From NCBI GenBank assembly GCA_964016885.1, contig OZ024742.1, forward strand, positions 99,696,001-99,760,000: a stretch of 64,000 nucleotides of DNA. The letters run 5' to 3'. The position numbers and the translations under genes are program-made. Source of the DNA: Eledone cirrhosa. Lineage: Eukaryota. The notes under the pieces were generated by a model. That model saw only the letters and a program-made list of their open reading frames with translations. It had not been told where the DNA came from and did no database searches. Below are positions 1 through 64,000 of the stretch, in pieces; the first letter of the stretch is position 1, and every line of letters begins with the position of its first letter.

Positions 1-19
1 CGCTGTCATCATTTTTCTC

Positions 20-1140
20 ACCATCTCGATCAATTCAGGTTGACAAAATCTTGGCTACAGAACTGTGTAAAATATATTGTATAGTGTGAAGCATCATCTG
101 TTATGGTGACTGTGGAAAAGAAATGTCGACAAATAATTATTCCGTGAGGCATTCATTGTCAGAAATGTAACATAATAGAAAACCAAACCAAAATCTGAGT
201 TAAAATATTTCAAAGTCGTTATCTGTACAAATGGATGAGTATCAATGTTCTCGTGCTTCAGTATTGTCTGTGAACAATTGAATATTGTGACTACAGAAAA
301 CAAAATACTTTTTCAAAGGAATTTGCTTTATCTCCAAAGCATTCCTACATTGCCTCGAAAACTTCCCCTCCTCCTCCTCACTAAACTCTCAAAATAATGT
401 TTTAGAACTTACAAACAACTAAGTATTATTTCAATTGGTGGATTGGCAGTATCGGTAGAGGGTCGGACGCCATGCTTTGACGCATAGAGTTACGGCCCTT
501 GCCATTCTGAGTTCAAATCCCGCCGAGGTTAACTTTGCCTTTCATCCTTACGGGGTCGATAAAATAAAGTACCAGTAATACACTGGGTAATTGCTGGCTT
601 TGTGCCAAAAGTAGAAACAATTATTTCAATAAATAACAAAATGGAGATGCTTCTAGTCAGAATATTGCGTACCACAATCCATGAATCCATGAATTCACAA
701 CATGTTTAATACTGTGCTGCCCTTTTAGCTAAAACATTGAAATAGTTGTAAACAATAAATAAGTTATTTTCAACATTGCATTCCAACTTTTCTGTAATAA
801 ATCTTTTTGCATCGTGAAAAATGTGGGCTAGTCGATTTGCAGCAATAATGTTTTTTGCAGCGATCTTTTTACAAACTGAATTGTGTATTCCTCAGTTTAC
901 ACTTCCAATGTCAGTAGTGTATACAAACACTTTATTTTGATCCAGACCTGATGTCTCTAGTTTAGTTAGAAGCTGATTTGTTGTTTCCTCTGATGATTCA
1001 TTGTTATCGCTGTAAATGTCAAGTTAACACATTTTACCTTCCCATCTCAAAATGGAAAATATCCCTCAAGTATTGGAAAACACTTCTGTTACAACATTGT
1101 TTGAAGAACCTGTTGATTTTCTCTCATTTTGATGTTCTTG
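20..1140 (-). pseudogene. Decayed hAT-superfamily transposase, interrupted by a SINE
   Basis: Manual minus-strand translation across frameshifts and stops gives ordered fragments STGSSNNVVTEVFP, YSDNNESSEE, DIGSVN*GIHNSV, LAHIFHDAK, YFNVLAKR and LKHYFESL. These resemble hAT motifs (STDASN..FP, DN..VN.G, C.AH.LH, TRW, LK.YF). Boundaries approximate. Confidence 0.65.
436..630 (+). mobile_element. tRNA-head SINE (family A) with target-site duplication
   Basis: A-box-like TGGCAGTATCGG, B-box GAGTTCAAATCC, conserved body CTTTGCCTTTCATCCTTACGGGGTCGATAAAATAAAGTACCAG. Direct repeat ATTATTTCAAT at 425-435 and 620-630. Confidence 0.9.
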
Positions 1141-1149
1141 ATACTGCTG

Positions 1150-1745
1150 TTTATGATTATTATAACGATGATAACGATAAGATGATGTTGATATTAACAA
1201 TAGTGAATATGTTGACAGTGATGATGATGATGATGATGAAAATGATGCCAATGATGATGATGATGATGATAACGACGGCGGCGATGACGATGTTGAGGAT
1301 GATGATGATGATGGTGGTGGTGGTGGTGGTGATAATGTTCATACTGATAAGGGTGATGATGCTGATAATGAAAATGAAGAGAATGCTGATGTTTTTGATT
1401 CTACAGCAACTGTTGCTGCTGCAAACGCCAATGCAGCGGCTGTTGTTGCTATTGCTGATGATGATGTTAATGAGGGGGTTGGTGTTGCTACTAATGTTAC
1501 TATTGATGATATCAATAAAGATATCAATGATGTGGCGTTTATGATGTTGGTATTAAAAATGATATGGATGGCGATGATAAAGATGTTAATAATGATGGCA
1601 GTGATTGTGATGATGATGATGATGATGATGATGATAATGGTGGTGGTGGTAGTGGTGGTGGTGATGGTGGTGGTGATGCGGAGGAGGAGGGGGAGGGGAG
1701 GAGGAGGATTATGATGAGGACGGTTAATAATGTTGATATTAATAT
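1150..1745. repeat. Degenerate (GAT/GGT/GCT)n trinucleotide tract
   Basis: Visible low-complexity triplets; source of spurious poly-Met/Asp ORFs. Confidence 0.9.
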
Positions 1746-2065
1746 AATTATTTTTCCGGACATATATTTATATTTACCCAAGGCCTCGATCAATTCCTAC
1801 ACTAAACATCACCAAGTGTCTTATTACTGAAGAGCAACATCCCTACCAAACCAGAACCGTTATTTCGAAACAACACCTATTAGCTCCCTTATCCAGTAAG
1901 CCACAATTGGCGCCATTGACGGACGAATCACTGGATAGTTATATATATTCGTCAAAATTACATTCGGTTATGATCGGAGACGGAATAGATCGAAACATTG
2001 TGTAAATATATATATTGTTAATATTACAGTGCAAATACATGGTTTAGTAGTCCGGATACGAACTG

Positions 2066-2280
2066 GGAGACGCTCAACTAAGTGGTTAGGAGGATTGGCA
2101 CATGATAGTGAGGTCGTCAGTTCAATTACCCGCGGTGCATTGGCTCTAATCTACATGTACAACTGAGTTATACTTGGGATTCAATGGGTCAGTCTTGTCT
2201 CACACCATATCATGTTGAATTTCCAAGAGAAGTACGTTAAGATTACACATGTACATACGTTTCTGTAGTCACGCCACTCT
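2066..2280 (+). mobile_element. Old tRNA-head SINE (family B), degraded
   Basis: AGTGGTTAGG...GGTCGTCAGTTCAATTACCC Pol III-like head, similar to copies at 28470 and 50995. Confidence 0.5.
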
Positions 2281-2510
2281 TTGTCACTCACTCCCTCATT
2301 CATTCGGTCAAATTTTATTTTGTTACTCAGTAGATACTATACTAACATCCTTCTGGCAGCCTTAAATCCAGCTGAAGACAACTTTGCATTTTATCCTTCA
2401 GATAGAATAAAATACCAGTAACGTGGTGGGATCGATTTAATTGACTTTCCCCTTCCCAAACTTATTGTCTTTTTGACTAAATTAGAAATCATTATTTTAT
2501 AGCCACCCCA

Positions 2511-2713
2511 GGGCGGTGGATTGGCAGTATCGGTAGAGGGTCGGACGCCATGCTTTCCAGCATAGTTACGTCCCTTTACGATCTGAATTCAAATCCCGCT
2601 GAGGGTGACTTTGCCTTTCATCCTTACGGGGTCGATAAAATAAAGTACCAGTAATGCACTGGGTAATTGCTGGCCTTGTGCCTAAAGTAGAAACAATTAT
2701 TTTATAGCCACCC
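2511..2713 (+). mobile_element. SINE family A with ~18-bp TSD
   Basis: Near-identical to 436-630; ATTATTTTATAGCCACCC duplicated at 2491-2508 and 2696-2713. Confidence 0.9.
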
Positions 2714-4349
2714 CTCCTTATTTCCTTAAATCTGATTTTCATTAATATGTAGTCCATACTACCTTACCGTCAGTCAAGCCAGTAGTTGTCCCCATATAGT
2801 CTCACATGTAGTCAGTCTTCGTATAGTCTCTCCCTAAATCTCATTTTCAGTTAGTCCTCGTGTTGTCCCCACCTAACACTTACCCTCTCTCAGTCACTCA
2901 TCATATTATCCCTTCCAATTCCCATATCCCCTTGGTCAGTCCTCCTAATGATACTGAGTAGCCCCCCCCCCCCTTCTCATTCAGTCAACCCTATCTTTTC
3001 ATCACGAGGTCCTTATCTCAGACAAGCCTGTTTTCCCTTCCCCGACTTACCCTAGTCAATCTTCAAGTAGTTATCATGTTGTCCCTCTCCCCGTCAAACC
3101 TCAGCCAACTCTGTTGTTACTGTGTATCTACCCTCTCCCTCTGTTCACCATGATCAACATAATGTGTATTATCCATCAGACGAAATGCTTTCCTTCATTC
3201 GTTCTTGCTCTCTGCGCTCCGAGTTCAAAGATACCTTTCATCTTTTCGAGGTCGATAAGTAAAGTACCAGTCTTGTGTTGATTTGGATTCTTCATCTATA
3301 ATTCTTTCTCTCTTCCTCTCTATCACTCTTTTCCTTCTCCGGAAAATATCAGCTGCGTTCATATCTGGAAATGTGTTGGGGTCGCTTGGTTTTAAATACT
3401 CAGGAAACGCCGTACGACATTACGGTGTTCCTACAAATCAATTGTTTAAATTGGCGGCGAATCAATATTAAATGCCTCCGTATATGTTACAGTTCACTGC
3501 GCTCTGAATTCAAATTCAGGCGATGTCAACTTTGCTTTAAATCCTTTCGGGAACGCTAAATAGTTTACTTGTCTAAAGCTAGTGGATTAGCAGAATTGTT
3601 AAAGAATCAGAGAAGATGTCTTGCTGTATTTGATCTGATGCAGTCCGATCTGAGATAAAATTTCACCTTCTTGAGCTTGGAGATCTGACCGACAGGTAGT
3701 ATCAGAAATAGCAATGGAAATGTTATTCTCTTGACCCGATCTGATGACTGGCAACTTTCCTTTCACTCATATGTAACTTATGATGTAATGTTGTCGTCGT
3801 TGTAGTCTGGGATAGCAGAGGAAGGTAGCAAGCAGAAATGATAAAATAAATATTCGTAGTTGATCGTGAGCATGGCTCTACTGTGTATGTATACTAATAA
3901 GAGGAAATAGAGAAAGCGAATGAGAGAGTGAGAAGGAGGAGAGAGAAAGAAGAATAGGGGAGGAGGTGTAAAGAGGATGGGGTGGTAGGGAAGGGGAGGA
4001 GCAAGAGGAGGGGGTGCTGAAGGGAGTAAGGAGGAAGAGCAAAAGTAAGAGGTGCAGGTAAGAATGAAGGGCAAATGAAAGGGTGAGGTGAGAAAATGGA
4101 GAAAGAGTGATGAGGAGGGGTTGAAAAAGATACTGAGCTAAATGATGACTATGATGATGACGATGTTGAGGAAGAGGGGTGAGGAACAGAACTGGTATAT
4201 CACTTTCTTTGTTGATTGTGAAGAATTCACTTCAGTGTGTAGATAGAAAGAAGGAAGAGGAGATGGAAGGGAAGAGGTCTTATTGGGATAATGAGAATGG
4301 TGAGGGTGTAATGGAGGAGAAGACATAAATAAGGGAAAGGTGGGAGAAT

Positions 4350-5198
4350 TGATTGTTATACTACTGATGGTAATGGTGATGATGATCACGTTGATGATCA
4401 CGATCATGATTATAAAGAGAAAGGTAAATAGAGTGATGGTGGTGATGATGATCATGGTGGTGGTGGTGTTGGTGGTGATGGTGATGGTGATGATGGTGAT
4501 GATGGTGGTCATGGTGGTGGTGGTGGTGGTGGTCATGGTGATGGTGATGGTGGTGGTGGTGGTGATGGTGGTGGTGATGATGGTGGTGATGATGATCATG
4601 GTGGTGGTGGTGTTGGTGGTGATGGTGATGGTGATGATGGTGATGATGATGATCATGGTATGGTGGTGTTGGTGGTGTTGGTGGTGGTGATGGTGGTGAT
4701 GATGATCATGGTGGTGGTGGTGGTGGTGGTGGTGGTGGTGATGGTGATGGTGATGATGGTGGTGATGATGATCACGGTGGTGGTGGTGGTGATGGTGATG
4801 GTGATGGTGATGATGGTGGTGATGATGATCACGGTGGTGGTGGTGTTGGTGATGGTGATGGTGATGGTGATGATGGTGGTGATGATGATGATCATGGTGG
4901 TGGTGGTGTTGGTGGTGGTGGTGATGATGGTGGTGATGATGATGATCATGGTGGTGGTGGTGTTGGTGGTGGTGGTGACGATGGTGGTGATGATGATCAT
5001 GGTGGTGGTGGTGTTGGTGGTGGTGATGATGATGATGATGAAGAAGGTGAAGATGATGATGGTGATGATGATGATCATCATGAGGAGGAGGGGGGGAGGA
5101 GGAGGATATTTAGGAGGCTTATATTGATGATGTAGATGACGATGATGATTCCTGTTGATGAAAATGATGATATTGATGGTATGGGTGATGATATTGAT
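4350..5198. repeat. Compound (GGT/GAT)n trinucleotide array with recurring GATCAT nodes
   Basis: Visible; source of poly-Val/Met and poly-Thr/Ile ORFs. Confidence 0.95.
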
Positions 5199-5383
5199 AA
5201 TTGTTTCTACTATTGGCACAAGGCCAGCAATTACCCAGTACATTACTGGTACTTTATTTTATCGACCCCGTAAGGATGAAAGGCAAAGTTAACCTCAGCG
5301 GGATTTGAACTGAGTCCGTAAAGGGACGTAACTGTGCTGCAAAGCATGGCGTCCGACCCTCTACCCATACCGCCAATTCACCA
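5199..5383 (-). mobile_element. SINE family A
   Basis: Reverse complement of family A head and body. Confidence 0.9.
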
Positions 5384-5485
5384 CTTGCTGCCACTGAAGA
5401 TGATGAAGATGCTGATATTGATGATGGTGATGGTAGTGTTGGTTGTTGTAGTCTTTCTGGTGCACGTGGTGGTATTGATTATAAT

Positions 5486-5662
5486 AATTGTTTCTACTTT
5501 TTGGCACAAGGCCAGTGCATTACTGGTACTTTATTTTATCGACCCCGTAAGGATGAAAGGCAAAGTTAACCTCGGCGGGATTTGAACTCAGAATGGCAAG
5601 GACCGTAACTCTATGCGTCAAAGCATGGGGTCCGACCCTCTACCGATACTGCCAATTCACCA
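5486..5662 (-). mobile_element. SINE family A
   Basis: Reverse complement of family A with a short internal deletion. Confidence 0.9.
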
Positions 5663-6079
5663 GACTGCCATTATAATAATGATTGGGTATGGGGGTAGGG
5701 TTGCAGGTGGAGGTATTGATGATAATAATGGTGCCGAGTGTGAGGGGAATCTGATGATGATGATGAAAATAGAAATGATGTTGATGGTAATGGGGATGGT
5801 GGTGTTAAGTATGGCGATCTATCCCATTTTTCTTTTTATTCTTCTAATTTCGTTAAACATGAAAAACAGTGATAAACGCAAAATAGTTTTTGACCCGCTA
5901 ACCTTAAAAAGATGTTGTGATAGATTTGTGTATGTATATGTAAATGTATATGTGTATGTATGCTAGCGTGTGTATGTATGTGTGTTTCTGTGTGAATTTG
6001 TGTTTGTGTGTATGTTTATGCTGACTATGCATATATGCGTGTGTACCTATGTATACTGGCAAAATTTACACAGACACAC

Positions 6080-6101
6080 AATACATACATACATACATAC
6101 G

Positions 6102-6172
<71 letters not shown>

Positions 6173-6219
6173 TCGTATATGTATATATATGTGTGTGTGT
6201 GTTTGTACGTGTGAATACG

Positions 6220-6307
<88 letters not shown>

Positions 6308-6369
6308 AATACACACGAACACATACACACACATATGTATATATACATATATACATACATACATACATA

Positions 6370-6415
<46 letters not shown>

Positions 6416-6790
6416 TATATATGTATAGAGAGAGAGAGGGGGGATAGAGAAGGAATGAGAGAGAAAGAGAGAGAGAGAGAGTTTTGTGTGTGTCGTTCAT
6501 GAATATATATAAGCATGCAAACATATCTATAGGAACATATGTACATATATTCATATACATAAGCACACACAGTGTATACATGTGCGAGGACGTATTTGTT
6601 TGTGTATGTATACATATCATTTCATAAATCTTCATACATATACCTACCTATATAACTACATATATACGCCTACATACAAACATTGACACGACTTGATCTT
6701 TAGTATGCTATATTCCCATACACAGTTTGAAATCGGGAACGTCTGCTGCGGACAGCAGACCTAGACATATAGGCATAGAGAAACACACAC

Positions 6791-6859
<69 letters not shown>

Positions 6860-6998
6860 TATATATATATATATATGTGTGTGTGCGTGTAAGTGTGTAT
6901 ATATATATATATATATGTGTGTGTGTATATATATATATATATACATATGTATATATGTGTGTGTATAAATATATATATATATCATATATATCATATAT

Positions 6999-7060
<62 letters not shown>

Positions 7061-7061
7061 C

Positions 7062-7108
<47 letters not shown>

Positions 7109-7238
7109 AGTATATAGATATATATATGTATGTATATATGTATATAAATATATATATATACCAATATATATATATATATATATATATATAACAATATATA
7201 TATATATATAACAATATATATATATATATATATATACA
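6080..7238. repeat. Compound (TA)n/(CA)n/(CT)n microsatellite cluster
   Basis: Visible dinucleotide tracts. Confidence 0.95.
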
Positions 7239-7663
7239 CAAGTACATACAGAACTATAGAGACACGAACGTGTCCGTTCCCAGAAGCACTCAACCGGAAG
7301 TAATAAACTATGTTTCCTGGTCAATGGAGCTAAACCCGTAAGTGGCTTTTATGTTTTATGTCTTCTATCAAAAACAGTAATCTGACAATATTTTTGTTGT
7401 TGCTGTGATGTGTTGTTGTTTTTTTTGTTTTTTGTTTTTTTTAATATCCATCATTCTACAGGGATAATATTTTACCTGACTTGAATGAATGATTTTCTCA
7501 TAGATCTTAGCACATATACACATTGTTATATGTAAGTGTGTATGTATTTATGTATGTGTGTATTTATGTATGTATCTATGTATCTATGTATGTATTATAT
7601 GATGTATATATCAAAAATGTTTAAATAGATAAACATACATATACACACACTCAGACACAGACG

Positions 7664-7714
<51 letters not shown>

Positions 7715-7769
7715 GTGTTGGGTCTGATTACATACACAGACACACACTCACTCACACAAACATACACAT

Positions 7770-7831
<62 letters not shown>

Positions 7832-8302
7832 TTATAGTTTACCCTATTATATATGACATAATTATTGTGTTTAAGAATATGAAAAAAATATATCTTCTTT
7901 ACTTCCTTTTGGTTTCTATGGAGAATTGAGTAGCGAGAGGTCTCCAACTTACACTCTTCCAAGCACTATCACTTTCATACCAGGTTCATGCCTGTTAGGT
8001 CCTTCTCTACTGCCCATAAACACATTTCGACACGTATATATGGTTTCATTTCGATGGTGGACCACACTGGTCTGTTTGTAGGGAGGCGAAGCACGAAGCC
8101 AAGTATCTTCCAAAGTAAGACATTGATGATTTCCTGTAGATTGCTCAAATATCTATGACATCCCCATTTGGTATATGGTCTTCTGAGACCGAGGAGACGA
8201 CTATGGAAGATATCAACATATGTATAGGTTCTACAAGTGGTTTTATATGTCTCGCAAGCATAAGTTAGCGTAGCCTCAAGGATTGATATACAGAAGAATT
8301 AT

Positions 8303-8384
8303 CTTCTTCTTCTTCTTCTTCTTCTTCTTCTTCTTCTTCTTCTTCTTCTTCTTCTTCTTCTTCTTCTTCTTCTTCTTCTTCTTC
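8303..8384. repeat. (CTT)n microsatellite
   Basis: Perfect triplet run. Confidence 0.95.
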
Positions 8385-8707
8385 GTTTTTATCTTGATCC
8401 TATCAGAAGCAACAATGTCGAATTAATCAATTAATCCGGCTGGATTCCCAAACAAGACCAGCTGAGCACTTGTTTATATTATACATGTTTATATATACAT
8501 GTGTGTGTGACTGTGTGAGTGTATCTGTGGGTGTATACATCTTGGGTCCAGTTTCCCCAATGGACACAACTCCCCTACACGATTTCTTTAATCTTACCCA
8601 CATACGCTCGCAAGAAGACCCACAAAGCCTCCATCTCAATTCTACTTTTAAAACCGGTAAAGGAAATAAATAAATATTCTTTAAAAGTTTCCAGCTTATA
8701 CATATAC

Positions 8708-8771
<64 letters not shown>

Positions 8772-9105
8772 CAAAGAAAGTGTGGTAAGGAATCAGCTGA
8801 CTCTTTTCATTATATATATTATACGGTTTTGATTATTCAATTCCAGTAGTGGCACTACTTTAATTGAATAATGAAAACCTTAGTGGTATGTCGCATATCC
8901 TATCTCTCATATATTTTATCTGATGAAAACGTACTTAAACACCATTGTACCTATGTATAATAGAATATATATTTTAGTTATAAGAATATTTTTCATTTAT
9001 TAATATTTTGAATAATATTAAATACTCCAAAACTTGTCGAGTAATTCTAATCTATTGTAAAATTTTATTCGTTGAATAATCAACGAACCATATAAACTAT
9101 GGTTT

Positions 9106-9161
<56 letters not shown>

Positions 9162-9163
<2 letters not shown>

Positions 9164-9219
9164 AACGAGTAGGACCCCGACGGGTGAGCTGAAGCCGTTT
9201 CGACGGCTAATTCTGGACT
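9162..9219 (-). other. 3' half of a hammerhead-bearing mini-element (same family as 10624-10731)
   Basis: Minus strand AGTCCAGAATTAGCCGTC-GAAA-CGG..CCG-TC-GGGGTC, next to (TA)n; CUGANGA half absent. Confidence 0.55.
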
Positions 9220-9345
9220 TATATAGATATAAACCTTTTTAAAAAATAAATATATATATATATATATATATGTATATATTTGTTTTTTAAAAAGGCTTTT
9301 AAGGTCTCCCCTGAAAAAATTGTTTAAGTTTTGTTACTTTTCTTA

Positions 9346-9409
<64 letters not shown>

Positions 9410-9905
9410 TTTCTAGCAACCAACCCACTCGCCCTAAGCAACCAATCAAACTCTTTCTGACTTGACCACTGCCAAGTCACAGTTCTTAGCCATTTTGAAT
9501 TCGTGTTTGGCAGAAAATAATCTGTCCTAGCGAGTTTGTCCCCTGAAGAGTTCGAAACTCGAGATTTATCCTTAATAGGATATCTCAAAATGAGAACGAA
9601 ACCCATGGGTCGGGACGTAATCCTGGTATGTATATACGCATTTCTAACTTTAATTGTATACCTAATTGCATATGGTTGACCGTATATTTAATTAATTTCC
9701 ACGGGCTGTTGAAATGTTGGGTAAATATTCTATAGCGGCTGGCCGCGAAGGGGCTGCTATCCTTTATTTATTTACTGTTTCTTCATAGGTGCCTTTTAAT
9801 CTTATAGCCTGGTCTAATTGATGTTTTGTGTGGTTAATGTTGGTAATTGGGAGAGGAAATGATGTATATATATTATCAAATGATTCTATGGACATACTTT
9901 ACTTT
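9410..9905. repeat. Unclassified ~480-bp dispersed repeat, copy 1
   Basis: Collinear similarity with 22560-23025 (CTTGACC.CTGCCA.GTCAC, CGAAGGGGCTGCT, TTCTTCATAGG, AATTGGGAGAGGAAA). Confidence 0.75.
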
Positions 9906-10450
9906 AAAGTATATATATATATATATACAAAATTTAGTAAAGCATCAACGAAGCCATGGTTGCAGCCAAGCTAACTAATACAGTTTCGGTGTGCAGCTAA
10001 GCACTCGGATAGTGTATATAACCCTAGAGTTATAACATTATGTTTAGACAGCTTTTCAAAATGAAGACTGCGACCGATAGAAGGGTCGCAGAGACCATAG
10101 CCAGGAAAAAGACTGAACTCAGGAAACATTTGACTAACCTGGATCGTCACGTCAACATCATACATAACACATATAATATATACCATATAACATACATCAC
10201 ATGTAATCCACAATATCTCCGCTAGGTTTCTGTAAATCCGAAATCAACAAAATCCACTTGCAGGGGTCTGCAACATAACGGTTTTTGAAGATAGAACAAT
10301 GGAGTTTTACTTCGTCTACAAGTTTTTCGTTCTGGTCTGCTCGGGTGTTTTTGCTAGAGTAAGCGCTGCTAGCAAACACATGGTTTTCCCAAAGGGAGGT
10401 AACCCCCGATTTTGGCGGTCAATTCAAAATTTGGAACAAAGGAATAAAAA

Positions 10451-10540
<90 letters not shown>

Positions 10541-10545
<5 letters not shown>

Positions 10546-10731
10546 AAGGAGGTGTGGTAAGGAACCAGATGGATCATTACGCACCAGAGTACTCAATACT
10601 TAGCGTAGTAGAGTGAGTAATAGGAAAATGTTTGACCCTGACGGCAGAGCTCAAGCCGTTTCGACGGCTATTTCTGGACTGAAATAGCCGTCGAAACGAC
10701 TTGAGCTCTGCCGCCAGGGTCAAACATTTTC
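10541..10731. mobile_element. Palindromic mini-element with half hammerhead and one-sided tail in (TA)n
   Basis: 51-bp arms 10624-10674 and 10681-10731 with loop TGGACT. The left arm reads GAAA-CGGC..GCCG-TC-AGGGTC on minus. Extra tail 10541-10623 on the left only. Confidence 0.7.
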
Positions 10732-10953
10732 ATATATATATATATATACAAGTAAGTTTGTTTCGAAGCACCGAGCAAGTTTCAAATAATAAACAAAAGC
10801 TTTCGCCGTATTTGTTGACTAAAGAATGTTTAGCCTGATAGTGGGATTTAGAACCCTCTAAGAAATGGAAAACAATGAGTATTGACGTAGGGTTCTAGAT
10901 CCAATTATCAGGCTAAAATTTCTTTCGTAAAAAAATACACCGAAAGCCTCTAT

Positions 10954-11066
<113 letters not shown>

Positions 11067-11181
11067 ATGTGTGTGTATATATATATATATATATATGTGT
11101 GTATATATATATATATTGTTATACTTGGGGAGTGTCATATTTGTGTAATATTGCCAGAATTAATATATATATATTAATATT

Positions 11182-11312
<131 letters not shown>

Positions 11313-11366
11313 ATATATATAGTGACGAAACATAAGTCAATTGCATGAACTCATAATCCTTTATTT

Positions 11367-11422
11367 ACTGCTATATATATTTCGATGATAGCCATTAAAT
11401 GGCTATGACCTCATCAGGCAGT
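11367..11422 (-). ncRNA. Type I hammerhead ribozyme motif
   Basis: ACUGC-CUGAUGA-GGUCAUAGCCAU/UUA/AUGGCUAUCAUC-GAAA-UAUAUA-UA-GCAGU: stem I, stem II and palindromic stem III loop; short tail then (TA)n. Confidence 0.8.
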
Positions 11423-12033
11423 TAGTCAGTTCTTAGATATCCCAGCTCTGTGTTTATAGTGTTGATGGTATCAGAGCCTTGGGACATATGAGCTTGTTAG
11501 GAATAATTTAATGTTGTCAGCAGGAATAGTCTTAATTCTCATTGGTCAGTTCGTAGATGCTAGTTGGGTTGGTATTTGACCTCAAAGAGGCAGGTGGTGT
11601 TGTAAAGTTCAAACCGTCAGGCAAGATGACAATCGTTCCATATGACTGATTTTCACAAATAGCATTCCTGGTCAGATATATATTCAATTAAGGTTAATAG
11701 TATGAAATAGATACTACAGGTCATTCTTATATTGAGGAATTTATGTGGAGTGGTGCTACTGAAAATTATGGTTAGAGTAGAAAATTTACAAATAAAAAGA
11801 CTTATGTAGGTTGGCTTGCACGTACACTCACACCCACCTTCACACACACAGACACACACATCCACACATACATATTGGGGAATTAATGAATTAATGTCGG
11901 GTGGTAATACTTAAAATAATGGTTACAGTCAAATACTTAGATAGTTTAGAAAATTTAGAAATAAAAGGTTTATGTTGGTTGACTTGTACATACACTCACA
12001 CTTACCCCCACAGACACACACAAATCCATACGG

Positions 12034-12093
<60 letters not shown>

Positions 12094-12131
12094 GCACAAG
12101 TATATATATATATATATATATGTACGCACAA

Positions 12132-12183
<52 letters not shown>

Positions 12184-12411
12184 TATATATATATAAAATA
12201 TACACATATATAAAATATATATATACACTAAATATATATATACATATATAAAATATATATATATATAAAATATATACATATATAAAATGTGCATACACAT
12301 ATATATATAAAATACACATATATATATATATACATATATAAAATATATATAGATATACATATATATACATAAAATACACATATATACACATATAAAATAT
12401 ATATATATATA

Positions 12412-12452
<41 letters not shown>

Positions 12453-12458
<6 letters not shown>

Positions 12459-12645
12459 AAGGAGCTTCTACAGGACTAGTACTGTTTCATTCAGATGAAA
12501 TCTTCAGGGCTTCCTGAAGATTTCATCTGAATGAAACAGTACTAGTCCTGTAGAAGCTCCTTCTATAAAATAAAAAAAATTTACTCTGCCATGTATTGAG
12601 TACCTTACTTACAGTGGTTATCCCCGACTCAACCCGGGACCTACG
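12453..12645. mobile_element. Palindromic hammerhead mini-element in (TA)n
   Basis: Perfect 56-bp arms 12453-12508 and 12513-12568 with 4-nt spacer; tail 12569-12645 on the right only. Confidence 0.8.
12507..12559 (+). ncRNA. Type I hammerhead ribozyme motif
   Basis: GGGCUUC-CUGAAGA-UUUCA/UC/UGAAU-GAAA-CAG/UACUAGUC/CUG-UA-GAAGCUC; GUA site, 7-bp stem I. Confidence 0.8.
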
Positions 12646-12812
12646 TATATATATATATATATAAAATCAGGTTCAATAAAACGTGGTTTTGATGACTCCT
12701 AACCAGTAGAGGATCCGGTGGACCATCCACCATAGGGGCCACAAACTATGGGTGGTTGTTGTTGTCTATTGGTCATCGGTACGGGGTGTAGGGGACCTAC
12801 ATGGGGGGAGGT

Positions 12813-12858
<46 letters not shown>

Positions 12859-13234
12859 TTATATACATACATGCATACATATATAAATATATAAATAAAT
12901 ATATAAATAAATATATATATATCATATATATTTGTATATATATATATATATGGTATACATATATCCATGTTTAAGATTGTGTGGTCGACAGAATGAACTT
13001 TCTGCGTCTGTGACGAAACAAATAAATAAATACACCTTTCTGGTTCAGCACTTAAAGCTCAGTGTGTTTTGCGTTTTCCTTTTTCAAATTATAAAAATAC
13101 TTCACCATGCCATAAACATTATCGTCTCAGTTCACCTGACATTTCTTATAGAATCACTCGCAGCCCACACACTCATATACAAACACACACACACTCACAC
13201 ACATGTACAGAACATGCGCACACTCGCGCATATT

Positions 13235-13348
<114 letters not shown>

Positions 13349-13413
13349 TGTATTTCTATCTCGTCCTCTGTCGTTTTTTTCTCTATTCCTTTCTCTTTAT
13401 ACATACATATAGA

Positions 13414-13477
<64 letters not shown>

Positions 13478-14959
13478 AAAATAGATAGAAAGAGGAGATA
13501 TCGAGTGAAATCGAGAGACATTTTAATTTATGTCCCAAATTATGATACTTTACAAAAACATACATCAATATAGCAACATTATGATGTAGCATGTTGACAA
13601 TGACCAGTATTCTCAAATATTCTAATGGCATGTCTTTTTAATTTGGTATATGTAGTAAAATATATCTATTAACGTGGTGTCACTTTATATATGTAGTGTA
13701 AGTATGAAATATAAATACTGGAGTTGTTTGAGGTCAATGGATAGCAGTTTATCTGTTAACTATTTTAAACTTTCGCCATTTTTTTTCGCGGCTTCTCTAA
13801 GTTGGCTTGTCTCTGACAGTCTATTTGACCTCTCTCTGTCTGTGTGTGAGTGTGTGTGTGTGTATGTGTGTGCGTGCGTGTGTGTGTGCCTGTGTTCTAT
13901 TTCTTACATATTTTCATTATTTACTTTTTTTTTATTATATTTGCATTCTTCAATGTGAATCTTTAAAGTGTTGGTGGAAAACGCCCCGCAGTATTTGTTC
14001 CGGGACTCTGCACTCTGATTTCAAATTCCACGGAGGTCATATTTCCTTTCCATCCTTCCGGGTTCGATAAAATAAAGACCCTGTGTAGGGTGGGGGTTAG
14101 CGAATTTGAATAATCGTTAGAACGATGGACGAAAATACCCTGCGGGGTTTGTTCCAGTTCTCTGCGCACTGATCGAGGTCAATTTTTGTTTTCTATTCTT
14201 CAAGAAAACAAAGTACATATCTAGGGAGATATGTTGGCGGAATTATTTCAGCGTTGGACAAAATGCCTTGTAGTAATTGTTCTGCTTCTGTGCCTTCTGA
14301 GTTCTTCCGCGACGGCAGCGTTGCCAGCCGTATTGATCCTTGATTCTTCTTTGGATAACATGAATGTGGTGAAGTGGGGTGTGCTGCTGTGTAAGCAACT
14401 GCTGGTCTTCCACAGAAAACCTATCCCTATTCTGCACTCTTGAAATGTACTTTCCAGCTGTGGTCACATGGTCGACATTGCTTGACATAGGCCTTAGAGA
14501 TATTTAAATTATGCTTGTTTATGTGTGTTTGTGTGTGTGCGTGTGACAACAGGACATATGGTGATTAAGGGAAACGAAGAATTCAAAAAGAAAAAAAACG
14601 CTTCTAATATTATGTATATAATTACGTGCGTAGGTATGATGCACACAAACACACACACCCACACACTGACACACACACACACACATACATATATATATAC
14701 ACACATACACACACATATATACACACATACACACACACACGTGCATATCTATATGTGAGTGTATGTCTACGCTACATATTTTGTTTAAATATATCGCTCA
14801 TATAACTATCCTTAACGGATGCATAAATATAAATACAATCAAAATGGGTATTGAGATCAGACCACAGCTTATGGTCCGAATTAAAATTTTTAATACATAC
14901 TATTCTAAATATATTATATGTATAGATTAATTCTTATTTTAGTACATATATATATATAT

Positions 14960-15005
<46 letters not shown>

Positions 15006-15011
15006 ATATAA

Positions 15012-15392
15012 GGGCGGTGGATTGGTTGTATCGGTAGAGGGTCGGACGCCTGCTTTGCAGCATAGAGTTACGGTCCTTTATGGTCTGAGTTCAAATCCCG
15101 CCGAGGTTAACTTTGCCTTTCATCCTTACGGGGTTGATGAAATAAAGTACCAGTAATGCACTGGAATAATTGCTGGCCTTGTGCCAAAAGTAGAAACAAT
15201 TATTATTATTATTATTATATCCGTAGAGCGTTGGACGCTATGATTTCTAGCATAGTTACTTCCCTTTACGGTCTGGGTTCAATCCCGTCGAGGTTAACTT
15301 TGCCTTTCATCCTTACGGGGTCGATAAAATAAAGTACCAGTAATGCACTGGATAATTGCTGGCCTTGTGCCTAACGTAGAAACAATTATTAT
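15012..15392 (+). mobile_element. Two tandem SINE family A copies (second 5'-truncated)
   Basis: 15012-15215 and 15219-15392, each ending GTAGAAACAATT(ATT)n. Confidence 0.9.
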
Positions 15393-15404
15393 TAAAGCAA
15401 ATTA

Positions 15405-15519
15405 CTGAGTCGTGTTACACTATAGTTCCACCTGTGTCGTCACAGGAACATTAGATAGATAAGATTCTTGGCTGATGATAATGTGAGAACACAGGGGAAA
15501 CTCTGGAGTAAAATGACTC
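15405..15519. ncRNA. Old palindromic hammerhead element (+ core at 15472-15510; decayed mirror on -)
   Basis: CUGAUGA-..UGUG/AGAA/CACA..-GAAA-CUC/UG/GAG-UA; stem I decayed. Inverted diverged copy 15406-15453; related to 24243-24288. Confidence 0.55.
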
Positions 15520-18500
15520 TATACTATACTTAGTGATAATAAAAACATTCTTCGTCAGTATTGATTACTTCTTTCCGCTTCAGTCAACATCCCACACATA
15601 CATATATATAATATATATGCAGTCGAAATTTTATTCATGGTGTTTCCCTCTAATATCATTCGTATCATTGTAGGTATAAGGGCTGCCTCAACTTGTATCG
15701 GTGAATCACACAAATAAAACGAAAAAAGGGGAGAAATATAAAAATATAATATATATATATAAGCTACAGTCCAATGTAGAGACAAAGAAAAGTGAGAAGG
15801 AGGCAAAGAAAAGGTAGGAAAGGCGAATATAAGGAAGATCATACTGGTTGGTGTAACGTTTATTATTTGATAGACCCGATAAACCCACGTGACTAACACT
15901 TTCGAATATGAATCCAAAAACATGGGAAGCACGGGATAAAGACTACGTATAAAAGAACGGAAATGGCTGAGGGATATGTTGTAATTTCTTTGAACATTCC
16001 ATTATTTAATGAACTTTTTGAATTGTTAGAGTTCCGTCCGTTTTTGCTTCGAACCTCATTTTATTTTCATATCCAAAATGAGGATTTATTCTTCTGCATC
16101 AGTCACGATGCTCATGAAAATAAGCACTAGTAATACACGCCCAAAGTATGTTTATTACAAATTTGATTAATGTGATTTGTAAAATTTGGTAATGATGCCA
16201 GGTCATCAATGCTGAAAGAAAGGAAAGATGCCAATCTTCAGATGTGCCAAAGGAAACTATGTTTCCATAATTTTCCAACGCCGATATTATCTGCTGATCA
16301 CAACTTTAGAAGAAGGAAGTGGGATTTGAACTCAGGACACATAAAGAAGAGTTGGAAGCCACAAAGCATAGAATCCTGTCAAAGTATTTAATAATTCCGC
16401 AAATCCACCGCCTTTGGACTGGTACTTCATTTATCGAAAGGATAATTTGACCACCTTGGGATTTGAAATAAGAGTGCAGATTTATATAACAAATTAAATA
16501 GCGAAATAGAATTGAAATATATTGGACAATGACTTGTAGTGATTTGGTGATGTATTAGCAAAGATGACGTTGTGAGGGCCATGGGGCGAAAAAATACATT
16601 AATGAATGTAATTACTAACAAGCAGATCTTGAATTATAGTTACAATTGCTAAGAAGGTGATTAGTAATTATGAAATAGTTAACTATTAAAATAAAGTAGA
16701 ATTAATCTATTGAATTTAATTGACGTCGGATTTTACAGGTTCTTGTGTATTTAAGTGTTGTGTTAATGGCTCATAAATCCGGTTAGATGACAATTAAGAT
16801 ATGTGATGGAGTTATTACTATATATCTCAGACCGATGGATTGCCAGCATCGTTAGAATGCCGAACAAAATTCTTTCCAGTATCAGTTTCCACATTTTATA
16901 TTCTGGTTTTAAAATCTCGCTAAAGTCAACATTCACTTTCAGCTTTCCGGGTTCAATAAACAACTCCTCCACACCCACTGAAATTTAAATTATACAAACT
17001 ACGTAGGGTTCTGTCCCTACTACCGTACCTGGTGTTTTCTGAAACATTTCTTCGGCAACGAAAAACTTTCATTTCAAATTCAGAACATTATTACACTAAA
17101 ACTGTATTAGGAGGTGTATTGGAAAAATTGTTAGTACTTAAAATAAAATATTTTATGATATTTCTTCTGACGCATTACATATTGAGTTCAAATCCTGCAG
17201 AGGTAATCGTTGTCTTTCATCCTTTAGTAGTCAATATATAAAATACCAACCAAGTGCTGAGGTTGATTTAATCAATGAAATCCACCTCGTCTTCTGACAT
17301 TCTTCTGGACTTTACATACGTTAAGATGATTATTATGATCTCCTTTACAATTATTTCTTTGAATGTATTTAGTAAGATATTCCTTGTAGGATATAATCTG
17401 TTTGGTAAAATGAAATTGTTTGTGTATAAGAATGTCGAGATTAGACAACTCAATGAAGCAGGTGGTCTAATTGCGACTACATGCGAGAAGATAGCAACTG
17501 ACTGCGAAAAATGGTAGAGAGCTAAAGTGAAATAAATCAAAGTACTAGAAGAAACAACGGAAATAAAATACAGAAAGACCCAAATGAAGCTCTTCGACAC
17601 TGGCTGTCTATAGGCCTATGAAATAGAGAGCTTCAACCCTGTGAAAGAGCGGAGCATTTCTCATAGTCTTACTTCATTATTTGATTAATTGATTAAGAAA
17701 ACACTTCTGACACAAAGACATACCTTGAAAGAGATTGTGTATGTGACTAACTGAAAATATTGTTAACAATGTCCTCGTTGGGTATAAGTACATATTATTT
17801 ACATTGGAGATACTTACCTAAAAACATGCAAACTGTTGCTATATGTTGTACTTCTAAATTTATAGAATCTTTAATGTTTGGGTTAAAATCCCACCGAGGT
17901 CAGCTTAGTCATTCATCCTTCCATGGTCGATAAAATAAAGTATCAGTCAAGTATTGTGTCGATAAAATAGACTGTTTCCTTCCAACAATATATCTGGTAT
18001 TGTGTTTATGTTAGAAACGACTATTATTAACTACCTTCAAATAATTTCTTTGAAAATATTTATCAAAATAATCGTTCTAGGGAAGTGAGCTATTTGGTAT
18101 CTCACTGAAAATGTCATGCATTGTTCAGGAGGCCTCCGCTATCCATGAAGCATTCAAAATATTGTTACGCATCGGAAAGGCGGCGGAATGGCAGTCATTG
18201 GAGTGTGTATTGCGGTATTTAGTGATGGTGCTTTACACTGTGATTTCACATACCACCGGGTTTAAGTTTGCTCTTTATCCGACACAGGGTCGATAAAGTA
18301 GAGTATGAGTCAAGTACGGATGACAGTTTAATCGACTACAGTTCTCTCCGAAATGTGTGGGTTTGCACCGATATTTAGTGAGGTATATGTTGCATTGTCT
18401 GTGTGAAGTTTTATATTATCAATATCATTATACAATAATTTACCATATAATATCGCGAAGAAACATGATTGTGCCCGTAGATTGTGCCCATAGATTGTGC

Positions 18501-19493
18501 CCATAGATTGTGCCCATAGATCTATATTGACAAGTTGATGCACATAATATCCTATCTGGGTAATATTTTCGGCACAGAAAAAGAATGTCAGAATCTCACC
18601 TTTTAGAGGAAATCAAAATGCGGGACCTAAGGGAAAAGCGTGAGGCGGATGGCGAATGAGAGAAGATAAAAGACATGTGTTTTCGGGACTGCTTGAATTA
18701 AGGTTGAATGGCAATTTGTTGTTCAGAAAAGCAAAGCATATCATAGATGATATAAGGAAATAAAGAGAGAAGACAGAGAATGAAGAAACTGAGATGTATG
18801 TATAGGCTTTAATAACAAAGCTACTGCTAAGTACGAATTTCAACCTACAATGTATGGCAGTTTTTCAAGCATAATTGCGAACCAATTTAGAAATCTACGA
18901 AATAATGATAGCCACAATAGTCTATATATTCTAGAAGATAGATATAAAAGATCTGAAATATGTTGAGACTGCACACTATAAATATATCTGTTTCACTTGT
19001 CCATTAACTGAACAGATGTTTCTAGCTACATGTTGAATATATAAAACTAGTTAATTTTACTAACTTAATAAATTCAATGATATGGAGGTTTAAACAAGAA
19101 TCCATTAGAGAAGACATGTTTTTAAACTAAACATTATAGCTAACATACTCTACTCGTTTATATTCATACATATGTATGTAGTTATGAATATATTTGTATG
19201 AATTTATATATATATATGTATTTACACATTTATCTCACTATGTTTAGTCTGTACATACATTGAAATATATGTAGAGAGAGAGGGGGGAAGAGAGGGGGGT
19301 CCAAAATACACTAATATATACTAATGGATATATATATATGGATATGCTTGTAATAATGTGCATTTAGAAAACGTTTTCGTTAATGGAGTTTTGTTAACCC
19401 CATGTTATTGCGTTTATTGGGTTAGTAATGCGAACCAGTTATATAATTTGAACACTTAGCTACACACATATGCACGCACATACCCAAACACGC

Positions 19494-19551
<58 letters not shown>

Positions 19552-19620
19552 AAAAAGAGATGAAATCGAAAATGCAACTGCAGTCTTATTTTTTTTTAAA
19601 ATATATATATTTATTTGGTT

Positions 19621-19658
19621 CCTTTACCGGTTTCGCAGTTCTTCTGCTTTTCAAAAGG
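19621..19658 (-). ncRNA. Mirror copy of the U3-A8 hammerhead
   Basis: Exact reverse complement of 19732-19769. Confidence 0.7.
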
Positions 19659-19731
19659 TGAGTTGAGATGGAGGGTCTGTGGTTTTTCTCACATCCCTCC
19701 ATCTCAACTCACATCCCTCCATCTCAACTCA

Positions 19732-19769
19732 CCTTTTGAAAAGCAGAAGAACTGCGAAACCGGTAAAGG
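19732..19769 (+). ncRNA. Minimal type I hammerhead, U3-A8 variant
   Basis: CCUU-UUGAAAA-GCAG/AAGAA/CUGC-GAAA-CCGG-UA-AAGG; palindromic ACCGGU stem III. Confidence 0.7.
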
Positions 19770-19920
19770 AACCAAATAAATATATATATTTAAAAAAAAA
19801 ATAAGACTTCAGTTGCATTTTCGATTTCATCTTTTTTCTTTATACTTTCACTCGTGTAGGACACCTCGATTATTTTTCATTTTGTAAAAAAAACCTCACT
19901 TTCTAATATATATATATAGT

Positions 19921-20652
19921 AATAATAATAAAATTGAAGACTAAAATCCAAAGAGGGCTCGATAAGGAAAATATATATCAAATATATAAGAACCGTGTGC
20001 GCTTCTTATATAAGTATTTATTTACTTATATACGTTGATATAATTATTTATTTATTTATTTGTACACAAGGATACACACACACACACATATTTATATGTG
20101 CGTGGTTTTGTATACCTATGGTAAGGTTATGCGTATGCTTGTGTATGTACGTATCTGTTTGCATGTATGTATTTATTTGTTTCTATTACTTCTGTATTGT
20201 ATTTATTTACTTTATTCTTAACTCTGTAGCGGAGATTAATTTTAGTCTACGACTTCTGCTATACCATTTACGTGGTTTTGTCTTTGCGTGCTATTGTTCT
20301 CCACGCTCCACATATGACTTATTATCTTCGTTTTTTCGTTCATTGCCAGAGAACGTCTCTATGCACCACCTAAGAGAACATTAGTCTACGACCTCTTTTA
20401 TACCATAAACGTGGTTCTGTCTTTGCGCGTAATTGTTTTTCACCGCTCCTATTAATGACGTATTATTCGTTTTTTCCCGTTCTTTGCCAGCGAACGTTAC
20501 CACGAACCAAAGTATTCCTGTCTTCCTCCGGTTGCAACGTTTTTTGAAATATCCAGTTCTGCGTTTACAGATTGACTTTGTTAGTTTCAGAAGATCCCGT
20601 TAAGGGTGAAAGCAGCGATTCTTTGCTTAAACTTTAATCTGTTATTTTAATA
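19921..20652. mobile_element. Non-coding element family C: inverted tail (19921-19996) + sense body with hammerhead-like motif
   Basis: Body matches the reverse complement of 53941-54420, while the tail matches 53860-53934 directly. Internal ~130-bp duplication at 20242-20500. Confidence 0.75.
20583..20633 (+). ncRNA. Hammerhead-like motif with A4 core (CAGAAGA)
   Basis: AGUUU-CAGAAGA-UCCC/GUUAA/GGGU-GAAA-GCA/GCGAUUCUU/UGC-UU-AAACU; all three stems form. Confidence 0.6.
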
Positions 20653-20653
20653 A

Positions 20654-20718
<65 letters not shown>

Positions 20719-20751
20719 CATACATATATATACATATATGTACCATCACAT

Positions 20752-20817
<66 letters not shown>

Positions 20818-20962
20818 ATGTGTGTATAGAAGTTTTATTTAATTTGTTGGAATTCCGACAAACATAAATGTTTATAACTGATTTAGAGCACTCAACATGT
20901 TACTGGAGTAAATATTCCATGATATTAAATAAATGGAAACTATTTTTATAAAACCATATCTA

Positions 20963-21023
20963 TTTATTATATATATATTTCAAGGGCAACCAAGCCAACC
21001 TTGGTGCGCTTTCATCAGATAAA
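20963..21023 (-). ncRNA. Type I hammerhead ribozyme motif (mirror arm)
   Basis: Reverse complement of the 21162-21226 motif with an intact core. Confidence 0.75.
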
Positions 21024-21161
21024 ATACAAAGTTTGTTTTATAAATAGAGACATACCCATGGAGATTCAACCTTATCGGTCGGTAATTCTCTATCCAGTGA
21101 ATTTCCGACCGATAAGGTTGAATCTTCATGGGTATGTCTCTATTTATAAAACAAACTTTTC

Positions 21162-21226
21162 ATTTTATCTGATGAAAGCGCACCAAGCTTGACTTGGTTG
21201 CCCTTGAAATATATATATAATAAAAT
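21162..21226 (+). ncRNA. Type I hammerhead ribozyme motif
   Basis: AUUUUAU-CUGAUGA-AAGCGCACCAAG/CUUGA/CUUGGUUGCCCUU-GAAA-UAUAUAUA-UA-AUAAAAU. Confidence 0.8.
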
Positions 21227-21502
21227 AGATATGGTTTTATAAATATAGTTTCCATTTATTTAATATCATGGTATATATATATGTATATATATAAAATATA
21301 TATATATGACTGTGTTGTTATTTCTATTTACCTTTTATATACATATATACACACACACACACACTAACACCCCACAAACATATATATGTATAAATATATA
21401 TATATATATATAAATGGAAAAAATGAAATTTCATTTCTCACTCTTAGTACGGCTGATACTAAAATATAAGTATGTATACGTACATACATATATGTATACA
21501 TA

Positions 21503-21566
<64 letters not shown>

Positions 21567-21659
21567 CACTTCAATGTAATTATATATGTGCATCTCCTAT
21601 GACATCAGCCTCTGAGAGATTATTCAGCACTCCTAGATGCACCTCGTGTACATCAGAAG

Positions 21660-22560
21660 ATGATGTTGCAGCAAACCCGCTGGGGGAGATGGAATCTGGC
21701 CCGAGATGTTAAGAGCATTAAATAGAGACGGTCTCTGGCTGACTCATGTCTACCGAGCTGCCTCGTTCTCTGGAACGGCACCTAAGCAATGTCAGTGGGA
21801 AGTGATACTCCCAATTGTGAAAAAAAAAGAGACAAGAGAGATTGTTCCAATTACTGAATGATCTTCTTGTTAAGACTCACCGGTAAGGTATATGCAAAGT
21901 GTGTGGCAAAGTGATGCAGAGAGATTGTCGAGTCTGAGCTAGGTGATGAGCAGTGTGGTTTTCGTCCCGGATGCAGCACAGCCGACTAAATATTCACACA
22001 GCGGCAGATCCTCGAGAAATCGTGAGACTACTGCCAAGATGTATATTCCTGTTTTGTCGACCTTGAAAAGAAATATGACCGCGTTCCTCGTGACCTGCTG
22101 TGGAAGGTTGTACAGGAGTATGGGGTCGATGGTTAGCTCCTTGCTACCCTGCTGTCTGTATACCAATGTCCGAGTATTTGTGTTCGGGTGTTAAATCAAA
22201 ACCATTCAATGTGGAAATCGGACACCACCAATGGTTAGTCATGTCACCTCTCCTGTTCATAATTTACATGAAGAGGATTAACAGCGCAGCCGAGTTGGAA
22301 ATGGTTTCAAGACAGGTGGGTGTAAAATCGGTCGATTAAAATATGCAGACGGTACGGTGTTATTAAACTTGACAGAATGTGATTTCCGACATGAACTTGA
22401 TAGGTTTGATGCAAAGTGCTGCATGGTTGGAATGAAAATCAGTGCTTCGAAAACTGAGACGCTCGTCTTCTCAAGGAAGCCTGCGCTATGCACTCTGCAT
22501 GTGAATGGAGTTACACTGAAATAGGTAGAGAGGTTCAAATATCTCGGGACCGTATTCACG
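21660..22560 (+). pseudogene. Decayed RTE-clade LINE reverse transcriptase fragment
   Basis: Manual translation with stops and frameshifts: DKRDCSNY*, GKVYAK, DEQCGFRPGCSTAD*IF, QILEK, CFVDLEKKYDRVPR, SPLLFIIYM, YADG, VERFKYLGTVF. Confidence 0.85.
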
Positions 22561-23025
22561 CAACTAATCACATCCTTTCTAACTTGACCGCTGCCACGTC
22601 ACGATTCTTAGCCATTTTTGAATGTATTTTTGGCGCGATCACTTTGGAAAATTAAATGTCTTATTTTGAGCTCGCTCCTGATGATTCCGAAGCTCTGGAC
22701 ATTCCTTGTTATCGGATGTCTTAAAATACGGATGAAACCATGGTAATTAGGTATGTACGCAATTCTTTTAAGTTCGATTTTACACCTAATTGTGTTTAGT
22801 TGACTGTATATCTGGTCGAAGTTTACATGCTGTCGAAATGTTAGATAAATAATCTATTGTAGCCACCACGAAGGGGCTGCTTTCGGTTATTTGTCGGAGA
22901 TTTCTTCATAGGAGCCTTTATTCTTATAGCTTGGTCTAATTGATTTTTTATACGGTTAATTATACTAATTGGGAGAGGAAAGGGTATATATTATATCTAG
23001 TGATTCTAAAGACATATTTTATGAT
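22560..23025. repeat. Unclassified dispersed repeat, copy 2 (see 9410-9905)
   Basis: Collinear similarity in the same orientation. Confidence 0.75.
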
Positions 23026-23132
23026 ATATAGCCCTGATTATTTAATTTAATTTATTAATTTCTCATTGAGCCACAACGTTACCAGTTGCAAAACACATAT
23101 ATATCTATGACTTTATATATATATATGTAAAT

Positions 23133-23582
<450 letters not shown>

Positions 23583-23743
23583 GAACCAAGCTCTCAAACC
23601 AGTTGAATGCACAACATGAAAACAAAAACAAGAAGGAATCATATTTGAACCGTGCTCTATTTGATACCGAGATTGCACTCAAACAAAGGGCGCTGCCCCA
23701 GCATGGCCTCATCCGGATGTCTGCAACAGGTAAAAGAGTAAAA

Positions 23744-23778
<35 letters not shown>

Positions 23779-24126
23779 ATGTAGAAAAGTAACAAATGAG
23801 TTGATATATACAAAAACAAATCATAGAAAGGAAAACGATTTTTTCAGTAGAAAATATTAAAGAGATTCTTTCAGTGAAATATGAAAACATTAATTTATTT
23901 ACAATGCCGATTTCAGCACTATATGCATTGTCAATTGCGGATATGGAGAATATTGTTAAGTTGCATATTTATACAAATAGTGATAATAATAATAATAACA
24001 ATAAAACGAGGAAGGAAAATTAATTTTCACAGAAAACAGTTCATTTCTCTGTCCATCCTTCTCTGTTTATTAACAGAATCTCTTCAACACTTTCCACTGA
24101 AAAAATCTTTTTTCTTTCTACTATTT

Positions 24127-24207
<81 letters not shown>

Positions 24208-24242
24208 CATGTACTCAGTTTATTAAGACTGAATAGGGAGTC

Positions 24243-24288
24243 GTGTTTCTCTGGAGTTTCGCTGTTTTATCACAGGGTCATCAGAAAA
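24243..24288 (-). ncRNA. Decayed hammerhead motif
   Basis: CUGAUGA-CCCUGU/GAUAAA/ACAGC-GAAA-CUC/CA/GAG; UH site and stem I mutated. Confidence 0.45.
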
Positions 24289-24417
24289 TATATAAGTATG
24301 TAATAGATGTTAATAGTTTGCGACACACAATTACAATACTATCATTTAATTTTTATATCGAATAAACGATTTATTTCTTTAAATCCTCTCTTTTTCTGCG
24401 TATCGATTTCTGTGTAT

Positions 24418-24636
24418 AGCCGAAGGAAGCTATAGCCACACACTCACTGCTAGAGCTTCAAAGGTGAGCGGGGCTTTTTAACTATTCTTTGGGGTATATA
24501 AGGAGGCTTCCTACTCAAAGGAAGCTATAGCCATAAACCACAACTAGAGCTTCTAAGGCGAGCGGAGCTTCAGCCCAGCGACGCTGAAGGAAGCTATAAC
24601 CACAGAACCAGCGCTAGAGCTTCCAAGGCGAGCGGT
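24418..24636. repeat. Three diverged copies of a ~50-bp core
   Basis: AAGGAAGCTATA.CCA...CTAGAGCTTC.AAGG.GAGCGG at about 24423, 24518 and 24587. Confidence 0.75.
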
Positions 24637-25413
24637 GATTCTTTCATATTCTACCTTCATCTAGTTAACAAATTCTTCTTCTTCTTCTTCTTCTTCTTCT
24701 TCCGGGAGGGAACAATTTGAGTATGAACAGTCTTTGCCAATTAAAATTAGCAGTATTACAATGATTTAACCAGTAGTGATACCATTAAGCCACGAAGACG
24801 TTTCGAAATTTTAAACATTTAAAAAAGATTATATTGCAAATATTAACATTTGGAATCTTTACGGTATTACTTATGTATTGATTTGCTGAAGTATTTCACA
24901 TCGTTGGATAACGGATTCGGTTATTCTATCAATTAATAAAGACTAATATATACGTTTACTGGAAGGCAGTTTCATTTAAAATGTCTCCAAATCTGACAAT
25001 ATCACTTTTAGTAACTAGATGAAATATATACCTATCTCTACCACATATAATATAGTGAACATTTTTTTTTATAGTTTATCGAAATATAATGGCTAAGGTT
25101 TCTTATGACGGAAATACTGAAAAAATTATAACCCACACCGAACCCTTTCAGCATCACATTGCATAACACGCTTAACAGATCCTCCAGTTCAAATTTTGGT
25201 CAGGTCTCCCTATCATCATTTCGAGGTTGTCAAAATAAACTGCCAGTTTTTTTATAAACTCATATTCTAGACATTCATCTTTGAAACGAACGATTATGGT
25301 CTTTCCAGGTTTCATTAAATATCCTTCCGTAGCGGCACTATTTATTCTGTCATTCATTTATCAGCCACTACTTATAACGTTATTTATTTTCATATTTCCA
25401 CAACAAACAACTA

Positions 25414-25473
<60 letters not shown>

Positions 25474-25474
<1 letters not shown>

Positions 25475-26458
25475 CGTTTCTGAATTTGTTTAGCAAGATT
25501 CTTTATCTGAAATCGTGTGTTGAAACCGATATTGTTATACTTTGGGAGGGTCATGTTGCCAATAAGAAACACACGCACCAGTTGCTTTCACTTCAATTTA
25601 TTATAATAAATTTATAATAAATTTATAAATTTATAAATTTCTGGTTGGTTGGTTGGCTCCACAACCAGATAGTTGTTTATATATAGTCATAGTTCTTTCG
25701 TCACACACTCTGTGACCTCTTCAGTGACTGGGGATTCCTTTCTTTGTTTCTGTGCCTCTCCTTTGTTCTGTCCTACGCCATTTTGTTTCTGTATGTGTGT
25801 TGTGTGCTCAGTCTGCGCATGCGTCACATCCGGGTGTCTGTGTGTGTGTTTATGTTCAATTATTTATTTGTTTATTTACATGTTACTGGTTGGTTGTTTG
25901 TTCTATGTGTGTGTGTGTTTTCATTGTGTCCTTAATTGTAAGTTGTGATGTGCTGTTCCACTCAAATTTTCTATTTAATTTTGGTTGTAATTCTTTTATG
26001 TTTATTGCCTCTGTAATTTGTCTAAACATTGCGTCTTTTCTGTGTGTAGATTTTATTTTTATTTCTATGTTCTCTAATTTACCCTTGTGTTCTATTTTAG
26101 CATGTTGGTAGAGTACAGATGATTCTTTACTATCTTGAAGGTCTCGCCAGTGTTCATGTATCCGTTCCCCTACACTACGAGCTGTCTCAACTATGTACAC
26201 TATATTTTTGTCTCTACATTGTCCTTCAGTACATCTTATGCTATACACTACATTTCTAGTTTTACAGTTAATATGGGGGCTTACAGAGTGTATGACGAAA
26301 GATCTATGACTATATATAAACAACTATCTGGTTGTGGAACCAACCAACCAACCAGAAATTTATAAATTTATAAATTATTATAAATTCATTATAATAAATT
26401 GAAGTGAAAGCAACTGGTGCGTGTGTTTCTTATTGGCAACATGACCCTCCCAAAGTAT

Positions 26459-26466
<8 letters not shown>
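25474..26466 (-). mobile_element. Penelope-like element 3' fragment (GIY-YIG) with short inverted arm
   Basis: Minus arm 25474-26283 encodes NVVYSIRC..YIVETARS..ITEAINIK (ORF 25883-26323). Plus arm 26283-26466 repeats the 3' UTR without the 55-nt tail. Flanked by (TA)n. Confidence 0.9.
25685..25729 (-). ncRNA. PLE 3' UTR minimal hammerhead
   Basis: AGUCA-CUGAAGA-GGUCACA/GAGUG/UGUGAC-GAAA-GAAC-UA-UGACU. Confidence 0.8.
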
Positions 26467-26500
<34 letters not shown>

Positions 26501-26509
<9 letters not shown>

Positions 26510-26790
26510 TAAAAGGAAAAGATAATGCTGACAAATTGTTCCCAGCGAAAAATAGTTTAATTAGGAATAAGTAAAAATTAGTAATAAGTATTGGTTAGTA
26601 TTCAGCGTTAGTTTTAAGTTTTTACCGGTTGCGCATTTCTAATGCTCTTCAAAAATAATTTTGAGATAGAGCGCCCGTGATGTTTGGTCTAATTATTCCT
26701 AATTAAACTATTTTTCACTGGGAACAATTTGTCAATATTTTCTTTTCCTTTTACCAATATATCACAACTCGTGTTTTACAGCTCTATTCT
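26501..26790. mobile_element. Partially palindromic mini-element with decayed hammerhead (minus strand, 26619-26656)
   Basis: Arms 26501-26570 and 26693-26762. Inner minus strand UUGAAGA-GCAU/UAGAA/AUGC-GCAA-CCGG-UA-AAAA. Right-side tail; in (TA)n. Confidence 0.6.
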
Positions 26791-26792
26791 TA

Positions 26793-26880
<88 letters not shown>

Positions 26881-27484
26881 TTTTTGTCTAGACGGCATTT
26901 AGAAAATGTGGGGTTCAGTTCCTCATAGCAGTCGTTGGCAAATTCTTTTTCCTTCTTTTAACGGTTTTCACCCTATTTTACAAGCTATCTTTATAGCATT
27001 TTTGCTCTTTCTTTATATTTATATAATTACATATATTCTCAGCGCTTAAAAACCGAAAAATTGGCTCCGTACATTCTTTATATATATACGAGTTTAATAT
27101 CCCTTGGGATTCCATATCAGCAGAATGTATGTTACAATGTATCAATTTAAAATTGCGCACATAGGAATCACAAAGGAACCAAATCCCACTCGAATCTTAC
27201 ATTAAATTTAGATTCACATACTGCACCTGAATAAAAGTCACGATGGTCACGGTTTGAATGCTTCATAAGTCTGACCTATCATGTCTTATTTGGTTTTAAA
27301 AATTATTACTACTACTACGCTAAGGTAATATTTTGCAAATCTCTTAATATACGCATGTAGGATTTCCCACTTTAGGATTTGAACTTAGGTTTGCACGACA
27401 ACTTGTCATAGAACAGGACACCAGTCGGTCACAAGATTAATCCCCACCCCAGCCACACCCCACACCCCACACACACATCAAGCT

Positions 27485-27622
27485 ATTGCTGGTACTTATA
27501 TTCAGCTGAGTCAACTGGAGCAACCTTAAATACAGTGCCTTGCTTTAGAACAAAATGCGTCGCCCGATGCAGTGATTGAAACAACTAGATCGTGAATACA
27601 ACAGCTCTAACCAATATGCCAC
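27485..27622 (-). mobile_element. Old SINE family B (tRNA head, CORE-like body)
   Basis: Reverse complement reads TGTGGCATATTGGTTAGAG...AGCAAGGCACT..TTGCTCCAGTTGACTCAGCTG. Confidence 0.55.
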
Positions 27623-28467
27623 ATAAGTCATCGTATCAACTGAATACAATACATGTGATGAAATGAGATTCATTGGTAGTACTCTCATAAGTAACAAGGT
27701 AATCTAATTTTGTACCATTTGCCACGTTGAATATGACACTAAGAATTATAGTGTTGATTTCGCAACCATGGTACCATAGATTCTTTTCCCAGACCAAATG
27801 ATGCAATGTCTTTGAGCAAGACACTTAGTTTCCCGTTGTTCCAGGTCACTTAGTTGAATATGAGTAACTACGGCAACTGAGAATTAGCCCAGAGATGGTT
27901 AACTATTTGCTGTACTCTCAATTGCTTTATACCCATGAAACTGAGATCAGTTTTAGGAGTCGTCATAGGCGTGCAAACAGAAAAACAAACGTAAACACTA
28001 CAAGGATAACTCTATCTCCAACGTAAATATCCTGCACGGAAAAGACATATATACTAAAAACCTAGACCTCCCGCACAATCGCGCATATCACGTGAATTTC
28101 CCTCAGCCAAAACTACAGTGAAGATAATAATGATATTAGAGGGAGCAATTAAAACTCCCAAGGATACTCTCACTTGTATATGTGATTCCATTTCAGATTA
28201 GTGACAATGTACAATAACTATCGATTAGTTCATTGTTATACAAGCTACAATTGTTATGGGAGCTAATACATTGATTGATTGGTTGTTGTCTTTTTTTTAA
28301 TTATTGTGAGTGCTTTCGAACTGTTTTAAACTAGTGAGCTCTGCGTGTTTTGTTTTGTTTTTGTTTTGTTTTATGTTTGTTTGTTGTTGTTGTTGTTGTT
28401 GTTGTTGTTTTTTACTCTCCGGTTGAGAATAGACTCTGTTTATCTGTTGTAGCTATTAATCTCTTTA

Positions 28468-28850
28468 TGCACGCGGCTTAGTGGTTAGGATACTAGAGTT
28501 TAGAATCGGTAGGTCATGTGTTCGAATGTCGGACTTGGCGATGCGCTTTGTCCTTCAGCAAGACAATTTATATTATGTTGTTCTAGTCCACACAGCTAGA
28601 CGAAATATGTTCAGCAAGAGCACGAGCTTAGCCACATGATTGATTTGTATCACGACTAGTGGTGAATCGTTCGCCGACGACGGCATTCATGCTAAGAGCT
28701 ATCGGCTTTTGCCTTATCCTTGGACAATGTTAGTATGGTTAAAAGTAGAAATTATCATACATATATGATTGGTGGTCTACCGCACAAACAACATGCCCAG
28801 AGTTTCGCCTTGGAGAGGAATCTTCAAGATGTAAATCCAGGATCTAAAGT
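28468..28850 (+). mobile_element. Old SINE family B
   Basis: GCGGCTTAGTGGTTAGG...GTTCGAATGTC...TGTCCTTCAGCAAGACA; 3' part similar to the reverse complement of 50450-50600. Confidence 0.55.
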
Positions 28851-29730
28851 TATTGTGACCAATTAGAAGAATCGATAACGTCTTGGATAAAATACCACGC
28901 GGTCGATGAGATGAAGTGCTAGGGTCAACATAATCAACTTTACCCTCCCCAAATTGCTGGGCTTGTGCCTACATAAAACGTCGAATATTACTGAGCTACA
29001 GATTTTATCAACATATTTTTTATATAATGGAGAATTTTTATCACGATTTAAGGGATATTGTACATATTCAAACAAAGCTCTGAACAAATTCAAATTCTTA
29101 GCGCAACTCTATTGTTACAATTGTTTCACATTAAGATGTTATCTCTAAGCGTGTCATAGATTATATAAAATCTTCTAATAATATTTATTTTGAAATTAAT
29201 TGCTGCCAAAGGAATGTATGCCAGGCAGTAAGACAGATCATTTAGACTATGTTCTATAACTAAATTGTTATAAATAGCATGTAGGCGGTATCATATGGGT
29301 AGCTATGTTCCTATGAGGATATAAATATAATCTTTTACGGTTTTCTGAGTACAAATGTATAATAGGAAATGTTTACATTTCATCCTTTTCATCTTGAAGG
29401 TTTCTAGTTCATAAACTGTAGTTATAACTACATTAATATATCTTAAATCTACTAGTGTATGATGTGTTCTGCATATATATTTATTATTTACATAATCACG
29501 TTCTACACACTGCTGTACATGAATAGTAACCATAACACACACGCATTTTTTGTTTTACTCTAAATTTTGAAATCTCTATTGTCTGTAAGGATTACTGAAC
29601 TAAATATTTTAAAACTTTTATGTTCATTACACTTGATGACGTCACCGATTGTCTTGTGTCATGATCTGATGACGTAAGCCACTCATTGAAAAAACTATAG
29701 TGTATTTATGTAACATTAAATGAATATATA

Positions 29731-30128
29731 AGGGCGGTGGATTGGCAGTATCGGTAGAGGGTCGGACGCCATGCTTTCCAGCATAGTTACGTCCGTTTAC
29801 GATCTGAGTTCAGATCCCGCCGAGGTTGACTTTGCCTTTCATCCTTACGGGGTCGATAAAATAAAGTACCAGTAATGCACCGGGTAATTGCTGGCCTTGT
29901 GCCTAAAGTAGAAACAATTATTATTATTCAGGGCGGTTAATTGGCAGTATCGGTAGAGCGTCCGACACCATGCTTTACAGCATAGAGTTACGGCCCTTTA
30001 CGTTCTGAGTTCAAATCCCGCCGAGGTTAACTTTACCTTTCATCCTTACGGGGTCGATAAAATAAAGTACCAGTAATGCACTTGGATAATTGCTGGCATT
30101 GTGCCAAAAGTAGAAACAATTATTATTA
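29731..30128 (+). mobile_element. Two tandem full-length SINE family A copies
   Basis: 29731-29927 and 29930-30128, each with an (ATT)n tail. Confidence 0.9.
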
Positions 30129-30819
30129 TGATTTTCTCCTAACCTTTATGATCAATTGATTAATTATTTATTGTTTGTTTGATTACCTAGTCGAGCGCTT
30201 ATTTTAGAGGCTGTGAATAAATTACTTTGTTCACACTTTTGAATTTGCCTGCCAAAGCTCAGATGTAAATCTTTGTCTTTTCTTGAGAAAGAACACGTGA
30301 CATAGCTGCCAAAGTTACTGCTACATTACTTAGCAGTGGAGTTACTAAGCCACGCTCGTGGAAAACGGAACGAAATGCCTGTTGAGAAAGTGATATCCTC
30401 GTTCGATATTAGGATACATTAATGGTTTGCATGTTACGCAACTTGGAGTGTCGCTTTCGGATTCCCAGAAACCAATCGAAGATATTTATACAATTGTTTC
30501 TACTTTTTGGCACAAGGCCAGCAATTATCCCAGTGTATTACTGGCACTTTATTTTATCGACTCGGTAAGGATGATATTTATATAATATCTATCGATTAGG
30601 TCCAGGTTCGTCTTTAACCTGTTTGTATGTTCGTTGTTGTAGTGGCTTTTGTGGCAACATTCCTCCGGCCGCAATTTTCACTGAGTCACACACCTAACGT
30701 ATTGCTATTACTCTGAACTATAATTTATCGATTTATCGATATGACCTCATTGAGTGCAGTCTGCCAGCTTCAGATGATTGAGAAAAGCTAATCGGAGCTG
30801 CAACTTCTATTTTACCTAC

Positions 30820-31467
30820 TATTATTATTATTATTGTTCTTTGAGTCTCAGTCATTGATGTTATTTAACTGGAAAATTTGTTGAAATGAATATCAAGCCG
30901 CTACCTGCAGCCTCAGACATTCAGGACGTATCGGAGGGTTCTTGCTGTTCCCAGCAAGCATGCCTTTTGAAGTGTTCCAAAAAGTGGGGCTGGACTAATC
31001 TTCTTTAACCATCCTTGGAAACTCTTTGAGATAGTACCTAGTGCGCCTATGACAATCGGGACGACCTTGACTTCATGGCAGTTCCAAATCCTTTTAAACT
31101 CCCAATTTAAATCGTGGTATCGGTTAATTTGTTCCCTCTCCTTTTCTTGCACTCTCGTGTCAAATGGTCAGGCTACATCTACAATCAGGCACGATCTCTT
31201 TTCCTTGTCCAAAACCACCAGGCCAAGCCTATTGTGTTCTAATTTCTAGTCCGTCTGTATCCTAAAATCCCACAGCACCTTCACCTGATCGTTTTCTATC
31301 ACCGACTCTGGCTTATGCTCATTCCACTTCTCAGAATGTGGTAAATTGTTCACTTTGCATAGATGCCAGTGGATCACCATGCCTATCGTGTCATGTCTCC
31401 CGCCTTTATAGTGAATCTGGGCTAGGTGTTTACACTCGGATACAATGTGAGCCACAGTCTCCTCTCT
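30820..31467 (-). mobile_element. 5'-truncated R4/Dong LINE (RLE domain + 3' UTR), disrupted
   Basis: Homologous to 34615-35245 (EETVAHIVSEC..RHD..VLWDF..QKACLLGTARTLR); stop after IQTD; (AAT)n on both sides in its own sense. Confidence 0.9.
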
Positions 31468-31470
31468 ATT

Positions 31471-31502
<32 letters not shown>

Positions 31503-31523
31503 ATATTATAATAATACTAATAC

Positions 31524-31580
<57 letters not shown>

Positions 31581-31581
<1 letters not shown>

Positions 31582-34500
31582 CTTATGCTTATTCATTTTT
31601 GGGGCCCTTTCTGCCCGTGTGTTTGTTTGTTTATGTGTGTCCGTATACAGCGTGGTGATAATGCCACACAAGGGCCAAGTGGGATGGCGGATCCACAGAT
31701 GGCTATGTAAACATACATTCGCCAATCCTCGATAAGAGTGTTTAAATATCGAACATAAACAGTTCGAATAACGGTGAAATGGAGACTAGAACGTCATGTG
31801 ACAGACTCTCACCCAACAGGTGCCCCCTGGCTCAGCAGCAGGAACCTGACTGTCAACCAAATACTGCTGATGTTGGAGGAAGAAGAAGAAGGAAAGGGGC
31901 CAGAACCAACTGGACGAAAGAATTGAATAGAACTGTTATGCAATGCTACCTGAAAAGTAACCCCAAGGAGAGGGGCTACAGGAGACGGATGCATAACATC
32001 TGGAACGAGATTGGTTTATTTAAATTAGATGAACAAAAATTGGCCGGGCAGGCTCGGGTAATAAGAACTAATGGGTGGATAAGCGAGCTGGAACTGGAGG
32101 AACTGAGCAGAGAGAATGGCTTGGAGATGGCGGGTGTAGTATGCCAGACAAGCGAGCCGGCGGGAAATGAAGGTGAGGAGGTCCTGAGAACGGAGGAACC
32201 ACCCGAAGCAGACAATGATCTGAATACTGAGATAAATAATACCTGGAACAGAGATACGGCCACTGAGGAGATGAATGCTGACGGGCTAGGACAAGATTCG
32301 GTTGACATCCTAAATTTAGTGGTAGATGAGTTGAACAATGATAGTGGGAGACCTATGAACCTAAGATTTGTAGACAGGAAAAAGTTAAAAGAAACAACAG
32401 CTAAGGTAAACAAAGTCATCCCATACCTTGAGGCGAGGAGTCTTCACCAGTGCAACAATATCCTCAAAGCAACAGCAAATACGGTGAGGAAACTACTTGG
32501 TATAAAAGCGAGAGGAAACAACAGACAAGAAAGAGCAGAGCCGTGGTGGAAGAAGCGACTGAGTGGGCAAATCGGGGAAATGAGAAATGACATAGGAAAG
32601 CTTGAGTCACTACTGAATGGGACACTAAAAAACATAGGCACTAAAAATAGACTGGAAATAAAATACAAAACTAGGAGTAAAAAGCTAAATATTATCATAG
32701 AGGAATTGAAGCAACGCATTGTAGCAAAGAGTGCCAAAATCAGGCGATACGAGAACAGAGTCAGTCAGTATAAACAGAACCGCATATTCGACAACAACCA
32801 GAAGATGGTGTTTGGACAGCTTGAGGGGAAAGAAAGAGGCAACGACTTGATCCCTGGGGCGGAACAAGCTAAAACATTCTGGAGAGGAATATGGGAGCAG
32901 GATGTTAGACACAATGCCCAGGCAGGGTGGATTGAGACAGTACAGAGGGTGATCGGTGAGCAGGCACAGCAACAGACTGATTTGAGTATCACAGTTGAAA
33001 CTCTTAAGGGGCAAGCCAAAAAACTAACCAACTGGAAATCACCAGGCCCAGATGGTGTGCAGGGGTATTGGATTAAACATTTAACATCCCTCCACCCGAA
33101 GCTGACGGCCATGTTCAATGACTGCTTGGTGTCGGGTGAGGTGCCAGAGTGGTTGACAAAAGGTACCACAGTTCTGATAATGAAAGACCGAATCAAGGGT
33201 AATGATGTTACCAACTATAGACCTATCACATGTCTGCCCGTAATGTGGAAACTGTTGACGAGCATTGTGTCTGAGGAAATCTACCATCACCTCCACACAA
33301 ACAACTTGTTGCCGGACGAACAGAAAGGATGCCGAAAGAAGTCACGTGGTACAAAGGACCAGTTGCTTATTGATAAGATGGTAATGGGGAATTGCAGGAG
33401 GAGACACACTGATCTTGCCATGGGATGGATAGACTACAGAAAGGCATTTGACATGGTGCCTCATTCCTGGATCACCAAAAGCCTGGAGATCTTCAGGGTG
33501 GCAGATAACATCAGACAGTTGCTGGGCAGGAGTATGGGGTCCTGGGAGACAGAGTTGACATCAACTGGAGTATCCTTGGGAAGCGTGAAGATCAAGAGAG
33601 GTATCTTCCAGGGAGATAGCCTGTCCCCTCTGTTGTTTGTCCTTGCCCTGATGCCCTTGACCATTATGCTGCGAAAAGTGAGAGCAGGATACAAGTTGGG
33701 AAGGGGAGAGCTTACCATCAATCACCTCCTCTTCATGGACGATCTTAAGCTCTTCGGGAAAAGTGAGAAGGAGTTGGATGTGCTTGTTGACACTGTCCGT
33801 ATTTTCAGCAGTGATATATGTATGCAGTTTGGTATTGGTAAATGTGGAGTCATTGTGATGAGGAGGGGTAGGTTGAGCAGAAGTAACGGGATCCAGATAC
33901 CAACAGGTGAGATGATAAAGGAAATTGACTCTGAGGAAGGATACAAGTATTTGGGCGTTCTGGAGGCTGATGGCATAAAGAACAAAAAAATGAAGGAATT
34001 GTTAAGAACTGAATACATTCGGAGAGTAAGGAGCGTATTGAAGTCACATCTGAACAGCAGAAATGCCATAAGCGCAGTAAATTCCCGAGCTGTGTCTATT
34101 ATTAGGTACAGTGCGGGAATTCTGAGATGGAATGTTGCTGAACAAAAAGAAATGGATAGGAAGACTAGGAAGCTATTGACTATCTACAACATGTTCCACA
34201 AGAGGAGTGATGTCGATAGACTCTACCTAAGGAGATCTGAGGGTGGAAGAGGTCTTATCAGCATAGAGGACTGTGTTCAGATGGAGAAAAACAACCTATA
34301 CAAATACGTGACCTATAGTAAGGAGCCAATGCTCAGAGCTGTACTGAAGGAGGGGACAGTAGGCCAGGGGATATCCAAGGAGGAAATAACATCAAGGAGG
34401 AAGAGCAGCCTTAAGGGAAAATCCCTTCATAGTACCTTCTTTGAGAAAACTGAATTTAGAGATCCACAGACATGGAACTGGTTGAGAAGAGGAGACCTCA

Positions 34501-35277
34501 AAAAGGCTACAGAAGGAATGCTAATGGCTGCGCAGGAGCAGGCCCTCAAAACGAAGTGGTTGAAGCACCATATCTACAAGGAGGAGGCTAGCCCACTGTG
34601 CAGGATCTGTGGAGAGAGAGAGGAGACTGTGGCTCACATTGTGTCCGAGTGTAAACACCTAGCCCAGACCCACTATAAGGGCTGGAGACACGATGTGATG
34701 GGCAGGGTGATCCACTGGCACCTGTGCAAAGTAAACAATCTACCACATTCTGAGAAATGGTATGAGCATAGGCCAGAGGCGGTGATGGAGAACAGTCAGG
34801 TGAAGGTGCTGTGCGATTTTAGGATACAGACGGACAAAAAACTGGAACACAATAGACCTGACCTGGTGGTTGTGGACAAAGAAAAAAGATCGTGCCTGAT
34901 TGTGGATGTGGCCTGCCCGTTCGACACGAGAGTGCAAGAGAAGGAGAGGGAGAAAATTAACCGATACCAGGACCTAAAGTGGGAGGTGAAAAGGATTTGG
35001 AACTGCCATGAAGTCAAAGTGATCCCGATTGTCATAGGCGCACTGGGGACTATCTCCAAAGGTTTCCAGGGATGGTTAAAGAAAATCGGCCTCTTCACGC
35101 TTTTTGGAACGCTTCAAAAGGCATGCTTGCTTGGAACGGCAAGAACCCTCCGATACGTCCTGAATATCTGAGGCTGCAGGTAGTGGCTTGATATTCAATC
35201 CAACGGACGTTCCAGTTAACTAACATCAATGACTGAGATTCAAGGAATAACAATAACAATAATAATAATAATAATAA
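31581..35277 (+). mobile_element. Full-length R4/Dong-clade non-LTR retrotransposon in an (AAT)n microsatellite
   Basis: ~200-nt 5' UTR, single ORF, ~75-nt 3' UTR; (AAT)n at 31520-31580 and 35246-35277, consistent with Dong's known TAA-repeat targeting. Confidence 0.9.
31779..35171 (+). CDS. R4/Dong polyprotein: N-terminal DNA-binding region, reverse transcriptase, CCHC knuckle, restriction-like endonuclease
   Basis: 1130-aa ORF: WKSPGPDG, NYRPITCL, WIDYRKAFDMVPH, RGIFQGDSLSPLLF, LLFMDDLKL, YKYLG, CRIC..HIVSEC, RHD, RPDLVV..DVACP..K. Confidence 0.95.
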   Translation: METRTSCDRLSPNRCPLAQQQEPDCQPNTADVGGRRRRKGARTNWTKELNRTVMQCYLKSNPKERGYRRRMHNIWNEIGLFKLDEQKLAGQARVIRTNGWISELELEELSRENGLEMAGVVCQTSEPAGNEGEEVLRTEEPPEADNDLNTEINNTWNRDTATEEMNADGLGQDSVDILNLVVDELNNDSGRPMNLRFVDRKKLKETTAKVNKVIPYLEARSLHQCNNILKATANTVRKLLGIKARGNNRQERAEPWWKKRLSGQIGEMRNDIGKLESLLNGTLKNIGTKNRLEIKYKTRSKKLNIIIEELKQRIVAKSAKIRRYENRVSQYKQNRIFDNNQKMVFGQLEGKERGNDLIPGAEQAKTFWRGIWEQDVRHNAQAGWIETVQRVIGEQAQQQTDLSITVETLKGQAKKLTNWKSPGPDGVQGYWIKHLTSLHPKLTAMFNDCLVSGEVPEWLTKGTTVLIMKDRIKGNDVTNYRPITCLPVMWKLLTSIVSEEIYHHLHTNNLLPDEQKGCRKKSRGTKDQLLIDKMVMGNCRRRHTDLAMGWIDYRKAFDMVPHSWITKSLEIFRVADNIRQLLGRSMGSWETELTSTGVSLGSVKIKRGIFQGDSLSPLLFVLALMPLTIMLRKVRAGYKLGRGELTINHLLFMDDLKLFGKSEKELDVLVDTVRIFSSDICMQFGIGKCGVIVMRRGRLSRSNGIQIPTGEMIKEIDSEEGYKYLGVLEADGIKNKKMKELLRTEYIRRVRSVLKSHLNSRNAISAVNSRAVSIIRYSAGILRWNVAEQKEMDRKTRKLLTIYNMFHKRSDVDRLYLRRSEGGRGLISIEDCVQMEKNNLYKYVTYSKEPMLRAVLKEGTVGQGISKEEITSRRKSSLKGKSLHSTFFEKTEFRDPQTWNWLRRGDLKKATEGMLMAAQEQALKTKWLKHHIYKEEASPLCRICGEREETVAHIVSECKHLAQTHYKGWRHDVMGRVIHWHLCKVNNLPHSEKWYEHRPEAVMENSQVKVLCDFRIQTDKKLEHNRPDLVVVDKEKRSCLIVDVACPFDTRVQEKEREKINRYQDLKWEVKRIWNCHEVKVIPIVIGALGTISKGFQGWLKKIGLFTLFGTLQKACLLGTARTLRYVLNI

Positions 35278-35466
35278 TGCTTTCGTTATTAACCAAAAGG
35301 GTTTACATAAAGTAGACATTAAGGACAGTACAGGACAATACAGGACGGTACAAATGGGCATTTCTGTTTTTTACACGCAGAAATGCCCATTTGTACCGTC
35401 CTGTATTGTCCTGTACTGTCCTTAATGTCTACCTTATGTAAACCCTTGCGGTTAATAAAGAAAGCA
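35278..35466. repeat. 89-bp-arm palindrome of an element 3' end with AATAAA and outward (ATT)n tails
   Basis: Arms 35278-35366 and 35378-35466, 11-nt spacer, few mismatches. Confidence 0.85.
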
Positions 35467-35518
35467 ATATTATTATTATTATTAGTAGTAGTAGTATTAG
35501 TATTATTATAATATATAA

Positions 35519-35618
<100 letters not shown>

Positions 35619-36098
35619 GTATGTAGTTGACGGCTGAGAGTATAGTATAACTAGCAGAGACTAAATATTTATTTATTATGGCGAAACTCTTGCGTAACAA
35701 AATTCAGTATTTGGCATTAATAACTGGATATAACATATATTATTTGAGCACATAAAAATCCTAAGCAAATGCAATAATCTTTCCTTTCACACTAATAGGA
35801 TGAAACCAACCATTTAATCTATTCAAATATTAAAAATTTGCTCATTAATGTTTTATCCTGTCCTCTCTTGAATTTGATATTTTGAACATTGAACTTATTA
35901 TATATAGATAGACGATTGTTGAGTAATAAAACCTTAGATTACTTCAACCTATCTATGAGGCTACGTGAATGGGATATTCCGTGTTAAATGTGCCTATTAA
36001 AAACGATATCGAACACTTGGTTTTTATTGGAATTATAGGTGTTTCACGCCTGATTACGAGTAAATTATGTTAAACCGAAGAAACAGAAACATCGATCA

Positions 36099-36173
<75 letters not shown>

Positions 36174-36899
36174 GTGAACTTTACAATAACATAAATATAT
36201 ATATATATGGTGCCAGGAAAAAACTAGGCACGAAGACGGAGGCACAAGAAGAATTTATTGCGTAGTCTAATTTTAAGATAGGTTTCTGTTCAATTACGTA
36301 GCAGTATACATCCACGCACTGCATAATATAATATGTATTCGTATGCATTATGTATATGGGATTGCCCTTGAATAGTAAAAGGATTAACATGGAAAAACGG
36401 GGATAAAGTTGGTTACATTCTTAGTTGTGAGTTCCGCATTTCTACAATAACTATCACTTACTATTGATAAAGATAATATACAAATTTCAATTGGATATAC
36501 AGTGAAAATCGGTATCAAACTATAATATTTAGATAACAAAAATAGTGAACAGAAAATAAAAAAATGGGTACATGAATAACAATAATTATACCAAGTATAG
36601 ACACTAGATTTGTAAACGGGGGAGGGATTACCATCCAATAGATTAACACAAATGAAACTTTATTCACCAGTCATGGTCTCTGATCTGGTGCCAAGACAAA
36701 ACTACGAATTCCTAATTTTCTCCTGGCACCCGATGAGGACCCAGCATTGAGATGGCTCCTCTGCTATACAGTGGTGGCCGTAACTCGGCCATGAAGTCTA
36801 AAATCGCGCATATATGTTAAATGTATGAAATTTAATTATAAAAGGTTCCTTGAAATAGATTAAACATTCTTTTCCTTAGTCTTTTATCTACGGATGTCC

Positions 36900-36955
<56 letters not shown>

Positions 36956-37353
36956 AATTGAAATACTAGAGTGCGTTGGAGTTAAACACACTCGTCGTAT
37001 TATTGAAACGACAGTATAAGATATAGCTCAATGTAATCCAACAGAGCCGAAAAATAGTATGTGTTTGTGTAAATGTGTATATATATGGATATATTATATT
37101 GTATTCTATATCGTATTGTAATTCTCACATTATATTACCATGTTGTGTTTCATGTACTTGCCTTATACTGTACTTTCTACGTAGGTTTGACATGTTACTC
37201 GTTTTCTTGCCCTATAGTCTATATTTGTAACTACACACTTTTAGCTTTAGTATGCTTTTCCTTGATATCTTTCCTAAGCTTTCATACATATAAATTCCCT
37301 ATTCTTCTGAGTTTTGGTTGTTCTAGCCGTTAATGCTTCTCGTATCTTTTCTT

Positions 37354-37394
37354 GCCCTGATGAGTACTTATTAATGGGACGAAACATTGTTGGC
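37354..37394 (+). ncRNA. Minimal type I hammerhead motif followed by AATAAA
   Basis: GCC-CUGAUGA-GUACUUA/UUA/AUGGGAC-GAAA-CAUUG-UU-GGC; part of a 36953-37450 insertion in (TA)n. Confidence 0.65.
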
Positions 37395-37448
37395 TAATAA
37401 AGACTTTTGATGTATTGAAGGCTTCTTTGTTTATTTTTTATAATTTTT

Positions 37449-37480
<32 letters not shown>

Positions 37481-37512
37481 GAAGTGGTTATACAACAGTT
37501 AGTTCACCATAC

Positions 37513-37550
37513 CGAGAACAATTGTTTCACCTTAGCGGATCCTCAGCTCG
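37513..37550 (-). ncRNA. Minimal type I hammerhead motif
   Basis: CGAG-CUGAGGA-UCC/GCUAA/GGU-GAAA-CAAUUG-UU-CUCG; palindromic ACAAUUGU stem III. Confidence 0.65.
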
Positions 37551-37610
37551 TAAAGCTGTGCCCCAGCATGGCCTCATCCGGATGTCTGCAACAGGTAAAA
37601 GAGTAAAAGA

Positions 37611-37649
<39 letters not shown>

Positions 37650-37679
37650 CATAGATATATACGTGTGTGTGTGTGTGTG

Positions 37680-37721
<42 letters not shown>

Positions 37722-37757
37722 CGCGCGTGTGTGAGAGAGAGCGCGTGTGTGAGAGAG

Positions 37758-37839
<82 letters not shown>

Positions 37840-38011
37840 CAGAATCAAAGGTAATGGGTAATGTTATGATTTAAAAACAATTATCTCTGAAGTACGTAAA
37901 GGAAATCATGTATATTTTCTGTGTACACAACGTATGATGGAAAGTTTGTTTCACGTCATTTCCAGTTAAGCAATTTACAGTTCTGTTGACGTCAAATTTG
38001 AATCTCGTATG

Positions 38012-38084
<73 letters not shown>

Positions 38085-38274
38085 ATAAATTATCGAGAAT
38101 CGTATTTCGGCCCACGAAATAACGAAAAGCAACCTCCGAGATGTGTAGCAAGTGTTCAATGATTCAGATGAACCAGAGCTATAACAAACGTTAAAGGCCA
38201 ATCACACTGAGACGATGGTTAAACAATCATTCGCATAGCCAAAAAAAAAACGATCAATATATATATATATATGC

Positions 38275-38309
<35 letters not shown>

Positions 38310-39425
38310 TGCTTGTGTGTGTGTGTGAGTTTGAGTACGTGAGTGTATTCATGCATGTATGTATCTTTATGTATGTGAGTATGTGTATCTATGTCGTTTT
38401 TTGTGTGTTTGAGTGCGTTTGTGTGACAAGTATATTCTCTTAACTATAGAAATCGGTTTTAGAATTTCTGAATTGTTTTATATTCTTCGTCATATCCTTG
38501 TCTGTATGCTTCAAATTATTTCATTTTCCACTCCTTTTATTGAAAGTGTATTCAATTACGTGGATAGCTCGAGTGCTTCTTGCTAATTACTTTTCTCTCG
38601 GCATTCCGTTCACTTTCCAGCACGAAATTTACTTACTTATACATATATATATATAATTATATATATCGTACGTTGTCTATTCTATATACGTACGATTTAT
38701 TTATCAATTCTAAAGATATACGAGACACTTTAAGTTAGTTATCACATATAAAGTTAAAGGTATCAAACGAACTAGTGACTGATAAGAGATTGCCACACAC
38801 ACATATTATTGAGTGTGATAAGAATATTGGAATACGAAGTCAAAATTTAACATAATTGAAAATATATAATGAAAGCCAATTAACACATGAGAAGATATAG
38901 ATGAAAAGAGGTTGCAAAATATGCTTTATAAAAAAGGGAGAAAACTCTAATGGCTTAAGACTAATTATAATGGCCCCTATCAAAAGCTTGGTCGCAAAAC
39001 ATTAATTAGTACATTAGATAACAGAAGTATACAATACTACGTAAAGGGAAAATATGTATGTATGCATGCATGTATGTATGTATTTATGTATCTATGTATC
39101 TATGTACGTATATATGTATGTATGTGTGTACCAATGTACGTACTTACATAAGTACGTATATGCATGTATGTATGTCTAAATGTAAATGTATGTGTGCTTG
39201 CCTGTATATGAGTGTATATTCTTTTATTATTCTATTCCTCTATATCTGGCAGTCATTTCACTGGGTCCATGCCGAGACACCGCACTAAATGATTAGGTCG
39301 ATCATAATGAACCTAGTACTTATCTCCTCGGTCTCTCTTCTTTCCTTTTCGTTGAACCGCTAGATTACGGAATATACCCAAACAATCAACATAATCAGAG
39401 AAACGCACACACACACATATGTATA

Positions 39426-39577
<152 letters not shown>

Positions 39578-39759
39578 TGAGAGAGAGAGAGAGAGAAAAG
39601 AGAGAGGAGGGAGAGAATGTATGTGGTGCTGAGACCGAGGAGACTCCACATCATGGGAGTACTCAAAGCATGGGGAGATGCAGAGTGTGTATAGAGTTGA
39701 CGTTGGGGTCTTGATTTTACACACTCACACACACACACACATATGTATATACATATATA

Positions 39760-39836
<77 letters not shown>

Positions 39837-40774
39837 AGGGAGAGAGGAGGGAGAGAGAGGGAGAGGAGGGAGAGAGAGAGAGTATGGTATCGTTTGGTCC
39901 TGTAACTCCTGATAGAGTTGTAGAGCGCCGTAGTGACATACAACATTTCTTGAGCATCTTAAGCCTGGCGGAGCCCATCCCTCTCCAGGTCTGAGTACAG
40001 CAGATTTCTTCCAGAGAGAGGAAGAATCGACCCCAGTATGAGTCTAGTACTTTTTTATCGACCTCGAAAGGATGAAAGGCAAAGTTGACCTCGGTGGGAT
40101 TTTAACTCAAAGAGCAGAGAGCCGAAACGAATACTATACAACGTTGTCTCCGACATTCTAACGACTCTGCTAATTCGCCACCTTACATATATATATATAC
40201 CACAAAGAAAAGAAATTCCTAATTGATGTAACAAGTGACAATATATCTGTCAAAGAACTGGAGAAATATAAATATGTGGATATAAAAGTAACCCGAATGT
40301 CGTTTATGAATACCGAAATAATCCCAGGGTTTACAATTATAAACTTTAAACAAAAAAGATTATTATTACCCATAAGTTCTGCACTGAAATTATGAAGATT
40401 ACTCACAATATAATAGAAACAACACCAAAAACAACACTGCCTATGGTGCACAGAGCTGTGTTCGGTAATGAAAATTAGCTGATGGGGGTTATCATAATGG
40501 TTATAATGATGATGTTTATGGTGTTGATGATGATGATGATGATATTCATGATAATATTAATCTTCTTCTTCACCCATTTATTCCTAGGAGAGTCGTGGGG
40601 GCAGAGACCTCAAGCACGCCTTCCAGCGGATTCAGCTCTAACGCAATCGTTTCCAATAGATCCGATTGGATCCCCAAAAGGATCAAGCCGAACTTATGGA
40701 TATTATCCAACCGTTTTATTCAGGATTTAACCCTGGGTCTCCCATCGGTTGTGTTTGCCCATAAAATCTGTTGA

Positions 40775-40940
40775 TAATCGTTTCTACTTTTGGCACAAGG
40801 CCATCAATTACCCAGTACATTACTGGTACTTTATTTTATCGACCCCGTAAGGATGAAAGGCAAAGTTCACCTCGGCGGGATTTGAACTCAGACCGCAAAG
40901 GAACGTAACTATGCTGGAAAGCATGGCGTCCGATCCTCTA
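40775..40940 (-). mobile_element. SINE family A (5'-truncated)
   Basis: Reverse complement of family A. Confidence 0.85.
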
Positions 40941-41645
40941 GAAAATAAGAAATAGTTGTTTTTATAGGTCTACAAATAAGATGTTAAATGTAAAATATAT
41001 CGAAACCAAACTTGTTGAGCTCTTAATATTTCGGGATAAAATCTTTTCGACAAAAGAGAGATTGTGGAAATTAAGTTGATGCATAATATCTTATATTGTT
41101 TATCGGCGGTTGTTTTTATTTTAAAGTAGTAATATATAGCGTCAATATTTTTTAAGACAGAGATGCTATAAACTTACACTATTCCAATCCACATAAATAA
41201 AGCGGGCAATACTAATCGTTAGGATATTGTGATCAATGATTATCAAAAGTGAATGATTCTCGTATCGAATTCTCATTCTTAACGGATGGCAATATATCTC
41301 TGGATTGACACAGTTGGTATAGCGTTCGATAAAATGTCAGTATTTTAAGACTCTTTGCATTCTGAGTTCAAAGTTACCGAGTTATACTTTGCTTTTAACC
41401 TTACTGGGCTGATAAAATAAGTTACCAGTAATATATTGGATTTGATTTAATCAGCATTGTCCTCCCACGAAATTTGCTGACGTTGCAAATTCAGGTAGCC
41501 GAAGTTCGATCGTAAAACTGAGGAATGTGTTGAATATTGGAGTATGGCACTTAATTTTATGCTGCTCCAGTTCAATACAAATACAGGATGAGTATTGCCG
41601 CAGACTGGCATTCGCTCCAGGAGTAAGAATCTAACAAAGAAATTG

Positions 41646-41684
<39 letters not shown>

Positions 41685-42825
41685 TCCTCCATTAACTCCA
41701 TCTCTCTCATTATGAATAAAGACACACACACACATACAGAAGCTACTAGAAAGATTCCACCTGCCACACCAAGGTAGTTCTGAAAGCGGTTGTCTTTACA
41801 GACCTCGTGACCGGAAACTCTGACTGAACTAATACTAATATTATATGAAACATGACAATCGGCGTTCTGTAGAATGAATCAACTGCAGTAATACAGCACA
41901 GTGCCATCTAGACACTGATCAAGTTAGACAAACATGCAGTGGTTTCAAAGAGTACGGAGGGAAGCTATCTGCGGACGTCATCTCAATTAAATAGGCAAAT
42001 TAATTATGTAAATCACTGCAACAATGTTATTAAATACCGATATAAAAAGCTTCGAGTTCTACTGAACTATATATACTGAGAATTAAAGGAATTTGGAGAA
42101 TCTCCAAGTGTTTCGAGCAAATGCTAAGAGAGAGAGAGATGGAGATGGAGAGAATCTGTCTTTAGTGACTGAAGTTTGACTAAATGGTTTTCCTGATTAA
42201 TGCATCCATTATATCCGGACTCTTACAGGAAAGAAACCATTGTCTTCGAGCTATTGCAACGAGGAATATCATTAGATAAAGCCATCATCATCATCATCAT
42301 CATCATCAGCTGTTGCAGAAGCAACAGCAGCATCGTCATCACTATCGTCATAATCCTCACCATTACCACCACCAGCCGCATCATCATCATCGCCATCATC
42401 ATTAGGACTATCTGAAACATTATTGTTATCATTGCTACCACCATCACCTTTACAACTACTTCCACTAACATCACCATCACTATCATCAATGCAGCCACGT
42501 ATACTACAATGAACAATACTACCCACCTACACACAGCCACAAAGCCAACCGACATTAACGAAAACAACAAGCACAATCCCATTACAACCACCAATACCAC
42601 TACTACCATTTGCTTTACAACCATCAATACTGCAACCAATAACAAAAGTTCCACTGCCGTTACAGCCACAAATTCACCACTCCATTGAAAACTCCAACGA
42701 TACCCCCAACAATAACAAGTAAACCACTATCATTATACCATCACCAGGACCACCATTGATAACACCACCGATGTCTACAAACAGCACCACCACCTACTAT
42801 TGTCACCAAACGGTAACCACACATA

Positions 42826-44307
42826 AAGCATTACTAGAAATTACCATATACCGCTATCACCAACACTACCAGCATTACCAGAAATCACTATTTACGGCTA
42901 TTAGCAATACTACCAGCATTACCAGAAATTACCATATACCGCTATCACCAACACTACCAGCATTACCAGAAATCACTATTTACGGCTATTAGCAATACTA
43001 CCAGCATTACCAGAAATCACCATATACCGCTATTAGCAACACTACCAGCATTACCAGAAATCACCATATACCGCTATTAGCAACACTACCAGCATTACCA
43101 GAAATCACCATATACCGCTATTAGCAACACTACCAGCATTACCAGAAATCACCATATACCGCTATTAGCAACACTACCAGCATTACCAGAAATCACTATT
43201 TACGGCTATTAGCAATACTACCAGCATTACCAGAAATCACCATATACCGCTATTAGCAACACTACCAGCATTACCAGAAATCACTATTTACGGCTATTAG
43301 CAACACTACCAGCATTACCAGAAATCACCATATACCGCTATTAGCAACACTACCAGCATTACCAGAAATCACCATATACCGCTATTAGCAACACTACCAG
43401 CATTACCAGAAATCACTATTTACGGCTATTAGCAATACTACCAGCATTACCAGAAATCACCATATACCGCTATTAGCAACACTACCAGCATTACCAGAAA
43501 TCACTATTTACGGCTATTAGCAACACTACCAGCATTACCAGAAATCACCATATACCGCTATTAGCAACACTACCAGCATTACCAGAAATCACCATATACC
43601 GCTATTAGCAACACTACCAGCATTACCAGAAATCACTATTTACGGCTATTAGCAATACTACCAGCATTACCAGAAATCACCATATACCGCTATTAGCAAC
43701 ACTACCAGCATTACCAGAAATCACTATTTACGGCTATTAGCAACACTACCAGCATTACCAGAAATCACCATATACCGCTATTAGCAACACTACCAGCATT
43801 ACCAGAAATCACTATTTACGGCTATTAGCAACACTACCAGCATTACCAGAAATTACCATATACCGCTATCACCAACACTACCAGCATTACCAGAAATCAC
43901 TATTTACGGCTATTAGCAATACTACCAGCATTACCAGAAATCACCATATACCGCTATTAGCAACACTACCAGCATTACCAGAAATCACCATATACCGCTA
44001 TTAGCAACACTACCAGCATTACCAGAAATCACCATATACCGCTATTAGCAACACTACCAGCATTACCAGAAATCACCATATACCGCTATTAGCAACACTA
44101 CCAGCATTACCAGAAATCACCATATACCACTATTAGCAACACTACCAGCATTACAAGAAATCAACATTTACCGCTATTAGCAACACTACCAGCATTACCA
44201 GAAATCACCATATACCGCTATTAGCAACACTACCAGCATTACCAGAAATCACCATATACCGCTATTAGCAACACTACCAGCATTACCAGAAATCAACATT
44301 TACCGCT
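42826..44307. repeat. 44-bp minisatellite, ~33 copies
   Basis: Unit TACCAGCATTACCAGAAATCACCATATACCGCTATTAGCAACAC; phase recurs every 220 bp (42911, 43131, 43351). Confidence 0.95.
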
Positions 44308-44869
44308 AACAGTAATAATACCATTAACCAGAAAAAGACCACATAGTGCTATCACCAATACTACCACCAACTCCACATACTATTTCCACCAACAACAAAC
44401 AACCACTACTACTACTACTACTACTGCATCCTACTCCACCTATTAACAGCTAATAATACCACCTCAACTAACAACACATACCAAACACTACTACCATCTG
44501 CATCCCTAAAACATTGTCGAGATGTTTCTAATCATTTTTGCGGTAGGTTATGTTAAATTTCACTTTATTAAATTAAATCATAGTATCACTAATTCTCATA
44601 CGCCATCTTCTATTCCTAATAATCTCATATGACCTAGGCACTGTTTTAAACCATGCTTTCTGTGATTATTTGGAAAGTGAGGTCAGCAAATACAATTATA
44701 TCCCTTTTAGGATCCGACATCAAAGTCGTGGTGAGGTCATCAAGGTCAACGATAATACAATGAACTAAAAGTAAATAGCTATTGAAAGATTATACTACAT
44801 TTAGCCAAGATGTTCCCCCATCACACACACACTCAGAGATACACATACACACACCCACACACACATGTA

Positions 44870-44920
<51 letters not shown>

Positions 44921-45238
44921 GTGTGTGTGTGTGCGTTTTGTATGCGTGTGTATATGTATGTATATGGTATAAGGGAATAAACCAGTGTTAAACTAGTTAG
45001 ACCCTTATTCAATAGAGTACTCAATACTTGGTAAAGTAGAGTGTAATAGTGTATATATATATATATTAAGGATACTATTTATAGTTATGTATATTTTAAA
45101 CTATAAACAGGGAAGATCAGTAATTTATTACTACCTTATTACCAATAAGATAAATAGCTCAATGTAATAACATCAGTTGTTCTACAGAGCAGTTACATAG
45201 AATTCACAAGAATCAAAGCTATGTTGAAAGCATTTATT

Positions 45239-45285
45239 CACTTACAATTGTTTCATCCAAACCTAGGCTTGGAGTCTTCGGAGCA
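45239..45285 (-). ncRNA. Hammerhead-like motif with C4 core (CCGAAGA)
   Basis: UGCU-CCGAAGA-CUCCAAG/CCUAG/GUUUGGAU-GAAA-CAAUUG-UA-AGUG. Confidence 0.6.
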
Positions 45286-45636
45286 TTTTTCAATGTTTGT
45301 ACATACAATTGACCTCCTATCCAACGCAAGAGACATACAGATACATATATATATATTGATGTACAGTGGAATGACATATATTATACTATACTATATTTGT
45401 ACAGCAATTCAAATTCAAAATCAAAATCAAAATTATAATTAAAATTAAAATACATTCGGCAGGTAACACAAATAATGCAAGAGGATAGTTTGATAGTCAG
45501 TTCTAGTAGGTAGTGTATGCGTTAGTTACACATGGAGCATGCAAGTGTGTCTCATTTATATACGATTATTGTGTGGCAGGGTGTTACATGTAATGCGTTG
45601 GATAGGAGGTCCATTATATGTACAAACATTGAAAAA

Positions 45637-45683
45637 TGCTCCGAAGACGTCAAGGCTAGATTTGGATGAAACAATTGTAAGTG
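45637..45683 (+). ncRNA. Mirror C4 hammerhead-like motif
   Basis: UGCU-CCGAAGA-CGUCAAGGCUAGAUUUGGAU-GAAA-CAAUUG-UA-AGUG. Confidence 0.55.
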
Positions 45684-45721
45684 AGTAAATGATTTTGAAC
45701 ATAGCTTTGATTCTTGTGAAT

Positions 45722-45793
<72 letters not shown>

Positions 45794-46209
45794 GTCACAC
45801 TCTACTCTACAGATGATACATATGTATCGTATGTATTGATACATATGATTTGAAACGAATGAAACAGTTCTAGTCCTTTAGAATCCGTTTCTATATTAAA
45901 TAATGCTGCCTACGCTACTTGTATATTGAGTACAGATTTTACTCGTCATCGCTCTCTCTCTCTATTTATATATATATATAAATATATATCGTTTCTGAAT
46001 TTGTTTAGCAAGATTCTTTATCTGAAATCGTGTGTTGAAACCGATATTGTTATACTTTGGGAGGGTCATGTTTCCAATAAGAAACACACGCACCAGTTGC
46101 TTTCACTTCAATTTATTATATATTTATAAATTTATAAATTTACAAATCTACAAACTTATAAATTTCTGGTTGGTTGGTTGGTTCCACAACCAGATAGTTG
46201 TTTATATAT

Positions 46210-46254
46210 AGTCATAGTCCTTTCGTCACACACTCTGTGACCTCTTCAGTGACT
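46210..46254 (-). ncRNA. PLE 3' UTR minimal hammerhead (mirror arm)
   Basis: Reverse complement of 49272-49316. Confidence 0.8.
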
Positions 46255-46559
46255 GGGGATTCCTTTCTTTGTTTCTGTGCCTTTCCTTTCTTCTATCCTA
46301 CGCCATTTTGTTTCTGTGTGTGTGTTGTGTGCTCAGTTTGCGCATGCGCCACATCCGGGTGTCTGTGTGTGTTTGTGTTCATTTATCTATTTGTTTATTT
46401 ATTTATGTATTTATTGTTGGTTGGTTGTTTGTTCTATGTGTGTGTGTGTTTTCATTTTGTCCTGTGTGTGTTTTCATTTTGTCCTTAATTGTAAGTTGTT
46501 TGTTCTATGTGTGTGTGTGTTTTCATTTTGTCCTGTGTGTGTTTTCATTTTGTCCTTAA

Positions 46560-47273
46560 TTGTAAGTTGTCATGTTGCTGTTCCACTCATATTTTCTATT
46601 TAATTTTGGCTGTAATTTACCTAAACATTGCAGCTTTTCTGTGTGTGGATTCTATTTTTATTTCTATGTTCTCTAATCTACCCCTGTGTTCTATCTTAGC
46701 ATGTTGGTAGAGCACAGATGATTCTTCATTATCTTGAAGGTCTCGCCAGTGTTCATGTATTCGTTCCCCTATACTACGAGCTGTCTCACCTATGTACACT
46801 ATATTTTTGTTTCTACATTGTCCTTCAGTACATCTTATGCTATACACTACATTTCTAGTTTTACAGTTAATATGGGGGCTTATTTTACAGGTTATACATT
46901 TCTTATCTATACATGAGGGTCTTTGGAACGGGTATGTCTTGCTAATAAGTGTTTTTACGGAGGTACCTGGTCTTTCTACTATCTTAATATTGAGTTTATG
47001 TTTATTTAGGGCCCTTCTAAATTTGTAGGCTAGTTCGCCTCTAGGGGTTGTATTGATGAACATTACACTCTGGTATTTATTGCTATCATACCATGAGTTT
47101 ATTCTATTGGCCTTGTTCCTAGTTCTTTCTATTCTATTCCAAAATTTGCTCCTATACAAGGGGCAGGTCCCATTTATGTCATTATTTACCATTTTTTCCC
47201 ATTTGGTTCTGGCTCCTCTATACACTCTGATTCTATCTCTCTGATTGTAGCCAGAGAACTGCATACGGTGGAT
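46560..47273 (-). pseudogene. Inverted PLE thumb/linker/GIY-YIG fragment
   Basis: ORF 46617-47381 reads through the frameshift position of the plus arm but has a deletion after AMFR. Confidence 0.85.
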
Positions 47274-49041
47274 GCATAATAGAATAGAGGCCCAGCAACT
47301 GGGAGAAAAATCTGCAAATGGCTTGCGTAAGCTCATGCAGCGCTCGCGTAATGGAGAGATAGCATGCTTTCCAACAGACAAGTCTGGCAGAATGTCGGTT
47401 GACAGCCTGCCAATCTACATCCAGGCAATGCAACCCCACATCACTAACACAAGAGAGGTAACACCACAGGAGCATGAGGATAGAGAAAAAGCCCTCAATG
47501 CCCATATGGTGATGTGGACGAATATAATGCAGCCCAACAAAAGGACTGCCAACAACTTCCAGGCCTGGAACAATGACGTGCCGGCGTTGTATGGGCTTCG
47601 AAAAGACCATAAAACGGGCTGGGACCACAGATAGATGGAACGGGTGGACCAGAGACATACGGACACCCGAAAACCACGATGAACTGAAGAAAATGATTGC
47701 ACATGCGGTAGGGGCCAGCATAAAATTAACCCTTAAGGAACATATGTTCAAATTTAATGGTAAAACATATGCCCAAGAGGAAGGAGCAGCCATTGGTGTT
47801 AGCATTGCAGGCGACATAGCTAACTTATTCATGATATGGTGGGACAGTAGACTTAAACAAAAACTTAAAGAACAATTAGAAGACAGCTTAACCCTGATAA
47901 TGTACTCCCGCTACGTAGATGATATAAACATCGTAGTTAAGACACCCCCACTAAAGAACAGTCAGCAACTAGAGAAAAACACAATGGAAAGCATCCAGCA
48001 AATAGCAAACTCCATCCACCAGAGCATTAGAGTTACTATAGACTACCCAAGTAGACACCCCAACCATCGATTACCTGTACTAGACACAGAGCTCTGGTTA
48101 GATACCATTAACAACCAAAAACAAATCCTCCATTCCCATTATGCCAAACCCATGACTTCCAAACATCTGATCCACCGAAACTCGGCCATTTCGGACCATA
48201 CCAAAATCAACATACTGATTGCGGATTTGGTACGGGTGATGAGAAATGTGTCCCGCATGTGCAACCCCGAAGAACTAGAGAGACACATACAACACTTCAT
48301 CCACCGTATGCAGTTCTCTGGCTACAATCAGAGAGATAGAATCAGAGTGTATAGAGGAGCCAGAACCAAATGGGAAAAAATGGTAAATAATGACATAAAT
48401 GGGACCTGCCCCTTGTATAGGAGCAAATTTTGGAATAGAATAGAAAGAACTAGGAACAAGGCCAATAGAATAAACTCATGGTATGTTAGCAATAATACCA
48501 GAGTGTAATGTTCATCAATACAACCCCTAGAGGCGAACTAGCCTACAAATTTAGAAGGGCCCTAAATAAACATAAACTCAATATTAAGATAGTAGAAAGA
48601 CCAGGTACCTCCGTAAAAACACTTATTAGCAAGACATACCCGTTCCAAAGACCCTCATGTATAGATAAGAAATGTATAACCTGTAAAATAAGCCCCCATA
48701 TTAACTGTAAAACTAGAAATGTAGTGTATAGCATAAGATGTACTGAAGGACAATGTAGAAACAAAAATATAGTGTACATAGGTGAGACAGCTCGTAGTAT
48801 AGGGGAACGAATAAATGAACACTGGCGAGACCTTCAAGATAATAAAGAATCATCTGTGCTCTACCAACATGCTAAGATAGAACACAGGGGTAGATTAGAG
48901 AACATAGAAATAAAAATAGAATCCACACAGAGAAAAGATGCAATGTTTAGGCAAATTACAGAGGCAGTAAGCATAAAAGAATTACAACCAAAATTAAATA
49001 GAAAATATGAGTGGAACAGCAACATCACAACTTACAATTAA
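47272..49041 (+). pseudogene. Disrupted PLE reverse transcriptase-GIY-YIG endonuclease ORF (5'-truncated, internal deletion, frameshift near 48493)
   Basis: PTDKSG, LYGLRKDHK, FNGKTYAQEEGAAIGVSIAGDIANLFM, RYVDDI, LPVLD, CIDKKCITC, NVVYSIRC..YIGETAR..EH, ITEAVSIK..PKLN. Confidence 0.9.
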
Positions 49042-49271
49042 GGACAAAATGAAAACACACACAGGACAAAATGAAAACACACACACACATAGAACAAACA
49101 ACCAACCAACAATAAATAAATAAATAAATAAACAAATAGATAAATGAACACAAACACACACAGACACCCGGATGTGGCGCATGCTCAAACTGAGCACACA
49201 ACACACACACAGAAACAAAATGGCGTAGGATAGACGAAAGGAAAGGCACAGAAACAAAGAAAGGAATCCCC

Positions 49272-49316
49272 AGTCACTGAAGAGGTCACAGAGTGTGTGA
49301 CGAAAGGACTATGACT
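49272..49316 (+). ncRNA. PLE 3' UTR minimal hammerhead
   Basis: AGUCA-CUGAAGA-GGUCACA/GAGUG/UGUGAC-GAAA-GGAC-UA-UGACU, about 230 nt downstream of the GIY-YIG stop. Confidence 0.85.
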
Positions 49317-49484
49317 ATATATAAACAACTATCTGGTTGTGGAACCAACCAACCAACCAGAAATTTATAAGTTTGTAGATTTGTAAATTTATAAATTTAT
49401 AAATATATAATAAATTGAAGTGAAAGCAACTGGTGCGTGTGTTTCTTATTGGAAACATGACCCTCCCAAAGTATAACAATATAA

Positions 49485-49563
<79 letters not shown>

Positions 49564-50749
49564 GTCTCTTAATACATGTTGTTTCCTAAATGTAATACTA
49601 TGTGTACAAATTACCAAACACGGTATTCCAACGAATATAATTTCTCTTCAAAGTAAGAAAATAATTCAGCTTCAATCACGTGCTGATCCTCTAAAATCTC
49701 TCTAAATGTCCACAATGTTGTGTTGATTGCATATCTTGGATTGTGCTCTTGTCACTCAAATATATTCTCGAGTACATTTAAAATATGACTCTACACTATT
49801 ACACAAATACTCATTCACCAGCACGTTACAACTAATATCTCACAGGCACACTGATTGTTCTTTCGTCCCCTTCTACGACTACTACACCGATGGATGTTCC
49901 TCCTAAATGATAGCTTCAGTACTAACTCTCCACCCAAACTAGCTAATATATTTTCTCTTCTTATGATTACTACTGTGTCATTGCCCCGTTCTCACATAAA
50001 ACATTTCCTTATAATCCTTTTCCACAGAACTTCGTGTCCCTAAACTTCCATTATCGACTAAATTTTCCAAACAGATGTCAAAGTAGCGAGCAACATTCAA
50101 ATCATTATCGCCTGAGTGAGGAGTTCAGCAATGGCCATTGGAATGGCACAACCTCCTCTCATTAGCTAAATAAATAGTCTACAATACAGTTACATTTCTA
50201 AAACATGCTTTCCCCTGTTGTCCCCACAGCGTGGAGGTGATGAATGGATTGGTGGGGCGACAATTTCAACACTTCATTTTTTATCCCTTTTCTTGAATTT
50301 GTACTCAGTATGATTTTAACTCAGAGCACAGAGAGCCGAAAAAATACAAAGAATTCTGTCCTATGTTATATTGGAGGGGAAATTTCTAGGTGCTAACCCA
50401 ACATCATTTATGACTAAAGGAGTCCTCATATATATAAATATATATACATATGAGGACCCCTTCGGTCACAAATAACGATTGGATGAGCATCTGGAAATTT
50501 CTCCTCCGAGAGAGAAGTCCGAGCTTGGCTGTTTGTGGAAGACAAGCAGTCGCCCAAGCATACCGGTATCCTTGTTCTACGCCACCGATGTTGTCAAACA
50601 TTTATTGAGAAGATTGAGATCATTTTCACTTTTAATCTTTATCTGTTTATTTTTTTATTCTCGTTCATTATATAATAAAAATGTTTTGAAAAGTGTATGT
50701 AGTGTTGAGCCTCTGTCGATTATAATGATAGGTGTTTCAGTTGTTTGAT

Positions 50750-50995
50750 CAACTAAGCAACGAACTCATGAAAGTGTGTGCAAGTTACTTTCCGTTCCAC
50801 AAATCCATGCACTATTAACGTTGTTATTGGGGAGAGGCTGCGTAAGATGGTGTTTGAATGATGGCTTTGAATAAATAGGCTGGAACAACGTAAAACAAAA
50901 TACGTTATACAAAGTCGCAATTCACCGGTATGAGTCGAACGCACAGCCTAAGTATTATGTAGCCGAACACCCTAACCAATACGCCATACGCCTTC
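50750..50995 (-). mobile_element. Old SINE family B
   Basis: Reverse complement GGCGTATGGCGTATTGGTTAGGGTGTTCGG...GTTCGACTCATACCGG head. Confidence 0.55.
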
Positions 50996-53014
50996 ACCTT
51001 CTAGAAATAATTTTAATCTAAAAAACATTATTTTTTTCATTTATCTCATCTCAATCAATGCCTCATTTTTTAGTATAGAAGTGTTTATCTACATTTTGCT
51101 TTCAAGAGTTTTGTCTTAATTCCTAATCAATTGTATATAAAATATTAAAAAAAAATTGAAATAAGATAGAATGCGTAAAATTCGAATGGAGAAACCATTA
51201 TTGTTAAAGTGCAAGTTCGCAATGTAATTAATATATTTGACAGTTAGATAAAATAGTTACCTGTCTATAAAGCTATCGAACAAAGAGAAATATATCAGGA
51301 TACATAAAACCTTAATAGTCTTCTCACGTAACATTCTAAAATGAATTCTGCCTCTTCTTGGACTGAAATTAAAATGATAGAAACGACGTACATTTCTTTT
51401 CATATGACTACGCCTGGTGTTTTCTGGAACTTTCTCCAGGTAAATTGAAACTTGTATTTCAAATCACGATCGTTATTGAGATGAGACTGTTTTAGAAGTT
51501 GAAATTACAAAGTCGTAGAATATAAGAAAAAATGTTCGTCTCAGTTGTATTATCTTTGCGCTCTGAGTTCATATCATAAGGATAAAAAATATTTTAAGTG
51601 TTAAATGATTAGATTGTATGACAAAAAAAATCTTGCTACATTTTTTTTATTCTCTGCGCTCTGTGTTCAAGGTTAACCGAGATCAACTTTGCTTTGCAGC
51701 CTTCAGTGTTGGATGTATAAAATACTAGTCTAAGACTTAATCGTTGAAGTTTCCACCAAAATAACTTGTATTATCCTAAGATCAATGCCTTCTAAGATCA
51801 AATTTTACTGTTGCTAATTTAAGTGGTAGATATAACTCACCACTTAGTTTAACATTACTCTATTGTTCATAAGTGCTTTTCACGGAGCCGCACTGCTGTA
51901 AGTATTTGAAACAGGCCACCAATTTAAATATATCTTTATCCTTCCATCTCATCAATCTCGAAGGCTCAGAAAATGAACTGCGTCGGTTTCGTCATTGGGT
52001 GTTCCAGAAATGTGAATCAAATTGTCATGCTGAAGAAGACAACGCACCGCCGGTAATCGAACTCCCAAACCATCGTGATTATATAATCATATTCTTATTG
52101 TGCTTTTTAATTTTTCAATGAGACGTTGTACCCGAAATATGACTTAATTTCTCTGCTTATAACCATACAAATATGCGTCAATATGTCATGTTTATCGAAT
52201 TCAATCCTTCCAACGCAGCTTACCTCTATTGGGCTCTCATATCCTCTGGAAATAATGTGAATATATTAAAGAATACGTACCAGCAGCTCAAATACGTTAA
52301 CATCCTTAAACATCTGTATTTGAGTTACTGTTCTAATAATAATACTCCGCTTATCTCCGCAACAGAAGAGTACTCCCGAGTAGAATGAAACACTTCATGG
52401 TGGAAATAAAATAGTACTACTTACTCACTAATACTATATTTCTTACACAACATATCTCAAGTAATGTTCTAAATATAAAATATGCTTTCAACGACTTAAC
52501 TATTGATTCAATTTCTGCTCTTTTATAATTGCGATTTTCCACACAATTTAAATCGATTTTAAACATTAACCTAACAAAGTTAGTGTATTTGATACACTTG
52601 CCGGCTTTCTTTCAAAGTAAAGAAAAAAAGGTTTTAATCAAAAAGTAAATTGGATGAAATTAGTTTTTGGTTAACCAACATTTTTTTTTATTTGATTTTT
52701 TTTTTTCAAAGTAAAAATGTCATAAATAACGAGACAAAATCAGAAAGAGGGAATAAGATATTGGGTGAATTATATATTCTACAGAATTATAAGGGAAATA
52801 ATAACATGGAGAAAGAAAGTAAGTTCATGGACATGGCTAATATATAGTCTCTTGAACTATTAACACAAGATTAATATTATAAAGTTTGAACGTATATGTG
52901 AGTTTGATTCTACGTCTATGTATGTACGCTGAATGGACCTGTTATTTTTATCTAAAGACATTTTTTCCAATTCCAACCCGCTCGTCCCTTCAAACTATCT
53001 TATTTCTCGTTCTT

Positions 53015-53050
53015 TCTTCTGATGAAGGATTAGCGTCCGAAACGTTAAGA
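53015..53050 (+). ncRNA. Minimal type I hammerhead motif
   Basis: UCUU-CUGAUGA-AGGAU/UAGC/GUCC-GAAA-CG-UU-AAGA; palindromic AACGUU; ~95 nt upstream of (TA)n. Confidence 0.7.
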
Positions 53051-53144
53051 CCCTCTTCCTGCTATTTCTAGCGTTAACCTAATATATTCCTTCCATATAC
53101 TGTACAGATTGTGTTGTTATTTTATTTCTGTTTACCTTTTACAG

Positions 53145-53193
<49 letters not shown>

Positions 53194-53857
53194 AATATAT
53201 AGAAACACAGAGATACATGCGGACACATACATATACATGAATATATCGACATATATCTCTGAATTAGTGGTGCCAACCTCAACCGATGTTGCTCTATGAA
53301 TAACTGGGACAAAATAATCCGAATGGATTAGATTGATTCAGTATCAGAGCTATATAATACATTATGAAGAGAGAAGAAACATTACATATAATTAATAATA
53401 AGATATACCATACCCAAACTCTTCTTTACTCCTCGACTACGTAGTTTTGTGGCATATTATGCAAAAACACTACATCACAGAGATATAGAATTTTTGTGAG
53501 GTCTGCCGACTTATCAAGAGGATACCTCATTAAGAGTTTCAAAACACGTCCGTAGGACGCGAGATAGAATCCCGAAAGGCGGAGGGGGAGTCAATCACGT
53601 GATACAACGGTCAAGAAACAGAGCTAAGCCTCTTATAACCATGAAAAAAATACCAGGGAGGCCGAGGGGGTATTTATATCAAAGCCGTAGAAGAGGTGGC
53701 TAAGGTGGCGAGAAGTATGAGTAATGATAGCTTTCCACCAGTCACTACACTTCAAAGGTTACTCGACCAAAGGGAGTTACAAACATTATATAGAAACACA
53801 GAGATACATGCGGATACATACATATACATGAATAATCGACATATATATATATATAAT

Positions 53858-54420
53858 GATAATAATAAATTTGAAGACTAAAATCCAAAGAGGGCTCGAT
53901 AAGGAGAAATATATATCAGATATATAAGAACCGTAGAGCAGATATTTATTAAAATAACAGATTAAAGTTTAAGCAAAGAATCGCTGCTTTGACCTTTAAC
54001 GGGATCTTCTGAAACTAAAAATGTCAATCTGTGAACGCAAAAATAAATATTTCAAAAAACGTTGCAACCGAAGGAAGACAGGAAGACGATACTTTGATTC
54101 GTGGAAACGTTCCCTGGCAAAGAATGGGAAAAAAACGAAGATAATACGTCATTATTTGTACGGTGAAAACAATTATACGCAAAGACAAAACCACGTTTAT
54201 GGTATAAATGAAGTCGTAGACTAATATTCTATTAGGTGGTTCATGGAGACGTTCTGTGGTAATAAACGGAAAAAATGAAGATAATACGTCATTATGTGGA
54301 GCGTTGAGAACAATTAGACGCAAAGACAAAACCACGTAAATGGTATAACTGAAGTCGTAGACTAAAATTCTATTTAGGAAACCGAATGATTCTCGGCTTC
54401 AGAGTTAAGAATAAACTAAA
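53858..54420 (-). mobile_element. Family C element, un-rearranged (body continuous with tail)
   Basis: Body and tail collinear; CAGAAGA core at 53966-54016 with GAAA mutated to CAAA. Confidence 0.75.
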
Positions 54421-54550
54421 TTAAATACAGAGGTAATTGGAATTAAATATATACATACACGCATCCAAATACGTACATACACAAGCATACGAGAAAACAC
54501 TCGCCATGGGTATGCAAACACAAGCACGTACACAAAAAAACACGCACCCG

Positions 54551-54617
<67 letters not shown>

Positions 54618-54623
<6 letters not shown>

Positions 54624-54960
54624 TAATTGAAAAAGGGAAGAATAACATGGTCAACAGTACAAAAAAGAGGATTTATTTACAGTCTAACAATTGTTTCACT
54701 GATAAGATGTCTAAAAATTGCTGAATACAAGAAGTGTTCTGACGATCTGATAGAGCTAACTTCGTATTTAAAATTGAGTGGCACTGCTTCTAGTATTCAC
54801 CAATGTTTAGACATCTTTATCAGTGAAACACTTGTTAGACTGTAAATAAATCCCCTTTTTGTACTGTTGACCATGTTATTCTCCACTTTTTCAATGTTAT
54901 TACTCCAAAATAAACTTATATAGGAATACAAGTGAAATCATAAACTTGTCATCTATGTAA
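54618..54960. mobile_element. Palindromic element with long-stem-II hammerhead-like motif (+ strand, 54734-54840)
   Basis: Arms about 54618-54737 and 54783-54902; CUGACGA-UCUGAUA...UAUCAGU-GAAA-CACUUG-UU-AGAC; right-side tail with uncertain end. Confidence 0.6.
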
Positions 54961-55059
54961 ACCTCTTGTTGAGTCAAACAACGCCATACACTAAAACTAT
55001 CCATAATAAGAAGTATTCACAACCTCTAACTGGATTACCAATAACGATAGTCTGTTATC

Positions 55060-55699
<640 letters not shown>

Positions 55700-56162
55700 G
55701 TGATTTACGTTATATAGTGTAACTAAAGAGTATATATGGTCATTCCGATTAGCAGCCCGTGATACAATAAGTAAAAACACTCAGTGTTATACGTATTATC
55801 CCTCGTAGATGTGGTATTTCGTGGTTGGTGCCGGAACGGAATTCAATATTTCCATGCAATCAGAAGGCCGGATACCAAAAACAATAATACGTATTTTCAT
55901 AGCATACTTACGTCATCAGATCATGACACATGACGTGTGGCGACGTCATCAGGTGGAAATCTGAAAGATTAGGTAATCAATTATTGGATTATGGCAAACA
56001 TAAACAGGGAATAGAATTCATAAGGTCGCCCAACAGTCAGTGAGACTGCTATGACAAACGGCCCTTTTCTTTCGTGTGCAACTTTGCTATTTATTTTTAA
56101 TTATCACTTCTGTAATTTTACGCATTCATTTTCTTAACCATCGGTTTACGTATCAGCCTGAG

Positions 56163-56211
<49 letters not shown>

Positions 56212-56276
56212 GCTCTCTCTCTCCCTTTCTCTCTCACTCTCTCTCTCCCTCTATCTCTCTAATATATATATATATC

Positions 56277-56313
<37 letters not shown>

Positions 56314-57130
56314 CTCTCTTCTGTTTCTCTCTTCTTTTTTTGACAAAAATATATATATATTTCCTTCCTACCGAAGGTTCTTTTGGCACAAATTATCTTC
56401 CTATATATCATATCCTATTTCCAGTTGTAAGACCTTTTATTGATATGTGTTTAAGTACTAGTTTATCTATAACTTAATTGTCTGCTGTATCTATATTCGC
56501 ATGTTGTCTCATACACACCTTCTAGCGAATTTTTTCTAAGAGGTCACAAAAAATGTGCTGAATATTATGCAATACTACCTTTATGCATCATTTGCATTGC
56601 ACAGGTCATTGCTGATTAGGAAGTTAGATGCTTATGTTCATAAGTTCTACGTATATACATGCATACATGTTCATAAGTTCTACGTATATACATGCATATA
56701 TACATGCATATATATATTTATATATGTGTATGTTTGCGCTCGCGTGAATATGCCTCTGTGTGCATGTATACATGTGAGTGTGTGTGTCTGTAGGTGTGTT
56801 TGTGTGTATGTGTTTGTATGCATGCATGAATGCATATAAAATGCAAGCATTACTTTGTGAAAGTTACTGGAGGAATGGCATATTACTTGTTCCGTCAAAA
56901 ATAACAGGGTATTTTCTAGAGATATATGTAAATTCATCCTCATACTTACAATATGTATTGAAATGCCACACTCGTTTATATCCCAATAGATATGTATATA
57001 TAGAGAGAAATGTGTGATTATATCTACAAACAGTAGTGCATAACTCAGAATATATTTTCTGTAATGTTCTTTTATTTCTCTTTTGTGTACAACTAAATCA
57101 AATACATACCGGTACCTGTACGATTGAGCG

Positions 57131-57950
<820 letters not shown>

Positions 57951-58308
57951 AAATTCATAGACATATATGTTATGACAGAAATTTAGTAGTTGTTTTGACT
58001 CTTAGGAAATAATTCCAGCTCTCATGAGAATTCTGTCAAATACTGTTCTATTTCAGATAAATTGCTACAAAAATAAAACATTTCATTTCTGGTTTCTTAA
58101 CATAACATGTCTATGATTCACTGGTTCGATTTTTCTCCTCAGTCTGTTATTTATATCGAGTAATTATTTTGTATGGTATTTGCATTTACTGATCAAAACA
58201 ACTTAAAATGAAAGTTTAAGAAATAAATTAACATAACTACCTACCTAACCATCCTACTATTTATGAATCTAATTCACTCTCTCTTTCTCTCTCTTTCTCT
58301 CTCACTCA

Positions 58309-58366
<58 letters not shown>

Positions 58367-58506
58367 GTACATGCATATATATATATACATATATATACAC
58401 ATATATATATATATATGTCTTTCTAGCTATTTAACTCACTATTTAATTTTTCGTTCTTTCTTGCTCTGTACCTTAAATCTTTCTTTGTCCTTCCTCTCTA
58501 TATTTC

Positions 58507-58590
<84 letters not shown>

Positions 58591-59271
58591 ATATATATAT
58601 ATATACATATATATATAAAATATATACATACATACATACATAATATGCCTATTTACTACAGAATATATCCTTTCTCGTCACGTGAATATTATCAAACATA
58701 TAGTGATTACTGCAATGTACACTATGACTCATAGCTTCTGGCAATTAGTTACTATTCACTTCTACTTTACTCTTGCCAAGGTCTTAAACCGAAGCATATC
58801 GAAGGGAATTCATTAAAAGAGCCAGAAACTCGTGGACCCCGGACGCAAGATGCTTCCACTACTACGAGATCGATGATAACCTTATCGGAGAATGACCCAA
58901 AAAATTAGAAATGGATCACACAATGAATTAAAATATGATAGACAATCTTGAGAATGTCCAGTAAATATGTTTTAAAGATTGAAATATATAGTGGAATGGG
59001 GAATTACTTTCAATTGTTGTTCTGAATTTTTTTCTTCACTCGCAGTGTCAAATTCGGTAATCTACGTGTAAAAATGGTGACTGGGACTAGCACAAAATAT
59101 AATCGCAGTTAATGAGAACTATAGTCAGTGATGTATGCGACCTAATGTAACGGATTGTCCAAAGAGTTCACTGAAAGCCTTTACCAACATTTTAGTTTAA
59201 TTATAAACGTTAGTAAGAGTGGAGGTAATATATTTATATATATATATATATGTCCATTTGTTGCTTTTATA

Positions 59272-59458
59272 ATAATTGTTTCTACTTTTGTCACAAGGCC
59301 AGCAAATATCCCAGTACATTACTGGTACTTTATTTTATCGACCCCGTAAGGATGAAAGGCAAAGTTAACCTCGGCGGGATTTGAACTCAGACCGTAAGGG
59401 CCGTAACTTTGCTGCAAAGCATGGTGTCCGACTATCTGCCGATCCTGCCAATCCACCA
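59272..59458 (-). mobile_element. SINE family A
   Basis: Reverse complement of family A. Confidence 0.9.
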
Positions 59459-59712
59459 ATTATAATAATAATATTTATTTTAATAAATATATAAATATAT
59501 ATATATATACATATATAAAATAATATTTATTTTAATAAATATATAAATATATATATATAAATATATATATCAAATAATATTTATTTTAATAAATATATAT
59601 ATATAATAATAATAATAATATTTATTTAATTAAATATATATATATATATACATATATATGCACACACACACACACATATATACATTTATGATATATATAT
59701 ATATATATACAC

Positions 59713-59743
<31 letters not shown>

Positions 59744-59767
59744 CATAGATATATATATATATATATT

Positions 59768-59798
<31 letters not shown>

Positions 59799-59799
59799 T

Positions 59800-60190
59800 A
59801 GTAATAATAATAAAATAGAAGACTAAAATCCAAAGAGGGCTCGATAAGGATAAATATATATCAAATATATAAGAATCGTAGAGGGTGAAAGCAGCGATTC
59901 TTTGCTTAAACTTTAATCAGAAGATCCCGTTAAGGGTGAAAGCAGCGATTCTTTGCTTACATTTTAATCAGAAGATCCCGTTAAGGGTGAAAGCAGCGAT
60001 TCTTTGCTTAAACTTTAATCAGAAGATCCCGTTAAAGGTGAAAGCAGCGATTCTTTGCTTAAACTTTAATCAGAAGATCCCGTTAAGGGTGAAAGCAGCG
60101 ATTCTTAGCTTAAACTTTAATCAGAAGATCCCGTTAAGGGTGAAAGCAGCGATTCTTTGCTTAAACTTTAATCTGTTATTTTAATAAATA
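59800..60190. repeat. Family C inverted tail followed by a 51-bp tandem array of the hammerhead-like core (~5.7 units)
   Basis: CAGAAGA at 59918, 59969, 60020, 60071 and 60122; unit CAGAAGATCCCGTTAAGGGTGAAAGCAGCGATTCTTTGCTTAAACTTTAAT. Confidence 0.9.
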
Positions 60191-60224
60191 TATATATATA
60201 TCGAATTCATATAAAATCCTCATT

Positions 60225-60408
60225 GGCGGTGAATTGGTAGAATCGGCGGAGGGTTGGACACCATGCAATGCAGCATAGTTAGAGCCTCTGAGTTCAAATC
60301 CCACCGAGGTTAACTTTGCCTTTCATCCTTACGGGGTAGATAAGATAAAGTACCAGTAATGCACGGAGATAATTGGTGGCCTTGTGCCAAAAGTAGAAAC
60401 AATTATTA
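60225..60408 (+). mobile_element. SINE family A
   Basis: Family A head and body. Confidence 0.85.
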
Positions 60409-60459
60409 TAAAAGCAACAAATGGACACATATGTATATAAATATATTACCCCCCACTCT

Positions 60460-60533
<74 letters not shown>

Positions 60534-60534
60534 A

Positions 60535-60619
<85 letters not shown>

Positions 60620-60622
<3 letters not shown>

Positions 60623-61566
60623 GGTCCGGGCGGTATTTGAGGACACATGCATTTTTAGTCATTATTTTATTTGACTAATTTTTATTGAACTTCTATTTTA
60701 GAAAATAACAATGAAAAGAACTATGCTTACTAATGAAATGAAAAGCCATGCTGTGATTGTGGCTTTGAAGGCTAAGCATGGGGATTTAGAAATTTCTCGT
60801 TTTCTGAAAGTTGCAAGATCTTTTGTCCACAAGATTCGGTGTGAGTTAGAGAAAGATGGAAGCGTATTACCTGTATCAAAACGTAAAAAACATTCCAAAT
60901 GCTCTGATTCTATCAGGACACCTGAATTTATTCAGGAAGTTAAGCAAAACATTGATGACAATCCAGGAAAATCAATGAGGTCAATTGCAAAAACATTTGG
61001 TGTGTCAGAAAAAACAATCCGAAATGTTGTGCATCCACAAGGCCTTAGGGTGAATACTGCTGCGTATATTGATGTTCTGGATAAAGTTGTTAAGCCTTGG
61101 ATCAACAGTGTATGCAATGGAAGGCCTTATGTCTTTCAACAAGATTCTATACCATCACACAAGGTTCAAATGACACAAGAATGGATGGTCATAAAATTGC
61201 ATGATCACTTCACCCCACTTCACCCCCAACATTTGGCTTCCTAATTCTCCAGATCTCAAACCACTGGACTGCTATGTATGGAGCATCGTTGAGAAAAATG
61301 TCAATGAACACCCCATAGCACCAAAGATTCTTTGAAAGCCGCAATAGTTCGAATCTGTCCGATATTAACAAGGACCACTTAATCTGAGCTTGTAAACGAT
61401 TTCCACCCCGCGTAGAGGCAGTTATTGATGCTTATGTTGGTTTTATTGAATGAAATTATTAAATTGATAATCTAGCTTTATGTTTATGTTATTTTTATAA
61501 GAATACAGTTTTTTTCTGTTATTATATAAACGTTTTTTTTTTAAACCATACATCTGTCCTCAAATA
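60620..61566 (+). mobile_element. Internally deleted Tc1/mariner (DD37D, maT-like) transposon
   Basis: TA|CAGGGT..TATTTGAGGACAC left TIR; partial right TIR CTGTCCTCAAATA. ORF 60711-61244 has HTH-like segments fused to VFQQDSIPSH..WLPNSPDLKPLD, with 37 aa between the two Asp once a 10-bp duplication is removed. Confidence 0.85.
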
Positions 61567-61569
61567 TAT

Positions 61570-61760
61570 ATATATAACCCGAATAGGACCCGGAAATAAC
61601 CACAATTAAATAATCTACTTTAGTAGATTATAAACATATTTAATATTTATATAGGAATGACGTCTACAGGATTGGGGCCGTTTCATTTGTATGCAATCAT
61701 CAGAAATATGCATTGATTTTATACGAATGTATCAGTTCTAGTCCTGTAGAAATATTTCTA
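61570..61760. mobile_element. Decayed palindromic hammerhead element related to 12453-12645 (minus core 61659-61709)
   Basis: Minus CUGAUGA-UUGCAUACAAAU-GAAA-CGG/CCCCAAUC/CUG-UA; decayed plus arm CAGTTCTAGTCCTGTAGAA at 61733-61751. Confidence 0.55.
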
Positions 61761-62815
61761 GTATATATATATATATTTATATATTTATATCCATATATAT
61801 ATATCCTGTGCTGGTGTCTTGCTGGTGTTAAATTCTACCTCGTCAGCACAAACGCTAGCGTGTTTATGTCCATGTTAATCAATCTGCTTCCGCCTTTCTC
61901 CAAATTCTTTTCGGGAGTGAACGGGTGTAGTTTAAATGTAAAAGTCCTGGGTTAAAACCTGAGTGTCATGGCGTTGATCGGATCACCTATCATAAAGAGC
62001 GGAAATGGTGATGTCACGCAAAATGTCATTGAAACGGAAGTAGATAAACATAGTATTTCACCAACCAGCCATCTATCACAACAATATGTAGCCTATAACT
62101 GACTTACACTCAACGTCTACTAACTATTTGGGAGATAATATTTTAAAATGTTTATAGCACCTTTACTAGTAGATAGACATTTGTGAATATATGCAATAAT
62201 AGAGTAAGTAGTTCAATTTTTAATTTTTAACGTGGTGCAGTCATATTGCTGATTAGGGTTTTTGAGAGTAATTTTCTAGTGTGGTTTCCTATAGTACACG
62301 ACAGTAAATAATGCCTCACTGTTGACGAAATATATTTCACTGTCTTTGAATTGAAAAATATTTATTTCCACAGATGGTACAAGAGTAGTGTAAGAATGAT
62401 GGGTGTATTGGAGTGAATAGATCCCAAGATATTTCTACGTAATCTAGGCTAATGAATCCAGAGCGAGTGAATACATAACTGAATTTATAGCATGCCTATC
62501 GATAGATCTTATGGGCAGAGTAATGATGTTAACGAGAATGATGATGACGACAAATACAAGAAGCATGATGGTGAAGATGTTAAAATGGTGATGATAATAT
62601 GGGCGTCATATTAATGGTTGTGGTGATGGTGATCTTACTTGGGGTAATCATGATAATGATTATGAGGATGATGATGATAAATTCACACAGACAGACATAC
62701 ACATGCCCAAACACAAGTAAATACATACGGTGATATGGACAATTATAATCGTCACATTACACAGATATTGACATGTAAACACACACGATTATATGCTTGT
62801 ACGATTATATGCTTG

Positions 62816-62907
<92 letters not shown>

Positions 62908-62936
62908 ATCTCTCTATCTCTCTCGCTCTCTCTCTC

Positions 62937-63058
<122 letters not shown>

Positions 63059-63224
63059 CTCACAGACACAATAAACCAGATTCGCATACACATTTTTGCA
63101 TACACACACGCGAGTCGTTTAACACTTATGAATTACAAATATACACAAACATATACATGACATGAAAGTCAAAAGTAAGCACTCACACACAAATGTACAC
63201 ATATATATAAACAAGTGAACATAA

Positions 63225-63255
<31 letters not shown>

Positions 63256-63642
63256 TACATACACATTCAAACTCAGCCACAAACATTCAACACATACATA
63301 GAGAAATTTGACTATACTCGCACATATACATGCACATAGGAACATGCAGACGCGTACACGCATAAACATAAAGTTACACACTCGTGCACCTGAAGACACA
63401 CGCACAAGCAGGTATACAATAAGGACACCACAAACCCACACGCGCACATACACACGCATACATGCACATAAATACCGATCAATTCACGTATATGTGTCCG
63501 AATGATAAAAGTAGAAAAACAGGTTTCGGAATAGAAGCAAGCAACCTTGAGTTTGACTGATAGGACGACGAATAGATTTTAGTACAATGAAAACATAAGT
63601 AAATAATGCATATATATGTAAGGCATATATATATATATGTAA

Positions 63643-63751
<109 letters not shown>

Positions 63752-64000
63752 ACAGATATGTAACGGGTTTGTATATATATATACATATATATGTATGTAT
63801 CTAAAAAAAAGTCTTAAGCCAGAAAACTCATTTGGCCAGTGCTTATTCTGTTCCGGTTTCATGGCGTGAAGTGACTGTGAGTACAAGACTTTCCCTTGGA
63901 CAAAACACAAAACGCAAGTCCATCGCAGGGATTAACCCTCAGATATTGCTGGTACTCAACTCATTTTCAGTTGAGTATACTGGAGCAACGAGAAATGAAG

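Follow-up and report, generated by a model that had tools for sequence, protein, structure and literature searches.

Here we report a 51-bp tandem array in the genome of Eledone cirrhosa, which on balance we regard as a locus-specific minisatellite formed from the last 51 bp of one insertion, probably by a microhomology-guided template switch coupled to integration, and predicted not to self-cleave. The array lies in a stretch of 64,000 nucleotides (assembly GCA_964016885.1, contig OZ024742.1, positions 99,696,001 to 99,760,000), which is called the window here and to which all positions refer; the genome searched comprised 3.0 Gb. The reading builds on features that are directly visible, namely the parent family with the motifs of its open reading frame (ORF), the two-armed layout of the insertion on (TA)n, the unique unit junction, the loss of stem I and substitutions private to single units.

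Structure of the array

The array was located by TRF at 59882-60173 (period 51, 5.7 copies, 96% matches, 0% indels, score 556). TRF and sequence comparison delimit five complete units on the plus strand, which span 59918..60173, begin at 59918, 59969, 60020, 60071 and 60122 and run from CAGAAGA to TTTAAT. They are preceded by a partial first unit (59882..59917, plus strand) without the core and most of stem II, which agrees with an earlier note on this DNA that had described five complete head-to-tail units and a partial one. Each complete unit contains the CAGAAGA core (U4A), the U-U, a 3-bp stem II, GAAA, stem III, UU and the 3' strand of stem I. At 9-11 nt to the 3' side of the predicted cut site comes the first unit junction (59917..59918, plus strand), which recurs every 51 bp; the TC microhomology that the note had seen there is real and measures 2 nt.

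As the same note had placed it, the array sits between an inverted tail and the usual end point of the family. The tail arm (59799..59883, minus strand) carries the long 3' end of the element in reverse complement and matches 19916-19996 at 96% and 53853-53938 at 92%; at locus L107 the tail is present in sense orientation. Beside the (TA)n flank, the outer end of the tail is present once more as a (TAA)n-rich copy (59769..59798, minus strand; TRF 59768-59817, period 3). The inverted tail passes into the sense arm at a 2-nt AG microhomology (59882..59883), a join that exact matches of a 22-mer place at 10 other loci as well. On the other side the array continues into the family's normal short 3' end (60174-60190) and then the (AT)n target (together 60174..60201, plus strand). 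This 3' end is identical (100% over 81 nt) to 20587-20667, and the same short end was found in most of 30 sampled family copies. Two ordinary copies lie in the window: the reference copy (19916..20667, plus strand), which is 5'-truncated with an inverted tail and an intact stem I, and a second copy with body and full tail (53853..54540, minus strand).

Four substitutions were found in the array (59960, 59962, 60036 and 60107), all private, with 0/4 variants common to several units. Divergence did not differ between the array (4/292) and the tail arm (3/72; p 0.14), as a common age of array and insertion would predict, four substitutions giving little power for dating. A 53-nt contig of short-read run X1 spans the unit junction with 0 differences at a depth of 34.7, with about 26 letters on each side, which is below the 31-letter bar. 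Since X1 is possibly the assembly's own source, this contig speaks against assembly error and is uninformative on other individuals. RAD-seq runs X21, X22 and X23 consist mostly of other family copies and carry no allele information for the array.

Two copies of another short repeat, putatively SINE-like and 82% alike, flank the array at 59214-59504 and 60184-60461, oppositely oriented so that each points away from it. Four tandem palindromic relics about 50 bp apart (59470, 59522, 59576 and 59617), with a motif found nowhere else in the window, look like the short end of the family joined to its own inverse. A 44-bp minisatellite occupies 42827-44308 (TRF, 33.7 copies, 93% matches).

The parent family

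Judged by its sequence, the array represents the 3' end of a single Hydra-clade Penelope-like insertion. The genome contains 30,649 exact matches to one 25-mer from the unit, corresponding to more than 30,000 copies of the family's 3' end. The copies are 5'-truncated, often with an inverted arm, have two alternative end points about 85 nt apart and lie in (TA)n. Among the first 30 of the 25-mer matches, three have more than 1.5 kb of upstream sequence in common, reaching an ORF, and the longer copies at 4/12 loci (L102, L103, L106 and L107) show the order motif, tail, ORF. The intact 709-aa ORF at locus L104 contains RWR (37), DKT (115), CxCx5C (564), IVY..YIG with one Cys (583), CDLC (662) and CKH, in addition to YxDD, a GIY-YIG without CCHH, and CxxC/CxH around a conserved E and N. 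Its type, a single ORF with a reverse transcriptase (RT) and, at its C terminus, GIY-YIG, is that of the Hydra clade, and its Atlas neighbours (0.96-0.99) include RVT_1, GIY-YIG and HTH_animal clusters; Pfam gave no match for a 489-aa piece of the ORF, nor did a PDB search with the ORF.

The family can be assigned to the Hydra clade by ORF motifs and layout rather than by placement in an RT tree. A single ORF, RWK-like, DKT and CxCx5C motifs, GIY-YIG without CCHH, and CxxC/CxH are features of that clade (PMC8557442). Among the 30 sampled ends and the longer copies, the layout of pseudo-LTR (pLTR) and ORF, the inverted truncated arm, the tail and the (TA)n target also follow the Hydra pattern; PMC8557442 further describes partial tandems and the 3' motif layout CUGANGA-U...U-GAAA, both of which the family has in common with the clade. 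The family differs in its tail of about 85 nt (30-40 nt in the Hydra clade; PMC8557442), reaches more than 30,000 3' ends, and has a CAGAAGA core, in contrast to the ctga cores in those Hydra rows of File S2 of that paper that were examined. In place of a canonical hammerhead in the pLTR, the family has the U4A form in an otherwise Hydra-like layout. Hydra-1_oBim has a different hammerhead and is therefore another family. Naiad and Neptune were ruled out as parent clades by domain order and linker motif, the CX2-5CxxC of Neptune being absent. Another Penelope element uses two internal start points in vitro and extends both strands (PMC11167929).

Within the window, this young and very abundant Hydra-clade element has its CAGAAGA motif at 20588 and 54011. 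About 105 nt upstream of the motif, locus L065, compared with L088, lacks precisely a 750-nt GT-AG intron that belongs to the 3' UTR/pLTR: it is a spliced copy beside intron-retaining copies. A second, different ORF fragment ending in GIY-YIG (L095:998-2023), 2.5 kb from a family copy, probably belongs to another Penelope clade. At L096, a tandem of about 490 bp with an inverted arm lies upstream of the element, beside a family copy.

The hammerhead-like motif

Hammerheads have been described in Penelope pLTRs (PMC4209133), and a type I hammerhead can be drawn from the ordinary copy, with 5 + 8 pairs in stem I, a 3-bp stem II and a 5-bp stem III; the constrained hammerhead fold of this copy lies 2.1 kcal/mol over the minimum. 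Rfam, both at the gathering threshold and at E 10, returned no hammerhead family for the array or the ordinary copy. Genome-wide, the same 29-mer occurs 18,743 times with CAGAAGA and 73 times with CTGAAGA (18,816 exact matches), and this predominance across the family indicates that U4A was already present in the source elements. One natural copy with CUGAAGA is found at L102. The hammerhead core named in the earlier note therefore needs qualifying: the unit does derive from a hammerhead-type motif, but its core is CAGAAGA, not CUGANGA, and Rfam is silent on it. Contigs of run X5, from another species, are also on the CAGAAGA core, with no listed differences.

The variant U4C shows reduced activity in vitro yet is viable in a viroid; in the hammerhead literature searched, no report of a U4A core was found. 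U4 takes part in a core contact, and a U-U at the base of stem II is tolerated (PMC3088659) and frequent in the Hydra rows of PMC8557442 File S2. Two subfamilies (25 vs 11 copies) differ at 41/149 upstream columns and 0/59 motif columns; 19/59 motif columns were fixed by the selection of copies and the first 46 upstream columns are poorly aligned, and the exclusion of both leaves about 14/103 upstream vs 0/40 motif columns, as counted from the printed line. The end of the element is conserved, be it as a ribozyme, as a protein-binding site or through exchange between subfamilies. Hammerhead-like cores with a canonical CUGANGA occur in the window at 37546(-), 37357(+), 49277(+), 46249(-), 25724(-), 53019(+), 24284(-) and 11417(-), the one at 37546(-) having the same U...U-GAAA layout.

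In the array, each complete unit has kept C3, G5, A6, G8, A9, GAAA, stem III and UH. Stems II and III are present with single changes in two units, GAAA and UU are in place, and the core is CAGAAGA in 5/5 units rather than CUGANGA. The core-proximal part of stem I is down to 1 contiguous pair in 5/5 units, compared with 5 in the ordinary copy, so the earlier observation that the junction substitutes for the 5' strand of stem I holds, and stem I does not close the junction of the units as it does in a type I hammerhead. In a dimer the arms would have the same sequences, so that it does not rescue stem I. The constrained hammerhead fold lies 9.2 and 11.1 kcal/mol over the minimum in two tested units, and by this modelling the array units are predicted to be inactive, with no self-cleavage.

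Uniqueness of the junction and sibling arrays

The earlier note had proposed a search for the unit junction at independent loci. Genome-wide there are none: a junction 20-mer has 4 exact matches in 3.0 Gb, 4/4 of them inside the array, whose fifth junction escapes an exact match through two substitutions. A junction unique to its locus is one half of what that note had named as evidence against its own proposal. A gapped pattern for periods of 29-59 gave 36 matches at 12 places. After omission of C473, a probable duplicate of the C9 junction, 11 places remain (the 51-bp array and 10 other loci), each with a different junction and with periods of 33, 35, 35, 38, 46, 48, 51, 53, 54, 55 and 56 bp; microhomologies of 0-3 nt are found at 7 junctions and extra letters at 4. 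Since each sibling has its own junction, such slips recur as separate accidents. For periods of 60-89, in contrast, one junction is common to 17/38 matches; both counts are lower bounds, as exact 14-mers were required. The 17 loci (L118-L143) form a non-coding subfamily in which several copies of the motif follow one another in steps of 171 and 68-71 bp and which has a tail of its own; this subfamily is a retrozyme-like derivative of the family that spread. It serves as a positive control: a junction within a source element recurs, whereas that of the 51-bp array does not.

At seven of the 11 places the unit, 33-54 bp long, is present at least three and up to about 21 times, the siblings including L098 (C27; 46 bp x 21), L099 (C3; 35 bp x 20) and L055 (C7; 38 bp x 11), as well as L035, L047 and L049. 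At L035, too, the 35-bp array opens on the inverted tail with an incomplete unit. In the 54-bp unit at L047 neither strand of the inner stem I is lost, and this unit is the better candidate for a ribozyme array.

Origin of the array

In the sequence of events that we favour, the enzyme would prime at the short end, copy through the hammerhead-like motif and slip back 51 nt at TC several times, either on RNA or on new cDNA during second-strand synthesis, two variants that are indistinguishable for this array. The sense arm would in the end have been linked, at AG inside a unit, with the inverted tail arm, and only point changes would have gathered in the array since. Of the two routes suggested in the earlier note, the template switch at TC is thus the likeliest start, at integration; for rolling-circle copying, no route to a circle was found. 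An important point is that a complete unit holds 14 nt that are absent from the locus outside the array and missing from the first unit. One-step DNA duplication of a finished insertion therefore cannot give the layout, which requires either a slip in the course of insertion or a duplication followed by a deletion.

The second route is the most serious alternative, though clearly a less probable one: replication slippage or unequal exchange at TC in the finished insertion, followed by a deletion at the hairpin centre that removed the 5' part of the first unit and recreated the AG join. Inverted repeats are prone to deletion. The neighbourhood duplicates readily, as seen from the four tandem short-end relics (18-20 nt each, 59470-59617) 300 bp upstream. 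Moreover, the repeats at L047, L129 and L134 contain the locus's own inverted-arm junction and those at L123, L126 and L139 contain target (TA)n, so these six arose after joining. Three long arrays share variants periodically (5/19, 9/25 and 2/8 distinct variants), a higher-order pattern showing that growth at the DNA level occurs in the family; together, the repeats formed after joining and these periodic variants count against integration-coupled slipping. The deletion route, however, needs two kinds of event, the second of which has to hit a join that is present at 10 other loci, and stepwise growth tends to give shared variants, of which the array has 0/4. The AG join itself is rare: its 22-mer has 11 exact matches in the genome (one at the array, 10 at other loci) among more than 30,000 ends. 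An earlier impression that AG was the family's commonest 5' join was biased by the query and was ruled out by these 11 matches.

A more far-reaching reading, which we consider unlikely, takes the seven short arrays as a series of minisatellite births, each written by the Penelope enzyme in a single run, with the U4A hammerhead, unchanged across the two subfamilies, still cutting in vivo, probably with the help of protein, and cut ends or tiny circles serving as templates. Of the tandem breaks, 8/11 lie no more than 4 nt from the predicted cut site (GCUU), where a uniform null would give 30% (p 0.005), and so do 6/9 simple ones (p 0.03), the 4-nt limit having been chosen after the data were seen and the 51-bp array not being among the near-site breaks. 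The predicted cut site falls inside the microhomology interval of three sibling arrays (35, 38 and 46 bp). A pile-up of 5' ends at that site, however, was not found among the exact matches (874 at the site vs 779 one base upstream); among sampled ends, true truncations numbered 12/30 at the site (one indel-like) and 15/30 one base upstream, or about 350 vs 390 ends. The lack of a pile-up counts against cutting in vivo. If such a series existed, the 51-bp array would be an off-site member of it.

Copying by an enzyme that rounds a 51-nt circular RNA about six times is more doubtful still. It would account for the identical period, the absence of indels, the purely private variants and the partial unit at the 5' end, and circular templates have been proposed for Penelope tandems (PMC4209133). 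However, the junction is offset from the predicted cut site by 9-11 nt in the downstream direction and so was not made by hammerhead cleavage and ligation, and since none of the three junction registers is flanked by GT-AG on either strand, a back-spliced origin of the circle was rejected. Furthermore, the last unit continues into the normal 3' end, which would be absent from a circle, and a reusable circle would be expected to leave its junction at other loci than the 51-bp array. Contig joints that go back 51 nt were discarded as evidence for a circle, as they result from the query design, in which a normal element reads second half, then first. Contigs of run X4, the kind of which is not on record, include none listed across the junction, an absence that proves nothing.

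The nascent ribozyme satellite proposed in the earlier note, taken here as a functional non-LTR retrozyme whose transcripts are cut into 51-nt monomers and spread, is very improbable. The retained C3, G5, A6, G8, A9, GAAA, stem III and UH of each complete unit would fit such a role, as would the U-U at the base of stem II, which is normal for Hydra-clade hammerheads (PMC8557442) and tolerated (PMC3088659). Against it stand the reduction of stem I to 1 pair in 5/5 units and also in the dimer, the U4A core, the prediction that the units do not fold as hammerheads, and the restriction of the junction to one locus without any spread; the retrozyme units described in PMC7229834, moreover, measure 150-450 bp. 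An assembly artefact, which the repeat-rich and AT-rich surroundings and the lack of a listed contig across the whole array might suggest, is scarcely credible given the private substitutions of the units and the exact crossing of the junction by the X1 contig.

Comparison with known repeats

Like animal retrozymes and the satellites of newts, schistosomes and crickets, the array consists of head-to-tail units derived from a type I hammerhead of a Penelope pseudo-LTR. In those satellites, however, the units are longer, have propagated widely and contain complete ribozymes, whereas the array has a 51-bp unit without a complete hammerhead at one locus. Non-LTR retrozymes form units of 150-450 bp with complete hammerheads and linear and circular RNA (PMC7229834), and a 2026 preprint, which derives retrozymes from Penelope pLTRs, requires two consecutive complete motifs (bioRxiv 10.64898/2026.07.22.740005; shorter units are possibly listed in its tables). 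In the array there is no complete motif, and the same unit does not occur at many loci.

In transposon-derived minisatellites, a short segment of a mobile element undergoes duplication at a microhomology, followed by expansion at a single locus. The array has both the microhomology duplication and the one-locus expansion in common with this class, which is touched on in the discussion of bioRxiv 10.64898/2026.07.22.740005; it differs in that the first duplication likely coincides with integration and in that the segment is a ribozyme relic. The array is thus likely an ordinary by-product, a transposon-derived minisatellite, and not a new ribozyme satellite. In the open literature on Penelope minisatellites, template-switch tandems and octopus hammerheads, no paper on such short arrays of Penelope ends was found.

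Significance

Taken alone, the 51-bp array matters little, since with more than 30,000 ends some seven arrays of this kind are to be expected as accidents. Taken together, the arrays show Penelope-like insertions seeding minisatellites, and they separate dead-end repeats, with a unique junction and a lost stem I, from those that get into a source element and then spread, such as the repeats with the 17-locus junction. This distinction bears on the origin of animal retrozymes. Catalytic mutants had no effect on insertion in vitro (PMC11167929), and that study and PMC8557442 leave open whether Penelope elements need hammerhead cutting; the U4A core found throughout this family is a natural test of that need.
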